From IMG/VR virus record IMGVR_UViG_3300027608_000013: a DNA stretch of 64,000 nt; one strand, written 5' to 3'. The translations under genes and the position numbers were made by a program. The notes under the pieces were generated by a model. The model saw nothing but the letters and a program-made list of their open reading frames with translations. It searched no databases and was not told where the DNA came from. Origin of the DNA: a virus. Positions 1-64,000 of this stretch are shown here, piece by piece (positions within the stretch are counted from its first letter, which is position 1; the number at the start of each line of letters is the position of its first letter).

Positions 1-159
1 AACCAATGACACCACCAAAAGTTGTTGGTGGATATAAATTAGGTAAACAAACAAGTAATAACCTCCAATTTACTATGACACATAAACCAATTTGGTTTCA
101 CAGACAAATGATGAGAATATTTTTTGGTTGGTATTGGTTTGACGTAAAATAAAAATAAG

Positions 160-288
160 ATGGAAATAATAAATATAGGAATTGACAGATATCAAGTAGT
201 AGATTTAAAATCAAAAGATGTTTTTTTTGAAGGGACATGGTGTGAATGTCTTGAATATTATTATAACAAAACATCTAAATCAGAATAG
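160..288 (+). CDS. small hypothetical protein (42 aa, ends ...SKSE)
   Basis: Read by hand from ATG160 to TAG288; ends in the repeated junction AAATCAGAATAGAATG. Confidence 0.55.
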   Translation: MEIINIGIDRYQVVDLKSKDVFFEGTWCECLEYYYNKTSKSE

Positions 289-289
289 A

Positions 290-508
290 ATGAAAACAAA
301 AGAAATTATTGAAGAATTTGCTAAAAATAAATATGGTGAAGGATATAACACAGTAGACATTAGACATGCCTTTGTAGATGGTGCTGAATACCAAGCTAAA
401 AGAATGTATAGTGAGGAAGAAGTGTTATCATTAATATTAAAATTTAATGATGATAAACCAGGTGGGTTTGACGCTTCAGGATGGTTTGAACAATTTAAAA
501 AGAAATAA
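290..508 (+). CDS. hypothetical phage protein (MKTKEIIEE...RMYSEEEV...WFEQFKKK)
   Basis: ORF track 218..508; ATG290 directly follows the junction repeat and is the likelier start. Confidence 0.7.
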   Translation: MKTKEIIEEFAKNKYGEGYNTVDIRHAFVDGAEYQAKRMYSEEEVLSLILKFNDDKPGGFDASGWFEQFKKK

Positions 509-530
509 TTAACCTTTAAATCAGAATAGA

Positions 531-707
531 ATGACACACATTAATGAAATAAAAATAGATGGTGAAGGTAAATGGAATAAACAATTTAACCTTTGCTCTG
601 AACTATTTATGAAAGCACAAGATGAATCTTTAACTGAAGAGGAAAGAAAAAACTATTTAGATAAATGGTTTGAAGAAAGACAAAGATTAGAACTTGGAAT
701 TTATTAA
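531..707 (+). CDS. small hypothetical protein (58 aa)
   Basis: Read by hand, MTHINEIKID...LELGIY*, flanked by junction repeats. Confidence 0.6.
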   Translation: MTHINEIKIDGEGKWNKQFNLCSELFMKAQDESLTEEERKNYLDKWFEERQRLELGIY

Positions 708-727
708 CCTTTAAATCAGAATAGAAT

Positions 728-910
728 ATGAAAACCTTAATTAAATTAGTCGTATTGCTTGTTGCAATTATTATTTTTGCATGTATTGCAGTTTTAATAA
801 CATCAAGCCAACCATTTATCGCATTACCACCAGAAATGCAATTATTAGGAATATCAAGCATTGCAGTTGCAATTGCTATCACGTTTAATTATATATCAAA
901 ACTCATATAA
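728..910 (+). CDS. small membrane protein (two hydrophobic segments)
   Basis: ORF track; hydrophobic stretches. Confidence 0.6.
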   Translation: MKTLIKLVVLLVAIIIFACIAVLITSSQPFIALPPEMQLLGISSIAVAIAITFNYISKLI

Positions 911-911
911 T

Positions 912-1205
912 ATGAATCCAGAACAAACACCTGAAAACATAGTTGACAAATTAGGTTCAGTGGCAACCTATGAAGAACAAATGGAAGAATTTTTAAAGCA
1001 ACTTTCTGAAAATATTGATCCAACGGATTATATGACACCTACGCAAAGGGAGATTGCTCGTTTGTCTTTAGATGAATTAACGGCAGAATATGAATTGGTT
1101 CAACAAAAGATTAGCACTCGCAGTTCCGCACAACGTCGTTTTATCACACAACGCTATGAGCATGAACAAGAGGTGTTGAATACGCAAACAGAAACCAATG
1201 TCTAA
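912..1205 (+). CDS. hypothetical protein
   Basis: ORF track 861..1205; likely start MNPEQ at 912. Confidence 0.6.
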   Translation: MNPEQTPENIVDKLGSVATYEEQMEEFLKQLSENIDPTDYMTPTQREIARLSLDELTAEYELVQQKISTRSSAQRRFITQRYEHEQEVLNTQTETNV

Positions 1206-1587
1206 AGTATATACCAAGCAAGAAGTTCGGATGATGCAACGTGGTCCTTCCATGTATGCTCCTGTCATTGCAAATTTTTATCCTGGCAAGAAAATGATAT
1301 TTCATGATGATGCTGGCGGTAGCATAAGTATAGAATCAGATGTTGATATACAAGATGCATTGGCCATATGGGTTCCATACCAGATACCTTTAAAGGAAGC
1401 AGGTACTACAAGTATGCGGTATGTCATTAAAAGTGCATCAGGTTCTTCTTACAATGTAACAATTGAAAATGATAAATGGTTATGTACTTGCTCCGGATTT
1501 TTGTTTCGGAAGCGTTGTAAACATATGGATATTGCAAAAGAAAAACATATAATAAAAGAAAATGAAAGTAAGAATCAATCAAATTGA
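1198..1587 (+). CDS. SWIM zinc-finger protein
   Basis: C-terminal YNVT...WLCTCSGFLFRKRCKH matches the CxC-x(n)-CxH SWIM pattern. Confidence 0.75.
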   Translation: MSKVYTKQEVRMMQRGPSMYAPVIANFYPGKKMIFHDDAGGSISIESDVDIQDALAIWVPYQIPLKEAGTTSMRYVIKSASGSSYNVTIENDKWLCTCSGFLFRKRCKHMDIAKEKHIIKENESKNQSN

Positions 1588-1930
1588 ATGTCGTTTCAGT
1601 CAAGGTCGCTATGAAATTGTTTGTTGGCAACCTAACAGTTATTATAACAAGCAGGAAGAATATCTAGCTGATGGTTGGAAACGATCTTTCGGATTTTATT
1701 GTAAAAATAATACTAGTATATCAGAACAATGCTTTGTGAATCCGGAATCATGTTATACCGTTGCAACAATGCATTATGATGCCGATGAAGGATGTTGTGA
1801 TATGCAAACGATTGGTCCTCGCTTATTGCAATTGAATTGTGAGCATCGAGAAGATTTCTTTGCAGTATATGAATTAGCAGAAGACCGAATACCAAAACAA
1901 AAAACTAATACAGAAGATGCTGAATACTAA
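1562..1930 (+). CDS. hypothetical protein
   Basis: ORF track; overlaps neighbours in operon fashion. Confidence 0.65.
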   Translation: MKVRINQIECRFSQGRYEIVCWQPNSYYNKQEEYLADGWKRSFGFYCKNNTSISEQCFVNPESCYTVATMHYDADEGCCDMQTIGPRLLQLNCEHREDFFAVYELAEDRIPKQKTNTEDAEY

Positions 1931-2336
1931 TAGAATAGAAATAAATGGCGTATGGTATGTCAGAGAAGATGCTATACAAGATCCAATTGATTTTTTAGAA
2001 GCCGATGAAATGTCAGTAACTAATTCATTGCGATGTAGCTATGATCCAACGGATTGGTGCTTTGAAGCTTCAATCCTTTTAAAGGAGAATGCAGATAGCG
2101 TTGATGAGTTTGATATTGACGGAGAACCTTGGATCCTAGTTACTGATAAACGATCTTCAGATCCTGCACGATGGATTAAGCATGACATTGATAATACAAT
2201 ATGGATGTTAGGTGTACTAGATGGAGATCTTACTTCGATGGAAGAGGCAGATGAAATGTTTGATCGCAATGGGTTATATCATTTCAAAGCTTTTTTACGG
2301 GTATTGATAAATAAAGATTGGTTAAAAACGGAATAA
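1917..2336 (+). CDS. hypothetical acidic protein
   Basis: ORF track. Confidence 0.65.
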   Translation: MLNTNRIEINGVWYVREDAIQDPIDFLEADEMSVTNSLRCSYDPTDWCFEASILLKENADSVDEFDIDGEPWILVTDKRSSDPARWIKHDIDNTIWMLGVLDGDLTSMEEADEMFDRNGLYHFKAFLRVLINKDWLKTE

Positions 2337-2337
2337 T

Positions 2338-2661
2338 ATGCCAGATTGGTACAAATTACACAGAGAGCTTGATAATGCATTAGAATCAATGTCAGATGCT
2401 AAATGGCGTGCATATCAAATCAAATCAAAAGCAGATGCCTTAACGGAACGATTCTATTACACACTTCCTAACAATGGATCTTTCACAGGTCCAAACAATG
2501 TCAATGTGCGTTGGACGGAAGCACGACAATGTGCCATTGTATGCGTAACGGAGATGTTGGATGAGTTAGAATGCATTCAATCATTAAATGAATTGTCTGC
2601 AGATTATGTAACATATTGGCAAGAAGTATTAGCGGATTTAGATCTAAATAAAAACAAATAA
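2338..2661 (+). CDS. hypothetical protein
   Basis: ORF track. Confidence 0.65.
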   Translation: MPDWYKLHRELDNALESMSDAKWRAYQIKSKADALTERFYYTLPNNGSFTGPNNVNVRWTEARQCAIVCVTEMLDELECIQSLNELSADYVTYWQEVLADLDLNKNK

Positions 2662-2663
2662 CA

Positions 2664-2840
2664 ATGACCAAAGAAGAATTATTTGCATTGGTGGATGTTG
2701 AACTGCAGGGCAACTTGCATATATTAATTGATCCAAAAAAGAAAGATAGCTTTGCACAATCCCGGATCAATGTATGGAAACAAACAATTAAAGACCGAAT
2801 ATATTATTATTTTATAGAACACGCAAACAATACTAAATGA
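2664..2840 (+). CDS. small hypothetical protein (58 aa)
   Basis: Read by hand, MTKEELFALV...ANNTK*; ATGA overlap with the next ORF. Confidence 0.55.
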   Translation: MTKEELFALVDVELQGNLHILIDPKKKDSFAQSRINVWKQTIKDRIYYYFIEHANNTK

Positions 2841-3013
2841 GTAACTTTAGATTGCCTAGAAAGATTAAAAAATATCTTAAACGACGCATGTTATATGTCT
2901 ACCCACAAGATCCGGAAAGGAAAACATATTTAGTGGCTTGGCCGCATAAGTATCAACAAGACTATGATGCATTCCGGGCTGGTATATTACGGACTATTAA
3001 AAACAAGAAATAG
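2837..3013 (+). CDS. small basic hypothetical protein (58 aa)
   Basis: Read by hand, MSNFRLPRKIKK...KNKK*. Confidence 0.55.
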   Translation: MSNFRLPRKIKKYLKRRMLYVYPQDPERKTYLVAWPHKYQQDYDAFRAGILRTIKNKK

Positions 3014-3020
3014 AAAAACC

Positions 3021-3227
3021 ATGAGACAACTTAGAATGTTACGCGACTTCTTCAGACTATGGAGACTATGGGGAGATGCAAAGGAAGCTTGGCAAGATGC
3101 TAAGATGTGGAATGCACCACGCGATCCAAAGAGATTGGATGATCCACACATCCAGGACATGCTTAAGGAATTTGATAAAGCGATCGACGATCACATAACA
3201 CAACAAAGAAATTCCCAAACTAATTAG
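3021..3227 (+). CDS. hypothetical protein
   Basis: ORF track 2964..3227; likely start MRQLR at 3021. Confidence 0.55.
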   Translation: MRQLRMLRDFFRLWRLWGDAKEAWQDAKMWNAPRDPKRLDDPHIQDMLKEFDKAIDDHITQQRNSQTN

Positions 3228-3634
3228 TAGCCGTAGTATGTTACGGATACTGCAGACAAATATCAAGTCGAAGAAGAACCCATATACGAATACATAAAGT
3301 AATACAAGTAAAGCATATAAGTATATGTATAAGAATACGTATGCATATGTATGGTATCCTTTACTAGCATGGCGTACTTGGCGGAAGAGTCTAGTATGCG
3401 TTTAAGCATTCCGTTATTTTTAATGCATTATCAGTAAAAACTCTACTCTTATATTGAGATGGTATTGCAAGTTGAGTGTCTAGTAGCATCAGAGTGGAAT
3501 GGTTAGATATCTCCCTCCCGGTCCTACTTGTTTACTAGGGGCATAGTCTCTATATTGCGATTCCATTGATATCCAACCCTAATACATGGCCTCGATGTTC
3601 TTAAACGAACTGAAAGGCGCCAATAAGGGATACG

Positions 3635-4031
3635 CTATTTTTAAGTGAAATCCCGGCTATTTTTAGGTGAAATGCCAGATCTATTTTTAGAAGGAGTGGT
3701 TCTATTTTTAGAAGGAGTGGTTCTATTTTTAGTCCAATGCACGTTCTATTTTTAGTCTCTATATATAGTGTATTTGCTTTTAGATGCATTCACGTATATA
3801 TAGCGAGTAACCTGATACCATGTATATAGTGCATGTAGTGCTGATTGCGTTCAGATTGCTAGCTATTGAGCGTCCTATTTTTAGAGCAATTGCCGTACAT
3901 TTTTAGACGATCTCCCTCTCCCCGGTCTATTTTTAGACGAAATCAGGTTATTTTTAGAAAAAATATCCTATTTTTAGACGAAATCATGTATCTGGTTTTA
4001 GTCCTATTTTTAGTCCATACCCTATTTTTAG
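3635..4031. repeat. array of ~14 CTATTTTTAG iteron-like repeats, mostly 20-24 bp apart
   Basis: Copies start at 3635, 3657, 3681, 3702, 3723, 3746, 3875, 3897, 3927, 3948, 3968, 3992, 4004 and 4022 (a few with mismatches); non-coding context. Confidence 0.85.
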
Positions 4032-4094
4032 CCCCATAAACGCATATTTAGTTCAGATCACTAGCTATACAGAGTAAACTTTTTCCGGGTTTTG

Positions 4095-4126
4095 GTTGGA
4101 TTCTGGATGTATATTCCATATAATAT
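4095..4126 (+). promoter_or_regulatory. putative promoter GTTGG-N19-TATAATAT driving the 29-aa peptide and downstream RNA
   Basis: Same 24-nt offset between boxes as the other TTGG/TTAGG promoters in the window. Confidence 0.55.
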
Positions 4127-4144
4127 AAGTGTAAGTAAGAAGAT

Positions 4145-4234
4145 ATGAAAAAAGTATTTGATACCACGCTAATCGTATTAGCAGTAGCAGGTTGGATGTT
4201 TGCAATTGCAGTAGCAGTTACAATGAGCATCTAA
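4145..4234 (+). CDS. 29-aa single-TM peptide (MKKVFDTTLIVLAVAGWMFAIAVAVTMSI)
   Basis: Read by hand; upstream promoter; hydrophobic core. Confidence 0.6.
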   Translation: MKKVFDTTLIVLAVAGWMFAIAVAVTMSI

Positions 4235-4248
4235 AACTAAAAATCAAC

Positions 4249-4426
4249 GAGGGATCGTAGCCAATGGCTCGACCTCACCATATAAGTAGGATCGTAATGT
4301 GTCGGCTTCGTGTCGTAATGAGTCGGTCCTACTACACATTTACGCGGCCTGGTTCACTCTCTTATTTTCCAGGCGGCGGCTTAAGGCACTCGGGTTCACT
4401 CTCTTATTTCCCGGGTGCTTTTTTTT
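4249..4426 (+). ncRNA. putative four-hairpin small RNA with two loops antisense to early-gene leaders
   Basis: Stems 4249-4276, 4285-4333, 4343-4378 and 4383-4421. The last two loops are TTCACTCTCTTATTT(T). G-U pairs and a U-tract at 4419-4426 indicate the + strand. Confidence 0.7.
4383..4426 (+). terminator. intrinsic terminator (last hairpin of the RNA plus U8)
   Basis: AAGGCACTCGGG/CCCGGGTGCTTT stem followed by a T-run. Confidence 0.7.
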
Positions 4427-4439
4427 ATACACAAAAAAT

Positions 4440-4459
4440 TGTGAATAACTTGTGAATAA
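4440..4459 (-). promoter_or_regulatory. two tandem DnaA-box-like sites (TTATTCACA on the - strand); third copy at 5223-5231
   Basis: TGTGAATAA at 4440-4448 and 4451-4459; fits TT(A/T)TNCACA. Confidence 0.5.
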
Positions 4460-4539
4460 CTCGTCCAAACATTTCTCCAAATAAATTAGGTTAATTGAAA
4501 TAAAATGCTTATCTTTAAGTATAATAAAAAATAAGAGTT

Positions 4540-4935
4540 ATGAAAAAAGCAAAAAAAGTAGAATTTGGAATTGAGATTACAAAGCCTTGGAGTACTGAAA
4601 TGTATGACCACAATGAGCAAGTAGCTGATGTGGTACGCGATAAATTATTTTTGATGTGGGATGCGGCCATGGAGCTATTAGAGCAATCCTTAGAGTTAAA
4701 TGATGAAGGCTTTGAAATTGACATATTAGATTTGGAATGGAAAGGATATGTTAATGATGAGTTATTGACAATTCAAAAAGCCGTTACATGTTATGGATTT
4801 GGAACGGGCTACACGGTTGGAGATGTAGCAGAGCGAGTATCACAAGAAATAATAGATGCTCAATTATATCGTTTAAATGAGATAGCAGAAGAATTAGAGT
4901 TAGAGTTAGAGAAAGGATTTGTTGGTTTTAATTAA
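4540..4935 (+). CDS. early acidic hypothetical protein
   Basis: ORF track; class A promoter and AATAAGAG leader. Confidence 0.8.
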   Translation: MKKAKKVEFGIEITKPWSTEMYDHNEQVADVVRDKLFLMWDAAMELLEQSLELNDEGFEIDILDLEWKGYVNDELLTIQKAVTCYGFGTGYTVGDVAERVSQEIIDAQLYRLNEIAEELELELEKGFVGFN

Positions 4936-5025
4936 CCAGCAAACTTTTTTGAAACTTTTCTGGTAAAAGATTAGGTTCCTAACATTATTTACCTTATCTT
5001 TATATTAATTAAAAAAATAAGAGTT

Positions 5026-5220
5026 ATGAAAAAAGTAGATTTAAAGAACAAGCAGCGAGTGTGGGTTAATAACGGCACTGACAGAGTAATGTTAGGACGA
5101 GTAAAAATGCTCCCTAACGGGTATACAACTTTAACGGATCCGAAAGGGTTTGTATTTTCAGTAGCACTTTTAGAATCTAAATATGCGGATCTGAATTTTG
5201 AAATTTACGAGCCTATATAA
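5026..5220 (+). CDS. early hypothetical protein
   Basis: ORF track; class A promoter and leader. Confidence 0.75.
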   Translation: MKKVDLKNKQRVWVNNGTDRVMLGRVKMLPNGYTTLTDPKGFVFSVALLESKYADLNFEIYEPI

Positions 5221-5313
5221 ATTGTGAATAACTTTTTTTAAAAAAGTTTCAAAAAGATTAGGTTTCGAACAAAAAAATGCTTATCTTTAAGTATAATAAA
5301 AAATAAGAGATAT

Positions 5314-5565
5314 ATGACAAAAATCAAAGTTCCAGCAAGAGTTAAAAAAAATAAGCTTGACAGCTTAACAAATTGGTTTACCCAATCCAATGCCGAGACG
5401 GCAGCCGCATTATTTGGCACTAATACCTCAAAGATTATCGTTGCATTGGATGGCACCGGCTATATGGCGTCATTTGGTAGATGCAAATCAGACGGGTTTA
5501 GTGACGGGCATTTAAAGTTTGTCAAATTGAGAAAGATTGAAGACGGGTTTTGGTCATTTATATAA
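5314..5565 (+). CDS. early hypothetical protein
   Basis: ORF track; class A promoter and leader. Confidence 0.75.
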   Translation: MTKIKVPARVKKNKLDSLTNWFTQSNAETAAALFGTNTSKIIVALDGTGYMASFGRCKSDGFSDGHLKFVKLRKIEDGFWSFI

Positions 5566-5584
5566 TTAACTAAAAATAAGAAAA

Positions 5585-5818
5585 ATGAGTTTAACAGCAA
5601 GATTAATAGACGGAGGTTGGGAAACAGTCGACCTTAAAAGAAGAAATGTAAAACCAGGAGATGCGGTTGTCAACCGCTTTGATATGTTTGGCACCTTGCT
5701 TAAGATTACCAAGAAAGGTAATTATGTAGTTAGTTTCGATATTGATTATGCAGATGATAAGCCAACTAAATTTTCAGCCCAGGAGTTTGAAAGAATCTTT
5801 CTTGTAGATAAAAGATAA
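5585..5818 (+). CDS. early hypothetical protein (possible small beta-barrel)
   Basis: ORF track; VKPGDAVV...G.LL...YVVSF pattern. Confidence 0.7.
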   Translation: MSLTARLIDGGWETVDLKRRNVKPGDAVVNRFDMFGTLLKITKKGNYVVSFDIDYADDKPTKFSAQEFERIFLVDKR

Positions 5819-5913
5819 ACATTTTCGAAAAAAAGTTTGCAAAAGATTAGTAAAAAAGGGTAACCCTTTTAAGTTTTTTGGTTATAATAGTATAAATTAA
5901 AAAGAGAGAGAAT

Positions 5914-6189
5914 ATGAAAAAGACAATGTTGGTTACCCGGATCCATAATTTGCTTGAGGCGGATTCGGATCGTAAAAAATTAATTGGATCAGCAATGGTA
6001 AAAAATCAATCCGGTTTTAGTCCATTGACACTCAATATAGCAACCGGGTTTGCTGGAGATTATGGAATTGATTCGCGAATAGATATATTATCAGGGATGC
6101 AATTAATGGATCTGGAGCTAATTGAATTAGAATTAAGCTCGATAAAAAAAGTTGGTAAAAAAGTAAAAAAAGTTGGTAAAAAAGGGTAA
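5914..6189 (+). CDS. early hypothetical protein; C-terminus runs into the promoter repeat
   Basis: ORF track; class B promoter; tail KKVGKKVKKVGKKG is encoded by the A-tract repeat. Confidence 0.7.
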   Translation: MKKTMLVTRIHNLLEADSDRKKLIGSAMVKNQSGFSPLTLNIATGFAGDYGIDSRIDILSGMQLMDLELIELELSSIKKVGKKVKKVGKKG

Positions 6190-6239
6190 CCCTTTTGAAA
6201 TATTTGGTTATAATAGTATAAATTAAAAAGAGAGAGAAT

Positions 6240-6566
6240 ATGAGTTTACAAAAGTTTTTTATGGAAGGAGCATTGGAATATGGAATTCCAGGCATTAATG
6301 TTGAAATTGTTAAGAATCCAGGATCCAAGCAAACAAAGCAGGAAACATTTAAAATTACCGACACTATTACCGGCCGGGAGTATTTTATCCGCAGTGGTGA
6401 GGTTGGGTGTGGTTGGGCCACTGTTAAATGTGGTAAGTCACGTAACGTAACCCAATATGGAGTATTGTCATTAGGCGGTGGAATCGGCCAATTGGATTTG
6501 CAGGATTCTGTATTTGTAGTGGAACGGCATATTGCTAAGCAGAGAAAAAAGTTTCAAAAAAAGTAA
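6240..6566 (+). CDS. early hypothetical protein
   Basis: ORF track; class B promoter. Confidence 0.75.
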   Translation: MSLQKFFMEGALEYGIPGINVEIVKNPGSKQTKQETFKITDTITGREYFIRSGEVGCGWATVKCGKSRNVTQYGVLSLGGGIGQLDLQDSVFVVERHIAKQRKKFQKK

Positions 6567-6661
6567 AAATAGTTGCTAAAAGATTAGGTTCCTATCATAA
6601 AAATGCTTATCTTTATATATAGGAATTAAGAGTTATAAATTAAATTAAAAAAAAAGAGAGT

Positions 6662-6853
6662 ATGGCAAGTGTAAAAAAGAATTCCGCATTTTTTCAGCAA
6701 GGAGCAGTAATAAGCAAATTGAGTGCAGATGCAAGAAAGCCGCAAGAGTTGAACGCAGTAGTTAAAGCAGCAATGTTGCAAGCAGAAAGAAACCGAGTAT
6801 ATAGAGCCGAGCAAGAAGCTAAGGCAAAATTGAATCCTCGCTTTATAAGATAA
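6662..6853 (+). CDS. early small basic helical protein
   Basis: ORF track; class A promoter. Confidence 0.7.
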   Translation: MASVKKNSAFFQQGAVISKLSADARKPQELNAVVKAAMLQAERNRVYRAEQEAKAKLNPRFIR

Positions 6854-6934
6854 GCGCGGATAAAAAAGTTGCATAAAAAGGGTAACCCTTTGCAAAAAAA
6901 AGGTTATAATAGTATAAATTAAAAAGAGAGAAAT

Positions 6935-7189
6935 ATGAAAGATTTACAGCAAATTGCATTTACAGATTTAGAAAATGACGAGATATATCTTTTGGCATTA
7001 ATTGACAACGGTTGTTATGTTCCAGAGTTAAAGGTAGCTACGGGAGCTGAAATTAAGGAATTCATATTAATGGAAAATGAGTGTATGTTTGACGATGACG
7101 ACAATCTTCTTACGGATAATGAGAAATTGCAATTAATTGAAGAAAACTTCGACGTTGAGGTATATGCACTAGCATTTATCATGCCATAA
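6935..7189 (+). CDS. early small highly acidic protein
   Basis: ORF track; class B promoter; D/E-rich. Confidence 0.75.
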   Translation: MKDLQQIAFTDLENDEIYLLALIDNGCYVPELKVATGAEIKEFILMENECMFDDDDNLLTDNEKLQLIEENFDVEVYALAFIMP

Positions 7190-7284
7190 AAAAGTTTCAA
7201 AAAAAAGATTAAAAAAAGTTTCGGAAAAAGGGTAACCCTTTTGAAATATTTGGTTATAATAGTATAAATTAAAAAGAGAGAAAA

Positions 7285-7680
7285 ATGGAAAAAGTAAATT
7301 TAGCAGAACAATTGAATGCATACGCGTCAGGAAGAATAATTGACAGCGAAGGAGACCAAAATAGTTGTTTTAACTTTTATGATTGGTTTTGCAAAGATTC
7401 ATCATTGGAGCGCAAAGCAAACATATTATTCCCTAAGGTAAAACGTTTCCTCAAAGAAAATTCAGAGATCGACATCTTAAGCACGTATGTATTCTTTAAA
7501 AATAATTGTCCGATGAATGGACCGTTGTATGACGATTTCCGCATATGTAACGAGAACGAAGTTTTATTCACAGTAATTCCCAAATGTGGCCATTCCGGCA
7601 AAGCTGAAATATGGGGAAAGAATGATTCCGGAAAATTTGAATGCTTGAAAAGCGCTAAAACATTTTCGAAACTTTTCTGA
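7285..7680 (+). CDS. early hypothetical protein (FYDWFC...FFKNNCP...LYDDFR)
   Basis: ORF track; class B promoter. Confidence 0.8.
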   Translation: MEKVNLAEQLNAYASGRIIDSEGDQNSCFNFYDWFCKDSSLERKANILFPKVKRFLKENSEIDILSTYVFFKNNCPMNGPLYDDFRICNENEVLFTVIPKCGHSGKAEIWGKNDSGKFECLKSAKTFSKLF

Positions 7681-7757
7681 GAAAAGATTAGGATCCTATC
7701 ATTATTTACCTTATCTTTAAGTATAGGAATTAAGAGTTATAAATTAAAAAAGAGAGA

Positions 7758-8498
7758 ATGAAAAAAAGAATTCATGTTGGAAATGGCGCAATTGTATCAG
7801 ATGTTGCTAGTGTAGCAATTTATGTTAAAGAGATTAAGAAAACGGCAAACATTGCCACTACCGACCAAAAGGCATTAGCTGAGGCAATGGTAGCAGGAAG
7901 CATCGATGCCCGTAACAAATTGATTGAAACCAATTTACGGTTTGCAATCCAGGTAGCCCGTCAATATCAGGGAATGGGATTGAAGTTAGAGGATTTGATT
8001 GGGTTTGCTAATTTAGGATTGTTTGAAGCCGCAGAGCGCTTTGATATCACAAAAGGAGTTAAATTCATTACCTTCGCAGTATGGTATATCCGTGCCGAGA
8101 TCCAAAAGGCTTTGAATGACTTATCCAGAACAGTTAGGATCCCATCACACCGTACCGCAACTGAACCATATTCCACAAAGAGTATCCACACTCCAGTAGG
8201 CGATGATGAAAATAAAGAAACCTATGCAGACCGCTATTTGGAGGCAGAGAGCAATCAATCAGCACGCGAGACGGCGGATATGCGATTCGATTTGCAAAGA
8301 GCATTAGACCAATTACCAGACAAGCAACGCATTGCAATATGCATGAACTATGGCTTCGGCTATGAGTATGCCAAGCCAATGGAGCAGATAGCTGAGGAGT
8401 TAGGTGTTACCGGAGAGCGCGCACGTCAATTGGTAAGATTGGCTGAGAAAGGATTACAAGCAATGCCAGGCATCAAATTGTTGGAACAATACTTGTAA
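7758..8498 (+). CDS. phage-encoded sigma-70 family (RpoD/RpoS-like) RNA polymerase sigma factor
   Basis: Region 2 NKLIETNLRFAIQVARQY...EDLI...GLFEAAERFD...KFITFAVWYIR; RTVRIP; region 4 HTH MEQIAEELGVTGERARQL; region 3 looks shortened. Confidence 0.92.
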   Translation: MKKRIHVGNGAIVSDVASVAIYVKEIKKTANIATTDQKALAEAMVAGSIDARNKLIETNLRFAIQVARQYQGMGLKLEDLIGFANLGLFEAAERFDITKGVKFITFAVWYIRAEIQKALNDLSRTVRIPSHRTATEPYSTKSIHTPVGDDENKETYADRYLEAESNQSARETADMRFDLQRALDQLPDKQRIAICMNYGFGYEYAKPMEQIAEELGVTGERARQLVRLAEKGLQAMPGIKLLEQYL

Positions 8499-8590
8499 AA
8501 AAAGTTTCCAAAAAAGCAAAAATAGTTGGTAAAAAATTAGGTTAATTGGAAAAAAATGCTTATCTTTAAGTATAATAAAAAATAAGAGAT

Positions 8591-8707
8591 ATGAAAAAAT
8601 TAGAAATTCTTAGTAAGCCATACCAATTGGCAATTGCAGTATTAGTAATAGGCGGAATGATAGGATTCGTAGCCTATGGAATAATAAACAATGTAATCCT
8701 TAAGTAG
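8591..8707 (+). CDS. 38-aa single-TM peptide
   Basis: Read by hand, MKKLEILSKPYQLAIAVLVIGGMIGFVAYGIINNVILK; class A promoter and leader. Confidence 0.7.
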   Translation: MKKLEILSKPYQLAIAVLVIGGMIGFVAYGIINNVILK

Positions 8708-8708
8708 T

Positions 8709-8798
8709 ATGATATCAGAATTTGCAAGCAACCTAGTTTACCTGAGCTTAGTGCTCAATTTGTTTTTGATCCTTAAATGTTTAACCCATAAAAAATAA
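8709..8798 (+). CDS. 29-aa single-TM peptide
   Basis: Read by hand, MISEFASNLVYLSLVLNLFLILKCLTHKK. Confidence 0.55.
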   Translation: MISEFASNLVYLSLVLNLFLILKCLTHKK

Positions 8799-8802
8799 GA
8801 GT

Positions 8803-8889
8803 ATGATGTCAGAAAAAGAATTCGAAGCAATGGTTACACAAGTAACATTAGCAGTGCACGCAGTAATTTATTCAGGCCAATATAGCTAA
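8803..8889 (+). CDS. 28-aa peptide
   Basis: Read by hand, MMSEKEFEAMVTQVTLAVHAVIYSGQYS; AAAATAAGAGT leader. Confidence 0.6.
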   Translation: MMSEKEFEAMVTQVTLAVHAVIYSGQYS

Positions 8890-8996
8890 AAAAAGTTTAA
8901 AAAAAGTTTGCAAAAAAGGGTAACCCTTTTGTAAAAAAAGGTTATAATAGTATAAATTAGAAAGGCAATAATGCCGCAATTAAAAAAAGAGAGAAT

Positions 8997-9269
8997 ATGA
9001 AAAAATGCACAAAAAGGGAATTTGAAGGAATTGTTGATTGTATTGGAGTATTGAATAATTCATTCTCTGGACCAACCGGAGAGAAGTTAGGCCAATGCGT
9101 TATCTTTGCCGGAGAGGAGATGGGTTGTCTAAATAGAATGTCAAAAATACTTGAATTTGAATTCCATATAGTAGAGGAGTTTATTGACAGGAACAGCAAC
9201 AGATGCATTATTGTAGAGTTAGGCGCAGCAACTATTGAAACAGCTCCGGATCTAATGCAGATGAAATAG
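8997..9269 (+). CDS. early hypothetical protein
   Basis: ORF track; class B promoter. Confidence 0.7.
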   Translation: MKKCTKREFEGIVDCIGVLNNSFSGPTGEKLGQCVIFAGEEMGCLNRMSKILEFEFHIVEEFIDRNSNRCIIVELGAATIETAPDLMQMK

Positions 9270-9386
9270 TTAAAAAAAAAGTAAAAAAAGTTTCAAAAAG
9301 ATTAGGATCGCATTGATTTATTCCTTATCTTTATATATAGGAAGTTAGGGAATAGTCCCAAAGTTTAAAAAACAAAAACAGAGAGT

Positions 9387-9785
9387 ATGAAAAAAGCAGA
9401 TTTAATTGCGCAATTAGAGGGAGCAAAGGCGCTAACCTCAGTAGTATCAATCGACAATGTAATTGCATTAATCCAAGGCTTGGAGGCAGAAGTGCGCGTT
9501 GAAAAGCAGTTGGGCATGTCCCAGGAGTTAGCAGAAGCCATTGCTGAAAAAATTGAAAGAGCCTTAGATTATAATTCATCAGACTTAGTAGATAAAGATT
9601 CCGCAGAGTTTGAATTAAATTATGACAACCGTATTGAATTGAATAGTGTAGAAGTTAGTGTACGGGAAATTATGACGCACGTTGAAGCCGCATTGGATAA
9701 CTTTGTAATTGAAGAAGATGAAGAAGAGACGGACGGATTCATTGAGGCACAAATTGAAGCAGAGCAAGCTGCATCGGAAGAGTAA
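9387..9785 (+). CDS. early highly acidic protein
   Basis: ORF track; class A promoter. Confidence 0.8.
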   Translation: MKKADLIAQLEGAKALTSVVSIDNVIALIQGLEAEVRVEKQLGMSQELAEAIAEKIERALDYNSSDLVDKDSAEFELNYDNRIELNSVEVSVREIMTHVEAALDNFVIEEDEEETDGFIEAQIEAEQAASEE

Positions 9786-9787
9786 AC

Positions 9788-9853
9788 ATATCTCTCAACA
9801 TAGTCCCAGGGTCAGCAGCAATGTTGGCCCTTGCGGACGTAAAAGAGAGATAT
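9788..9853 (+). promoter_or_regulatory. hairpin that sequesters the leader of the next gene (GCAA tetraloop)
   Basis: ATATCTCTC(9788-96) pairs with GAGAGATAT(9845-53); GTCC/GGAC; inner stem 9808-9831 with a GCAA loop. Confidence 0.6.
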
Positions 9854-10039
9854 ATGAAAAAATTTAAAGTTATAACAGAAGCCCAATGGCGAGCATTAAA
9901 TGAACAATGTGACTTTGTTGACTACATAGGCGAATGTATACACAGAGGAAATACATGCTATCAGATGCAAATCATGAGTACTAATAGCGTCGACCGGGTC
10001 GTATATGATTATGTAATAATTGACCCAAAATGGCGCTAA
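9854..10039 (+). CDS. early hypothetical protein
   Basis: ORF track 9821..10039; likely start MKKFKV at 9854 after the GAGAGA leader. Confidence 0.7.
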   Translation: MKKFKVITEAQWRALNEQCDFVDYIGECIHRGNTCYQMQIMSTNSVDRVVYDYVIIDPKWR

Positions 10040-10121
10040 ACTTTTCTGAAAAAAAGTTACCAAAAGATTAGGTTCCTAACATTATTTACCTTATCTTTAA
10101 GTATAATAAAAAATAAGAGAT

Positions 10122-10385
10122 ATGAAAAAGTTTCCAGTTTACATCACCCACAACCAATTCGGTTACGCAAACCCATCTGCAATTAGTACTAGCTCCAATG
10201 AAGTTGTCTTTGATATGAATAAGATATCTGAGGAACTTAAGGCAAAGGTATTCGGCCAAATTGGTATTGTAGAATTAACCTGGGCTGAGATGATTGAAAT
10301 ATCAGATGCTCGAACCGCAGTGCGTAGAGTAGGTGCTAAAATGTTTGAAAATATTTTCAAAAAAGTTACCAAAAGATTAGGATAA
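10122..10385 (+). CDS. early hypothetical protein
   Basis: ORF track; class A promoter; C-terminus KKVTKRLG is encoded by the next promoter repeat. Confidence 0.75.
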   Translation: MKKFPVYITHNQFGYANPSAISTSSNEVVFDMNKISEELKAKVFGQIGIVELTWAEMIEISDARTAVRRVGAKMFENIFKKVTKRLG

Positions 10386-10456
10386 TTGAAATAAATTCCT
10401 TATCTTTATATATAGGAATTAAGAGTTATAAATTAAAAAACAAAAAAAAAGAGAGT

Positions 10457-11395
10457 ATGACAAATGTGTTTAAACCGGTTAGAATTAAAGGAAAGTTATT
10501 TGGAAAGAATGTTGCAAACGGAGAGATTGCAGGAAAAGATGTGATTAGACACATCCAGTTATTGAATGCCGAAAAGAACAATGAGATATTGTTTGTAGGA
10601 GTTAATGGTCGAGTAACACGTATGCTAGCATCGCAATCAACGACTCCAAGTGCACCGCAGAAGCTGTCATTTATGTCAGTTAAGCAGCAGCAGGATCCAC
10701 AGGTAATGTTTGACAATATTGAGCGCTTGACTAAAATGGTAGGCAAAGGCATCCAACCGTCTCTAGTAATTACCGGAGGAGCTGGAATGGGCAAGACACA
10801 CCTAGTAAAAAGTACTTTAGAAGGAATGGGCTTAAGAGAGTCATATGACTTTGTTCACTTCAAAGGTAGAGCTACCGCAGCCGGCTTGTTTATTACGCTA
10901 TATGAGAACAGCGACAAGATTATTGTATTGGATGACTGTGACTCTGTATTCCGAGATGACGATGCAGTTAATATTCTTAAGGGAGCATTAGACAGCTATG
11001 ACACTCGCAAGATATCTTATATAACAAGCAAAGCCCTAAAAGATGAATATGGCAGCGAAGTACCTCGTCATTTTGAATTCACAGGCAGGATTATCTTTAT
11101 AAGCAACATAAGCCAAAGCCGCTTGGATGAAGCAATTAGATCCCGTAGCTTTGTAGCAGATGTGGATTTGACAACCGACCAAATGTTTACCAGAATGGAG
11201 CAATTGCTTCCGACAATGGAGTCTCGCATCCCGATGGCAGCTAAGGAGCAAGCCCTTAGACTAATGAAGGAATTGGATGCCGAGTTTGAAGGCTTAGAGA
11301 TAAACCTCAGAAGCTTTATTAAAGCAGCAAGGATATGTGCAATGGGATTTGACGATCCAAAAATGATGATAGCAGAACAAATTATTGCTCAATAA
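10457..11395 (+). CDS. AAA+ family ATPase
   Basis: Walker A GGAGMGKT, Walker B IIVLDDCD, IIFISN sensor, AIRSR arginine finger. Confidence 0.85.
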   Translation: MTNVFKPVRIKGKLFGKNVANGEIAGKDVIRHIQLLNAEKNNEILFVGVNGRVTRMLASQSTTPSAPQKLSFMSVKQQQDPQVMFDNIERLTKMVGKGIQPSLVITGGAGMGKTHLVKSTLEGMGLRESYDFVHFKGRATAAGLFITLYENSDKIIVLDDCDSVFRDDDAVNILKGALDSYDTRKISYITSKALKDEYGSEVPRHFEFTGRIIFISNISQSRLDEAIRSRSFVADVDLTTDQMFTRMEQLLPTMESRIPMAAKEQALRLMKELDAEFEGLEINLRSFIKAARICAMGFDDPKMMIAEQIIAQ

Positions 11396-11556
11396 TCGAT
11401 CTCTCGCAAAGGGTCCGGCATCGCAAGGTGTCGGATTACTGCTGTAAAATAAAGTAAAAATAGTTGCCAAAAGATTAGGTTCCTAACATTATTTTCCTTA
11501 TCTTTATGTATAGCAATTAGGGAAAGGCCCTAAGCTTAATTTAAAAAATAAGAGAT

Positions 11557-11853
11557 ATGAAGACTATGAGAAAAGAGAGAGACCCTAAAGTGAGTGTTAA
11601 GAAGATACCACTAACAAAGGCAGCCATGATTACCAAGATGCAACTTACAGAAGCCGCAATGTTCTTAGAGTTAAAGAAGGCAGAACAGGAACATGGCAGA
11701 GACTCTAGATGGACAGCAATGCTACGCAGTCAATGGAGCACAGTGAATCAATTGATGGAGAACCTAGGCATCCCGACCGACTACCAAGCACCAGACAATG
11801 CCGCAGCCACAGCAATCATAATGGAACGCATTAGACAACAAGAGCAAGCATAA
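11557..11853 (+). CDS. early hypothetical protein
   Basis: ORF track; class A promoter and leader. Confidence 0.75.
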   Translation: MKTMRKERDPKVSVKKIPLTKAAMITKMQLTEAAMFLELKKAEQEHGRDSRWTAMLRSQWSTVNQLMENLGIPTDYQAPDNAAATAIIMERIRQQEQA

Positions 11854-11872
11854 GGCATAAGGCATATATATA

Positions 11873-12046
11873 AAGAACAAGGGGGGTAGGTAAGCCCCCC
11901 TATTTTACTGCCCCTATGCCCCCCCAAAAACAAGGGGGATGCCCCCCTAAGAACAAGGGGGATGGGGTGGGTTTCATTAAGGGGGTAACGACCCCCATCT
12001 AGGAGTGGGAGGTGATATGGCTTTTTCCCGCGCGGGGGAATTTTTT
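11873..12046. repeat. G-run/C-run hairpin cluster with 3x AACAAGGGGG
   Basis: GGGGGG..CCCCCC, CCCCCCC..GGGGG, GGGGG-TAACGA-CCCCC and TTTTTCCCGCGCGGGGGAA; non-coding. Confidence 0.75.
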
Positions 12047-12154
12047 GCTATATAGGTGCTCTTTATTGGATATGACGGTGTCATACACGCATTCCTAGGA
12101 ATCCTAGAACAATTATCTAGAAACAGGTATATTTATTCATATAAAAGGAACATT

Positions 12155-12403
12155 ATGGATCAAACTTATATAAGGAAATGGCGTCGCTTCTTGCTAGAAG
12201 ATGCAACACAATCAATTGATTTCACGGAAGGCAAAACATATGAAGTATACGATCATGATTGGGGTGATTGGGTACCTGCAATGTTTGTTGGATACAATTC
12301 AGCGGATGAAGACTATGTATTCAAACTTAAGGGCGGCCAAAATGAAGGCGATGTAATTACCATACCATATGAGCATGGTGATTCGGATATTCGACGAGCA
12401 TAA
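12155..12403 (+). CDS. hypothetical protein (N-terminal ...WRRFLLE tag; small beta domain)
   Basis: ORF track 12056..12403; likely start MDQTY at 12155. Confidence 0.7.
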   Translation: MDQTYIRKWRRFLLEDATQSIDFTEGKTYEVYDHDWGDWVPAMFVGYNSADEDYVFKLKGGQNEGDVITIPYEHGDSDIRRA

Positions 12404-12404
12404 C

Positions 12405-13121
12405 ATGATACGATTAAAGGACATATTAACGGAACGCGTCGTCCTAGAATTACCACAAGTAGAAAAAATTGCTACTGCCATGGGAGAAACGGTTGCTGGG
12501 GAACTAGGTAGAGGAGCCAATGGGGTTGCATATCGCATGCAATCGGGTCGCGTATTAAAGATTACGCCGGATGCCGCGGAGGTTGCACTTGCCACCAGAC
12601 TGCGTACTAAACGTTTATTTAAGCACATAGTTAATGTGTATGATGTGCGGGAAATTACTCCTGGGTATTATGCCATTATAATGGATCAGATAACACCATT
12701 TACCGAGAATCATCGCAGAATATGGGAGGAAGTACGTTATACCTATATGAATCCAGAAGTAACAGATTCAGAATTTAGGGACGATGTATTGGACCTAATT
12801 GCAGGAGCATACAAGACGGAACCTGATTCCGAATTTATAGAGCGTATCATACCACAGCGTAAGAGCTTAATGCGGGATTTCAACCAATTGCGTATTGTAC
12901 ACCGTGAAGCCCATGGGGGCAATATGGGATGGAAACCTGGAAATGTACTTGTACATTATGATGCGTGGCAATTTGAACATTATACCAAGCTGTCGGCTGA
13001 TATGCAAGATTATGCCAAAGTAATGGGACGTCCCCTAGGACAAGAAACGCCTCGCAACATGACCCCCACACAGCGTGGCTTAGGGGCTAAATTGAATATT
13101 GATTTAGAGGATTCACTGTGA
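12405..13121 (+). CDS. protein kinase-like fold protein with MIRLKDILTE tag
   Basis: LGRGANGVAY Gly-loop, VLKIT Lys, EAHGGNMG catalytic-loop-like motif, VHYD. Confidence 0.7.
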   Translation: MIRLKDILTERVVLELPQVEKIATAMGETVAGELGRGANGVAYRMQSGRVLKITPDAAEVALATRLRTKRLFKHIVNVYDVREITPGYYAIIMDQITPFTENHRRIWEEVRYTYMNPEVTDSEFRDDVLDLIAGAYKTEPDSEFIERIIPQRKSLMRDFNQLRIVHREAHGGNMGWKPGNVLVHYDAWQFEHYTKLSADMQDYAKVMGRPLGQETPRNMTPTQRGLGAKLNIDLEDSL

Positions 13122-13636
13122 TACGATTAAAGTCTATTCTAACGGAAATAAATATGGCGGGGCTTGTTCCATATGCCGCGTCATTCACCTGGAGAAAATT
13201 GGGTAACAACGAATTCTATGATACTAAGGTGGCGGCTGCTGGTACTGTTATTAACATGGTAATGACTTCCGATGATCCCGAATCCCGAGACTGGACATTT
13301 TCATTCTTTTTACCAAATAAAACCGATGACCAACGTTGGACAACCAATGCCAGTACTGCCTCTGCACCAGAAGGGTTATCATATCTTCGGGTAATGTTAA
13401 CCTGTGCGTATGCCATACGAGACTTTGCCGATACCTATAATGCCGATCAGATTGATATATCAGGTGCCGATTCTGGTTTTGGTAAGTCCGCCCAGAAGAC
13501 TCGCATATATCATGACCTGTTACTTGCAAATAAATCCATGTTTGCAGACTTTAAAATACAAAAATCTTTTACCGGTCACTTGTTTCTAATTAGAATACGC
13601 AAAACGGATGCTACAGGTATGGAGGATAACGTATGA
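13118..13636 (+). CDS. hypothetical protein, paralog of 13633..14280
   Basis: Shared PYA, LSYLRV, QKTRIY and DATGxED motifs; GTG start. Confidence 0.8.
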   Translation: MIRLKSILTEINMAGLVPYAASFTWRKLGNNEFYDTKVAAAGTVINMVMTSDDPESRDWTFSFFLPNKTDDQRWTTNASTASAPEGLSYLRVMLTCAYAIRDFADTYNADQIDISGADSGFGKSAQKTRIYHDLLLANKSMFADFKIQKSFTGHLFLIRIRKTDATGMEDNV

Positions 13637-14280
13637 TACGATTAAAACCATTGCTAGAACGTAAAAAAGCTAAGCGGATTCACTGCGCTGAATGCCCACA
13701 TAGTTGGCCTGTTTCAACGGGTGGTGCAGATCCGTATGTGTGTCATGAATGTGGCCATGACAATACCCCTAGCAAAGAATCGTTGGCTGAAATTACGTTA
13801 GGTGGAATAACACCATATGCAACCCAGTTTGCGTGGCAGGATGCTCAGGATTGGGATTCGGGATATGAAACTCGTGTCAATTGTGATGGAGTTACGGTGG
13901 TATTTGAAATGGGGTCACAATACTCGCAAGACGGGGAAGAATATTCTTTTGCAATTGCGATGCCCGGATCCGTGGCCGGTGGGTTTACCATATCACATGG
14001 TAGAAGTCATGTAGCAGGCCAATTGTCTTATTTGCGGGTACTGCAAACAGCAGGGGAAGCAATACTAGACTTTTGCAGCCAATATGCACCAACGGCTGTG
14101 GATGTAACCGGGTTTGACACGGAATCGGGTAAAGACCTTCAAAAGACACGTATATATCGAGGACTACTTCACGCCAACGCTGCAAAACTTGCAGCTGCCG
14201 GATATCACATTCTGGATCGCAACGGTAAATTATACATAGTGTCACGTAATCGATATGATGCAACGGGTATTGAGGATTGA
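13633..14280 (+). CDS. hypothetical protein with N-terminal CxxC...CxxC zinc ribbon, paralog of 13118..13636
   Basis: CAECPHSW...YVCHECGH; shared motifs with the upstream gene. Confidence 0.8.
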   Translation: MIRLKPLLERKKAKRIHCAECPHSWPVSTGGADPYVCHECGHDNTPSKESLAEITLGGITPYATQFAWQDAQDWDSGYETRVNCDGVTVVFEMGSQYSQDGEEYSFAIAMPGSVAGGFTISHGRSHVAGQLSYLRVLQTAGEAILDFCSQYAPTAVDVTGFDTESGKDLQKTRIYRGLLHANAAKLAAAGYHILDRNGKLYIVSRNRYDATGIED

Positions 14281-14376
14281 TGTGCGTATCCGTGAGATTG
14301 TTGTGCGGACCTGTAAGGACGCACTTATTATGTATTGATTTACAACGTACTATATTTATTATAAAATTGGATAATA

Positions 14377-14940
14377 ATGTCTCATATTAAATTAAAATCT
14401 TTGTTAAATGCACGTAGTTTAACAGAGGCGCCTCAATGGGGTAGAACGTTAACATTGGATCAATTAAACGTAAGTGTATGGATTCCTGCAGGTAATTTAA
14501 CAAAAGGAACTCGTATAAGCAATGAAACATGGCATGATAGTCCAATTATTGAAATTGATGTAAAACCTGGTACATTTGATTTAGAAGATAAAATTTCAGT
14601 TTCTATAAAAGCTGATATTGCAAAAGGCGCAGAGGAAATCTTTAAATCTACTGGCAATTGGAGTATTTATCAACAAAATCCAACAGGCCAAGGGGCTGGA
14701 GGATATGATATTACAGTGCGTAGGCAGCTCTCTACTGAAGATATACGATTTAATGCAGACAGTATTGTATCTTCACAAGAAATAGACGCAGCTAAAACTA
14801 ATGGAATGTCTTCAAATTTTAAAGCACAGCCTTTATACATTGTAATTCCACAATCAAATGTAGCAGAAGCAGATACTAATATTAACGGCGAATTCGTAAT
14901 TAAAGTACTTTTTTCAAAAAATACAGTAGCACCTAAATAA
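14377..14940 (+). CDS. hypothetical protein (IKLKSLL..LTE tag)
   Basis: ORF track; late motif upstream. Confidence 0.75.
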   Translation: MSHIKLKSLLNARSLTEAPQWGRTLTLDQLNVSVWIPAGNLTKGTRISNETWHDSPIIEIDVKPGTFDLEDKISVSIKADIAKGAEEIFKSTGNWSIYQQNPTGQGAGGYDITVRRQLSTEDIRFNADSIVSSQEIDAAKTNGMSSNFKAQPLYIVIPQSNVAEADTNINGEFVIKVLFSKNTVAPK

Positions 14941-14956
14941 TAACAAAGGATAAACA

Positions 14957-15769
14957 ATGACACTTAAATTAAAAGCACTTTTAGAAGGTTATGCGTGGGA
15001 ACGTAGAGCAGATGGATCTTTGCCTACCCTAAGAGATGCTATAGCAGTACACGCAGCCAATTTAGGCGAAAATGTGCTAGAAGATAAAATTGCTAAGGCA
15101 GAAAAAGAATTAAAACAAGTAAAAGATAAATGGTACAACTTAAATGATGTATCAAATCCATCGGCTACTCAACAAGCTGAAAAAGATAGACTTAAAAAAC
15201 AAATGGGTGATCTTGTAACACAGTTAAAACGAGATAAAAGAGAATTAAATACCGGATCGGCTGGATATAAGTCTAATTCAAATGCTAAGCCTGATTTTTT
15301 AGATTTAGACGGAGATGGCAATGAAACCGAATCAATGAAATCGGCTGCAGCTAGTGGTGATTCTTCGAAATATGGTAACTTTATCAACAAAGCTCGAGCA
15401 AAATCACATCTAACTAAAAAAGATGGAACTGTATACGGACATGATGCTTCTGGTAATGCAACTAAATTAAATAGTTATGGAGATGCTAATAATACTAAAT
15501 ATACAAAATTCACAATCAAATCAGATTCTGTAAATGAATATGGAGAACCTGATTTTGATCGTAGTTCTCAAATGTATGGTGGTGGTAAATCGTCTAGAGA
15601 GAGCGAGGGAGATATGTATGAGATAGTTGAGAAACTTGAAGATGTGCTCGATCGATGTATGCAAGATCTATCTACTAATTCCAATGTACCAACTTCAGAA
15701 AAAAGCTTGATACTTAGACAATTGGTTAAAATGTCAGATTTAATCAACAAATTACAAGATACCATTTAA
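14957..15769 (+). CDS. hypothetical multi-module protein (LKLKALLE tag; DLDGDG Ca-binding-like loop)
   Basis: ORF track; KPDFLDLDGDGN motif. Confidence 0.75.
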   Translation: MTLKLKALLEGYAWERRADGSLPTLRDAIAVHAANLGENVLEDKIAKAEKELKQVKDKWYNLNDVSNPSATQQAEKDRLKKQMGDLVTQLKRDKRELNTGSAGYKSNSNAKPDFLDLDGDGNETESMKSAAASGDSSKYGNFINKARAKSHLTKKDGTVYGHDASGNATKLNSYGDANNTKYTKFTIKSDSVNEYGEPDFDRSSQMYGGGKSSRESEGDMYEIVEKLEDVLDRCMQDLSTNSNVPTSEKSLILRQLVKMSDLINKLQDTI

Positions 15770-15814
15770 GATAACCTGCTACCCTAGGTTTTACGTTTTG
15801 AGGTAAACGTAGCG

Positions 15815-15840
15815 AAATGCGTCGAAAGGCGCATTTTTTA
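15815..15840 (+). terminator. intrinsic terminator
   Basis: AAATGCGTC-GAAA-GGCGCATTT followed by a T-run. Confidence 0.8.
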
Positions 15841-15926
15841 CTGTTCTATGAAACTTTTTTGGTAAAATGCTTGGATCGCATTGATTTTTTTCTTATATTT
15901 AGTGTATAATTAAAAAATAAGAGAGT

Positions 15927-16154
15927 ATGAAAATTCATGAAGTAGACCAAGCACAGCAACGGGCTTTGGAATATGGTTGGCCCGGACGAAGTTCCGATTC
16001 GCCCCATGCAAAAACAGGAAAATTTACGGGATATTGGCCATCCGGGCGATTAGCTTGGAAAGGTAGCTTTGTTTCTGGCGAACAATATGGTGTTTGGCAA
16101 TATATAAGCAAAGACGGAAAATCCCAAGCAGACCATGTTTATTGTAATCTTTAA
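15927..16154 (+). CDS. small MORN-variant/YwqK-like repeat protein
   Basis: GKFTGYWPSGRLAWKGSFVSGEQYGVWQYISKDGK. Confidence 0.7.
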   Translation: MKIHEVDQAQQRALEYGWPGRSSDSPHAKTGKFTGYWPSGRLAWKGSFVSGEQYGVWQYISKDGKSQADHVYCNL

Positions 16155-16163
16155 TTTTTAGCC

Positions 16164-16931
16164 ATGAAAGTACATTTTTTTACGAATTATCCAGATTTGG
16201 TTTTTGATACCGAAATGAATGAGATAGTTGCACCATCCGAGCGATGGTCTAATAGCAAACAAGTAACAATTGGTAAATTTTTATTTTTGCGATATTTGAA
16301 AAATAAGTATTCAAATAAGCCTAGATTCGAGACAAATTTTGTTGCAGAAATACGCCGTGCTTTTGGAGACGAATTACCAAAGCCTTTAAAGGAATTGTTA
16401 CAGTTTTTTGATGAAAATTATGACGTAGTTGAGCCATATTCATATAAAGAGGCATTTGAATGTCCATGGGGCTATTGGAAAGGCCTTGTTTTTAGTAGTA
16501 TCCGAGTATCTGATATGATTAAGGAATTAGGGCATCGTCGTATTGCGACAGCAGGAAGACCGGTTCGACATAAACAATTCTCAAAATCCGGGAAATTTTT
16601 AGGATATCACGAATATGATGTAATTTTTGAAACTCACGAAGTTGACGGACGAACATTAAATTTAACAAACAATATATTTGCAGTGCGTTGCTGGTGCACA
16701 ACTACAAATAATGAACATTGGTTGTGGATTGACCGTCAATATAGCGAAGATCCGTTGGAAGCAATCGCCCGAACATTTTTTGTGCACGAAAATTTGATTC
16801 CTTTTATAAAAGAATTAAAACGCCAAGGAGATATCTTATTGGTTGAATTAACACAAGAAGTTGATCCGCGCGGTCAAATGGTGTCTTTAAGCAAAGACCA
16901 ATATTTTGAATTGTTAACGGCACAAAGTTAA
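16164..16931 (+). CDS. hypothetical protein, DUF6745-like C-terminus
   Basis: AVRCWCTTT..EHWLWI....DPLEAIARTF recalls the CPST...AIAWTF motif. Confidence 0.55.
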   Translation: MKVHFFTNYPDLVFDTEMNEIVAPSERWSNSKQVTIGKFLFLRYLKNKYSNKPRFETNFVAEIRRAFGDELPKPLKELLQFFDENYDVVEPYSYKEAFECPWGYWKGLVFSSIRVSDMIKELGHRRIATAGRPVRHKQFSKSGKFLGYHEYDVIFETHEVDGRTLNLTNNIFAVRCWCTTTNNEHWLWIDRQYSEDPLEAIARTFFVHENLIPFIKELKRQGDILLVELTQEVDPRGQMVSLSKDQYFELLTAQS

Positions 16932-16993
16932 TTGTTCGGTTGGATTTTTCAAAAAGATATCTTATTATTTATGTAACCTTTAATTTATAGTAT

Positions 16994-17224
16994 ATGCAAA
17001 AAGTAGTTTTAGAACCGAGTACAAACACTCACCAATTAGAATCTGAAAAAGTAGAAGTAACCAATTTAGGTAATGGCATTTTGAAATTGAAAACGAGTGC
17101 TAACGGCGGAGTTGTTACTCACGGAGAGCATGGAACAATTGTAACTCAAAGCGAAAATATTATCAAATATGTTCAGCAAGAAGTCAATCCTATGACGCAA
17201 AGAATGGAAAATGCATTTGATTAA
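16994..17224 (+). CDS. small His-motif protein (THQL...VTHGEHGTI)
   Basis: ORF track; own promoter. Confidence 0.7.
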   Translation: MQKVVLEPSTNTHQLESEKVEVTNLGNGILKLKTSANGGVVTHGEHGTIVTQSENIIKYVQQEVNPMTQRMENAFD

Positions 17225-17241
17225 TCAATAAATGTATTTTG

Positions 17242-17265
17242 AAGCCCTTTAACGGGGGCTTTTTT
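17242..17265 (+). terminator. intrinsic terminator
   Basis: AAGCCCTT-TAAC-GGGGGCTT followed by a T-run. Confidence 0.8.
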
Positions 17266-17300
17266 ACTGTTCATATATTTATATTATATAAGGTATTATT

Positions 17301-17675
17301 ATGTTTGAAAAATTAGTTTCAGTATTAATGGGCTCGCGAGATCAAGCCCACGTGTTTCATTGGCAAACAAAAGGCCCGGGGTCATTTGCAGCACATAAAG
17401 CACTTGAAAAATTCTATGAAGCAATACCTGATATGCTAGATCTATTAGTTGAAACATATCAAGGAAAATATGGTATATGTGAAGGCTTTACAGCACCAGA
17501 TAATTTTTCTACATATGATAAATCAACAGCCGTTAAATATTTTAAAGGATTAGCAATGTATGTAGATAAAGCATATGAAAAGCTACCAAAAGAAGATACT
17601 AACATAATTAATCAACTTGATGGTTTTAAAGATTTAATTTATACAACCATTTATAAATTGGAGAATTTACAATAA
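17301..17675 (+). CDS. ferritin/Dps-like four-helix protein (phage DUF5856-type)
   Basis: HVFHWQT..SFAAHKALEKFYE...DLLVETYQGKYG...TIYKL. Confidence 0.8.
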   Translation: MFEKLVSVLMGSRDQAHVFHWQTKGPGSFAAHKALEKFYEAIPDMLDLLVETYQGKYGICEGFTAPDNFSTYDKSTAVKYFKGLAMYVDKAYEKLPKEDTNIINQLDGFKDLIYTTIYKLENLQ

Positions 17676-17824
17676 TGTCAGCTGCAAAAGTAAAACAAGC
17701 AACGGTTAAAATGCATAACGCAAAACCTAAAGTTAAAAGACCAAAGATTCATGCAAAATGCAAAACTAGTAAAAATAAAACTAGTAAGAATTACGTTAAA
17801 TCATATGTGAGCCAAGGAAGATGA
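17675..17824 (+). CDS. 49-aa very basic peptide (...KRPKIHAK...YVSQGR)
   Basis: Read by hand; stop/start overlaps on both sides. Confidence 0.65.
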   Translation: MSAAKVKQATVKMHNAKPKVKRPKIHAKCKTSKNKTSKNYVKSYVSQGR

Positions 17825-19866
17825 TACATTTATACAAAATATTAACTGAACAAGATACTGATTTTGATAAAGAACGTACGGAAGATGCATTATCAAAACC
17901 TAAAGATAAACTCAATGTTTTATTTATAGGCGATGGTGATACGCACTCTCAAGTTAGTTACGCAAAAGACATATTAAATTCAGGTGTCGTAACAGGTAAC
18001 ATTGTTTCTACTGCCGAAGGCGATATTACCAAAGTATTGTCGTTGTTACAAACTAACGTTGCTGGAAATTATGATATTGTATCATTAATGTTTAGTAACA
18101 TAGTTCCTAATAATAAAGTATCTGCAATAGAAGCACTTAAAATAATGTTTAATTCAATAGAAGATGCTGGTTCTAAACTTATTGCAATTTCACCTCCTAC
18201 GAAACAGTTTGCCCCATATGGTCATGTAAAATATGCATCCGTTCCGGAAATTGCAAATTGGATGAACACTCAACAAATTTCTGATTTTACTGTCGATGCA
18301 TATGTATTAACTGATAATAAAGCTCTTTTTCAAAAAAATAAAGTTTTATTAAATAAAGAAGGCCACGAAATAATTGCACGTCAATGGCTGAAATATTTAG
18401 CAGAAATAGATCCAAAAATTGATCCAAACATACTAGCTAAAAAAGATGCCGAGAAACAAAGAAAGGGTGCTGACAGTGAAATTAAATTGTTTAAACAAGG
18501 AGATAAATCACCTAAGTTGACAATATTGCAACAACGTTTAACTAGTTTAGAATATACAATTGATCCATCTGAATCTAAATCGGGTACATTTGGCGAATCA
18601 ACATATCAAGCCGTTAGAACATTTCAAACAATTAATGAAATGCCAGTAACGGGTTATATAGATGAAAATACCGCACGTGCTATATTGAAACCAAATGCTA
18701 GAGCATTTTCAAAATGGGCAAGTATGTTTAGTTCAGTATTACCAGATTTCATGAAAAATATGTTTGGTACAAAGTCTGCAGAAACATCCGGAATGGATTT
18801 TGGTAGTATCATATCAACTACCATTAATGCATTTGGAGATTATAAAGCAAGTTATTCTGATGATATTGCTACACAGACGGCTGCAATACTTAGAAAAGAA
18901 GAAGGTATGATTCTTACTCCGATGTGGGATGTTAACAATTGGCGTATTGGTCATGGTAGTAGTACTATTACGAAATCTGATGGAACTATTATAACATTAT
19001 CAAATAATAGAGCAGTAAAACCAAACGTAACAATTACAGAAGAAGATGCAGAACGTGATTTAAAACGTAGATTAAATTCAGAATTTATTCCATTAACTAA
19101 AAAATCATTAGGTTCAGCTTCGACTAAATATAACAATGCAACAATTGCAGCATTAACATCAGTTGCATATAATTATGGTAGAATACCTAAAACAGTTATA
19201 GATGCAGCACAAAGTGGCGATCCAAAACAAGTTGCGAATGCGGTTGGCGCATTATCAGCTAATAAAAGTCGACGACAACGAGAAGCTGGTTGGATACTAG
19301 GAAGTGTTGGCGCTACTGCATCAACATCTACAACTAGCAATTTAACTTCAACCAATAAACCATTAGGTAAAAGTATTGCAATTGGAGATTCATTAGTCCC
19401 ATATGTTGCCACCGGAGCTGGAATCGTACCTGGGCCTAAGGCAATTGATACATCAAATCCTGGGAATAATGGACTTTGGTATGGTGGAATTGCTGTAGGA
19501 TCGTTATTAGCTTTTGCTAATGCATTTAAGGGAGTAGATGAATCAGTTAAAAATGTAGTTATATCTATCGGAACAAATGGTATATATAGTAGAAGTACTA
19601 GTGTTATAAAGCAGCTAGTTTCTAGATTACATGTAATATTTCCGAATGCTAAACTACTAGTAGTTAAAGGAACATATGGATCAAAAATCATTTGGTCAAA
19701 ACCATTAATAAACGTATCTCAAAAAACAGTAGATGCATTTTATTCAGATTTTGCCGCAAATGGAGTAACAGTTATTCCGACTCCTATCGGAAATTTATCA
19801 GACGCACATGGCAATTATCCAGTTTACAAAACAATTGGCAGTGAAATACGATCACGTTTAAGTTAA
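17821..19866 (+). CDS. multidomain cell-wall hydrolase: SGNH-like, PG-binding, GH24 lysozyme, SGNH
   Basis: FIGDG...EGH; QGDK..LQQRL...GTFGEST..AVRTFQ; EEG..WDV...IGHG, YNYG, RRQRE; AIGDSL...IGTNG...DAH. Confidence 0.75.
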   Translation: MIHLYKILTEQDTDFDKERTEDALSKPKDKLNVLFIGDGDTHSQVSYAKDILNSGVVTGNIVSTAEGDITKVLSLLQTNVAGNYDIVSLMFSNIVPNNKVSAIEALKIMFNSIEDAGSKLIAISPPTKQFAPYGHVKYASVPEIANWMNTQQISDFTVDAYVLTDNKALFQKNKVLLNKEGHEIIARQWLKYLAEIDPKIDPNILAKKDAEKQRKGADSEIKLFKQGDKSPKLTILQQRLTSLEYTIDPSESKSGTFGESTYQAVRTFQTINEMPVTGYIDENTARAILKPNARAFSKWASMFSSVLPDFMKNMFGTKSAETSGMDFGSIISTTINAFGDYKASYSDDIATQTAAILRKEEGMILTPMWDVNNWRIGHGSSTITKSDGTIITLSNNRAVKPNVTITEEDAERDLKRRLNSEFIPLTKKSLGSASTKYNNATIAALTSVAYNYGRIPKTVIDAAQSGDPKQVANAVGALSANKSRRQREAGWILGSVGATASTSTTSNLTSTNKPLGKSIAIGDSLVPYVATGAGIVPGPKAIDTSNPGNNGLWYGGIAVGSLLAFANAFKGVDESVKNVVISIGTNGIYSRSTSVIKQLVSRLHVIFPNAKLLVVKGTYGSKIIWSKPLINVSQKTVDAFYSDFAANGVTVIPTPIGNLSDAHGNYPVYKTIGSEIRSRLS

Positions 19867-19896
19867 TACGTATATTTATATAAAAAAGAATCAAAT

Positions 19897-20493
19897 ATGA
19901 CACAATTTAAACGACTTTTAGAAAGTAGCGAAACTTTCCGAAAAATATTTAAAGAAGAAGCTAGTAGAATTAAAAGAATTCTCCGAGAATATAATGAAGC
20001 TGAAATATGGAAAAAACTTCCTGATTCTGTTCGCAAACAAGCATTAATGTCCGTTGATGATGACATGGGCCCGGATTATGCCGATGAATATTCAGATACA
20101 GAATGGATGCAATTGCCAGATGTTGTTACAAATAGAATTGATATTTCTAAATATGATATGCCCGATTCAATTAATCCAATGGCATTAGCAGATTATATAC
20201 AAAAAAATTCAAATAAATTACCAACTTACGCATGGTACCAATCAAGTGTTGGACCTAAATTGCGTACCGATCAAATAATTAAATTGTTACAGTCTGGATT
20301 GACATCTACAACATATGTAACTAAAGATGTTATAGGACAAATGATTGCTGCAGCTCCAGCATTAGATGAAATTGATTATAATCAATTGGTTGATAAAGCA
20401 GGAGACGGATCATCATTTACTCCATTCGCAGGAACAATTGGTGCACCATCAAAAAATAAAAATTATCCCGGTGGAACATATACAGGCGATTAA
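19897..20493 (+). CDS. hypothetical protein (FKRLLE tag)
   Basis: ORF track; late motif upstream. Confidence 0.75.
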   Translation: MTQFKRLLESSETFRKIFKEEASRIKRILREYNEAEIWKKLPDSVRKQALMSVDDDMGPDYADEYSDTEWMQLPDVVTNRIDISKYDMPDSINPMALADYIQKNSNKLPTYAWYQSSVGPKLRTDQIIKLLQSGLTSTTYVTKDVIGQMIAAAPALDEIDYNQLVDKAGDGSSFTPFAGTIGAPSKNKNYPGGTYTGD

Positions 20494-20684
20494 TGCACAA
20501 TGTACAATTCATATCAGTTAATGTAATTAATACAAACAATGATATCGTACATAAATTTATTAACACTAATCACATACAACAAATTTATCAGTCTGGAACT
20601 AATATTATAATAGAATTAACAGATTATACTTCTTTAGTTATACCAGATTTAAACGTTCATGTTTTTATGGACCGTTTTAAGTAA
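20493..20684 (+). CDS. small hypothetical protein
   Basis: ORF track. Confidence 0.65.
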   Translation: MHNVQFISVNVINTNNDIVHKFINTNHIQQIYQSGTNIIIELTDYTSLVIPDLNVHVFMDRFK

Positions 20685-20719
20685 TACATATATTTATAAT
20701 AAATAAAAAAGGTTAACAT

Positions 20720-20905
20720 ATGACATCACAAGAACTTTTCGAACAAATGGAACAGCACTGGTTATCGTTCAAAGAAAATCACGATCGTTTTCAAGAAAAA
20801 CAAGTTAAAGCTGCGGGCGTTAGAGCTCGTAAAGCAATTAACGAATTAAAAAAATTAGCAAGCAAATATCGCTCTACGCAATTAGCTGAATCAAAAGCTG
20901 TATGA
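20720..20905 (+). CDS. Hc1/histone-H1-like small DNA-binding protein (Bacteroidota type)
   Basis: KAAGVRARKAINELKKLASKYR motif. Confidence 0.75.
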   Translation: MTSQELFEQMEQHWLSFKENHDRFQEKQVKAAGVRARKAINELKKLASKYRSTQLAESKAV

Positions 20906-21693
20906 AAAAGATAGTACAATATAAATCACGCCTACGAGAACAGGAAGCTCCTGCTGCAGGAAAACTAGAAACAGATAATGCTCCTAGTTCAGATCCGGGT
21001 TCTTCGTTTACTCCAGCCGAACAAAAATTCCTAGGTAAATTTGATGCTCGTGGCACCAATCATTTAGGTATATTATATTCACCCTCTGAAATTGGTATAC
21101 AAGAATTTTTAAGTAGAACTGGAAAGGATTTGAATTGTACTCCTGAAATACTAGCTAAACTGCGTCATGATGGTATCATTGATATTGTTCCTTATTCTGG
21201 CTTCGGTCGCAATACTGATTATACAATTGAATTGAAATTATCATTAGACGATATTAAAGGAATGGGTGCTGAAGACGAAGCGGCAGCAGAAGCCGCTCCG
21301 GCTGCATCCGGTGCTCCAACAGATGGGGGCGCTGCTCCACCACCACCACCTCCCGGACCACCAATGGAATGGATTATGGGTTATGGTGACTTATTAACTG
21401 AAACTAGTTTATTTGCACATAAAGTTTTAACAGAGAAAATGGATAAAGATATAGTGCACGTTAAACCATCTCGCATCCTTAAAGAATTACCTAGAACATA
21501 TATTAAACATTTGATAACAATTATTGATACATTTTCAAGAAAAAAATATACAATATCAGAAAAACAACGTTTAATTGCAGATGTATTAGATAATTTAATG
21601 ATTAATTTTGATTTGACTCCTAAACAAATACAAAGATCATATGAAATGCATCGAGATCAAAAAAAATTAAAAAAAATCTTAAACGATAAATAA
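20902..21693 (+). CDS. hypothetical protein with Ala/Pro linker and several LxE sites
   Basis: ORF track. Confidence 0.75.
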   Translation: MKKIVQYKSRLREQEAPAAGKLETDNAPSSDPGSSFTPAEQKFLGKFDARGTNHLGILYSPSEIGIQEFLSRTGKDLNCTPEILAKLRHDGIIDIVPYSGFGRNTDYTIELKLSLDDIKGMGAEDEAAAEAAPAASGAPTDGGAAPPPPPPGPPMEWIMGYGDLLTETSLFAHKVLTEKMDKDIVHVKPSRILKELPRTYIKHLITIIDTFSRKKYTISEKQRLIADVLDNLMINFDLTPKQIQRSYEMHRDQKKLKKILNDK

Positions 21694-21760
21694 TTGGAAA
21701 TTGCAAATAGTTTTCATATATTTTAAATAAGAAACAAGTTATAAATTAAATTTTTTAAAA

Positions 21761-21970
21761 ATGGGTTATTACACCGCAAAAGTGCAATTGGTTGAAACGA
21801 TTGACACTCCGAAAGGAACAAAAGAAAAAAGAGTTACAGAAACGTATCTAGTAGAAGCATTATCAGTTACAGAAGCAGAGGCTAAAGTAATTCTAGACTT
21901 CAAAGGCGTTATGTTTGATTTTGAAGTAAAATCAGTGACTTCAAATAGAATCATTAAAATTATTGAATAA
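21761..21970 (+). CDS. DUF4494-like protein
   Basis: KRVTETYLVEALSVTEAEAKV motif typical of the Bacteroidota DUF4494 family. Confidence 0.75.
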   Translation: MGYYTAKVQLVETIDTPKGTKEKRVTETYLVEALSVTEAEAKVILDFKGVMFDFEVKSVTSNRIIKIIE

Positions 21971-22248
21971 TGCCATATAGAATTGGTGAAACGGTGGTTG
22001 TTACTCGGGAAGAAATCAACCATGTAGGTGTCGTTTTAGATTCATTTATTGTGAACAAAGGCATCATGTATGACGTATTATTAGAAAATCGCAGTGCATT
22101 TACCATGGTAAACACTAATACTTCTAACAATACTTATATTAACAAGCATTTATCTGGATTATTATGTGAATCTGGTATGATTCAAACAACCATTCCTTAT
22201 AAGGAAATGTTAGCTAATGATCAGTTACCAATCGTTAGAGCAAGCTAA
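21970..22248 (+). CDS. hypothetical protein
   Basis: ORF track. Confidence 0.7.
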   Translation: MPYRIGETVVVTREEINHVGVVLDSFIVNKGIMYDVLLENRSAFTMVNTNTSNNTYINKHLSGLLCESGMIQTTIPYKEMLANDQLPIVRAS

Positions 22249-22253
22249 GATAC

Positions 22254-22916
22254 ATGAAAAACGAAGAAATATTCAATCAAATTATACAGAACTTAGATTA
22301 TTCTGGTAAACAGTATGACATTTGGGATACAATGCAACCAACGGATCCGGATTATATGATGCATAGTCCCGCTCCAGTTGGTTATAATACTACTGCAGAA
22401 CAACGATTCTTAATGCAAAATCTGCTAATTGGTTTTAATGGCGGTAGTCTATTAGATATTGGTTGTGGTAGATGTGATTTATATGCCGTAGCATCCGAAT
22501 TGGCTGCGTTACAAGGCGATATCATTACGTATAATGCCATTGACCATAATCCTATAATGACGCAGTTAGGCGAAGAAAAATGGGGTCTAACAAAGATTAA
22601 TGTCGGAGCTTTTGAAACTGCTAAATTTAATCCACATGAATGGGTTGTAGCATCAGGAGTATTCACACAACGTCGTTGCAAAACAGAAAATGAAGATTTA
22701 ACAAAATTATTTGATGATGTTGATTTATTGTATAATATATCAACTCAAGTAGTATCATTCAATTTACTTAATCCAATCAACACAACACACCACGAAGGTT
22801 TCTTTTATGTGCATCCTGGTTTAATGTTGGATATGTTAATTGAAAAATATCAATACGTAACAATTAGAAACAATTATTCACGAGATGTCTATACTGTAAA
22901 CATCTATAAATTTTAA
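22254..22916 (+). CDS. class I SAM-dependent methyltransferase
   Basis: Motif I SLLDIGCGRCDL; WVVASGVF. Confidence 0.8.
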   Translation: MKNEEIFNQIIQNLDYSGKQYDIWDTMQPTDPDYMMHSPAPVGYNTTAEQRFLMQNLLIGFNGGSLLDIGCGRCDLYAVASELAALQGDIITYNAIDHNPIMTQLGEEKWGLTKINVGAFETAKFNPHEWVVASGVFTQRRCKTENEDLTKLFDDVDLLYNISTQVVSFNLLNPINTTHHEGFFYVHPGLMLDMLIEKYQYVTIRNNYSRDVYTVNIYKF

Positions 22917-22921
22917 ACAAC

Positions 22922-23308
22922 ATGATAAAAAGCGTAAATCACCCATGGGGTATTTCAGACAAGAAAAGAAAACAATTAGGCGACACTTGGGCAGATATTG
23001 ATTTTGTATTTCAAGATAAAATGTCAGCAGAGAACTTTAAGGAAGATCCAATGAATTGTACAATTGGTTATTTGCAAGTAGCTGGAACGAGTATTAAGAT
23101 GATGTATAAAGATTTAATTGCATCCGAAAAATCCATAATGGATCAAGCAAATCGTACTTATAATGCAAATCCAGAAGATTCCTTTTCGGTAGATATTAAA
23201 ACATATACAATGAATTTACGTCCCCACGAAATAGAAAAATTAGCGGAAACTTTGCAAGATTCTTTGACAAGTTGTTTGCGAGCTTATGAATTAGGACTAT
23301 ATATATAA
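22922..23308 (+). CDS. hypothetical protein
   Basis: ORF track. Confidence 0.7.
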   Translation: MIKSVNHPWGISDKKRKQLGDTWADIDFVFQDKMSAENFKEDPMNCTIGYLQVAGTSIKMMYKDLIASEKSIMDQANRTYNANPEDSFSVDIKTYTMNLRPHEIEKLAETLQDSLTSCLRAYELGLYI

Positions 23309-23313
23309 GTATA

Positions 23314-23502
23314 ATGAATACGTATACATACGCATATAAACAAGATTCTAAACAAGAACCAATTGGTCGTGTAATGGCAACGGGTTTGTACGAAGCACGA
23401 GAACAAATTGCTCAAATTAAACGGTTACCTGTAACTGAAATTGATGCATTATTTGTAATTAAAACGGAGAACGACCATGCAAACAAAATTCGAATCAATT
23501 AA
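23314..23502 (+). CDS. small hypothetical protein
   Basis: ORF track. Confidence 0.7.
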   Translation: MNTYTYAYKQDSKQEPIGRVMATGLYEAREQIAQIKRLPVTEIDALFVIKTENDHANKIRIN

Positions 23503-23914
23503 TGTTTCCCGAGAAGAATACAATTACTTTAAAACGTTATCTGAACAAGACCGTTTAGATTATGTATTCAATTTATATGCAACTGCCACAGTTGGAATCG
23601 ATTTATCAACTTTCTTTAGTGCAATACATAAAGCATTAGATAATCCAGAAGCAGCAGTTAAAACTACAAACATCGAACCTGACAAAACTACTAAGAATTA
23701 TGATCGAGTAGATGTAATGATTGATGACGAAATTATTATGGTAGAGGCAAATAGCTTAAGAGCAATGCGTCACGTAATTAATCGGTTCATGCAATCAGGA
23801 TACATATTGCAACGAGACATTGAACAAGAAAAAATGTTCCGCAAAGATAAAATGACTCGATATATGCGTATATTTTATATTGTAGATCAAATTAGTGGTA
23901 TTTGTTTTAATTAA
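23477..23914 (+). CDS. hypothetical protein
   Basis: ORF track. Confidence 0.7.
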   Translation: MQTKFESINVSREEYNYFKTLSEQDRLDYVFNLYATATVGIDLSTFFSAIHKALDNPEAAVKTTNIEPDKTTKNYDRVDVMIDDEIIMVEANSLRAMRHVINRFMQSGYILQRDIEQEKMFRKDKMTRYMRIFYIVDQISGICFN

Positions 23915-23919
23915 ACAAA

Positions 23920-24486
23920 ATGGCAAAAAAATCTAACGTACCTGAAAGCGTAGAAAAACAATTTAATAAGGCTCTCTTTAAAGAAGGAGAGCCTGTTTTA
24001 TTTACTTGGCTAGGTGCAAAAAAATATGGTTATGTTAAAACTTATAAAAAAGTTAGTTGGGGTATTCAATACAGTATTCTATCGTTCGGTACAACGTATC
24101 CGTGTGGTATTCAAATCAAAACGTATCGAACAAGTTACCATGTTGGATGCATCCTTTTCGAAGAAACAACCAATTATGGAGTTAATAAACTTGAAACCCG
24201 AATTGACTCCGGGCCAGAACCCCTTAGAGATACAGAAATTTTTAGAGACTCCCAAAGGCCAAACAATGAAGGCGGAAGCAATGATACAAGCTTGCGAGGG
24301 AATGCTAATAACGTTAACCGAAAAACTAAATCAAACGCCACCAGACCAAATAGCGTGGAGAATGATGTTCGGCCTAGCGATAATGGAGTGCAGCAACGCA
24401 ATACAAAAAAACGAAAAAACGTTGAACTTGACACGGCAATTGAACGACAAAGAAATTTCTTAAATGGATTTGTAAAACGAGATTAA
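23920..24486 (+). CDS. hypothetical protein with disordered C-terminal half
   Basis: ORF track. Confidence 0.65.
   Translation: MAKKSNVPESVEKQFNKALFKEGEPVLFTWLGAKKYGYVKTYKKVSWGIQYSILSFGTTYPCGIQIKTYRTSYHVGCILFEETTNYGVNKLETRIDSGPEPLRDTEIFRDSQRPNNEGGSNDTSLRGNANNVNRKTKSNATRPNSVENDVRPSDNGVQQRNTKKRKNVELDTAIERQRNFLNGFVKRD
24176..24463 (+). CDS. nested out-of-frame ORF (95 aa, helical; MELINLKPE...)
   Basis: Part of ORF-track 24014..24463; A-rich leader before ATG24176; protein-like amphipathic sequence. Confidence 0.45.
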   Translation: MELINLKPELTPGQNPLEIQKFLETPKGQTMKAEAMIQACEGMLITLTEKLNQTPPDQIAWRMMFGLAIMECSNAIQKNEKTLNLTRQLNDKEIS

Positions 24487-24582
24487 TTTTTTTAAAAAAA
24501 GTTTTTACGTTGGTTGGATAGTACTGTATTATTTTATATTATAATAATATAAATAATTAGTTAACCATTTAAAATAAGAGAC

Positions 24583-25095
24583 ATGAAAAAGTTAGTATTA
24601 GGATTTGCATTAGTAATTGGAATGATTGGTAATGCTCAACAATATCGAGGAATGCGTCAAGCTGAATTTAACTTTTTAAAAAAATACAATATCAGTTACA
24701 TGTCCCCATGGGGTAGAAGTGTAATAAATGATGTTTCAAATTTCGAAAGCTTTACTACAACAGATAAACGAACTTTAAAAAAAGCGTATGATAAGTTTCT
24801 TATTTGGAATAATAAATTTTCTAATAATCCAATAAATTCTAATGTTATTTTAGAACAACAAGATTTTTACTTTAAAGAATTAGATCCAAACCCATACCAG
24901 ATTACAGGCTTAGTTCGTATTAATATCGATAGAGATGATATTGAATATATAGAAATAGTTGAATATACCGTATTCCGAGGTGGGGTAAAAGATTATGAAT
25001 CTATAATTTTAGTAAAATATATTTATCATCCCGTTGAGCATTATTGGAATGATACATTTTATGAAGAATGCGGACAATGTCCGACATTGAATTAA
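24583..25095 (+). CDS. secreted/periplasmic protein with signal peptide
   Basis: MKKLVLGFALVIGMIGNA|QQ; AAAATAAGAGAC leader. Confidence 0.75.
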   Translation: MKKLVLGFALVIGMIGNAQQYRGMRQAEFNFLKKYNISYMSPWGRSVINDVSNFESFTTTDKRTLKKAYDKFLIWNNKFSNNPINSNVILEQQDFYFKELDPNPYQITGLVRINIDRDDIEYIEIVEYTVFRGGVKDYESIILVKYIYHPVEHYWNDTFYEECGQCPTLN

Positions 25096-25110
25096 ATTTA
25101 TATACAGTAT

Positions 25111-25139
25111 AAATGGGAGTTATTAGCTCCCATTTTTTA
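25111..25139. terminator. terminator between convergent genes
   Basis: AAATGGGAG...CTCCCATTT followed by a T-run. Confidence 0.7.
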
Positions 25140-25147
25140 TGTTTTAA

Positions 25148-25807
25148 TTATGCTACTACAACAGCGTCAACAATTTTTTGTAATACCGATGCCATTCCTG
25201 ATGCTGGTTTTTTTGATTGTTTCCAAAGATCTGCATTTGAAATTATACTACGAGATAACATACCAAGATATTTTGCATTTCTTATTATGTTATTTACATA
25301 TTGCACAAAAGTCGAAGTAGCAAATGCATCCCACGTGGCACTATCGAAATTTTTCCAACCAATACTTGTATCATCTGTTGGTAAATTTAAAAAATTATCA
25401 TTTAAGGTTATTACTGATGGAGTTTGTTCTCCCTCAACTGCACCATTAGCAGCAACAAATACTCCTGCTATATATCTCGGTACTGGACAGCCAAATTTAG
25501 ATTTTGCAATACAATATACACTAAAAGATAACCTTGAAGAAGTTACACTTCCACTTCCTGCATTAGTATTTTCAGCTTTTTTATCTAGTCTACAATATAA
25601 TTGCGTTCCTGCATATTCAACCAATTGGTTATATGGTAATTTACCTTTCCCAGCAGCAGCACAAGCTTTACCCATGGCAATTACATCTGGGTGTTTATTT
25701 ATTAAAACAGAACTTATTGCAGTTTGTTCCATTAATTTGTTTTTATCAGATTCAGATAAATTCTTTACTCCAAATCGAAGTAAATTTTCTGCTAAAATGT
25801 TTTTCAT
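25148..25807 (-). CDS. hypothetical protein (MKNILAENLLRFGVKNLSE leader)
   Basis: ORF track; late motif upstream on the - strand. Confidence 0.75.
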   Translation of the reverse strand: MKNILAENLLRFGVKNLSESDKNKLMEQTAISSVLINKHPDVIAMGKACAAAGKGKLPYNQLVEYAGTQLYCRLDKKAENTNAGSGSVTSSRLSFSVYCIAKSKFGCPVPRYIAGVFVAANGAVEGEQTPSVITLNDNFLNLPTDDTSIGWKNFDSATWDAFATSTFVQYVNNIIRNAKYLGMLSRSIISNADLWKQSKKPASGMASVLQKIVDAVVVA

Positions 25808-25929
25808 TGTTTTTGTATCCTTTAAAGGTTATTTTCTTTTATATAAATATATGTATCTAAAAAAAACATTTATTTTGATTTCTCCAAAAAATTTATTATA
25901 ATATAGTATAATCCATTAAACTTATTCAT

Positions 25930-26958
25930 ATGATTCGCTACGGTTATGCATGTAATAATATGCAACTATCTACGTCTGGTATTCGTACCGGTCGTACAAT
26001 GATTGAACGCAAATTTAAAATTGGCGGTATGCAATTAGCTTCTGACATTGCACTTGCAAATGCAAAAGATTTTTTAACTATACTTAAATGGAACGAGCAA
26101 AATGGCATTCGCCTATTCCGTTTAGGTTCAGAATTGTTTCCACGATGGAATCATTATGAGTTGCATGACCTTCCTAGTATTGCTGAAATTACTCAACATC
26201 TTCGTGCCGCAGGTGATTTTGCTAAGCAACATGGTCATCGCATTACAACGCATCCTGGTCCGTTTCATATCTTAGGTAGTCCTGATGCTGTAGTTGTTGA
26301 TAACTCAATTGTTAGTTTAGAGCGTCACTCTCAATTGTTTGATCTTATGGGGTTCGCTCCTAGCTTTGAAAACAAGATCAATATTCATGTTGGTGCCACT
26401 TACAATGATAAGCCTGGTACTATTGCTAGGTGGTTGCATAACTATAATCGTTTATCGGAATCTTGCCGTGCACGTTTAGTTATAGAAAATGATGACAAGG
26501 CTTCAATGTATTCCGTACGAGAATTATATGAGTTTTTACATGTTCCGACTGCAATTCCAATTACATTTGACTATTGGCATCATACTTTCAATACAGGTGA
26601 CTTATCCGAACGCGAAGCCTTCTTTTTAGCACGCGAGACATGGGATCGACATAATGTAACCCAATGTACCCACTATTCAGAGTCCCGTCGTAGAGAGTCC
26701 CAAATCTTAATAGAACGTATGTTTGCACATCACAATATTGCAATGGAGGATTTAGCTAAATGGCCTACCTTTCAAAAACAATACAAAGAGTTTACCAAGA
26801 TTCGAGAACAAGCCCATGCAGATTATATTACGCGGTTACCTAATACATATGGAGTAGATGCATTAGATGTTATGGTAGAAGCAAAGGCTAAGGAACAATC
26901 ATTGTTGCAATTAGGCGTTACATGTTGTCAAGAAAATACAGCATTAATTACGGAATAA
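25930..26958 (+). CDS. uvsE: UV damage endonuclease (UvsE/UVDE family)
   Basis: GYAC, IRLFRLGSELFP, RITTHPGPF, INIHVG, LVIENDDK, FDYWHH, HYSES, AHADY, MVEAKAKE. Confidence 0.93.
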   Translation: MIRYGYACNNMQLSTSGIRTGRTMIERKFKIGGMQLASDIALANAKDFLTILKWNEQNGIRLFRLGSELFPRWNHYELHDLPSIAEITQHLRAAGDFAKQHGHRITTHPGPFHILGSPDAVVVDNSIVSLERHSQLFDLMGFAPSFENKINIHVGATYNDKPGTIARWLHNYNRLSESCRARLVIENDDKASMYSVRELYEFLHVPTAIPITFDYWHHTFNTGDLSEREAFFLARETWDRHNVTQCTHYSESRRRESQILIERMFAHHNIAMEDLAKWPTFQKQYKEFTKIREQAHADYITRLPNTYGVDALDVMVEAKAKEQSLLQLGVTCCQENTALITE

Positions 26959-27002
26959 CATATTTATATATAGTATTAATAATAATAAAAAAAAAGGTTA
27001 CA

Positions 27003-27182
27003 ATGGCACATTACCGTTACAAAAACAAAGTTACTGATGAATTAGAAGCTACACGTGAAATTATACGTTTATTAGGTAGAATGATTGGGGAAGGAAAAAT
27101 TGACAAAGATTCAACTCTAGACAATTTAGCTCGTGCATTAAAAAAAATAGATTCAGCAATATATTACGTTGAACGAGAATAA
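27003..27182 (+). CDS. small hypothetical protein
   Basis: ORF track 26922..27182; likely start MAHYR at 27003. Confidence 0.7.
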   Translation: MAHYRYKNKVTDELEATREIIRLLGRMIGEGKIDKDSTLDNLARALKKIDSAIYYVERE

Positions 27183-27183
27183 T

Positions 27184-27345
27184 ATGAAAGTTACAAAAAG
27201 TTATGTGCCGAAAGGCTTCAAAAGATTGCAATGTAAATATTGCGAAACTATATGTAATAGGGTAGATGACAAAGCAACTGCTATAACATGCTCAACATGT
27301 ACATCCAAGCTAGTAAATGGTTATGTCTTGGAACTACGCAAATAA
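27184..27345 (+). CDS. 53-aa zinc-ribbon protein
   Basis: Read by hand; CKYC...CSTC. Confidence 0.65.
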   Translation: MKVTKSYVPKGFKRLQCKYCETICNRVDDKATAITCSTCTSKLVNGYVLELRK

Positions 27346-27369
27346 TTACATATATTAAATAAAAAAGTT

Positions 27370-28140
27370 ATGATTGAAGCAGAAAAAATAAAATCCAATT
27401 GGGAACGCTACCGGGCACTAGTTAATGATTCATTTCCTACCCGTAAAGATGCATTAAACCAAATGTATGATGCATTAGAAGACCGTATGGTATTTATGCC
27501 AGCATCATCCATGGAACATTTTCACAATGCATTTGCCGGAGGATATGTTGATCACGTACTTCGAGTAATGGATTGTGCAGTAACATTGCATGATACTTGG
27601 ACCACAATGGGTGCTGATATGTCAGGATATATCCAAGAAGAATTATTGTTTGCAGCAATGCATCATGATTTAGGTAAGGCAGGTTTTCCCGGGGAAGGCA
27701 ATGAAGTATATCAAATTGAAACTTCAGATTGGCATCGTAAAAATCAAGGTAAACTTTACAAGACAAATTCAAATATTCCGTTCACAATGGTACCAGATCT
27801 TTCAATTTGGTTGTTACAGGAATATGAAGTGAAAATGTCTTGGACAGAATACCAAGCAATTAAAATACATGATGGGTTATATGATGAAGCAAATAAACCG
27901 TATTTTATTGCTCGCTCAGCACAAGCCAGATTGAAAACAAATTTACCTATTATTTTGCATCACGCAGATCATATGGCATCTACTATTGAATTTGAGCGTT
28001 GGAGAAACGGAAAAACTTCTTCTCCAGCACCAGTTGCAGATAAAAGCAAAACACAAAAAAGTAACGGATTAAAAAACTTAGCAGAAAATAATCCAGCAGT
28101 TCAAGAATCATTAAATGAAATTTTTAAAGCATTCCAATAA
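27370..28140 (+). CDS. HD-domain phosphohydrolase (YhaM-like motifs)
   Basis: HNAFAGGYVDHV, MHHDLGK, IHDG, HHAD. Confidence 0.85.
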   Translation: MIEAEKIKSNWERYRALVNDSFPTRKDALNQMYDALEDRMVFMPASSMEHFHNAFAGGYVDHVLRVMDCAVTLHDTWTTMGADMSGYIQEELLFAAMHHDLGKAGFPGEGNEVYQIETSDWHRKNQGKLYKTNSNIPFTMVPDLSIWLLQEYEVKMSWTEYQAIKIHDGLYDEANKPYFIARSAQARLKTNLPIILHHADHMASTIEFERWRNGKTSSPAPVADKSKTQKSNGLKNLAENNPAVQESLNEIFKAFQ

Positions 28141-28442
28141 TGACAATATTTTTATCGATAACAAGCATTGCATTTGCAATTGCTTTTGGATACTTTGCTC
28201 GTAGAGCATATGTATTAGCAGGATTATTAGCAGATAGTGATGATCATCATGAATCCGTTGAAATGACAAATATGTACATGTATGCTAAAATATATGAATC
28301 CTATACTAAAATGCAAGAAATTGACCGCATTGGTGCATTTGAACAAGATGATGAAGCCGGAACAACGTTTTCATTGTTAAAAGAAGTAATTGATAATCTT
28401 AAAATGGAATTTGATGGCGAAGCGAGCGAAGAAAAAAAGTAA
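28140..28442 (+). CDS. membrane-anchored hypothetical protein
   Basis: N-terminal TM; GAFEQDDEAG. Confidence 0.7.
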   Translation: MTIFLSITSIAFAIAFGYFARRAYVLAGLLADSDDHHESVEMTNMYMYAKIYESYTKMQEIDRIGAFEQDDEAGTTFSLLKEVIDNLKMEFDGEASEEKK

Positions 28443-29115
28443 TAATTACTTTACCAAAATAACCGAAATTGCGATTTTGGCTTATAATAAATCAGATAGT
28501 ATGGTAAAACGAGAAAAAGTATATCGTCGTTTTATTTATCCTGCATTTATGAAACTTGCTGAAAATCTAATTAATAAAATGAAACCAGGTTACATTGACT
28601 CAACGTTTTATGATTTACAAACAGACTTAGTTACATTCTTAACAGCTCGATTAGATAAATTTAGACCTGAAGCCGGCAAGGCATATTCATATTATACACG
28701 AACTTCATTTAATTATCTAATTGCAGAAAATCAAAAAGCGTACGCTAAACTTAAACAAAATACGCAAACTTTAGATGTTGATGAACAACGCAATATCATG
28801 ACAGAAATTCACAATGATGAAATGCGAGAAACATTGCGTTACTTTATGAATGCATATGTTGAGTATTGTTATGAAAATTTGAATTCAATATTTTCTAACA
28901 CCGTGGATATACATGTTGCAGATTCAATTCTTCATATTTTTGAAACTCGAGAAAACATAGAAGAATTCAATAAAAAGGCATTGTACATTTTTATACGTGA
29001 GCGAACCGGCTTAGAAACTACGAATATTACACGTGTTATTAAGACACTTAAACAAATTTACGAAATCAAATTTAAAGAATACGAACAAACAGACTTCATA
29101 AACTTGCCGTTTTGA
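28414..29115 (+). CDS. T4 gp55-like late-transcription sigma factor
   Basis: NYFTK..E.AI..YN, KLAENLI, KF.PE.GKAYSYYTR..FNYLI resemble gp55/sigma region 2; start MAKRA at 28414. Confidence 0.65.
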   Translation: MAKRAKKKSNNYFTKITEIAILAYNKSDSMVKREKVYRRFIYPAFMKLAENLINKMKPGYIDSTFYDLQTDLVTFLTARLDKFRPEAGKAYSYYTRTSFNYLIAENQKAYAKLKQNTQTLDVDEQRNIMTEIHNDEMRETLRYFMNAYVEYCYENLNSIFSNTVDIHVADSILHIFETRENIEEFNKKALYIFIRERTGLETTNITRVIKTLKQIYEIKFKEYEQTDFINLPF

Positions 29116-29142
29116 TATTTATATTTATATAAATGTCTCATT

Positions 29143-29580
29143 ATGGATAAAAACGAAGAACTATTTAAAGGTACATCTTTTGCAGATTTGATGTCTGATG
29201 TATATCATAACAGCAAAAAAAAAGACCGACAAATTACACAATTAATAGCACAGTTGCAACCGTTGATTCGGAATGCATCTGATGCTACAATCATAGTACC
29301 ACTAATTAAAGAATACTTAGACGTTGCAGTTAAGAATGACGATCACCTCGTAAAATTAACTGCAATCGTTCAACGTTATATTTCAACTCAACAAACTATT
29401 GCTGGAGGTGATTCCCTTTTAAGTGATGAAGAAAAAATGCAATTACTTAGAATTGCGGAATCTACATTGGAAACTGAATTGATTGATGAAATTGAGGATT
29501 TGCAAAAATTAGATCAACAAGATCGCGTTATGCAATCTAAAATAGATCAAGCAAAACAAAAATTAGGATCTAATGAGTAA
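29143..29580 (+). CDS. helical hypothetical protein
   Basis: ORF track; late motif upstream. Confidence 0.75.
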   Translation: MDKNEELFKGTSFADLMSDVYHNSKKKDRQITQLIAQLQPLIRNASDATIIVPLIKEYLDVAVKNDDHLVKLTAIVQRYISTQQTIAGGDSLLSDEEKMQLLRIAESTLETELIDEIEDLQKLDQQDRVMQSKIDQAKQKLGSNE

Positions 29581-30640
29581 TCAATATGATAATCCGATAT
29601 CATTTTACATTGCTGAAGTACTTTCTGTAGCAAATTCAGAAACATACACAACCAAGTTGCAACGGGAAGCAAAAACAGATGACCCGGTACAATTGCATCA
29701 TATATATGAAATAAATTGTAAAAATATATCACCAGATCCATATTCTCCTACGTTCAATAATGTAAAACCAGCGGATATCAATACAAAAAAAATTCCCGTT
29801 GTTGGAGAACAAGTTTTAATTTTTCAAGGATATAGAGAAGATTCTAATTTAGCCAATACCGACCAGAGTAACGGATTGCAACCGGCTTGGTATTATTTAA
29901 CTACTATAGCAATTACACAGAATATCAATTCTAATATATTAACGGGTTTAAGCAAATCCGGATTGACTAATTCTAAACCAGGTGATACATTTAAAGACAA
30001 ATCAATATCAATTTTACAAGCATATGAAGGCGATTTAATTACAGAAGGGCGTTGGGGAAATAGTATTCGATTTGGTAGTTCGATTGATACTAAATCTGCG
30101 GTAGTAGATGCATTACCAAATTATTTAGGTGAATCGGGTGCACCTATTATATTGTTATCAAATCGCAACTCATATAATACTAAATTTGTAACGGAAGATG
30201 TAGAACAAGATGCATCATCATTATATTTAACTAGCACGCAACGCATAAATAATTTAACTACATCTAATCCAGTTGCATCTAATATTGCAGTATCTAAATT
30301 TAATACATCACAATTAATAGGCGTTGCAGATAGAGTCATATTAAAATCAAAAACAGATTCCATTATTCTAGATGGTAAAAATGCTGTTGAAATAAATGCA
30401 CCTACAGTATATATAGGTTCTGCAGATCGTTCTGATAAAGAAGGTATGCTTCATTCAACAGCTGTAGTTAGTTTGCTTCAAAAAATAGTTTCTATGATAA
30501 AAATTGGTTTTGCAGATTCTAGTGGTGTTGTATGTACTCCTCTGTATGATGCATTAACTGATGCAGAAACTTTATTTGAACAATTAACTAATGATAATAT
30601 ATTGTTAGATAAATATCAAAAAAATAATTACAATACATAA
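29573..30640 (+). CDS. baseplate hub/spike (gp5/gpV-like) protein
   Basis: PVVGEQVLI OB-fold motif; GDLITEGRWGNSIRFGS; position before gp25/gp6. Confidence 0.55.
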   Translation: MSNQYDNPISFYIAEVLSVANSETYTTKLQREAKTDDPVQLHHIYEINCKNISPDPYSPTFNNVKPADINTKKIPVVGEQVLIFQGYREDSNLANTDQSNGLQPAWYYLTTIAITQNINSNILTGLSKSGLTNSKPGDTFKDKSISILQAYEGDLITEGRWGNSIRFGSSIDTKSAVVDALPNYLGESGAPIILLSNRNSYNTKFVTEDVEQDASSLYLTSTQRINNLTTSNPVASNIAVSKFNTSQLIGVADRVILKSKTDSIILDGKNAVEINAPTVYIGSADRSDKEGMLHSTAVVSLLQKIVSMIKIGFADSSGVVCTPLYDALTDAETLFEQLTNDNILLDKYQKNNYNT

Positions 30641-31446
30641 TGGCAATAGGAACAACAATACCGGTAAATTTGATCAAGCAATTGATACCTGTACTAATGA
30701 AACAGGTAGACACGTTATCTACTGAAGCAGAAAAATTTATCAATCAAATATTGCAATTGCCGTCTGATATTAGTTGTTCAGATCCTAGAGTTCAAGATGC
30801 TAAACGTAAATTGCAATCACTGTATGATTTAATTGATACAATCAAACAAGGACTTAATACTATTAATACCATTGTACCTATAATAGGTACAGTTGCAATT
30901 GTAGCACAAGTATTAAAAATTGTACAATTAGCAATTCCATCAGTTCCCGGTGTACCTGCAGGCCCAATTACGGTATTGATTAATACATTTGACAGTTTAA
31001 GTAAAAATGCTAAATCATCAGTTTCTTCCTTGCAAGGAATGGTATCAGCAATCAACATACAATTTGCAAGAATCAATCAATCATTAGCAAAGGCTATTTC
31101 TAAATTATCTGCAATTTGTAATACCGAAACGTTTTTAGTGTCAGCTGATATTAACAATGCATTACAGAATTTAGATTACACGGAAACAGTTCCTACTCAA
31201 TTTTATACAGACTTAAATGTGTCTGATGAAGACATTACACAACGCTTAAAATTAATTGAAGAACTAGCAACAGACCAATTAAACATATTAACAAATTTAA
31301 AAGAAGCTCCTAGTAAAGTTATATCAGGAGTCGATACGCCTACTAATGATATTGGTGATATTGACGATTATTATGTTGATACTGACAGTCAATTGATATA
31401 TGGTCCTAAAACTAGTAACGGATGGGGCAGCGGCATAAATATCTAA
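30640..31446 (+). CDS. putative virion protein
   Basis: Helical/hydrophobic N-part; C-terminal GDIDDYYVD..LIYGPKT..GW fibre-type motif. Confidence 0.6.
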   Translation: MAIGTTIPVNLIKQLIPVLMKQVDTLSTEAEKFINQILQLPSDISCSDPRVQDAKRKLQSLYDLIDTIKQGLNTINTIVPIIGTVAIVAQVLKIVQLAIPSVPGVPAGPITVLINTFDSLSKNAKSSVSSLQGMVSAINIQFARINQSLAKAISKLSAICNTETFLVSADINNALQNLDYTETVPTQFYTDLNVSDEDITQRLKLIEELATDQLNILTNLKEAPSKVISGVDTPTNDIGDIDDYYVDTDSQLIYGPKTSNGWGSGINI

Positions 31447-31487
31447 TCAAATTTACATTCATTCATATTTATTAATAAAGTTATCAT

Positions 31488-31973
31488 ATGGATTCAAAAA
31501 CATTAATTAAAGCACTAAAAATAGCCGTACGTGATGTTATTAAAGAAGAATTAACTGAAATACTTCGCGAAGGGTTACAATCTACTATCAATGAGATAAA
31601 AGCTACGCCTACAGTACCAGTTAGTCGCGTTGCAGGTAAACCGGTGTCAACACCCCCGGTGCAAAACAAAGTTCAATTCCAAAAAACAGGATTTGCTGAT
31701 ATTTTAAATAGTACCACATCATTAAAAGATGCATCTCCGTCAATTTCAAGTTTTTCGGAATTAATGAATGAAAATTATCAAGATTTATCATTTACTTCTA
31801 AAGATGCACAAGGTTTTGGAATGCTTAGAACGGGACAACAACCTGCTACACAACAAGTAATGAATGATCCTGAAACGGGGCAAATGTTTGAGGTTGATCC
31901 AGCAGTTCAAAAAGCAATGACGCGCGATTATTCAGCATTAATGAAAGCAATAGATAAAAAGAAAGGTAGATAA
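31488..31973 (+). CDS. hypothetical protein (...ALTRDYSALMK-type C-terminus)
   Basis: ORF track. Confidence 0.75.
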   Translation: MDSKTLIKALKIAVRDVIKEELTEILREGLQSTINEIKATPTVPVSRVAGKPVSTPPVQNKVQFQKTGFADILNSTTSLKDASPSISSFSELMNENYQDLSFTSKDAQGFGMLRTGQQPATQQVMNDPETGQMFEVDPAVQKAMTRDYSALMKAIDKKKGR

Positions 31974-32419
31974 TGTCATATGTATTCGTACCTCCTAGTA
32001 ATATAAATACAAATACCGATGTTCCATATGGTATAAGTTTATCATTTGCTGATAATGGTGTATTTAGATCAGTTGGACGTAATGATGAACAATCGCTTGA
32101 AAATTTTAAAAATTTATTACTAACATTTCCGGGTGAACGTACTGGCGATTGGATTACTTTTGGATGTAATTTAAAATCATTGCTATTCAGTCAAAATACA
32201 GATGAAATTAAATCTGATATACAAGATACTATCTTAGATGCTACATCACAATGGTTACCTTATATTAACATAATTACATTGGATATTATAACTGCAGCCG
32301 ATGAACCTAATCTAGATAATGCAATTAACGTACGTATTACATTTACTGTAGGAGCTGGATTCCGGGAACAAACTATACAAATTAATGCAACTGAATCAGG
32401 TGTAATTACAATCGAATAA
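31973..32419 (+). CDS. baseplate wedge protein, T4 gp25-like
   Basis: NLLLTFPGER...FGCNLKSLLF...WLPYI. Confidence 0.85.
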   Translation: MSYVFVPPSNINTNTDVPYGISLSFADNGVFRSVGRNDEQSLENFKNLLLTFPGERTGDWITFGCNLKSLLFSQNTDEIKSDIQDTILDATSQWLPYINIITLDIITAADEPNLDNAINVRITFTVGAGFREQTIQINATESGVITIE

Positions 32420-32423
32420 AATT

Positions 32424-34307
32424 ATGGAAACAAAAAAAGATATATCATACATTGGAAAAGATTTTGGACAATTCAAGAAAAACTTGATTGATTTTACAAA
32501 ACAATATTTTCCGAATACTTATACTGATTTTAGTGATGCATCTCCGGGCATGTTATTTGTAGAATTAGCATCATATGTAGGGGACGTTTTAAGTTTTTAT
32601 GCAGACAGCAACTTACGAGAATCATTTTTAGATCAAGCCGTTGAACAAGCAAATATATATGATTTAGCAAAAGCATTAGGTTATAAAGCAAAAACGGCTG
32701 CACCAGCATATGTTACTTTGGATATATTTCAAGTTGTACCAGCAATTGGATCTGGCGCATCTGTTATCCCGGATTATAATTATGCATTATCAATACTACC
32801 AGGTATGCGTGTTAAACCAACATCTGGCAATTCATCTATATTCCGAACATTGGATTCAATTAATTTTAACTATTCATCGTCATATGATACTACGGAAGTA
32901 ACAATATATGATGTTGATCCTGCTACTAAAACACCTACATATTTTCTTTTAAAGAAAAAAATAAAAGCTGTTTCCGGAGAAATAAAAACACAAACATTTA
33001 GTTTTGGATCTCCTTTACCATATGATAAAGTTTTATTAAATGATACAAATATAATAGAAATTGTATCAGTTACAGAAACGGATGGTGATGGTTGGAATGA
33101 AGTTCCATATTTAGCACAAGATACTATTTTTGAATCTGTTCCTAATTTAATTGAGAATGATCCAGATTTAGCACAATATCGTTCCGGTGCACCTAGTTTA
33201 TTAAAACTTAAGAAAACAGCTAAACGATTTGTAACTAAATTAAGAAGTGATAACCGAATGGAATTACAATTCGGTGCTGGTATTTCTGATAATAATGATG
33301 AAGAAATTATTCCAAATCCAGATAATGTAGGAAATGGATTATCCGGAGTTCGTAGAACAGTTGATATTGATATTGATCCTGCTAATTTTTTATATACTAG
33401 AACTTATGGCCAAGCTCCTTCAAATACAACATTAACTATTACATATGTAGTGTCAAATGGCATTACTGAAAATGTTTCTGCTAATACATTAACTTCAATT
33501 GATAGGATTGCATATAATGATGATATCAATTCATCAAATAGTGGCGCTATGGTTAATTTTGTAAAAACAACAGTAGCTGTAACAAATCCAGATCCAGCAA
33601 CAGGAGCTAAATCTGCAGAAAGTTTAACAGATATTAAAAATAATGCAATGGCTGCATTTGCTACACAGAATCGTTTAGTAACTCGCGAAGATTATATTAT
33701 ACGTACATATTCAATGCCATCAAATTTTGGAAGTGTTGCAAAAGCATATATTGTACCTGATGATCAAATATCACAGCAAGATGCAACTACTAATAGAATT
33801 GCAAATCCACTAGCAATGAACATGTACATTTTAGGTTTCAATGAATCTAAAAAATTGATTGCATGCAATCAAGCAATCAAAGAAAATTTAAAAACATATT
33901 TAGGTTATTATCGCATATTAACGGATGCTGTAAATATTAAAGATGCATTTATTATTAATATAGGTATCGATTTTGAAATAACAACTCTTCCTAATTATAA
34001 TTCAAATGAAACATTGTTAAAATGTACATCAGCAATACAAGAATTATTTAATATAGATAAATGGCAAATCAATCAACCAATAATCAAATCAGATATTCTT
34101 ACGACGTTAGCTAATATAAAAGGCGTACAAAATGTAATTGGAGTTAAATTCCTTAATCTATATGATAACGATTTTGGATATTCAGGAAATGTTTATGATT
34201 TAACTACTGCTACACGTAATGGCGTAATTTATCCATCGTTAGATCCAAGTATTTTTGAATTAAAATTTCCTAATCAAGATATTCGCGGAAGAGTAGTAAG
34301 TTATTAG
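32424..34307 (+). CDS. baseplate wedge protein, T4 gp6/BaseplateJ-like
   Basis: KDF...YTDF...GMLFVELASYVGDVLSFY; LQFG.G; QNRLVTREDY. Confidence 0.85.
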   Translation: METKKDISYIGKDFGQFKKNLIDFTKQYFPNTYTDFSDASPGMLFVELASYVGDVLSFYADSNLRESFLDQAVEQANIYDLAKALGYKAKTAAPAYVTLDIFQVVPAIGSGASVIPDYNYALSILPGMRVKPTSGNSSIFRTLDSINFNYSSSYDTTEVTIYDVDPATKTPTYFLLKKKIKAVSGEIKTQTFSFGSPLPYDKVLLNDTNIIEIVSVTETDGDGWNEVPYLAQDTIFESVPNLIENDPDLAQYRSGAPSLLKLKKTAKRFVTKLRSDNRMELQFGAGISDNNDEEIIPNPDNVGNGLSGVRRTVDIDIDPANFLYTRTYGQAPSNTTLTITYVVSNGITENVSANTLTSIDRIAYNDDINSSNSGAMVNFVKTTVAVTNPDPATGAKSAESLTDIKNNAMAAFATQNRLVTREDYIIRTYSMPSNFGSVAKAYIVPDDQISQQDATTNRIANPLAMNMYILGFNESKKLIACNQAIKENLKTYLGYYRILTDAVNIKDAFIINIGIDFEITTLPNYNSNETLLKCTSAIQELFNIDKWQINQPIIKSDILTTLANIKGVQNVIGVKFLNLYDNDFGYSGNVYDLTTATRNGVIYPSLDPSIFELKFPNQDIRGRVVSY

Positions 34308-34336
34308 TATTTGAATATTTATACTAAAAGTATATT

Positions 34337-35470
34337 ATGTTTAGAATATTTTATCCCGAATCTGATGCTACTGTTTATGAAGGTTTAGAAACTACTAATA
34401 CTGGATTAGATGAAATATTAGAAATTGGTAAACGAATCGGAACCGACGGAAGTAACTGGCAAAAATCTAGAGCATTAGTTAAATTTGATATGACTGAAAT
34501 TACTAATGTAGTTTCTAAGTATAGTACTAATATAAATTCATGTAAATTTGTATTGCAATTATATACAAGTTATGCAAAGAATCTTCCTGCTCAATATACA
34601 ATTGATGCACAAATGACTGGGCAACCATGGACTAATGGCACGGGATATTTATCATCAAATCCAATTATTTCAAATGGTGTTCAATGGGCAACTCCATATG
34701 CATCTTGGTCATTAGATTCACAATCAGGAACATTATGGATTTCTAGTTCTCAACAAATTGATTTAGGCACGTCGGGTATACGAGTTTCAGGTTCAGGTGC
34801 TGGAGGTAGTTGGTTGTATAGTACCGGTAGCACATCTTTTTCTAGTTCACAAGCATTTTCATATCAAACGACAGATTTATCCATGGATGTTTCTAGTTTA
34901 ATTTTAAAATGGGTTAGTGGCAGCAACAGTCAATCGATTGCTAATAATGGATTCTTACTTAAATTTTCAAATGCTGGAGAAGCAGATGATGCTGTTACTG
35001 GATTCATACAATTCTTTAGCAAAGAAACTCATACAATATATGTTCCTAAACTAACAATGTATTGGGATGACACAGCATATTCATCATCATTATCGGCGGC
35101 GGATTTAGAATCATATACCGTATTTACAAAATTGAAACCAGAATATAAAGATACTGAAATAATTAAATTACGGATTTATACACGCGATAAATATCCACAG
35201 AAATCACCAACAAATTTATTTCCAACACAGACAGTTAAACGGTTACCTGCTACTACATATTATACAATCTTAGATGCAGCTACAGATGAGACCATAATTC
35301 CCTACGATGATATTTATACTAAAGTAAGTTGCGATAATACTAGTAATTATATCTACATTGATATGAATGGATTTATGCCAGAACGATACTATCGTTTACA
35401 AATCAAAATTGAAGATGGATTTACGGAACAGTATGTCGACGACGATGTATATTTTAAAGTAGTTAGATAA
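34337..35470 (+). CDS. virion structural protein (DNRLRE-like)
   Basis: DATVY...RALVKFD...NNGFLLK...FFSKET..PKL. Confidence 0.6.
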   Translation: MFRIFYPESDATVYEGLETTNTGLDEILEIGKRIGTDGSNWQKSRALVKFDMTEITNVVSKYSTNINSCKFVLQLYTSYAKNLPAQYTIDAQMTGQPWTNGTGYLSSNPIISNGVQWATPYASWSLDSQSGTLWISSSQQIDLGTSGIRVSGSGAGGSWLYSTGSTSFSSSQAFSYQTTDLSMDVSSLILKWVSGSNSQSIANNGFLLKFSNAGEADDAVTGFIQFFSKETHTIYVPKLTMYWDDTAYSSSLSAADLESYTVFTKLKPEYKDTEIIKLRIYTRDKYPQKSPTNLFPTQTVKRLPATTYYTILDAATDETIIPYDDIYTKVSCDNTSNYIYIDMNGFMPERYYRLQIKIEDGFTEQYVDDDVYFKVVR

Positions 35471-36321
35471 TGTTAATACCAAAAATAAACATAGGTAAAT
35501 TATTAGATCCGGTAAAAGTTCAGCAGGTAATAAAATACCAAGGTAATTTAACTGTAACCTCAAATGATACCAATGTTATACCTAGAGATGCTGCGGGTAA
35601 TGTGCAACTACAAGAAGACAGTGAATCAAATCCATTGCTTATTATAGAACCAGTTGCAACAAAAATTACATTAAACTCAGTTCTTAAAGTTTTAGATACT
35701 AGATTTCAATATTTTAAATTTCCTGCTACAACGCGAGTTATTGAAACGGATGAAGTTAATTTAGATTTGTCTTTACCGGATTTTGAAATTACACAAGATC
35801 CAATTTATGCACGATATAAACCATCGGAAGATAGAAGAATTAATACTGGTAATTACTCTGGAATATTAATGGATGAAGTTGTTGATGGATTACCTCAGCA
35901 GAACGCTAATGGTTATTTTATAACTAAAGATATTAAAAATTCCGGAGAGGATCTTCGTTTTAGACTTAAAGTAAATCATAAGTATCAAGCAGATATTAAA
36001 GGATATGGAACGGCTTATTTTTCATTAATATTAAATTCTCCAGATCGAGGATTAATTCGAGAATGGAAAGGACCATTTGCTAATAATTCAATTTCAAACC
36101 CAACGGCTTTTGGATCAATATATCAATATGAAATACAAAACTTAAATTTAGATATAACAATTCCTAATGAAGAATTTGAAATTGGCGATATTTTAGGTAT
36201 AGGTGCGTTTGCTGGACAGAATGTTGATGAAGCATATCATTTTATTATTGCTGATGAAACTTATTGGATAATAACAGATGCTAGTAAAAATGTAGATGAA
36301 TGGAACCAAGAGATTAGCTAA
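35470..36321 (+). CDS. putative virion structural protein
   Basis: ORF track; structural operon. Confidence 0.65.
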   Translation: MLIPKINIGKLLDPVKVQQVIKYQGNLTVTSNDTNVIPRDAAGNVQLQEDSESNPLLIIEPVATKITLNSVLKVLDTRFQYFKFPATTRVIETDEVNLDLSLPDFEITQDPIYARYKPSEDRRINTGNYSGILMDEVVDGLPQQNANGYFITKDIKNSGEDLRFRLKVNHKYQADIKGYGTAYFSLILNSPDRGLIREWKGPFANNSISNPTAFGSIYQYEIQNLNLDITIPNEEFEIGDILGIGAFAGQNVDEAYHFIIADETYWIITDASKNVDEWNQEIS

Positions 36322-39300
36322 TGTTAACACAATATAAAAATATCGAACAAATTCAAACGGCATCGGGATCTATATCTGCAGAACGTTTATCTCGCAGTAA
36401 AACTGAGTTTGCTAGTTTTGATGCTGAAGAAGCCATTTATTTTAATACTGAAATAAATAAACAAGATGAGTCGCAACGTGTTGAAATGCACGTATACGCA
36501 GGTGATACGTGGATTACAGGTAATCATCGCATTCAACTTCAAACAAAAATACCGGAATATCGAAACAAACAAACTAATGCATTAATACAATTTCCAGCAC
36601 AACCGATTGCAATAGATTTATATGATGAGTTCGAACGTTTAAAATTAACATCCGGAACGTTTCGTATTGCGGTTAATTTCTTTAAGAATTTAATCGGTAG
36701 TTACGATCAACAACATTTAAGAATTGATGAAATATCTCCGGATCGTACGGAAATAAGATTACGTGCAATTGATGCTGATGATCCGCAATTTTTACAACAA
36801 ATTACCCAATATATTCGTACGGTAAAACAAACTACGGATACATTTTATAAAACATATCTATTAAATTTTAGCAGAAATAATTGTGTATTATTTGTTAATA
36901 GTGTTATAATTGGCGAATATGTATATGTTAAATTAGCTGAACCATTATCTGCAGATATAGCTGTTGATTTTAAGTGTTGGTTAGTTGAAGAACAAAAAGA
37001 TGCATATATTGATCGAGTATCTATATCAGCTAAATCTTTTGCAAAACAATATAATACATTATCAAATCCAAATTGGCAAGCTAATAGCACTATAAATTTA
37101 TCATCAGAAACTGGTTTTAAAACTTGGACAGAATTATTAGGTTCATCTACACAAACGTCACAACAAATTGTTGACACATATTTTTCGGGTAGTTTGTCAG
37201 GAACACAATTAAATATTGATTATTCTGATTTTAATAATTTTATATTTTATAGTTCAGCAACAGAACGTTTAACTAATTTTAAATACAAGTTAGAACTTTT
37301 AGAATATTATGCATCGCAAAGCATATTAATTTCACAAATTTCAGGATCCAATGCATCTGCTAATTCAGCAGAATATGAAACATACCGGACTAATTTAATT
37401 AGTGGATTAGATGGTTTTGAAAAATTCTTATATTATGAATCATCATCTAAATTAACAACTTATGATATTGCAAAAGAAAATGCAGTATATGCTGATTTAA
37501 CTGGCAGTTATATATCGCCGGTACCTAAATCTAACACAACGGTACCATATGCACTATATCCAGTAACTAGTAGTCAATTTAACAATTGGTACAATTCATT
37601 AATAGATTCAGCATCATTATATGATTCTTTTAATTTGAATTCATTAGAATATTCTTTGCCGGAGTTTATACGATTTGATAATAATAACGAACAAATGGTA
37701 TTATTTGTGCGAATGTTAGGACATCATTATGATATAATATATTCGTATATTAATCATATGAATAAAATTCATTCACGTGAAGAAAATCCTAAATTAGGTA
37801 TGCCGAATGAATTGTTATATACTGTAGCAAAACAATTTGGGTGGAATCTAACAAATGGCAATCAACAACAAGACTTGTGGTCATATGTATTAGGTACCGA
37901 CGAATCCGGGACTCCTACAACCGGTTCAAATTCAGTTAATGGAACTTCATTATCAGCAAAAGATCGTACATATGCAGTATGGCGTAGAATTGTAAATAAT
38001 TTACCACTACTTTTAAAATCTAAAGGTACTAAACGAAGTGTTCAAGCATTGTTATCATGTTATGGTATTCCACAATCAATGATATCAATTAATGAATACG
38101 GCGGACCTAGATTAGAAAGAGCTCCAATATATGAAAAATTAAATTTTGATTATGCATTAGATTTAAGCGGAAGTGTTGCGGGTACAGTTACTATAAATTA
38201 TACAGCACCTATTAATGCGGTTGAACTTCGTTTCCGAACAGATGATATTGTAGCAAACCCACTTATCCCAAACACAATGAACTTGTTCACAGTAGGGGCT
38301 AATACAGTAACAATTGATTTTACGAGCGGCAATAAAGGTACATTGCGATTAAATGGTACTAGTTCTGCTAATATTGAAATATATAATGATGAATGGCTTA
38401 CAACTGTATTAAGAACTAATGGTACTAAATTAGATTTAATAACTAAAAAATCTAAATATGGTAAAATTGTTGCTGCGGTTTCGGCATCTGCTACTGCTTC
38501 ATTTGCCGGTACCGGTACCGTTACATTGGGTGGTGCTACTAGCGGAAGTCGGTTTGTTGGGCAATTACAAGAATTAAGATTATGGTCTTCTAGTTTACAA
38601 GATTCTGCATTTGATAATCATGTTAAAGCCCCGGCAGCATACAATGGTAATGTAGATGCATATTCTGAATTGTTGTTCAGATTGCCACTTACTCAAAAAA
38701 TAAATCATGCACTTACTAGTAGTTTACTAGGAGTACAACCGGTTGCGTCAACTATTAGTGCGTCATTTGCAAGTTGGACTAATTCAACACCATATGACTC
38801 AATTGAAGAAACGTATTATTATGATTCCGTTTCATTGGGAGCTGGCACGTTTGATGACAATAAAATACGTATCGAATCAAATGAATTAATTGGCTCGTTA
38901 GATGTTAAAACAAGAGCAGAACGCAGTCAATTTGATCGAGCACCATTAGACAGTAAAAAGTTAGGAGTATATTTTTCTCCTCAAACAATGATTGATGAAG
39001 ATATCATTGCACAACTAGGCTTTACGGATTTAGATCAATATATTGGTGATCCAGGAGAAACTGAATCAAAATCATATCCTAGATTAATACAAGCAGCTCA
39101 AGGCTATTGGAAAAAATATAACGATCGAAATGACATTAATGAATATATCAAAATATTTACATTGTTTGATTTATCATTCTTCAAACAACTAGAACAACTT
39201 TTACCAGCCCGGGCAGATAAAATTACAGGTATTGTAATTCAACCAAATGTATTAGAACGTAGCAAAGACACTATATTACCTAAGTTAAAACAATTCGATT

Positions 39301-39821
39301 CAAGCTACTATGCATTAATTGAACAAACTCATCCAACTGCATCTGGAGATTATTTACAATATCTAGGCTCAATTGATGGTGATATATTAACAATTTCAGC
39401 ACAAGACGATGATCAATGGCAAATGTATTTAACTGCATCGCAAGGTAAAAAATATGACGGCACAACATATTCATATGAATATCTAATTAGATCGGGTAGT
39501 ACATATATTACAGCATCTACTCCGTATTGGAGAAGTGAAGCATTATGCCCAGCAATCACCGGTAGTACGTTGTCAGAATATACGGAATATCGAGCGATTA
39601 TCAATTTAACGGCCAGTTATACACCTTCGCAGTTTAGTGATTATTTACCGACCGGTATTGACAATCAACGATATTCGGGTGCAAAAATGACATCGCCTGG
39701 ATTTAATGTTAGTTCTACGCAAACAACTGATGGCGGACCTGTGGTAGAATGGAGAACAGCAAATCCAAACCAATTGATATATCAAAACATTGGCGAACAA
39801 GGAAGTTTTGTATTGGTATAA
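36321..39821 (+). CDS. large baseplate/tail structural protein with LamG-like segment
   Basis: IDEISPDRTEIRL; LLKSKGT..V.ALL.CYG (tail-P2-I-like); GQLQELRLW. Confidence 0.7.
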   Translation: MLTQYKNIEQIQTASGSISAERLSRSKTEFASFDAEEAIYFNTEINKQDESQRVEMHVYAGDTWITGNHRIQLQTKIPEYRNKQTNALIQFPAQPIAIDLYDEFERLKLTSGTFRIAVNFFKNLIGSYDQQHLRIDEISPDRTEIRLRAIDADDPQFLQQITQYIRTVKQTTDTFYKTYLLNFSRNNCVLFVNSVIIGEYVYVKLAEPLSADIAVDFKCWLVEEQKDAYIDRVSISAKSFAKQYNTLSNPNWQANSTINLSSETGFKTWTELLGSSTQTSQQIVDTYFSGSLSGTQLNIDYSDFNNFIFYSSATERLTNFKYKLELLEYYASQSILISQISGSNASANSAEYETYRTNLISGLDGFEKFLYYESSSKLTTYDIAKENAVYADLTGSYISPVPKSNTTVPYALYPVTSSQFNNWYNSLIDSASLYDSFNLNSLEYSLPEFIRFDNNNEQMVLFVRMLGHHYDIIYSYINHMNKIHSREENPKLGMPNELLYTVAKQFGWNLTNGNQQQDLWSYVLGTDESGTPTTGSNSVNGTSLSAKDRTYAVWRRIVNNLPLLLKSKGTKRSVQALLSCYGIPQSMISINEYGGPRLERAPIYEKLNFDYALDLSGSVAGTVTINYTAPINAVELRFRTDDIVANPLIPNTMNLFTVGANTVTIDFTSGNKGTLRLNGTSSANIEIYNDEWLTTVLRTNGTKLDLITKKSKYGKIVAAVSASATASFAGTGTVTLGGATSGSRFVGQLQELRLWSSSLQDSAFDNHVKAPAAYNGNVDAYSELLFRLPLTQKINHALTSSLLGVQPVASTISASFASWTNSTPYDSIEETYYYDSVSLGAGTFDDNKIRIESNELIGSLDVKTRAERSQFDRAPLDSKKLGVYFSPQTMIDEDIIAQLGFTDLDQYIGDPGETESKSYPRLIQAAQGYWKKYNDRNDINEYIKIFTLFDLSFFKQLEQLLPARADKITGIVIQPNVLERSKDTILPKLKQFDSSYYALIEQTHPTASGDYLQYLGSIDGDILTISAQDDDQWQMYLTASQGKKYDGTTYSYEYLIRSGSTYITASTPYWRSEALCPAITGSTLSEYTEYRAIINLTASYTPSQFSDYLPTGIDNQRYSGAKMTSPGFNVSSTQTTDGGPVVEWRTANPNQLIYQNIGEQGSFVLV

Positions 39822-39865
39822 TTTTTATACTATACATATTTATATGAAATAAAGGTTAAAACAAT

Positions 39866-40516
39866 ATGGGATACTTAGATAATTCTAGCGTTACAATTGA
39901 CGCGATATTAACATTGAAAGGTCGCGAATTACTTGCAAAAGGTGGAAATGCATTTCAAATTACGCAATTTGCATTAGGAGATGATGAAATTGATTATTCA
40001 TTATGGAATCCAGATCATCCACTAGGAACTGATTATTATGGTACTATTATAGAAAATATGCCAGTAACAGAAGCAATTCCGGATGAAACTCAAGCATTGA
40101 AATATAAATTAGTTACTTTGCCAAAACAAACAACTAATATACCAGTTGTAAATGTAGGGAACACTTCAATTACATTAGCAGCGCCAGGTGATAGTTCTAT
40201 AGTAGCACCTAATACAAGTAATTTCCAAGGCGGAAATGCAAATCTAGGATATACAGCTATTTTATCTGATTCATCAGTTGCAGATATTCAAGTTACTAGA
40301 GCATTACAAAATTCAACACTTCCAACCACTCCACGTTTTATTGGAGATAATGAAGATGCACAAAGTGTTGCAGTTGCTGGATTTGAATTCCGTATTGTTG
40401 CTAAAACTCAAATGATTGAAGATAAAACAGCAACGGTTACGGTAATTGGTAATGAAACGGGTGGTAGTGTAACAATTACATTGACAGTTAAAAAAGCAAC
40501 TACTGCAACTATATAA
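39866..40516 (+). CDS. baseplate/tail-fibre-attachment-like virion protein
   Basis: LTLKGRELLA...ITQFALGDDEIDY. Confidence 0.65.
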   Translation: MGYLDNSSVTIDAILTLKGRELLAKGGNAFQITQFALGDDEIDYSLWNPDHPLGTDYYGTIIENMPVTEAIPDETQALKYKLVTLPKQTTNIPVVNVGNTSITLAAPGDSSIVAPNTSNFQGGNANLGYTAILSDSSVADIQVTRALQNSTLPTTPRFIGDNEDAQSVAVAGFEFRIVAKTQMIEDKTATVTVIGNETGGSVTITLTVKKATTATI

Positions 40517-40517
40517 A

Positions 40518-41825
40518 ATGGAAAATAATATGAAAATGAATCAATTCATTGAAACGTTAAAACAACAATCGCGACAAGGCGGTGTACCTAGACTTAATTT
40601 AACAGGGACGCAACCTGCTTCTAGTGCTATTACCCCTAGAGATGCAATGGCGGCGCCAACAACATCTGCAATAACAGATCAAGTACGTCAATTGGCACAA
40701 CAACTTGCCAATCAAATGGTTGCGGAACAACAGCAAACGCAGATACTAGCTCGTAATGGTAGAACTTATACCAAATTTGATACTGCTAATGATATTATTT
40801 CAAATCAGACTGAAACTGTTACGGCAGGATTATGGTCAGATAATTTAGCAAGTTTAGAAACGTTTTTTACATCTTCTACGCAAACTACATCACAACGTAG
40901 ATATTATGTTGACACATATCATAAAGCTACTACAGAAACTGGCTCCGCTGTACAATTTTCATTAGCATTTGGTCATGCATTAGGTAGTGGATCTGATTCA
41001 CAAGGTCAACTTAATGATTCTCCTAGTAAAGCAATTTATTCACAATATAAACAATTATTGCTTTCTCCAACTGATACACGATTTACAACTGCAGGATCTG
41101 GAAGCACTGATTATATTTATGTAGTTAACTTCAAACGTAATCGTTTAAAAGAACGTTTAGATGCTGGAAATTTTGAATTACCACTAAGAACAATATCAGG
41201 TTCTCGTCCAACTAATGCAACGGGTAGTATTGTAACATCGGGTTCAAAGATTATTACATTGATTGATGATTCATCAATTTCATCAGCTGCCGTTGGCGAT
41301 TCTGGTAAAGTATATAATATTGTATCTGGATCTATTAATAGTGGAGTATTTAATCCATCAGCGCCTGTTTATTATGGATTAGCATACCCAGATTATGGAA
41401 CTTTAATATTAGACGGCAAGATGCTTGATCAACAATTAAGATTTCAAACAAATACCGGTTCTAGTTCGGAAGGAAATAATCATTTTGCATTGTTCCATTC
41501 AATATCAGGATCGGCAACAGAAAATAATCCTGCTACTGGTGACCCATATGGTTTCTTAGCACGTAATTCGGAAAAAGTAACAAGTACACATTATTTTGTA
41601 AGGGTAAAAAATGCGGAATATAATTTTTCTAATAATCCTTCGTATGTTACGGGGAGTGTTGGACAAGTAGCACAATCAACGTTTATTAGTGATCCTAAAA
41701 CATATATTACCACAGTAGGATTATATAATGATTCACAACAATTATTGGCGGTTGCAAAACTTTCTAAGCCATTGTTGAAATCATTCCAACGAGAAGCATT
41801 GATTAGAGTCAAGTTAGACTACTAA
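40518..41825 (+). CDS. tail/baseplate structural protein
   Basis: C-terminal YITTVGLYND..QLLAVAKLSKP...IRVKLDY, shared with the next gene. Confidence 0.7.
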   Translation: MENNMKMNQFIETLKQQSRQGGVPRLNLTGTQPASSAITPRDAMAAPTTSAITDQVRQLAQQLANQMVAEQQQTQILARNGRTYTKFDTANDIISNQTETVTAGLWSDNLASLETFFTSSTQTTSQRRYYVDTYHKATTETGSAVQFSLAFGHALGSGSDSQGQLNDSPSKAIYSQYKQLLLSPTDTRFTTAGSGSTDYIYVVNFKRNRLKERLDAGNFELPLRTISGSRPTNATGSIVTSGSKIITLIDDSSISSAAVGDSGKVYNIVSGSINSGVFNPSAPVYYGLAYPDYGTLILDGKMLDQQLRFQTNTGSSSEGNNHFALFHSISGSATENNPATGDPYGFLARNSEKVTSTHYFVRVKNAEYNFSNNPSYVTGSVGQVAQSTFISDPKTYITTVGLYNDSQQLLAVAKLSKPLLKSFQREALIRVKLDY

Positions 41826-41842
41826 AAAATAACAGTAATTTG

Positions 41843-41875
41843 AGCCCGTTATATTTATATGTATAACGGGTTTTT
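41843..41875 (+). terminator. terminator hairpin containing a late-promoter motif
   Basis: AGCCCGTTATA...TATAACGGGTT followed by a T-run; TATATTTAT at 41850. Confidence 0.7.
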
Positions 41876-41881
41876 ACTATT

Positions 41882-43501
41882 ATGGCAGAATCGAAAATAC
41901 AAGAACAAACTACTTATAATGGACCAATTCCAACGGTCTTTAAAAAGATTAATGCATCTGATGTAAAAGTTACACCATTTCAAACATATAAATCGTGGTC
42001 AGTTATATCAGGTAGTGCAACTTCTAGTGCTTTACCATTACAAGCAATTTATTCTGATATAAATCATTTACCAGCGTTAGGTTCTAATTTAACATTCAAT
42101 GATGTAAAGAACGTAGATGACTCATTACAAACAATTACATATTTTTCAATTAATCATTTATATTATAAACATAAATTAGATCCAATGAAAACATATGGTC
42201 CTACTAATTTAAACAGGACGCCTAAATTTTTATATCAATCAGCATCTATATTATCATTTCCTCAAGTACGAATTGGCGAAGGGATGAAACCGGCGTCGTT
42301 TACGATGACTGCAAGTTATGTTAGTGGTAGTATATATGGATCTGGATCATACGGAACAGCATCATATTCTACTAATGCACCGTTATATATAAATTCTGAT
42401 AGATATGGTAATTTGTATAATGCTGCATTTAATACAAGTTCAATAATATCCGGTGTTAAATTTTATGAAGGATTTAACGAATATTTTGATTCTTCAAGAA
42501 ATATATATGAAAATGCAGGAATAACATATATACCGGGAGTTTTAGTCACTACTAATTTTCAAGGAAATTATGGTTATGCTGCAAAATTTACTAATGGCTA
42601 TATTAAATCTACTTTAAATGGTTTGTATGACCGAAATAATAATTATGCTATTTCATTTTACATATCAGCATCAAATCTAAATACCGATTCTAAACTCGTA
42701 ATTGCAAAAGCATCTAGTTCATTATCTCCGCAATATCCTTTTAAGATAGAATTAAGTGGCAGTAATGGATTGATATTTTCTGCTGCAGGATCTACATCGT
42801 TTAAAACGCAGATTACATCATCAACTGCAGTAACAAATTGGACTCATGTTGTTTGCCAAAAATCTGGAAGTGTATTACAAATGTATGTTAATGGCATATT
42901 ACATTCATCAGCGTCAAATAATTTATTAATTGATACTAATTCTCCATTTACTGCATCAGCTAGAATTGATAATAAAGATTCAATGTATATTGGAGGATTT
43001 GAATCTGGTTCGAATATTACCGGAGTCTTAGATGAAATACGTATTTTTAATCGAGCATTAACTGCAACGGAAATTGGATATTTAGCAGACAGAACTGAAG
43101 GCGGTTCATTTATGCAAACCAATCATATAGGAAATGTATTTACAAAACAAGGTGTTGCTGTTATTTCTACTCCAGATTATCGATTCAATAATATTTTAAA
43201 TTTACCATATACTGCATCATATCGTAGTACTAAAACAATTTATGAATTAGGCGTTTTAGCAAATGCAGATGCTGGTGATTTTAATATGTCATCCAATATT
43301 TCATTAACCGCAGATGATGATTCCACTTATTATAATTTTGTAACCGGAAGCGCATTTGCACCATATGTTACTACAATTGGATTATATGATAATGCCGGAC
43401 AACTTCTTGCAATAGGTAAATTAGCACAACCAATTCGCAAACGTCCGGATGTGGATATGAATTTTTTAATTAGAATAGATTTAGATAAGAATATATCATG
43501 A
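41882..43501 (+). CDS. LamG/concanavalin-like tail protein
   Basis: WTHVV...MYVNG...GVLDEIRIFNRALT; same C-terminal motif as the previous gene. Confidence 0.75.
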   Translation: MAESKIQEQTTYNGPIPTVFKKINASDVKVTPFQTYKSWSVISGSATSSALPLQAIYSDINHLPALGSNLTFNDVKNVDDSLQTITYFSINHLYYKHKLDPMKTYGPTNLNRTPKFLYQSASILSFPQVRIGEGMKPASFTMTASYVSGSIYGSGSYGTASYSTNAPLYINSDRYGNLYNAAFNTSSIISGVKFYEGFNEYFDSSRNIYENAGITYIPGVLVTTNFQGNYGYAAKFTNGYIKSTLNGLYDRNNNYAISFYISASNLNTDSKLVIAKASSSLSPQYPFKIELSGSNGLIFSAAGSTSFKTQITSSTAVTNWTHVVCQKSGSVLQMYVNGILHSSASNNLLIDTNSPFTASARIDNKDSMYIGGFESGSNITGVLDEIRIFNRALTATEIGYLADRTEGGSFMQTNHIGNVFTKQGVAVISTPDYRFNNILNLPYTASYRSTKTIYELGVLANADAGDFNMSSNISLTADDDSTYYNFVTGSAFAPYVTTIGLYDNAGQLLAIGKLAQPIRKRPDVDMNFLIRIDLDKNIS

Positions 43502-44043
43502 TACGATTAAAACAACTTTTACGAGAATTATCTGACTCAGAAAAAACTAGATTGTTAGATAAAATAAAAAACAAACAATTCCGGTTAATTGCCGGAGGTG
43601 ATAATGGACGTGTTTATGAAATTGATGGAGAAGACAAAGTTTTCAAAATTACAACAGAACGCGATGAATTTGAAGTTGCTACAATTATTGTAAATCGGTC
43701 AGCTGAATTTACATGTTTTATTCCTGTATATTATGTTAGCGATCGAGAACAAATGTACATAATGGCAAATGCAGAAACATTACCAGATTCAGATCGTATC
43801 AATATTGATTCATTCACGGAACAGTTCAAACAATTTGCTAGATCAGAAGGCGGAGAAGTTTCTATATTTGATTTTTTAGATGCAGATGGCGCCCGTAACG
43901 CAGATGTTAAACTTGTTAATTTTATACGTGCATTGCAACGAGATGTTGAAAAATTAGATATTCCTGAATTTGATTTAGATTTAGATTTTAGTTCATCAAA
44001 CATGATGTTGTGGAATAACAAGCTCGTATTAGTAGATTGGTGA
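43498..44043 (+). CDS. protein kinase-like fold protein with MIRLKQLLRE tag
   Basis: IAGGDNGRVY, VFKIT, DEF, LDFSSSNMM (DxxxxN), LVDW. Confidence 0.7.
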   Translation: MIRLKQLLRELSDSEKTRLLDKIKNKQFRLIAGGDNGRVYEIDGEDKVFKITTERDEFEVATIIVNRSAEFTCFIPVYYVSDREQMYIMANAETLPDSDRINIDSFTEQFKQFARSEGGEVSIFDFLDADGARNADVKLVNFIRALQRDVEKLDIPEFDLDLDFSSSNMMLWNNKLVLVDW

Positions 44044-44069
44044 TATTTATTATATATAAAGGTTAAAAA

Positions 44070-45797
44070 ATGATCAGTTTAAAAAAACTATTAACAGAAG
44101 ATGTAAATTATATATTAAAAAAATCACCTAATGCTATTATAGCAAAAGCAGCAGATTTAATGGCAGGTATATTTCGTATCAAGTTTAAAGCAACTCGTGA
44201 TGAAGAAACTCCGCCAAATTTTGAACAAGATATCATGTATGTTTTAACCTCTTCAAAAAATACACAATATGGACCCGCATCTAAATATGCAAATGATGAA
44301 TGGTATTATGTGATAGGCGATGATACTAAATCTTCGGAACGTCGTCTAGTTACTGATGTATTACTTTATCCAAAATCAAAATTAGTAAATGTTGATAAAG
44401 GAAAACAAACTTTTGAAAAAATTGACAATTTATTTAAAACACCACCTAAGTCATCCGGAAAAGTTGGTAGTAGTGATGTTATTAAAGCTAGTGATTTTAT
44501 TAAAGCAATTGATCCAATATCAGTACGTAATCCAGAAACATTAGGTACTGGCGAAACGTTAATTAATCAACTTAAAGAAATACTTAATAATACTGTTGCA
44601 GATGCACCTAGTAGTGATGAAAAGATAGTTGTTGTTAAAAAAGATGATATTCTTAAAAAAGATGATGAGAATAAAAAAGATGGTGAGAATAAAAAAGATG
44701 ATATTATTAAAAAAGATGATGAGAATAAAAAAGATGGTGAGATCAATGATTCAGGCCGTACGGTAATCACGTTTAAGACAACTAGAGATCAACACACTGG
44801 CACACAAACGCCTGATGCCGCTGAGTATAATCTTGCAGAAAATTTTTATACTAGCCAAGAACGATTAGATGAAATAAATAATAATCCGGACGGTTTTACT
44901 GCAGAAGCATTTCAACAACTTATTGTTCAACGAGTTTTGCTAGTCCCAGCATATAATGCATTGACAGCAGTGCAAGAATTTAAAAAATTAAAAAATCCAG
45001 CTGATGGGGTATGGGGCAATAAATCAAAAAATGTTATTGCTCAATTAAATGCAGCTTATAATTTCACAGCCGGCGATAGGGTAACAAAAGAATTATTAGA
45101 CAAGTTATTTTCACCATTAAAGACTGAATCTAGATTTTCATTGAAATCGATATTGCTAGAACAAGATTTAACTGGATTTGATCCTACTAGAGTTACATCA
45201 AAAACTCCAGTAACTGTAACAGCTCCTACAAAAAAAGAAGTACCTAAATCAACTACTTCAGCGCCGAAAACAACAACGCCAAAAGTTGCGATATCACCAA
45301 AAAAAGAACCTGCTACTCCGGTAAATACGACAACTGCAGGACAAAAATGGCCGGAATATCCGATTATTAAAGATAAGCCATATCGACGTAATATTGATGA
45401 TGTAGCATATTGGTTTGGTAAAGTACCATTGCAATATGATAATAAACTTAAAGTTTGGTGGTTTACTACTAAAATTAAAATTGTAAGAGGTCCGAATGCT
45501 ATTGACGAAACTGCATCATTGCATCTACGAGATGATGGAACTATACAAGTTATGCTTACTAATGGTTTTTGGTTAATAAAAGGTGTTAATTCGGGTTGGT
45601 CCACCGGTGGACAACGTTTAGCTGCGAAAAATTATTATCCAGCAGAAGTTGCTAAAGTTTATGTATCAAAAGTGGAATCCGGAGCAGCATTATTTATAAC
45701 ATTGAAACAAGCATTACAGAATATTAATGATTATTGGTCTGCTACAACTGAAATATGGGCTACTAGTAATAATGGTGGTTGGGCTGGACTGGAGTAA
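44070..45797 (+). CDS. large hypothetical protein with N-terminal and internal LKxLLxE tags; possible PG-binding segment
   Basis: MISLKKLLTE; internal FSLKSILLE; ADGVWGNKS. Confidence 0.75.
   Translation: MISLKKLLTEDVNYILKKSPNAIIAKAADLMAGIFRIKFKATRDEETPPNFEQDIMYVLTSSKNTQYGPASKYANDEWYYVIGDDTKSSERRLVTDVLLYPKSKLVNVDKGKQTFEKIDNLFKTPPKSSGKVGSSDVIKASDFIKAIDPISVRNPETLGTGETLINQLKEILNNTVADAPSSDEKIVVVKKDDILKKDDENKKDGENKKDDIIKKDDENKKDGEINDSGRTVITFKTTRDQHTGTQTPDAAEYNLAENFYTSQERLDEINNNPDGFTAEAFQQLIVQRVLLVPAYNALTAVQEFKKLKNPADGVWGNKSKNVIAQLNAAYNFTAGDRVTKELLDKLFSPLKTESRFSLKSILLEQDLTGFDPTRVTSKTPVTVTAPTKKEVPKSTTSAPKTTTPKVAISPKKEPATPVNTTTAGQKWPEYPIIKDKPYRRNIDDVAYWFGKVPLQYDNKLKVWWFTTKIKIVRGPNAIDETASLHLRDDGTIQVMLTNGFWLIKGVNSGWSTGGQRLAAKNYYPAEVAKVYVSKVESGAALFITLKQALQNINDYWSATTEIWATSNNGGWAGLE
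44637..44741 (+). repeat. in-frame 18-bp tandem repeat x6 (54-bp duplication), KKDD/GxN
   Basis: AAAAAAGATG(A/G)T...; encodes KKDDIL KKDDEN KKDGEN twice. Confidence 0.85.
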
Positions 45798-45816
45798 AAA
45801 TTTAATAAAAAAAGTT

Positions 45817-46299
45817 ATGGCAAAAAATCATTTTCATAGTGCAGGTAATTCAAAACGATCTACGGCACTTAAATACGGTTATAAATCTGGATTAGAACAT
45901 ACAGTAGCGGATTGGATAAAAACTACTCCATATGATTTGAAATATGAAACAGAAATCATACATTATATAGTACCAGAGCGCAAAGCAAAATATACTCCAG
46001 ATTTCGTATTCGTTAAACGCAATGGACAATTCATGTTTATTGAAACAAAAGGACGATGGACTACAGCCGATCGTACTAAAATGAAACATGTATTACAATC
46101 AAATCCTGGAGTTGATATACGAATGGTATTTCAAAATCCAACACAACGTTTATCGAAAACAAGCAAAACTACATATGCTGAATATGCATTAAAATTAGGA
46201 ATTAATCATGTTGCTAAAAAAGATATACCTGAAGAATGGTTAATGGAATGTGTGAAATCCGGCGAATCTCCAATAAATGTTAAACGTTTCTTTGAATAA
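45817..46299 (+). CDS. T7 endonuclease I-like Holliday junction resolvase
   Basis: GYKSGLE...YTPDF...IETKGR...DIRMVF; start MAKNH at 45817. Confidence 0.88.
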   Translation: MAKNHFHSAGNSKRSTALKYGYKSGLEHTVADWIKTTPYDLKYETEIIHYIVPERKAKYTPDFVFVKRNGQFMFIETKGRWTTADRTKMKHVLQSNPGVDIRMVFQNPTQRLSKTSKTTYAEYALKLGINHVAKKDIPEEWLMECVKSGESPINVKRFFE

Positions 46300-46477
46300 G
46301 GTTGGATTTTAAATTTATTTTTAATATATTCATGATATGTTAATGAAAGTTATTTTATTAATTGATTGAATCTATTTTTAATTGATTCGATCGTTTGATC
46401 AGTAATGCAATGTATGTGTCAAACATATATTAATTATTAATTGGATTACTTACAGAATTTTATTATATTATTAATAT

Positions 46478-47422
46478 ATGAAGAATCATAAATTATTACA
46501 ATTACTGGAATCTGTATTAGGTAAAGGTAAACCTACATCTGGTGGTAATATTACATTCTTCTCTCCATTTACATCACATCACAAACCTAAATTAGAAATA
46601 CGATCTACTCCGGATGAGAATGGCAATTATACTTGGCATTGTTGGATTACTGATAAAAAAGGTAAAAGCATTCATACGTTATTCAAACAATTGAATTTAC
46701 CTAAAGAACGAATTGAACAACTTAATCGTATAATTGAATCAACCCGATACCGAGTAGATACTAAAGAAATCAAAACCAATCAAACAATTCAACTTCCTGC
46801 AGAATATGCTCCATTATGGAATAAAAAAAATACACCTGACTATCGCAACGCAATTCATTACTTAACAAACAGAGGTGTAACGGTTTTTGATATTTTAAAA
46901 TACAGAATAGGTTATTGCGAATCGGGAGAATATTCCAGCAAGATAATTATTCCTAGTTATGATCGCGATGGTCAATTGAATTATTTTGTAAGCAGAGCTT
47001 TTTACAAAGCAGATAAATTTAAACATAAAAATCCAAAAATTTCAAAAGATATAATTGGATTCGAAATGTTAATAAATTGGTCTGAACCAATTGTACTTTG
47101 TGAAGGTTCATTTGATGCAATTGCAGTTAAACGAAATGCAATACCTTTATTTGGTAAAATAATACAACCAGCATTACAAAAGAAAATTATTGAAGAACGC
47201 GTCAAAAACATTTATATATGTTTAGATTCTGATGCTTTAAAAAATGCATTAGCAATTGCAGAAAAATTTATGGCCGAAGGGCTTAATGTTTATTTTGTTG
47301 AATTGCAAGACCAAGATGCATCTGAATTAGGATTCAAAAAAATTACAGAAATTTTAGAAAATACCAACTTACTAACATTTGAACGTGTTATGGAGTTAAG
47401 AATGGGATTGATATGGACATAA
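46478..47422 (+). CDS. DNA primase (DnaG-like TOPRIM)
   Basis: YLTNRG, IIIPSY, LCEGSFDA, CLDSDA, DASE; degenerate N-terminal Zn finger. Confidence 0.85.
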   Translation: MKNHKLLQLLESVLGKGKPTSGGNITFFSPFTSHHKPKLEIRSTPDENGNYTWHCWITDKKGKSIHTLFKQLNLPKERIEQLNRIIESTRYRVDTKEIKTNQTIQLPAEYAPLWNKKNTPDYRNAIHYLTNRGVTVFDILKYRIGYCESGEYSSKIIIPSYDRDGQLNYFVSRAFYKADKFKHKNPKISKDIIGFEMLINWSEPIVLCEGSFDAIAVKRNAIPLFGKIIQPALQKKIIEERVKNIYICLDSDALKNALAIAEKFMAEGLNVYFVELQDQDASELGFKKITEILENTNLLTFERVMELRMGLIWT

Positions 47423-50400
47423 AACACATTGACACCGGAATTGAAATGATTGATAAAATATTTCATATTTCCGACGTACATATTCGTACTTTAAAACGGC
47501 ACGGTGAATACCGACAAGTATTTGAAAATTTATTTAACTACATAGAAACACATTGTACCGGAAATAGTGTAGCAGTTGTTACCGGAGATATTGTTCATAG
47601 CAAACTAGATATGTCTCCAGAACTAGTACAAATGCTAGTTGATTTCTTTAATGGATTCCAAATACCTACCATTGTTATTCTAGGTAATCACGACATGAAT
47701 CTTAATAATATGCACAGGGTTGATGCTATAAGTCCGGTATTAGATGTTATAAGAAATTCAAATATTCATTTCATAAAAGATAACGGACTTTTTGAATTAG
47801 GTGGGATTACGTGGAATCATATGGCTGTTGATAAAACTCCCGCTGATTACATACGAGCTAATCAATTTGATGCATCATATAAAATTGCATTGCATCACGG
47901 AGCAGTTAATACTGCCAAAACGGATATTGGATATCAAATTTCAAACGAACATGTTACAACAGAATTGTTTACAGGTCATGACATTACATTGTTAGGTGAT
48001 ATTCATAAACCAGCACAATTTTTAGATACTAAACAAACAATTGCATATCCAGGTTCATTGATTCAACAAAATCATGGAGAAGCATTAGACCATGGTATTT
48101 TAATTTGGGATGTTGCAACTCGTAGTGCCGAATTTGCTCAAATTGAAAATGATTATGGTTATGTAACTTTAGAAACTCAAGGAGAAACAATTGTTTCGCA
48201 TCCACATCGTATGCCAAACAAACCTCGTATTAGAATCAAATTTAATGGTACTAGTGCAGCTGGGATGAAAAAACTTATTGCAACAATTCGTAAAAAATAC
48301 AATGTACAAGACATAACAATTCAACGTACAATTGATCATGCAACAAATTCAGCATCATCTAGTTTAGCAATAGGCAATGTACGCGACGTTGAATATCAAA
48401 ATACATTGTTATCAGATTATATTGATTCTAACTTTCCTCAAGCAACTGCAGAAGAAGTTGATGCAATTCGCCATATTAATCGAACAATTAACTCAAAACT
48501 TCCTGCAGTTGAATCTATACGACATACAACATGGCATCCTATCTCATTTGAATTCGATAACATGTTTTCATATGGCGAAGGAAATGTATTAAATTTTAAT
48601 AATCTGACAGATGTATGCGGATTATTTGCAGCAAATGCTAGCGGCAAATCTAGTTTGCTAGATGCAATAACATATACTATATTTGATAAGTGTAGCAAGA
48701 CCGGAAAAGCAAATGAAGTTTTAAATAATAAAAAAACCTGGTTCCGCGGTGTATTTCGTTTTGAAATGAATGGTATTACTTATACAATTGAACGACAAGG
48801 TACTCAAAATAAAAAGAAAGAATCACACGTTAAGGTTGATGTAGAATTTTATACTGATTTAGAAAATTTAAACGGCGAAGAGCGAAGTGAAACAAATAAA
48901 AACATACGTCGCTATTTAGGAACATATGATGATTTTATTTTAACTGCATTTTCACTTCAAGCAGATAATAATAATTTTATTGAAAAATCTCAAAAAGAAC
49001 GTAAAGATTTACTTTCACAATTTTTAGATATTACGGTATTTGAACAACTATATCAACTTGCAGCAGACGAAATAAAAGAAACGGCGGGTCGTTTAAAAGA
49101 TTATAAGAAAACGGATTTTGCTGAAATAATTGTTAGTGCTGATACTATTATTTATGAAAATCAAGATACAATTACTGCATTAGAAACTCAAGAAGATACA
49201 ATGCAAGATGAACGCAATACGTTGCAAGAACAAATTGTTACATTGATTGAAACTAAAATGCCAACAACATATACGGGTCCAGATATCAATGAATTGATTC
49301 AGCAAGAAAATACTTTGATCAATCATGTTGAATCAATTCAAACTGATATTGAAACGGCTGAACAAGATCTGGAAATATTGATTGCAGAAATAGAGACACT
49401 AAAACAACAACTAAAAGAATTTGATATTACGGCAATTTCAGAACAAACAACTCTATATAATGCTAAAGAACATTCACTTAACATACATTTACAAAAATTA
49501 CGTCAACAACAGGAAATAGTCAATGCAAAACAAGAAAAAATTAATCACCTTGCCGACCATAAGTATGATCCGCAGTGTGAATACTGTACATCTAACGTTT
49601 TCGTACAAAATGCAATCGAAGCTCAAAATACAATTGACCAAGATAGAAACGTATTAGATGATATAAACCAAAAAATTATATTATTAAATAATGAAATAGA
49701 AACATTGAAACCAGTATTTGACCAAGCTAACCAAGTTACTGCTTTACAAAATACTATTACAACAAACCAAATTACAGTAGAACGCAATGAGTTACAACTT
49801 CAATTATTAGAAAGCGAATTGCAAACTCGCGAATCTGAGTTAGAAACAACTACGGAACGTCAAGACTCATTTCGACAAAATGAAACAGCAATCAAACATA
49901 ATTTGATTATAGACAAACAAATTGAAACTTGTAAAAAAACTATAACGGCATTGTCTGATCAAATAAAAACAATTCAAAATCAAATTAAAAATAATTACGG
50001 GGCAATTGAAGTAGCAAAAACAAAAAAAGCCGCAGCTATGCAACAATTGGATCGATATCAACAACTTGAAACTGAATACAAAGCATATGGTTATTATTTA
50101 GAATCAGTTAAACGTGATGGTATTCCGTATGAAGTAATTACTAAAGCTCTTCCTAAAATAGAAGCAGAAATAAACAATGTACTCAATCAAATAGTTGAAT
50201 TTAACATGGTAATGAATACCGATGGTAAAAATATTAATGGTTATATTATTTATGATGAAGAAAATTATTGGCCATTAGAATTAACATCGGGAATGGAACG
50301 TTTTATTTCTAGCTTAGCAATTCGCATAGCACTTATCAATGTATCCGCTTTGCCTCGTCCTAATTTCATTGCAATCGATGAGGGATGGGGAAGTTTAGAT

Positions 50401-50559
50401 TCAGAACATATTTCTTCTGTAGTAAATCTATTTGATTATTTTCGAACTAAATTTGATTTTTCAATTATTATTTCACACGTTGATTCAATGCGAGATATGG
50501 TAGACAATTTAATTGAAGTAAATAAAATTCAAGGATATAGCAAGATTAATCATGTTTGA
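47413..50559 (+). CDS. fused SbcD/Mre11 nuclease - SbcC/Rad50 ATPase (gp47-gp46-like)
   Basis: SDVH, TGDIVH, GNHD, LGDIH, YPGS; Walker A NASGKS; coiled coil with CEYC hook; SGMERF, IDEGWGSLD, IISH. Confidence 0.9.
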   Translation: MDIKHIDTGIEMIDKIFHISDVHIRTLKRHGEYRQVFENLFNYIETHCTGNSVAVVTGDIVHSKLDMSPELVQMLVDFFNGFQIPTIVILGNHDMNLNNMHRVDAISPVLDVIRNSNIHFIKDNGLFELGGITWNHMAVDKTPADYIRANQFDASYKIALHHGAVNTAKTDIGYQISNEHVTTELFTGHDITLLGDIHKPAQFLDTKQTIAYPGSLIQQNHGEALDHGILIWDVATRSAEFAQIENDYGYVTLETQGETIVSHPHRMPNKPRIRIKFNGTSAAGMKKLIATIRKKYNVQDITIQRTIDHATNSASSSLAIGNVRDVEYQNTLLSDYIDSNFPQATAEEVDAIRHINRTINSKLPAVESIRHTTWHPISFEFDNMFSYGEGNVLNFNNLTDVCGLFAANASGKSSLLDAITYTIFDKCSKTGKANEVLNNKKTWFRGVFRFEMNGITYTIERQGTQNKKKESHVKVDVEFYTDLENLNGEERSETNKNIRRYLGTYDDFILTAFSLQADNNNFIEKSQKERKDLLSQFLDITVFEQLYQLAADEIKETAGRLKDYKKTDFAEIIVSADTIIYENQDTITALETQEDTMQDERNTLQEQIVTLIETKMPTTYTGPDINELIQQENTLINHVESIQTDIETAEQDLEILIAEIETLKQQLKEFDITAISEQTTLYNAKEHSLNIHLQKLRQQQEIVNAKQEKINHLADHKYDPQCEYCTSNVFVQNAIEAQNTIDQDRNVLDDINQKIILLNNEIETLKPVFDQANQVTALQNTITTNQITVERNELQLQLLESELQTRESELETTTERQDSFRQNETAIKHNLIIDKQIETCKKTITALSDQIKTIQNQIKNNYGAIEVAKTKKAAAMQQLDRYQQLETEYKAYGYYLESVKRDGIPYEVITKALPKIEAEINNVLNQIVEFNMVMNTDGKNINGYIIYDEENYWPLELTSGMERFISSLAIRIALINVSALPRPNFIAIDEGWGSLDSEHISSVVNLFDYFRTKFDFSIIISHVDSMRDMVDNLIEVNKIQGYSKINHV

Positions 50560-50585
50560 TATTTATATAAAAGATATTAAACTCA

Positions 50586-53060
50586 ATGAAACGCAAAGAA
50601 GCAGTATATAAAGGTTTACAATTTACTCAAGTTTACTTCGAAGATTCATCGCTAACATCTCCGGAATATTTTCAAATAACAGAATTTCCTACTAGATTAA
50701 CTGCCGGAAAGAATTTATTTAAACTTCGAGGACATCCTACTAATTTAAAATTAGGTGGTGTATTAAATTTAGAAGTTTTAGATTATAATGGTGATCCAAT
50801 TTATACGGAAGTTATAGATTATATTGATGAAGACAAGTCCCGTGTAATTGCAATATATATTTACTCAGAAACATCACCGGGCGATTGCACAGTAACCTTA
50901 GTTTCAGAAGCACAAACAATAAATGGGCAACCGGCACCAACGCAATGGCAAGGTCGACCTAATGTTAGGTGGTCTCGAACAGTTCCTGTCAATCCAAATG
51001 TATCAAATGTTTCAGAAATTATATTTTCTAAATTACCGGAAGTAACAGTTTCTGAACAAGTAGGCGTACAATTAGATAGAATTTATTCCGGAAGTCAACA
51101 ATTCCCTACATATACAACTGGCACAGTTAAGTTGTTTACACTGAATGGGGCACCCGCAATACAATTAACAAACGGTAAATTTACCGGAGATATGCAGACA
51201 GGTACTGTAACAGTTGCTACTCCGCAATCTCCTACTCCTACGCCTAATTATCCACTGTCTACCGCGGTTTATACATCTACGATAAAAAAGATATTATCTG
51301 ATACTACGGCATTGTTAGATCGAGAATATACGGTTTATAGTAGCCAAAGCATTTTTCCACATACTTATACGGAATTTGCAAATTCTACCTATTCATTGAC
51401 TTATGAACAAACACCAACTTATGTTGCAACGGAAAATTCACAATCATTTGCTTTGCTACAAATTAAAGGATTAGAACCAGCAACAGGTGATGTATCCCGC
51501 ATAAAAGTTTATACAAACAATAAAGGTACAGTTGGAACATGGGAATTGGTTAATGATGTTGAGCTTGAAGAAACCGAGATATTTGTAACTAGCACGGCAT
51601 CATTGTTTCCAGATCAAAGCATTGGTACATTTACATCGCAAAGCATTATCAATACGTATTGGGATGGATTTGCATACGTTGGTAAAACCGTTGGTACGGC
51701 TCCAACACTTGCTTGGTCAACTGCATCTTTAAATAACGCAATGAATATTACAAGTGCAACGAATATTGCTGCACGTAATTCGGTATTAGTTGTACAAAAT
51801 AAATCGGCATATAATGGAGTATTTATTGCAACATCATCATATAAAGTTACAATAGACGCCTTAGGTACTCGGGATTCATCGGGACTTAATCCACGGTTAG
51901 CAGTTTATATTTCCGGAAGTGCTGTAGCATTTGATCCTACAGATTATTTTAATCAAGAATTACCAAAGATACTAGGAAAACGAATTGGAGAAATAGAAGT
52001 AACATCAGATTCTCAGAGATTCGATGATACGGTATTCAATTTTGAAACTAATTATACCGGCACCGGCGCTCTGCTATTTGTAGTAGAATCCGGACAATGG
52101 CAAATTGCTGACATACGAACAACAACAGATAATGATGCTGGATATTCTCCAAATTATACTAGAATACGTTCAATTATTGAAACACCACACAAAGCAAACA
52201 ATCAAATTTCATTTAAGGTAGAATATTATAATGTTGAAGGTGTTGTTAGCAAACAAATCTCATATCTTTATGATAATGCGTGGCAAGGTGGTAATCGTTA
52301 TATTGATGGCGATTATTCAATGCTTACAGGTTCACTGTATGTTGCTGATTCATTGAATAGTGGAGTTGCAATCTCCGGATATGCAAATTCTGGTTTTGTT
52401 AGATCATTAGGCTATGAAGGATTTGATGCAGGATTTCCGGGATTCTTGCTATGGAGTGGATCTGCACTTACCGGCCAATTAACAAAATACAATCAGCCAT
52501 ATTCTGGTGTAGGATTGGAACTTTATCTTAATACTTCCAGTTATTTTCGATATTCAACTTCAGATGATGAAATTTATGTAGCAACAGATAATTTCTTTTT
52601 TGGAAATCCAAATTCTGCATATATTAGTGGAAGCAATGGATTATTAGAAATTTCATCTAGCAATTTTTTACTTAGTAGTAGCGGTGATCTTTTTGCTAAC
52701 GATGCTACATTTACCGGAGTAAATGAATCGTCTGCATTTACAAATACAACGGTCATAATTACAACAGCAAATTCATCAAGTTATTTTAAACCTAGAGGAA
52801 GTGGTACAGTAGGTAATCCATATTATTGGGAATTAGTATTAGATGGATCGTATGGTGGTAATATTTGTCAAAAAGTAGTTATTAATTGTAATATATTAAC
52901 AGCTCCATTTAATGCCGTAGTTAATAATTCAACTGCATATAGAGCAATAGGTGCAATTACAATGCCTGTTCGTTCTACTGCGGGATCTTCTGCTATTATT
53001 ACAATAGAATCCGGCCGTACTGTTTATTTAACTGATGCTTTTGCGTTAACGTCATTGTAA
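50586..53060 (+). CDS. large virion/tail structural protein
   Basis: S/T/G-rich beta-type sequence; late motif upstream. Confidence 0.65.
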   Translation: MKRKEAVYKGLQFTQVYFEDSSLTSPEYFQITEFPTRLTAGKNLFKLRGHPTNLKLGGVLNLEVLDYNGDPIYTEVIDYIDEDKSRVIAIYIYSETSPGDCTVTLVSEAQTINGQPAPTQWQGRPNVRWSRTVPVNPNVSNVSEIIFSKLPEVTVSEQVGVQLDRIYSGSQQFPTYTTGTVKLFTLNGAPAIQLTNGKFTGDMQTGTVTVATPQSPTPTPNYPLSTAVYTSTIKKILSDTTALLDREYTVYSSQSIFPHTYTEFANSTYSLTYEQTPTYVATENSQSFALLQIKGLEPATGDVSRIKVYTNNKGTVGTWELVNDVELEETEIFVTSTASLFPDQSIGTFTSQSIINTYWDGFAYVGKTVGTAPTLAWSTASLNNAMNITSATNIAARNSVLVVQNKSAYNGVFIATSSYKVTIDALGTRDSSGLNPRLAVYISGSAVAFDPTDYFNQELPKILGKRIGEIEVTSDSQRFDDTVFNFETNYTGTGALLFVVESGQWQIADIRTTTDNDAGYSPNYTRIRSIIETPHKANNQISFKVEYYNVEGVVSKQISYLYDNAWQGGNRYIDGDYSMLTGSLYVADSLNSGVAISGYANSGFVRSLGYEGFDAGFPGFLLWSGSALTGQLTKYNQPYSGVGLELYLNTSSYFRYSTSDDEIYVATDNFFFGNPNSAYISGSNGLLEISSSNFLLSSSGDLFANDATFTGVNESSAFTNTTVIITTANSSSYFKPRGSGTVGNPYYWELVLDGSYGGNICQKVVINCNILTAPFNAVVNNSTAYRAIGAITMPVRSTAGSSAIITIESGRTVYLTDAFALTSL

Positions 53061-53071
53061 AAAGGATATTT

Positions 53072-53605
53072 ATGGGAATTTATTTATTAAAACCTGGAAC
53101 ATTTCAAATAACAACTGTAGGTGCAGGTACTAATACATTATCAGCTTTAGGTGGATCAAGTGAACCATTTTCAAAAACATTTCATTCTACAATTATAGTA
53201 GAAGCACAAGATGCAGATACATCTATATTTAAAGGTGACTTGCAAGTTAATCAAACGTTAACGGTTAGTGGGTCATTATTAATTAATAATCATTTAACTA
53301 TTAATACTAGTGGTACTACAACAATATCAGCAAATGATTTAGAATCAGTAATATTAGTTTCCACAACTAGTGGAACAGTTACATTGCAATTACCAACTAC
53401 CACCGGAGATTCTAAAGGACGAATATATTTTATTAAAAAAATAGGCGGTACAAATACATTAACGATTAATCCGGCGTCAACTACAACTATCGACGGAGCA
53501 TTAACATTAGCTACAACAGATGCATCAGCATCTATACAATTGTTATCATCCGGTGCTACATCCCTAGGATATTATATATTATCTGAATATGGTACTTGGA
53601 CGTAA
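53072..53605 (+). CDS. tail-fibre-associated protein
   Basis: VTLQLP...GRIYFIKK...TLTI...TIDG motif common in fibre domains. Confidence 0.6.
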   Translation: MGIYLLKPGTFQITTVGAGTNTLSALGGSSEPFSKTFHSTIIVEAQDADTSIFKGDLQVNQTLTVSGSLLINNHLTINTSGTTTISANDLESVILVSTTSGTVTLQLPTTTGDSKGRIYFIKKIGGTNTLTINPASTTTIDGALTLATTDASASIQLLSSGATSLGYYILSEYGTWT

Positions 53606-53629
53606 TATATTTATATAAAAAGAAAATAA

Positions 53630-55654
53630 ATGAATAAAATAACAACATTATTTCCTGGAGGATTTAAACCATTAACTGGAGCACATTTAGCATTAGCTGA
53701 ACGATATGCAGAACATCCTGATACAGACAAAGTAATTCTTTTAATTGGTCCAATGCCCCGAGATGGAATTACCCGAGAAAAAACAATTGAAATGTTCAAT
53801 TTAATTAATCAAAATCCAAACATCATAATTCAACCTACAGAATTTAATTCTCCTATTACCGCAGCATATGAATATTTATTCAACCTACCGGAAGATACAC
53901 AAGGTCGATTTGCAATGGCGGCATCAACTAAAGGAGATGATTACGTACGAGCAAAAGCTTTTGTTCCTAATGTAGATAAATATAAAACTATAGGTGACAA
54001 GAAAGGCCGTACAATTCCTGCAGGTGTAGATGCTACCGAACTAAATATCAATGTAGATCCATTAACATTACCTACCGGACAACCAATATCAGCATCCACA
54101 GTTCGATTAAATTTAATGAAAAATGATTATGCTGCGTTTCGAAAGTCCTATCCGAATCATGACGATGCTGTTGTAAAAAATGCATGGCAAATTTTAACGG
54201 GCCTACAAGAAACAATATTTTCAAAGAATTGGTGGACAACATCATTGCAAGAAGAAATCAATCAAGTTGTTGAAGGATATATGGATCCTAAAACTAATAC
54301 AAAACATCGAGCAAAAATTAAAAAGTTACGCAAGTTTCTGGATTCAAATATTGCAAAACCATTTGTATATAATTTTGATCAATTTGCAAAAACCGTATAC
54401 GGAGTTCCATTAACAGAAGCAATAAACTTAATAAAAGAAGGCGGCGCAGCAGGTCATATGGCGCACCCATATGATGATCATTCATTGTCATTTGGAGATG
54501 TAAAAGAAATTATTGCTAGATCATTAGGCGGACGTTTAGATATAGAAGCTGCGGTAACTGAAAAGACTGATGGTCAAAATATTCAAGTAACATATAAAAA
54601 CGGAGCCATAGGATTTGCTCGTAATAAAGGTACTGTAATCAATCCAATGTCAGTGCAAGAAATACAAGATAAATTTGGAGGCCGCGGACCTATATCAGAT
54701 GCATTTGGAAATGCTGCAGAAGATTTAGCAGAAGCATTTACACGTGTCAATCCACAAACATTGAATGGTATTTTTAAAAATGGACGTGTATTTGCAAACA
54801 TGGAAATTATTTATCCGGCGACAAAAAATGTTATTTCATATGATATTGCAGTATTACAATTTCATAATTTAGTTGAATATGATGAACAAGGAAATACTGT
54901 TGAAACTGATTTAACTGGTGGTGGAATTTTACAAGGTATTATACAAGAAGCAAATGCTCACTTACAAAAAACATTTTCATTTATTCCTCCACAACGAATC
55001 AAGATAGGTCGATTAGAAAATTTTGAAGATCAACAAGCAGCATTTTTTGCAGAAGCAGATCAACTTAAAGACCGATACGGATTAACAGATACCGATTTAA
55101 TTTCTGATTATCACAAAGCATGGTGGGCAGATGTCATCCGAGAAAAAGCACAAGCAGTAGGATATGAAATTCCAGATAGTGTATTGTCTTTATTAATAGC
55201 ACGATGGGCATTCTTCGATAAATCAACAAGTATAGTTGCAGTTAAAAAACAAATTGATAATGCAGACTTTGCAAATTGGGTAAATGAGTTTGATAAAAAA
55301 GATTTTAAAACTTATTACAAACAAAACATGGAACCGTTCGAATCTCTATTTTTACGGCTAGGTGCAGTGGTATTACAAAATGCTCAAAACTTCTTAGCAG
55401 CAAACCCATCTAAGTCGGCACAAGAATTAAAACGAGATTTAGCAGATTTAATTAGAGAATTGCAAACAACTAATGATATTAATAGTATCAAGAAATTAGA
55501 ACATGAATTACGCCGTATACAACGCTTAGGAGGATTTGAATCAATTGTACCATCCGAAGGAGTAGTATTTGTTTACGGTGGTAATACATACAAGTTAACA
55601 GGCGCGTTTGCACCAGTTAATCAAATACTAGGGGTATTAAAGTACGCACGATGA
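53630..55654 (+). CDS. HIGH-family (cytidylyltransferase-like) domain fused to an RNA-ligase-like nucleotidyltransferase domain
   Basis: FPGGFKPLTGAH, ISASTVR; GGAAGHMAHP, TEKTDGQN (KxDG motif I), EGVVF, YKLTG. Confidence 0.7.
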   Translation: MNKITTLFPGGFKPLTGAHLALAERYAEHPDTDKVILLIGPMPRDGITREKTIEMFNLINQNPNIIIQPTEFNSPITAAYEYLFNLPEDTQGRFAMAASTKGDDYVRAKAFVPNVDKYKTIGDKKGRTIPAGVDATELNINVDPLTLPTGQPISASTVRLNLMKNDYAAFRKSYPNHDDAVVKNAWQILTGLQETIFSKNWWTTSLQEEINQVVEGYMDPKTNTKHRAKIKKLRKFLDSNIAKPFVYNFDQFAKTVYGVPLTEAINLIKEGGAAGHMAHPYDDHSLSFGDVKEIIARSLGGRLDIEAAVTEKTDGQNIQVTYKNGAIGFARNKGTVINPMSVQEIQDKFGGRGPISDAFGNAAEDLAEAFTRVNPQTLNGIFKNGRVFANMEIIYPATKNVISYDIAVLQFHNLVEYDEQGNTVETDLTGGGILQGIIQEANAHLQKTFSFIPPQRIKIGRLENFEDQQAAFFAEADQLKDRYGLTDTDLISDYHKAWWADVIREKAQAVGYEIPDSVLSLLIARWAFFDKSTSIVAVKKQIDNADFANWVNEFDKKDFKTYYKQNMEPFESLFLRLGAVVLQNAQNFLAANPSKSAQELKRDLADLIRELQTTNDINSIKKLEHELRRIQRLGGFESIVPSEGVVFVYGGNTYKLTGAFAPVNQILGVLKYAR

Positions 55655-55687
55655 TATTTATATTTATAAAAAAATAGGATTAAGGCA

Positions 55688-56518
55688 ATGGCTGAGAAAC
55701 ACAAAAGCAAATACAAAAAACCAGAAAATACAAAATATAAATCTAGAACAGATTTGAAAGATTATACAATGGATGATAAAGATGGAAAACTTAATCCATA
55801 TTCAAATAAAAATAAACTATCAAATGTGTTGCGTAAAACAGATAAAACCGTACAAGATGATGGTAATTATGATGTAAAGTATAATGCTGATGATCGTTTA
55901 TATAAAGATCTAGAAGATGCGGAATATGATGCAAAGCATGCAGCTAAAGTATTTAAAAAACGTCAAGATGCTGAAGAAAAAGATGTATTAGATGTTCTTA
56001 AAGATAAAGTTGAAAATCTTACGAGAGAGCAACGAGAACGTTTAGTTAGAGAATATGTACGTAGAACAATTGTTAAACAACTAATTGAACAAGAAGATAA
56101 AGATGCACCAGATCCAAATGCAACTCCCACATTAGGTGCACCAGATCCAAATGCAGCACCAGCAGCTGATACCGCTACACCACCTGCAGATCCAAATGCA
56201 GCTCCAGCGCCTGATGCAACAGCACCTGCACCATCTACAGAAACTCCAACAACACCGACTGAACCTGCAGAAGAAACACCTGAAGATAAAGCAAATGAAA
56301 AAATTGCAAAACAAAAAATTGCATTAAAATATTGGGAAGAACTATTAAGTGATCAAACAGGTCCAAATAGTTTAATAGATACTGGATTTGATCCATTAGG
56401 TAAAGCCTTAGGTAATTTAGATGCAAAAGATTTAAAACTAGCTAAAGTCATGATTTTACGTAGACTAGCTAAAATAAGACCAGCACAACCTAGTTCCGAT
56501 ACCAACAAAAATAAATAA
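55688..56518 (+). CDS. hypothetical protein with Pro/Ala (APDPNA) linker
   Basis: ORF track. Confidence 0.75.
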   Translation: MAEKHKSKYKKPENTKYKSRTDLKDYTMDDKDGKLNPYSNKNKLSNVLRKTDKTVQDDGNYDVKYNADDRLYKDLEDAEYDAKHAAKVFKKRQDAEEKDVLDVLKDKVENLTREQRERLVREYVRRTIVKQLIEQEDKDAPDPNATPTLGAPDPNAAPAADTATPPADPNAAPAPDATAPAPSTETPTTPTEPAEETPEDKANEKIAKQKIALKYWEELLSDQTGPNSLIDTGFDPLGKALGNLDAKDLKLAKVMILRRLAKIRPAQPSSDTNKNK

Positions 56519-56521
56519 TAT

Positions 56522-57169
56522 ATGCCAAATAACAAGTTACAAAACATCAAAGCCGTACAACAAATGATTGCCGGCACACATAAGTTTCAAACCAGAAAAG
56601 CAATAGGATTTTCAGATGCCGAAGCTGCAGCTAAAAAATCATTACGGCATGAAGTAGGCGACATATGGGAAGAAATAGATTCCAAAGGCAATGTATATAT
56701 CATAGAACAGAAAGACGGATTCCGAATTAAAAAAACAAAAAATTCAGATCTATTTCAAGAAGTTCGAGACGAATTACGTGCATTTCCTAACTGTCAAAAA
56801 CATGCATGTACATGTTACCAAGCCAATCAACTTGATGAAAAGATGCGAAAAATTCACGGAATGTGTTTTGACTGCGTAATTGAAATGGAACATCAATTAA
56901 AAAAAGATGGAACATTTGATGAATACGCACACAACAAAATTCGCGAAAATGCATTAGCATGGCTCCGTGATGCAGAACAAGATGTTGTAATGTTAAAACA
57001 AACATATACAGAAGCATCTAAGTTTGTGCTTAATGGAGATGGAGAAACTGAATCATTTTCTGCAAGAATGACCCCGGAAGAATTTGAAGAAAAAATAGAA
57101 AAAAGCTTTGCAGAATTTAAAGAAAACTTTTTAAAAAAATTAAATGGAAAAAACAATGAAAACAATTAA
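56522..57169 (+). CDS. hypothetical protein (GDIWEE; Cys motifs)
   Basis: ORF track. Confidence 0.75.
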   Translation: MPNNKLQNIKAVQQMIAGTHKFQTRKAIGFSDAEAAAKKSLRHEVGDIWEEIDSKGNVYIIEQKDGFRIKKTKNSDLFQEVRDELRAFPNCQKHACTCYQANQLDEKMRKIHGMCFDCVIEMEHQLKKDGTFDEYAHNKIRENALAWLRDAEQDVVMLKQTYTEASKFVLNGDGETESFSARMTPEEFEEKIEKSFAEFKENFLKKLNGKNNENN

Positions 57170-57491
57170 AAAATATTGGGCAATTATAGTAGGCGCAATA
57201 CTAGCAGCATTTGGAATTGGAATAGCTGTAAACAAAAAATTAAATGATAAGCAACTTGCAAAGTCAGATAAAAAAATTGATGATAACAAACAACAAGCAG
57301 ATGTTATATCTGGTAAAGTTGATGCAATTGAAACACAAAAAACTGAAGTTAAAACAGATATATCAACGTTGGAAGCCGAAGTTAAAACATTACAAGATAA
57401 AAAACAAAATATCAAAGTTGAAACTCCTAAAACAACAAACCAAGTTAAAACAAATATTTTAAATAAAACTAACAATAAAAAGAAAAAATGA
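57156..57491 (+). CDS. N-terminal TM plus coiled-coil protein (possible i-spanin-like)
   Basis: TM followed by a heptad-rich region; overlaps the next ORF. Confidence 0.5.
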   Translation: MKTIKKYWAIIVGAILAAFGIGIAVNKKLNDKQLAKSDKKIDDNKQQADVISGKVDAIETQKTEVKTDISTLEAEVKTLQDKKQNIKVETPKTTNQVKTNILNKTNNKKKK

Positions 57492-57868
57492 AAAAATTAC
57501 TAGTTATATTATTATTTCCTATATTTAGTTTCACTCAAATAATTCCTGATACATGTTTTACAGAACAAGAATTGCATGATATATCTGCTACAATTGATTC
57601 ACTTTGGCACGTAGATGAAATAAATACTGAAATAATTGCAAATCAACAACTTATTATCAAAAAACAAAAATCTGTTATGTACTTAGATTCCGTACAGATT
57701 GCGTTACAATATCAACAAGTTGCATTGTTACAAACAAATATTGATTTATATGTTCAACGTGAAAAACGTTTACAACCAAAATGGTATGATAATAAAAACA
57801 TATGGTTTGGATTAGGAATTATAACTTCAATTGGTTCTGGAATATTAATTAACGAACTAACAAAATAA
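57488..57868 (+). CDS. signal peptide, coiled coil and C-terminal hydrophobic segment (possible spanin partner)
   Basis: MKKLLVILLFPIFSFT|Q; PKWY...WFGLGII. Confidence 0.5.
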   Translation: MKKLLVILLFPIFSFTQIIPDTCFTEQELHDISATIDSLWHVDEINTEIIANQQLIIKKQKSVMYLDSVQIALQYQQVALLQTNIDLYVQREKRLQPKWYDNKNIWFGLGIITSIGSGILINELTK

Positions 57869-57869
57869 T

Positions 57870-59447
57870 ATGTCTCAACTAACAATAAAACAGATTATTC
57901 AGCAACAATACCAAATGTGTGCTAAAGATCCTGTGTTTTTTATGAGACAATATTGTTACATACAACATCCTAAAAAAGGAAAGATAAAATTTAATTTATT
58001 TCCATTTCAGGAAGACTCATTAACTGAATTACGTGATAATCGATATAGCGTAATATTAAAATCTAGACAATTAGGAATATCAACTCTATCAGCTGGATTC
58101 GCACTATGGAGTATGTTATTTAATGAAGATTTCAATGTACTTGTTATTGCAACAACACAAGAAGTAGCAAAAAACTTAGTAACTAAAGTGCGAGTAATGC
58201 ACGATAATTTGCCAAGTTGGTTAAAGGGTACCATTGAAGCTGACAATAAACTTTCTCTGAAATTTCGAAATGGGTCACAAATTAAAGCAGTATCATCCGC
58301 AACAACCGGTGCACGTTCAGAAGCATTATCATTGTTGATTATAGATGAAGCTGCCTTTATTAGGAACATTGAAGAAATATGGATAGCATCACAAGCAACC
58401 CTATCAACGGGCGGCGGCGCAATAGTTCTTTCAACACCTAATGGGATTGGTAACTGGTTTCACCAAACATGGGCAGATGCAGAAGCTGCAATCAATGGTT
58501 TCCATACAATTAAATTGCATTGGACCGTCCATCCGGAACGCGATCAACCATGGCGGGATCAACAAACCCAATTATTGGGCGAACGCGGAGCTGCTCAAGA
58601 ATGTGACTGTGACTTTATTTCATCTGGGCATACTGTAATTGATGGCTCTATATTAATAGAATTTGATGAAAAATGTACGGACCCAATTGAAAAACGAGGA
58701 TATGACAATGCATATTGGATTTGGGAATATCCGGACTATGCGCGCGATTATATGGTAATTGCTGACGTTGCTCGAGGTGATGGTGGTGACTGGTCAACAT
58801 TCCATGTTATAGATACATTGGATGTACGACAAGTAGCAGAATACAAAGGAAAACTTCCTCCCAATGATTTTGGAAACATGTTAGTAACAGTTGCTACAGA
58901 ATGGAACAATGCATTGCTAGCAATTGAAAATGCAAACATAGGTTGGGCTGCAATTCAACCAGCATTAGATAGAGGCTATCAAAATCTATTTTATACATAT
59001 AAAGATGATGGATATACTGATGCAGATGTACAATTAAAAAAAGGTTATGATATGAAAGATAAGAGCCAAATGGTTCCTGGAGTATCAACAACCACACGTA
59101 CACGTCCATTAATGATATCAGCACTTGAAATGTATATGCGAGAACGAACTCCTGTAATTAGATCAAAACGTTTAATACAAGAATTGTTTGTATTTATTTG
59201 GTTGAATGGAAAAGCTCAATCACAAAGTGGTTATAATGATGACCTTGTAATGGCATTCTGTATTGGATTATGGTTACGCGATACTTCACTTAAATTGCGA
59301 CAACAAGGTATTGAACTTAATAAACGTGCTTTATCACATTTCAAAAAATCAGATCCGGTTATATATACGAACAGCCAGAAACGACAAGATACTGGTTGGT
59401 CATGGAACAATGGTAATGATGACGAAAGTTTAACTTGGTTGTTATAA
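57870..59447 (+). CDS. terL: terminase large subunit (T4 gp17-like)
   Basis: KSRQLGIST Walker A, LLIIDEAAF Walker B, LSTPNG, ADVARG, NDDLVMA. Confidence 0.95.
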   Translation: MSQLTIKQIIQQQYQMCAKDPVFFMRQYCYIQHPKKGKIKFNLFPFQEDSLTELRDNRYSVILKSRQLGISTLSAGFALWSMLFNEDFNVLVIATTQEVAKNLVTKVRVMHDNLPSWLKGTIEADNKLSLKFRNGSQIKAVSSATTGARSEALSLLIIDEAAFIRNIEEIWIASQATLSTGGGAIVLSTPNGIGNWFHQTWADAEAAINGFHTIKLHWTVHPERDQPWRDQQTQLLGERGAAQECDCDFISSGHTVIDGSILIEFDEKCTDPIEKRGYDNAYWIWEYPDYARDYMVIADVARGDGGDWSTFHVIDTLDVRQVAEYKGKLPPNDFGNMLVTVATEWNNALLAIENANIGWAAIQPALDRGYQNLFYTYKDDGYTDADVQLKKGYDMKDKSQMVPGVSTTTRTRPLMISALEMYMRERTPVIRSKRLIQELFVFIWLNGKAQSQSGYNDDLVMAFCIGLWLRDTSLKLRQQGIELNKRALSHFKKSDPVIYTNSQKRQDTGWSWNNGNDDESLTWLL

Positions 59448-59495
59448 AAATCACCATGGTTCTATAATTAGTTATATTTATATTAAAAATAATAT

Positions 59496-61331
59496 ATGGC
59501 ATCATTAAGAAAACGATTACAAAATCTATTTGCTACAAACGTTATCGTTCGGGCATATGGAAAAGACCAACTTAAAGTTATAGATACCAACCGTTTACAA
59601 TCAATGGGTAATCTAAATCAAACTAAAGTTGCTGACAGATATACTCGATTGCATGGTTCAAATCGTCATCGTGTTGGCGGGAATGGCGGATATGATTCAA
59701 ATTATTATATGCATCAAAATCGTATGCAGTTATATACTGATTACGAAATGATGGATAAAGATCCAATCATAAGTGCTGCATTAGATATTTATGCAGATGA
59801 ATCAACTCTAGCAGATCAATTTGGCGATATGCTAACTATTAAAACAAATAATACTAAAATACAAAAAATACTTTATAATTTATTTTATGATGTATTAAAC
59901 ATAGAATTTAATCTTTGGCCATGGATTAGAAACATGACTAAGTATGGTGATTTCTTTTTAAAACTTGATATTGCTAATGAATTAGGAGTTATTAATGCTC
60001 GTCCTTTTTCTAGTTACGAAGTAGAACGTTGGGAAGAATTTGCTGAAGATACTGGAGAATATAAAATTAAATTTCGTCACGCTTCTAGTCCAGGATTAAT
60101 GTATGATGTATTTGAAGTAGCACATTTTCGAATGTTATCAGATTCAAACTTTTTGCCGTACGGTAAATCAATGTTAGAAGGTGCTCGTAAAGAATTTCAA
60201 AAATTAACAATGCTTGAAGATGCAATGCTTATTCATAGAATAATGCGAGCACCAGAAAAACGTATATTTAAAATTGATATTGGTAATATTCCACCAAATG
60301 AAGTAGATACATTCATGGAACAAGTTATCAATAAAATGAAAAAAATTCCTCACGTTGATGCTCAAACAGGCAATTATAATTTGAAATTCAATTTGAACAA
60401 CATGTTGGAAGATTATTATTTGCCAGTTCGAGGAGGGCAATCATCTACATCAATCGACACATTACCGGGTATGACTTTTACGGGTATTGATGATATCAAT
60501 TACGTTAAAGACAAAATGATGGCTGCTCTTAAAATTCCTAAACCATTTTTAGGATATGCTGAAGCAGTAGAAGGTAAAACTACCTTAGCTTCAATGGATA
60601 TACGATTTGCTAGAACAATTGAACGTATCCAAAAAATTGTTACGTCTGAATTATATAAAATTGCAATTGTACATTTATATGCACAAGGATTTGAAGGTGA
60701 GGAATTAGTTGGATTTGAATTAGAATTAACAGCACCGTCAATTGTATATGATCAACAAAAAGTTGCATTAATGACAGAAAAAATGACATTAGCAACATCG
60801 ATGAAAGATTCAAAATTAGTTTCAGATAAATACATATATGAATTCATATTTAACATGTCCGAAGAACAATGGTTATCAGAACGTACCAATGTTATTGAAG
60901 ATTTAAAATTGCGTTTTCGTCAAAATCAACTTGAACAAGAAGGTAATGATCCAGCTGTAACGGGAGTATCATATGGTACACCACACGATTTAGCATCAAT
61001 GCATATGAGTTCAGATGATGTTGAAGAAAAAGATAAAGGCGGCCGTCCAAAAGAAGGAATTAAATTTGGTCAACATAAGAATGCATTCGGATGGGATCCA
61101 ACGGGCAAAAAAGAAATTGATCAATCATTTGATTCTGAAAATCAAAAATCGGCATTTCTACCAGATCCGCGAAGAGAACGCAAATTAGATTTAGCACACG
61201 AAAATGTTATAAAAATAATGAAAAATTCTAAATATACAAAAACATCTAATATTATTTTAGAATCATTAGAAAAACCTAATCCAGCTGATTTCGATGCAGG
61301 AACATTATTAGATGAAAATAATATTTTATAA
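59496..61331 (+). CDS. portal protein (T4 gp20-like)
   Basis: LEDAMLIHRIMRAPEKRIFKIDIGN, MLEDYYLPVRG, IDTLPG. Confidence 0.93.
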   Translation: MASLRKRLQNLFATNVIVRAYGKDQLKVIDTNRLQSMGNLNQTKVADRYTRLHGSNRHRVGGNGGYDSNYYMHQNRMQLYTDYEMMDKDPIISAALDIYADESTLADQFGDMLTIKTNNTKIQKILYNLFYDVLNIEFNLWPWIRNMTKYGDFFLKLDIANELGVINARPFSSYEVERWEEFAEDTGEYKIKFRHASSPGLMYDVFEVAHFRMLSDSNFLPYGKSMLEGARKEFQKLTMLEDAMLIHRIMRAPEKRIFKIDIGNIPPNEVDTFMEQVINKMKKIPHVDAQTGNYNLKFNLNNMLEDYYLPVRGGQSSTSIDTLPGMTFTGIDDINYVKDKMMAALKIPKPFLGYAEAVEGKTTLASMDIRFARTIERIQKIVTSELYKIAIVHLYAQGFEGEELVGFELELTAPSIVYDQQKVALMTEKMTLATSMKDSKLVSDKYIYEFIFNMSEEQWLSERTNVIEDLKLRFRQNQLEQEGNDPAVTGVSYGTPHDLASMHMSSDDVEEKDKGGRPKEGIKFGQHKNAFGWDPTGKKEIDQSFDSENQKSAFLPDPRRERKLDLAHENVIKIMKNSKYTKTSNIILESLEKPNPADFDAGTLLDENNIL

Positions 61332-61360
61332 CATATTTATTTAAAAAGTATCGTATTGAT

Positions 61361-62215
61361 ATGAAAAAACTAAAACATTCGAAGTATAAAAATACCGGCA
61401 TTCTTTTTGAAATGTTAGTACGAAAACTAACTTCAGAAACATTAACGTCAGACAAATCAATTACTATTGATATTATAAAAAAATATTTTGGTAGAAATAC
61501 TGAATTATCAAAAGAATTACAATTGTATAATGCATTGATTAAAGAACAACATAAAACCGAAGCACGTGCATTGGATTATATGCGTACAGTGAAAGCTGCT
61601 CATTCTAAATTAAATCATAATACATTAAAACGGCAAAAATATAATTTAGTTAAAGAAATTTCTGATAATTTTATATTTGAAAATATGTCTAAAATGCATA
61701 TAAACAATTACAAAGAATTGGCATCAATTTACATGTTATTTGAATATGATGAAACTGATAACCCAAAACAAGTAATGGCGTGTAAAACAGTTTTACTTGA
61801 ACACGCTTTGCCTAAGTCTAAGTTAGTCGAACAACGTGATCCAGTAATGGAATCATTTGAAAAACAAGATAAAGATATTCGGTTATTGACATATAAATTG
61901 CTTGTTGATAAATTTAATACTACATATTCTAGTGTATTATCTGAATCACAAAAACAATTGTTAAACAAATATATTACACACGTTAATGATACTGAAGCAC
62001 TTAAGGAATATGTACAAAAGATAATACCTACGATTAAAACAAAATTATCCAATCATTCTAAACATATTACAGATAAAGTAGTTAAGATTAAAATAGAAAA
62101 ACTATCAGAAATGCTTTGCAATGTTGAAACAATAAAAAAATTAAAAGAATCACATATATTAAACTTGATGCGATATATGGATTTAGTTGATGAATTAAAT
62201 GAGATACATAAATGA
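61361..62215 (+). CDS. head-cluster hypothetical protein
   Basis: KHSKYKNTGILFE; lies between portal and protease. Confidence 0.75.
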   Translation: MKKLKHSKYKNTGILFEMLVRKLTSETLTSDKSITIDIIKKYFGRNTELSKELQLYNALIKEQHKTEARALDYMRTVKAAHSKLNHNTLKRQKYNLVKEISDNFIFENMSKMHINNYKELASIYMLFEYDETDNPKQVMACKTVLLEHALPKSKLVEQRDPVMESFEKQDKDIRLLTYKLLVDKFNTTYSSVLSESQKQLLNKYITHVNDTEALKEYVQKIIPTIKTKLSNHSKHITDKVVKIKIEKLSEMLCNVETIKKLKESHILNLMRYMDLVDELNEIHK

Positions 62216-62970
62216 AATCATTCTTACAACAAATAGAAGAAGCATTTGAAGCTGTTGATCAAACTAATGATATCATCGATGATCTTGCTAATCACGTAAA
62301 TCATTTACCTGATGAAGATATGGAACTAGAAGAAATATCAACTTCTGCAGGCGCCGGGTCATATATGACGCCTAATGCATTTGCAAAAGCAGACGATGAT
62401 ACAGTTGAAGTACTAGGAATGAAACGGGTTAAAAATGTACGAGAAGGTATTAATACTCCTCCAACTTATCGTCCAGGAGAATATCAAAAACCAGAATCTT
62501 CCGAAGAAGAATACATGGATAAATTTCCATTTGCAGATGATGAACGGAAATGGCAACATGCAAAATTTAAGTATCCAACAGAACCATTAGTAGACAAATA
62601 TAGAAAATATAGCGATCGTCCTGCACACGTAACGGAAAAATCAAGTGTTGAATATGATTGGTCAGGTGTAAAAAATAAAACTAATGAAAGTGTATATGAA
62701 ACGATGGATGGCAAATATGAACAACTTATTGAATCATATCGCAATTTCAAAAAAGGTGATGTAAAACCATCTAGCAAAGTAAAACAAACAATACAAGAAA
62801 TTGCAATAAAACTTCGCGAAATAGAAACATTAGTAAGTTACAATTCACGTTTAAAAACAGAATCCGGAGTTACTTCATCAAATTATGGCCCATCAACAAA
62901 CAAAGCATTGAATAAGATATCTGAACGATTAATAAAAATATCAGAACGTGTAAGAGCATTAGGAGAGTAA
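62212..62970 (+). CDS. putative prohead core protein
   Basis: Multiple LxE/IxE sites; position before the protease. Confidence 0.55.
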   Translation: MKSFLQQIEEAFEAVDQTNDIIDDLANHVNHLPDEDMELEEISTSAGAGSYMTPNAFAKADDDTVEVLGMKRVKNVREGINTPPTYRPGEYQKPESSEEEYMDKFPFADDERKWQHAKFKYPTEPLVDKYRKYSDRPAHVTEKSSVEYDWSGVKNKTNESVYETMDGKYEQLIESYRNFKKGDVKPSSKVKQTIQEIAIKLREIETLVSYNSRLKTESGVTSSNYGPSTNKALNKISERLIKISERVRALGE

Positions 62971-62971
62971 T

Positions 62972-63601
62972 ATGTCAAAGCAGTTAATAGTAGAATATAT
63001 GCCATTTAAACCAATAGGTTCATTAAATGAGCAAAATGGTGCTGAATATGGAATTCCTGGTGGTATTGTAGTTCAAGGAGTATTGCAACGTGCTGGTGCT
63101 AAAAATCAAAATGGCAGAGTATATCCTAAAAATATATTGATGCGCGAGTGTCAAAGATATCAACGAGAATATATTGACCAACATAGAGCCCTAGGCGAGT
63201 TAGATCATCCCGAATCATCGGTAGTCAATTTAAACAACGTATCTCACAATGTTTTAAAAATATGGTGGAATGGAGATGATTTATTAGGCGCAGTTCAAAT
63301 TTTAGAAACGCCATCGGGTAATATTTTAAAGTCACTGTTTAAAGCAGGAATTACTTTAGGTATTTCTAGTAGAGGATTGGGATCAGTTAAAGAATTACGT
63401 AATGAAGGCGTAGTCGAAGTGCAAGAAGATTTTGAATTAATTTGTTGGGACTTCGTATCAAATCCATCAACTCAAGGTGCTTTTATGCGTCCTACGGGAA
63501 TGAATGAATCAACGGATAAAAGTATAACAACAAACAAATATAGTGGCGTAAATAGTATTATTACGTCAATTTTATGTGATGATGGAAAATGTAGGATATA
63601 A
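62972..63601 (+). CDS. prohead core protease (T4 gp21-like)
   Basis: NQNGRVYP, ALGELDHP, VSH, GISSRGLGS, DFVSNPS. Confidence 0.93.
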   Translation: MSKQLIVEYMPFKPIGSLNEQNGAEYGIPGGIVVQGVLQRAGAKNQNGRVYPKNILMRECQRYQREYIDQHRALGELDHPESSVVNLNNVSHNVLKIWWNGDDLLGAVQILETPSGNILKSLFKAGITLGISSRGLGSVKELRNEGVVEVQEDFELICWDFVSNPSTQGAFMRPTGMNESTDKSITTNKYSGVNSIITSILCDDGKCRI

Positions 63602-63605
63602 TAAT

Positions 63606-64000
63606 ATGAAAAAAAGTAATTTAGACATCGTAAGAAATCTTTGGTTAGGCGAACAAGCAACACCTAAACAAACAGTTTTTAGCGAAAAAGAGCAACCAGT
63701 AACAATTGACGATAAAAGAGCATTTGCTGAAGCGTTGAATTCATTTTCCGCAATGGCTGAAACTATTGCTGCGAGGGGACAACGTTTACAAGAAGCAGTA
63801 CAACGAGTAACAAAAGTGGTAGAAACCGCAAATAGATTAGTTACAGAATCAGATGATGATTTAGTTGAAAAAGTAGCAGCTGGTCGACATATGAAATTAA
63901 TTGAAGGTGCATTAAAAGATTTTCAAAGATCAGCAAATGAAGTAATGATTCATGAACGTCGAATGGAAGCTGCATATCAAGACATTTCAGAAGGCTTGAA
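63606..64000 (+). CDS. partial ORF running off the window (head cluster)
   Basis: Read by hand, MKKSNLDIVRNLWLGEQ...; open to the end of the window. Confidence 0.65.
   Translation, partial: MKKSNLDIVRNLWLGEQATPKQTVFSEKEQPVTIDDKRAFAEALNSFSAMAETIAARGQRLQEAVQRVTKVVETANRLVTESDDDLVEKVAAGRHMKLIEGALKDFQRSANEVMIHERRMEAAYQDISEGL

Follow-up and report, generated by a model that had tools for sequence, protein, structure and literature searches.

RNA element and predicted transcription unit

The stretch of DNA analysed here, referred to as the window, comprises 64,000 nucleotides from an uncultured freshwater phage of approximately 160 kb that looks lytic and T4-like. Ahead of a cassette of early genes (4.5-11.6 kb) lies a segment, 4249-4426, which on the + strand folds into four hairpins and a terminator with a minimum free energy of -70.6 kcal/mol (z = -6.08), a fold that was matched in none of 200 shuffles, whereas the opposite strand gives a z-score of only -2.36. 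The features of the segment and of the DNA 5' of it are as follows.

4096-4124, + strand: predicted promoter of the RNA unit, from a regular-expression scan (TTGGAT, 17-nt spacer, TATAAT)
4145-4234, + strand: 29-aa ORF, MKKVFDTTLIVLAVAGWMFAIAVAVTMSI, hydrophobic with one likely membrane span (gene call in L002)
4249-4276, + strand: hairpin 1, 5' domain, from the fold; sequence and length differ among relatives
4285-4333, + strand: hairpin 2, long stem, from the fold; helix 1 of the covariation analysis, with compensatory changes in 9/9 pairs
4343-4378, + strand: hairpin 3, first anti-leader loop, a 16-nt loop at 4353-4368, UUCACUCUCUUAUUUU
4383-4426, + strand (hairpin to 4421): hairpin 4, intrinsic terminator with the second anti-leader loop, a 15-nt loop at 4395-4409, UUCACUCUCUUAUUU

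The fold thus agrees with that described in the first-pass annotation, as does the arrangement of hairpins 3 and 4, in which one loop of 15-16 nt, UUCACUCUCUUAUUU(U), is carried on differing stems and both copies read TTCACTCTCTTATTT. In the predicted full transcript the unpaired probability of these loops is 0.96-1.0. The U-tract (4419-4426) lies 3' of hairpin 4 and, because this terminator, the G-U pairs in the stems and the fold energies all point the same way, the RNA is placed on the + strand, as had been claimed.

The earlier view of the element as a stand-alone small RNA of 178 nt is probably incorrect. Transcription is predicted to start at about 4131, the -35/17/-10 promoter layout is kept 5' of the RNA in relatives, and the 29-aa ORF is probably co-transcribed with the RNA, the element more likely forming the 3' domain of a longer transcript, of about 296 nt, in which the peptide is encoded too. 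Hydrophobic ORFs of 25-30 aa occupy the equivalent place in most relatives, and in the group formed by L020, L023, L024 and L015 the small ORF is replaced by a different structured RNA. The 29-aa ORF had no match to a Pfam family over threshold.

RNA-library contigs of a relative, for which neither strand nor ends are given, start at 4147, 4150 and 4167 and cross 4262; they continue for 55-99 nt into its 5' domain, none of them extending over the loops. These metatranscriptome contigs have a depth of 2.5-4.6, and they may reflect carry-over of DNA. Metatranscriptomes X15-X18 yielded one short contig per riverine run, on 4147-4262 only, with the loops and neighbouring genes uncovered, a lack of cover that carries no weight as evidence. 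An ORF at 4264-4455 was considered as coding sequence and ruled out, as indels of 1 nt and of 4 nt in homologues disrupt its frame; it has no Pfam match. A simple sigma-70 promoter scan was uninformative (37 sites against 28.8 expected), and a GGAUC motif in the 5' domain recurs, not convincingly above background.

Complementarity of the loops to early leaders

Directly 5' of the start codons of the early cassette stands a purine-rich tag, AAAAUAAGAGA(U/G) or AAAAAGAGAGA, from which the leaders of late genes differ (e.g. AAAGGTTAA and AAAGGAAC). The leaders listed in the first-pass annotation for genes 15927, 8591, 10122, 11557, 5314, 4540, 5026, 8803 and 24583, together with those of the AGAGAG type from 5914 to 10457, are all present as written. 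The anti-leader loops are antisense to the start regions of the early cassette, including that of the phage sigma-factor gene as the annotation had proposed, and not to those of late genes. The predicted target start regions, with their duplex energies, are listed below.

4522-4545, + strand: gene 4540, AAAAATAAGAGTT-ATG-AAA, -11.0 kcal/mol
5008-5031, + strand: gene 5026, -11.0 kcal/mol
5294-5316, + strand: gene 5314, -11.0 kcal/mol
5896-5916, + strand: gene 5914, AAAGAGAGAGAAT-ATG, -10.9 kcal/mol
6222-6242, + strand: gene 6240, -10.9 kcal/mol
6645-6664, + strand: gene 6662, -11.0 kcal/mol
6923-6940, + strand: gene 6935, -9.6 kcal/mol
7264-7287, + strand: gene 7285, -9.5 kcal/mol
7746-7763, + strand: phage sigma-factor gene (7758-8498), -10.8 kcal/mol
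8579-8596, + strand: gene 8591, -12.7 kcal/mol
8790-8807, + strand: gene 8803, -12.2 kcal/mol
8985-9002, + strand: gene 8997, -10.0 kcal/mol
9370-9389, + strand: gene 9387, -9.6 kcal/mol
9787-9859, + strand: gene 9854, cis pairing (from the fold) and predicted trans target, trans duplex -9.6 kcal/mol
10110-10127, + strand: gene 10122, -12.7 kcal/mol
10440-10459, + strand: gene 10457, -11.0 kcal/mol
11545-11562, + strand: gene 11557, -12.7 kcal/mol
15910-15929, + strand: gene 15927, best target, 13 contiguous nt, AAAATAAGAGAGT, -15.3 kcal/mol
24571-24588, + strand: gene 24583, outside the cassette, -12.6 kcal/mol

In the early cassette the duplex between loop and start region reaches -9.5 kcal/mol or lower in 17 of 18 genes (median -11.0), compared to 3 of the 66 other genes of the window (medians -2.0 to -2.7), in line with the earlier statement that late genes use other leaders; the difference is significant (Mann-Whitney p = 1e-9). 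The leaders are one repeated family, and the approximately 20 targets are therefore not independent events. With shuffled loops the number of cassette genes at this threshold averaged 2.0 and peaked at 10, none of 300 loops attaining 17. Complementarity of at least 10 nt adjoining an ATG occurs at 9 sites, where shuffles of the loop with matched composition give 0.65 (p ~0.005), and complementarity of at least 9 nt was found at 14 sites on the + strand and none on the minus strand, the RNA gene itself being excluded. At the level of 8-mers the match between loops and leaders in the window falls short of significance, owing to the AT-richness of the genome. Typical pairing extends over 8-11 contiguous bp and is A-U rich and, when the whole transcript was searched for duplexes, it was the loop regions that were chosen for 20/20 of the leaders tested.

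Two simpler roles for the tag were considered and rejected. It does not behave as a promoter element, as it stays at the ATG even where the promoter is displaced upstream by 35-50 nt (genes 6662, 7758, 9387, 10457 and 11557), nor does it resemble an ordinary Shine-Dalgarno sequence, as AAGAGAG pairs poorly with CCUCC in a comparison made by hand with what we take to be the 16S tail. If TATAAT is the -10 box of the class A promoters, this would leave a 5' UTR of no more than about 8 nt, with the tag lying partly outside the mRNA.

An alternative that we hold to be quite improbable is that the main targets are host mRNAs with purine-rich starts and that the RNA serves host takeover, the match to the phage leaders being a side effect of a composition that host and phage starts have in common. 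The phage sRNAs described in the literature have mostly host transcripts as their targets (e.g. bioRxiv 10.1101/2024.10.31.621285). Against this, the tag is specific to one class of phage genes and is lacking from 66 others, and the RNA and the tag co-occur across relatives.

Homologues in related phages

A covariance model of the RNA (R1) detected homologues in approximately 50 related phage contigs, with matches in 24/41 IMG/VR loci and 25/80 metagenome loci retrieved by way of the sigma-factor gene only. In this set every homologue lies on the + strand, at a distance of 1.3-4.4 kb 5' of the gene for the phage sigma factor. Covarying stems, which the first-pass annotation had suggested looking for, are evident in related phages: changes on both sides of the helix were seen in 21/25 pairs, and 93.9% of alignment cells are paired as against 32-54% when the partners are slid.

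A number of searches returned nothing of the kind. Rfam gave no match at gathering thresholds for the whole window or for the loci of three relatives, and a search of 3800-4800 with E-values up to 10 produced weak chance-level matches only, none of them to the C4 family. There was likewise no match in GenBank phages by blastn with 3800-4600, none in IMG/VR to the exact double-loop pattern, and no relatives in IMG/VR when the flanking 131-aa gene was the query. By these searches and by the covariance model, the RNA is a new family. A looser loop pattern picked out two unrelated IMG/VR loci, L044, which is a tandem repeat, and L045, which has no R1 match; a match to the 'Microcystis phage' Mel-JY01 (E = 0.37) proved spurious on inspection. 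Flavobacterium phage immuto, the portal protein of which is 49.6% identical, is without an RNA homologue, and the search of cultured relatives found no phage-host pair with the RNA.

The loop core CUCUCUUA is nearly invariant over approximately 50 loci while the stems vary freely, so that the same core is presented on stems as different as GGCCUGG/CCAGGC, GGGUUGG/CCAACCC and GGAUCUCGG/CCGAGAUCC. In relatives the loop reads UU(U)CUCUCUCUUAUU and is present in one or two copies; the earlier description of two anti-leader loops thus holds for the source phage but not for the whole family, some relatives having a single anti-leader loop. Of the 25 related loci with the 8-mer CUCUCUUA, 23 have it on the + strand inside these loops only, the exceptions being L015, with one extra copy, and L035, with a single copy and no such hairpin.

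This pattern of conservation bears on the suggestion that the element has no function in trans and is simply a structured 3' UTR or terminator of the peptide gene, or an insulator of the early cassette. Its position between the small ORF and the first cassette promoter would suit such a role and its last hairpin is a good terminator, but for termination or for stabilisation as a 3' UTR stems would suffice without any specific 15-nt loop, the stems are what changes freely and the loop what stays near-invariant, and 15-16 nt is unusually large for a terminator loop. We regard this explanation as very improbable.

Co-variation of loops and leaders

The same two leader types recur in all RNA-carrying phages, and a single consensus loop serves as the complement of both, AAUAAGAG as well as AAGAGAGAGAA. 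Where the sigma factor of a relative is less than 50% identical, leaders and RNA are both absent. Four lineages with altered loops show matching shifts in leader type, suggesting a weak co-variation of the kind that the first-pass annotation had proposed to look for: UUAUCU loops accompany GAUA(A)GAG leaders in L031/L032; ACUCUC and UUACU loops accompany GAGAGU leaders in L012/L013, in which AAUAAGAG is lost; and in L011, with the loop CUCUUUAC, AAAGAGA is found in 11/15 leaders. Leaders of the AAUAAGAG type make up 82/199 in phages with CUUAUU loops and 6/56 in those without. Loops match the leaders of their own phage better than in permuted pairings (p = 0.004, uncorrected, like the other co-variation tests, for phylogeny and leader paralogy), but the average effect is only 0.14 nt and many leaders of L028 and L031/L032 still mismatch their own loop at one position. 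The co-variation is small because loops and leaders are both so conserved.

The same observations can be set against the possibility, in our judgement a rather unlikely one, that a protein or the ribosome binds the C/U loops, the RNA acting as a decoy or sponge or as a mimic of the 16S tail, with the leader match secondary or coincidental. Candidate binders would be ribosomal protein S1, host or phage bS21, an RRM-type protein or a phage factor. An identical loop motif in one or two copies on differing stems is the layout of protein-titrating RNAs too, and the loop is identical at about 10 of 15 positions to what is presumably the 16S 3' end, GAUCACCUCCUUUCU. In addition bS21 is encoded in 3/3 of the relatives with full records searched, and the clade therefore does interfere with ribosomes. 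Protein binding, however, predicts neither a loop antisense to the phage's own tag over 10-13 nt, nor a consensus loop that covers both leader types, nor leader types that shift with the loop variants, and the rRNA-like CAC is missing in most relatives.

Comparison with known systems

The first-pass annotation knew of no described phage system of this kind, and a literature search likewise found no published one that combines a shared leader tag with an anti-leader RNA; the novelty does not extend to the general principle, the pairing of C/U-rich sRNA loops with ribosome-binding regions being familiar. Among phages, the c4 RNA of P1 and P7 and the CI RNA of P4 pair with their own transcripts near the ribosome-binding site and switch genes off. 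The present RNA resembles them in being a phage small RNA with short exposed sequences and predicted targets among the phage's own transcripts, but there is no sequence or Rfam relationship. Furthermore, c4 controls one operon (icd-ant) in temperate-phage immunity and is processed from the transcript of its own target, whereas here a lytic-looking T4-like phage has approximately 20 separately promoted genes that are tagged. In phage T4 the protein RegA represses many early mRNAs by occupying start regions of loose sequence. The predicted outcome is the same, repression of many early mRNAs by one phage product, but the proposed repressor is an RNA that would read a defined tag by base pairing.

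Several host-encoded RNAs offer parallels. LhrC of Listeria has several redundant C/U-rich loops and its family (RF00616) is the only one in Rfam with a similar layout; membership was rejected on a score of 20.9 bits (E = 2.1) against a gathering score of 110 bits. A C/U-rich terminator loop also provides the seed by which RepG of Helicobacter pylori pairs with a purine-rich leader (PMC8295292), as is proposed for the terminator loop here. Both differ from the phage RNA in being host-encoded and in targeting few host genes. In the likely host phylum, in which initiation is not led by Shine-Dalgarno sequences, GibS and FopS of Bacteroides thetaiotaomicron are base-pairing sRNAs whose seed, conserved and single-stranded, binds translation initiation regions and so brings about repression (PMC11697453); they too are host-encoded, their seed is at the 5' end and not in hairpin loops, and they have no sequence similarity to the phage RNA.

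There is also a likeness to the CcsR ('cuckoo') RNAs of Rhodobacter sphaeroides and other Alphaproteobacteria, which carry CCUCCUCCC in each of two hairpin loops (PMC8034643). Both have two hairpins sharing one C/U-rich loop complementary to ribosome-binding sequences, and in both the two same-loop hairpins lie 3' of a small ORF, in the phage within one predicted unit. The phage loop, however, is UUCUCUCUCUUAUU and not CCUCCUCCC, its ORF encodes a 29-aa hydrophobic peptide and not a DUF1127 protein, which places it outside the CIN1 subgroup, and it has no Rfam match. It is moreover encoded by a phage, its predicted targets being that phage's own early genes, with their private tag.

Proposed mechanism

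The RNA has several features of a trans-acting sRNA, namely a predicted promoter and terminator of its own, a conserved seed, covariation and above-chance complementarity to its putative targets. On balance it probably represents a new family of regulatory RNAs, encoded by phages, and pairs with the early leaders, most likely repressing their translation. Its production, its pairing in the cell, its timing and its action by repression in preference to activation are what we infer from the sequence.

Transcription of the RNA would proceed from its own promoter (~4096-4124) through the 29-aa ORF and end at the terminator at 4426, and the 3' domain would then display two redundant, fully unpaired C/U-rich loops. 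The cassette mRNAs would begin near the AGTATAAT stretch and have leaders of about 20 nt containing the tag. The loops would pair in trans with the tag before the early start codons, often extending over AUGAA, and the sigma-factor mRNA would be among the targets. A duplex over the ribosome landing site would most likely block 30S binding, and mRNA decay would perhaps be faster. As the RNA accumulated, the whole early class would be translated less, and together, and late genes would escape because their leaders differ.

An anti-leader sequence related to the RNA loops is predicted to act in cis as well, at 9787-9853, where AUAUCUCUC (9788-9797) pairs with the leader AGAGAGAUAU of gene 9854 (9843-9853) across a conserved hairpin, sequestering AGAGAGAUAU and the AUG. 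This pairing persists in 8 relatives, and L020 shows a compensatory change (CAUGUCUCU with AGAGACAUG).

The complementarity would be identical if the loops paired with the early leaders and activated them, by protecting 5' ends from ribonucleases, by opening structure or by recruiting ribosomes. The RNA gene heads the early region with a near-consensus promoter and may be made very early, which would suit an activator; the cis anti-leader sequence at 9787-9853 is not directly openable by a trans RNA, although other cis partners could compete. Activation is distinctly unlikely in our view, given that pairing spans the 10-13 nt immediately 5' of the AUG and in many cases the AUG as well, a position that blocks initiation elsewhere (GibS and FopS, PMC11697453; RepG, PMC8295292), and that the A-rich leaders, for which no structure is predicted, leave little to open.

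Should repression of the early class prove correct, it would constitute a regulon-wide post-transcriptional layer in which one conserved RNA reads a tag on approximately 20 early starts. It would work in hosts, probably Flavobacteriia, that make no use of Shine-Dalgarno sequences and in which the rules of initiation are still emerging. To our knowledge, timing in large lytic phages is known almost wholly as control of transcription, by sigma and anti-sigma factors and by modification of RNA polymerase, together with a few proteins, e.g. RegA of T4.

A broader scheme is possible, and we put it forward tentatively as doubtful in its entirety. A lytic phage of Bacteroidota would tag approximately 20 early genes, that of its own sigma factor among them, the sigma factor made from these early genes would drive the promoters of the RNA and of bS21, the RNA would silence the early genes and bS21 would favour late genes with Shine-Dalgarno sequences. 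The TTGGAT-N17-TATAAT promoter, which has a canonical -35/-10 layout, may be the one read by the phage sigma factor. If this scheme were true, an RNA and a ribosomal protein would form a two-part switch of translation from early to late. As for how widespread the RNA may be, the family is abundant, the linked sigma-factor gene having 388 metagenome relatives, mostly from freshwater.

The phage and its probable host

The window comes from an uncultured freshwater phage, and its sequence is also present on a 111-kb ENA contig and on a JGI contig. The gene content includes a T4-like terminase, portal and baseplate wedge, together with a sigma-70-family sigma factor at 7758-8498 (gene 7758; genes are named by start position), and Flavobacterium phage immuto, whose portal protein is 49.6% identical, is the nearest cultured relative by that protein. 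Complete relatives have genomes of about 160 kb, with terminal repeats, and ribosomal protein bS21 (PF01165, 38-39 bits) is encoded in all three relatives searched as full records (L052, L053, L054). The host is likely to belong to the Bacteroidota, probably to the Flavobacteriia.

A structured RNA with two identical loops

Folding of 4235-4435 gave four hairpins and a U-tract:
4249-4276, + strand, hairpin 1
4285-4333, + strand, hairpin 2
4343-4378, + strand, hairpin 3
4383-4421, + strand, hairpin 4
4419-4426, + strand, U-tract of eight U, 3' of the hairpins

This fold, already proposed in the first-pass annotation, has an MFE of -70.6 kcal/mol (z = -6.08), a stability reached by none of 200 dinucleotide shuffles, and the assignment to the + strand agrees with the z of -2.36 obtained for the opposite strand. 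Also as annotated, hairpins 3 and 4 have one loop in common, TTCACTCTCTTATTT(T), despite unrelated stems, and each loop nucleotide has a probability of 0.96-1.0 of being unpaired in the ensemble computed for the predicted full transcript. The overlapping ORF 4264-4455 was rejected as coding, and the element is thus regarded as non-coding, because its homologs differ by 1- and 4-nt indels and Pfam gave no match for it; no Rfam family matches the RNA element. The rival reading of the RNA as a mere terminator would account for hairpin 4 and the U-tract, and has to be weighed beside the conservation of the loop.

Relatives' loci (L-numbers) were collected solely via the sigma-factor gene, giving 41 loci from IMG/VR and, out of 388 relatives in metagenomes, the best 80. 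A covariance model built on six homologs found matches in 24 of the former and 25 of the latter; each is on the + strand and lies 1.3-4.4 kb 5' of the sigma-factor gene. Many loci are without a match because their sequence ends too near for the upstream region to be reached, and in a few (e.g. L011, L021, L028) variants of the RNA were overlooked by the model. The covarying stems that the annotation had named as a check are present: in a 26-row alignment, itself fitted to the model, standard pairs fill 93.9% of cells, against 32-54% with partners slid by 1-3 columns, both-sided changes occur in 21 of 25 pairs, and the observed covariation was equalled by no shuffle. Hairpins 3 and 4 have stems that differ wholly in sequence from lineage to lineage; the relatives' loop is UU(U)CUCUCUCUUAUU, with an almost invariant core, CUCUCUUA. 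Two such loops, as annotated, are found in the window and in some lineages, and one in others. Of the 25 related loci with CUCUCUUA as a + strand 8-mer, 23 have all copies inside these loops, the exceptions being L015, with one additional copy, and L035, whose sole copy is without such a hairpin. In L021 (~5710-5960) the variant has a single 29-nt loop with two C/U motifs (AUAUCUCUCUCUUAUCAUAUCUCUUCU) and lies directly 3' of a tRNA-like sequence with a CAU anticodon loop.

The RNA is closest in architecture to the CcsR "cuckoo" RNAs, in biology to the phage c4 and CI antisense RNAs and T4 RegA, and in seed layout to RepG and LhrC, the last being the sole Rfam hit of similar layout (20.9 bits, far below the threshold of 110). 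Tests for the defining motifs or model scores of these families were negative for the RNA, which therefore lies outside all of them. It represents a new family of RNA, and a variant of an already known regulatory kind; in the literature neither a phage sRNA aimed at a shared early-leader tag nor the RNA itself was found described.

The leader tag and its match to the loop

Between 4.5 and 11.6 kb the window has a cassette of about 18 small early genes, most with their own promoter copy. In most of them the final 12-15 nt 5' of the ATG form a purine-rich tag, AAAAAATAAGAG(A/T)T or AAAAAGAGAGA(A/G)(A)T. The tag was ruled out as a promoter element, since the tag still adjoins the ATG in genes 6662, 7758, 9387, 10457 and 11557, whose promoter core CCTTATCTTTA is a further 35-50 nt upstream; it therefore goes with the start codon.

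That the loops are antisense to early start regions, and that late genes differ, had been claimed in the first-pass annotation, and both claims withstood the calculation of duplex energies. A loop duplex of -9.5 kcal/mol or better is available to 17 of the 18 cassette genes (median -11.0) as against 3 of the 66 genes outside the cassette (medians -2.0 to -2.7; Mann-Whitney p = 1e-9), and two of these three, 15927 and 24583, bear the tag, 62972 being without it. Shuffled loops reached a mean of 2.0 and a maximum of 10 of the 18 cassette genes, and 0 of 300 attained 17. Sites adjoining an ATG and complementary over at least 10 nt numbered 9, compared with 0.65 for shuffled loops (p ~0.005). A loop scan of the whole window, the RNA gene excluded, returned 28 + strand sites and 6 minus strand sites at <= -10 kcal/mol, and of the best + strand sites roughly half are at early-type start codons. 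Taken from this one genome the evidence may be called moderate, because the leaders are paralogous copies of one another and at the 8-mer level the signal is lost in the AT-rich background; the comparative evidence weighs more. A protein or ribosome decoy is a less likely reading of the exposed loops, to be set beside their complementarity to the cassette start regions, as is the further proposal that the RNA acts on host targets.

Both leader types are present in all RNA-carrying phages, the complement of the consensus loop, AAUAAGAGAGAGAA, spans the two together (AAUAAGAG and AAGAGAGAGAA), and relatives with sigma factors of <50% identity have neither leaders nor RNA. A loop bound to match 10-20 leaders simultaneously would be expected to be nearly frozen, and such a loop is observed. 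UUAUCU loops occur with GAUA(A)GAG leaders in L031 and L032; L012 and L013 have ACUCUC and UUACU loops and GAGAGU leaders, AAUAAGAG being almost absent; and L011 has the loop CUCUUUAC and AAAGAGA leaders in 11 of 15 cases. AAUAAGAG leaders account for 82 of 199 in CUUAUU-loop phages against 6 of 56 in phages without CUUAUU loops, and a permutation test of own loop against own leader gave p = 0.004, with an effect of 0.14 nt and a statistic that ignores kinship. The loop/leader co-variation for which the annotation had advised a search is thus visible as shifts in several relatives and is suggestive only, because the tests take no account of phylogeny. (A UCUCUCUCU loop with AGAGAGAG leaders may be a counterpart in an unrelated phage, outside the window and its relatives.)

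A cis structure lies between genes 9387-9785 and 9854:
9787-9859, + strand, cis anti-leader structure, from the fold

Here an upstream AUAUCUCUC, just 3' of the stop codon of gene 9387-9785, pairs with AGAGAGAUAU and the AUG of gene 9854, and a conserved GC-rich hairpin sits between the two arms. The pairing is kept in eight relatives, with a compensatory change in L020 (CAUGUCUCU with AGAGACAUG), and in the L020/L023/L024/L015 group AUAUCUCUCAA also occurs in the 5' part of the trans RNA. These features show, independently, that in these phages selection acts on CUCUCU-to-AGAGAG pairing at start regions. The structure could serve for translational coupling or for sequestration; ORF 9821-10039 is probably spurious.

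Proposed mode of action

We favour, with moderate confidence, a trans-acting antisense RNA whose redundant loops would pair at early-class start regions, occluding the ribosome landing site and lowering translation of the class together, while late genes, with AAAGG-type leaders, would escape. An effect by repression rather than activation is suggested because the pairing would cover the 10-13 nt immediately 5' of the AUG, and frequently the start codon as well, and by the precedent of sRNAs such as GibS and FopS of Bacteroides, which repress at start regions (PMC11697453), and RepG (PMC8295292); a positive effect of the loop-leader pairing is the rival to this reading. The annotated control of the early regulon by one sRNA is partly supported: fold, conservation and start-region complementarity hold, and repression and timing are less firm, the latter being speculative.

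Predicted transcription unit and flanking sequences

Upstream of the RNA lie:
4096-4124, + strand, predicted promoter TTGGAT-N17-TATAAT, near-consensus
4145-4234, + strand, 29-aa hydrophobic ORF, between promoter and RNA

A tag-like leader (TAAGAAGAT) stands 3' of this promoter and before the ORF, and promoter and small hydrophobic ORF are retained in most relatives. Because the promoter precedes the ORF and the first cassette promoter begins only 3' of the RNA terminator, the transcript is likely to be ~4131-4426, roughly 296 nt, and would either have a dual function or serve as precursor to a 3'-UTR-derived sRNA, for which CcsR is a precedent (PMC8034643). The small RNA annotated at 4249-4426 accordingly stands as a structured RNA with a terminator, and is likely the 3' part of this longer unit. 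Three riverine metatranscriptome runs each gave one contig (171-195 nt, depth 2.5-4.6) matching 4147/4150/4167-4262 with 2-4 differences and continuing into 55-99 nt of a relative's 5' domain; these contigs, which are unstranded, have no defined ends and stop short of the loops, fit co-transcription of ORF and RNA in a close relative. One group of relatives has another structured RNA, ~200 nt long, in place of the small ORF. This domain (L020 ~5540-5790; also L023, L024, L015, L028 and L011, upstream of their RNA) has conserved motifs GGUUGAUCCAACC and ACCACAAGC...GCUAACACCUCC and a CACCUCC stretch resembling an anti-Shine-Dalgarno, and Rfam gave no match for it in three relative loci (L049-L051, the L016, L023 and L019 versions).

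The RNA-unit promoter has the canonical -35/-10 layout; the cassette promoters differ (TTAGGT-N17-TTATCT) and also resemble the Bacteroidota TTTG/TAnnTTTG type. The RNA-unit promoter belongs to a class found by sequence pattern:
4096, 15871, 16940, 21694, 24514, 27328, 46302, 46441, + strand, TTGGA(T/A)-N17-TA(T/A)(A/T)(A/T)T promoters

Neither the cassette promoters (GATTAGGTT-N17-TTATCTTTA) nor the late TATTTATAT boxes belong to this class, which may be read by the phage sigma factor. Directly upstream of the RNA-unit promoter, at 3634-4031 (+), CTATTTTTAG boxes form an array; they share the + strand, often follow one another at ~21 nt, and include 11 exact TATTTTTAG and degenerate copies (15 TATTTTTAG in the whole window against 2.45 expected); similar ATTTTTAG repeats occupy the corresponding position in L007, L016, L017 and L023. 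The array could be protein-binding, e.g. a regulator, origin or partition-like site. Just 3' of the terminator, at 4438-4463 (+), are two direct copies of TTGTGAATAAC, and TGTGAA is also found 3' of the terminator in L004, L005 and L016 (alignment A1). At the end of the early cassette, 11880-12040, there are GC-rich palindromic terminator-like hairpins on both strands.
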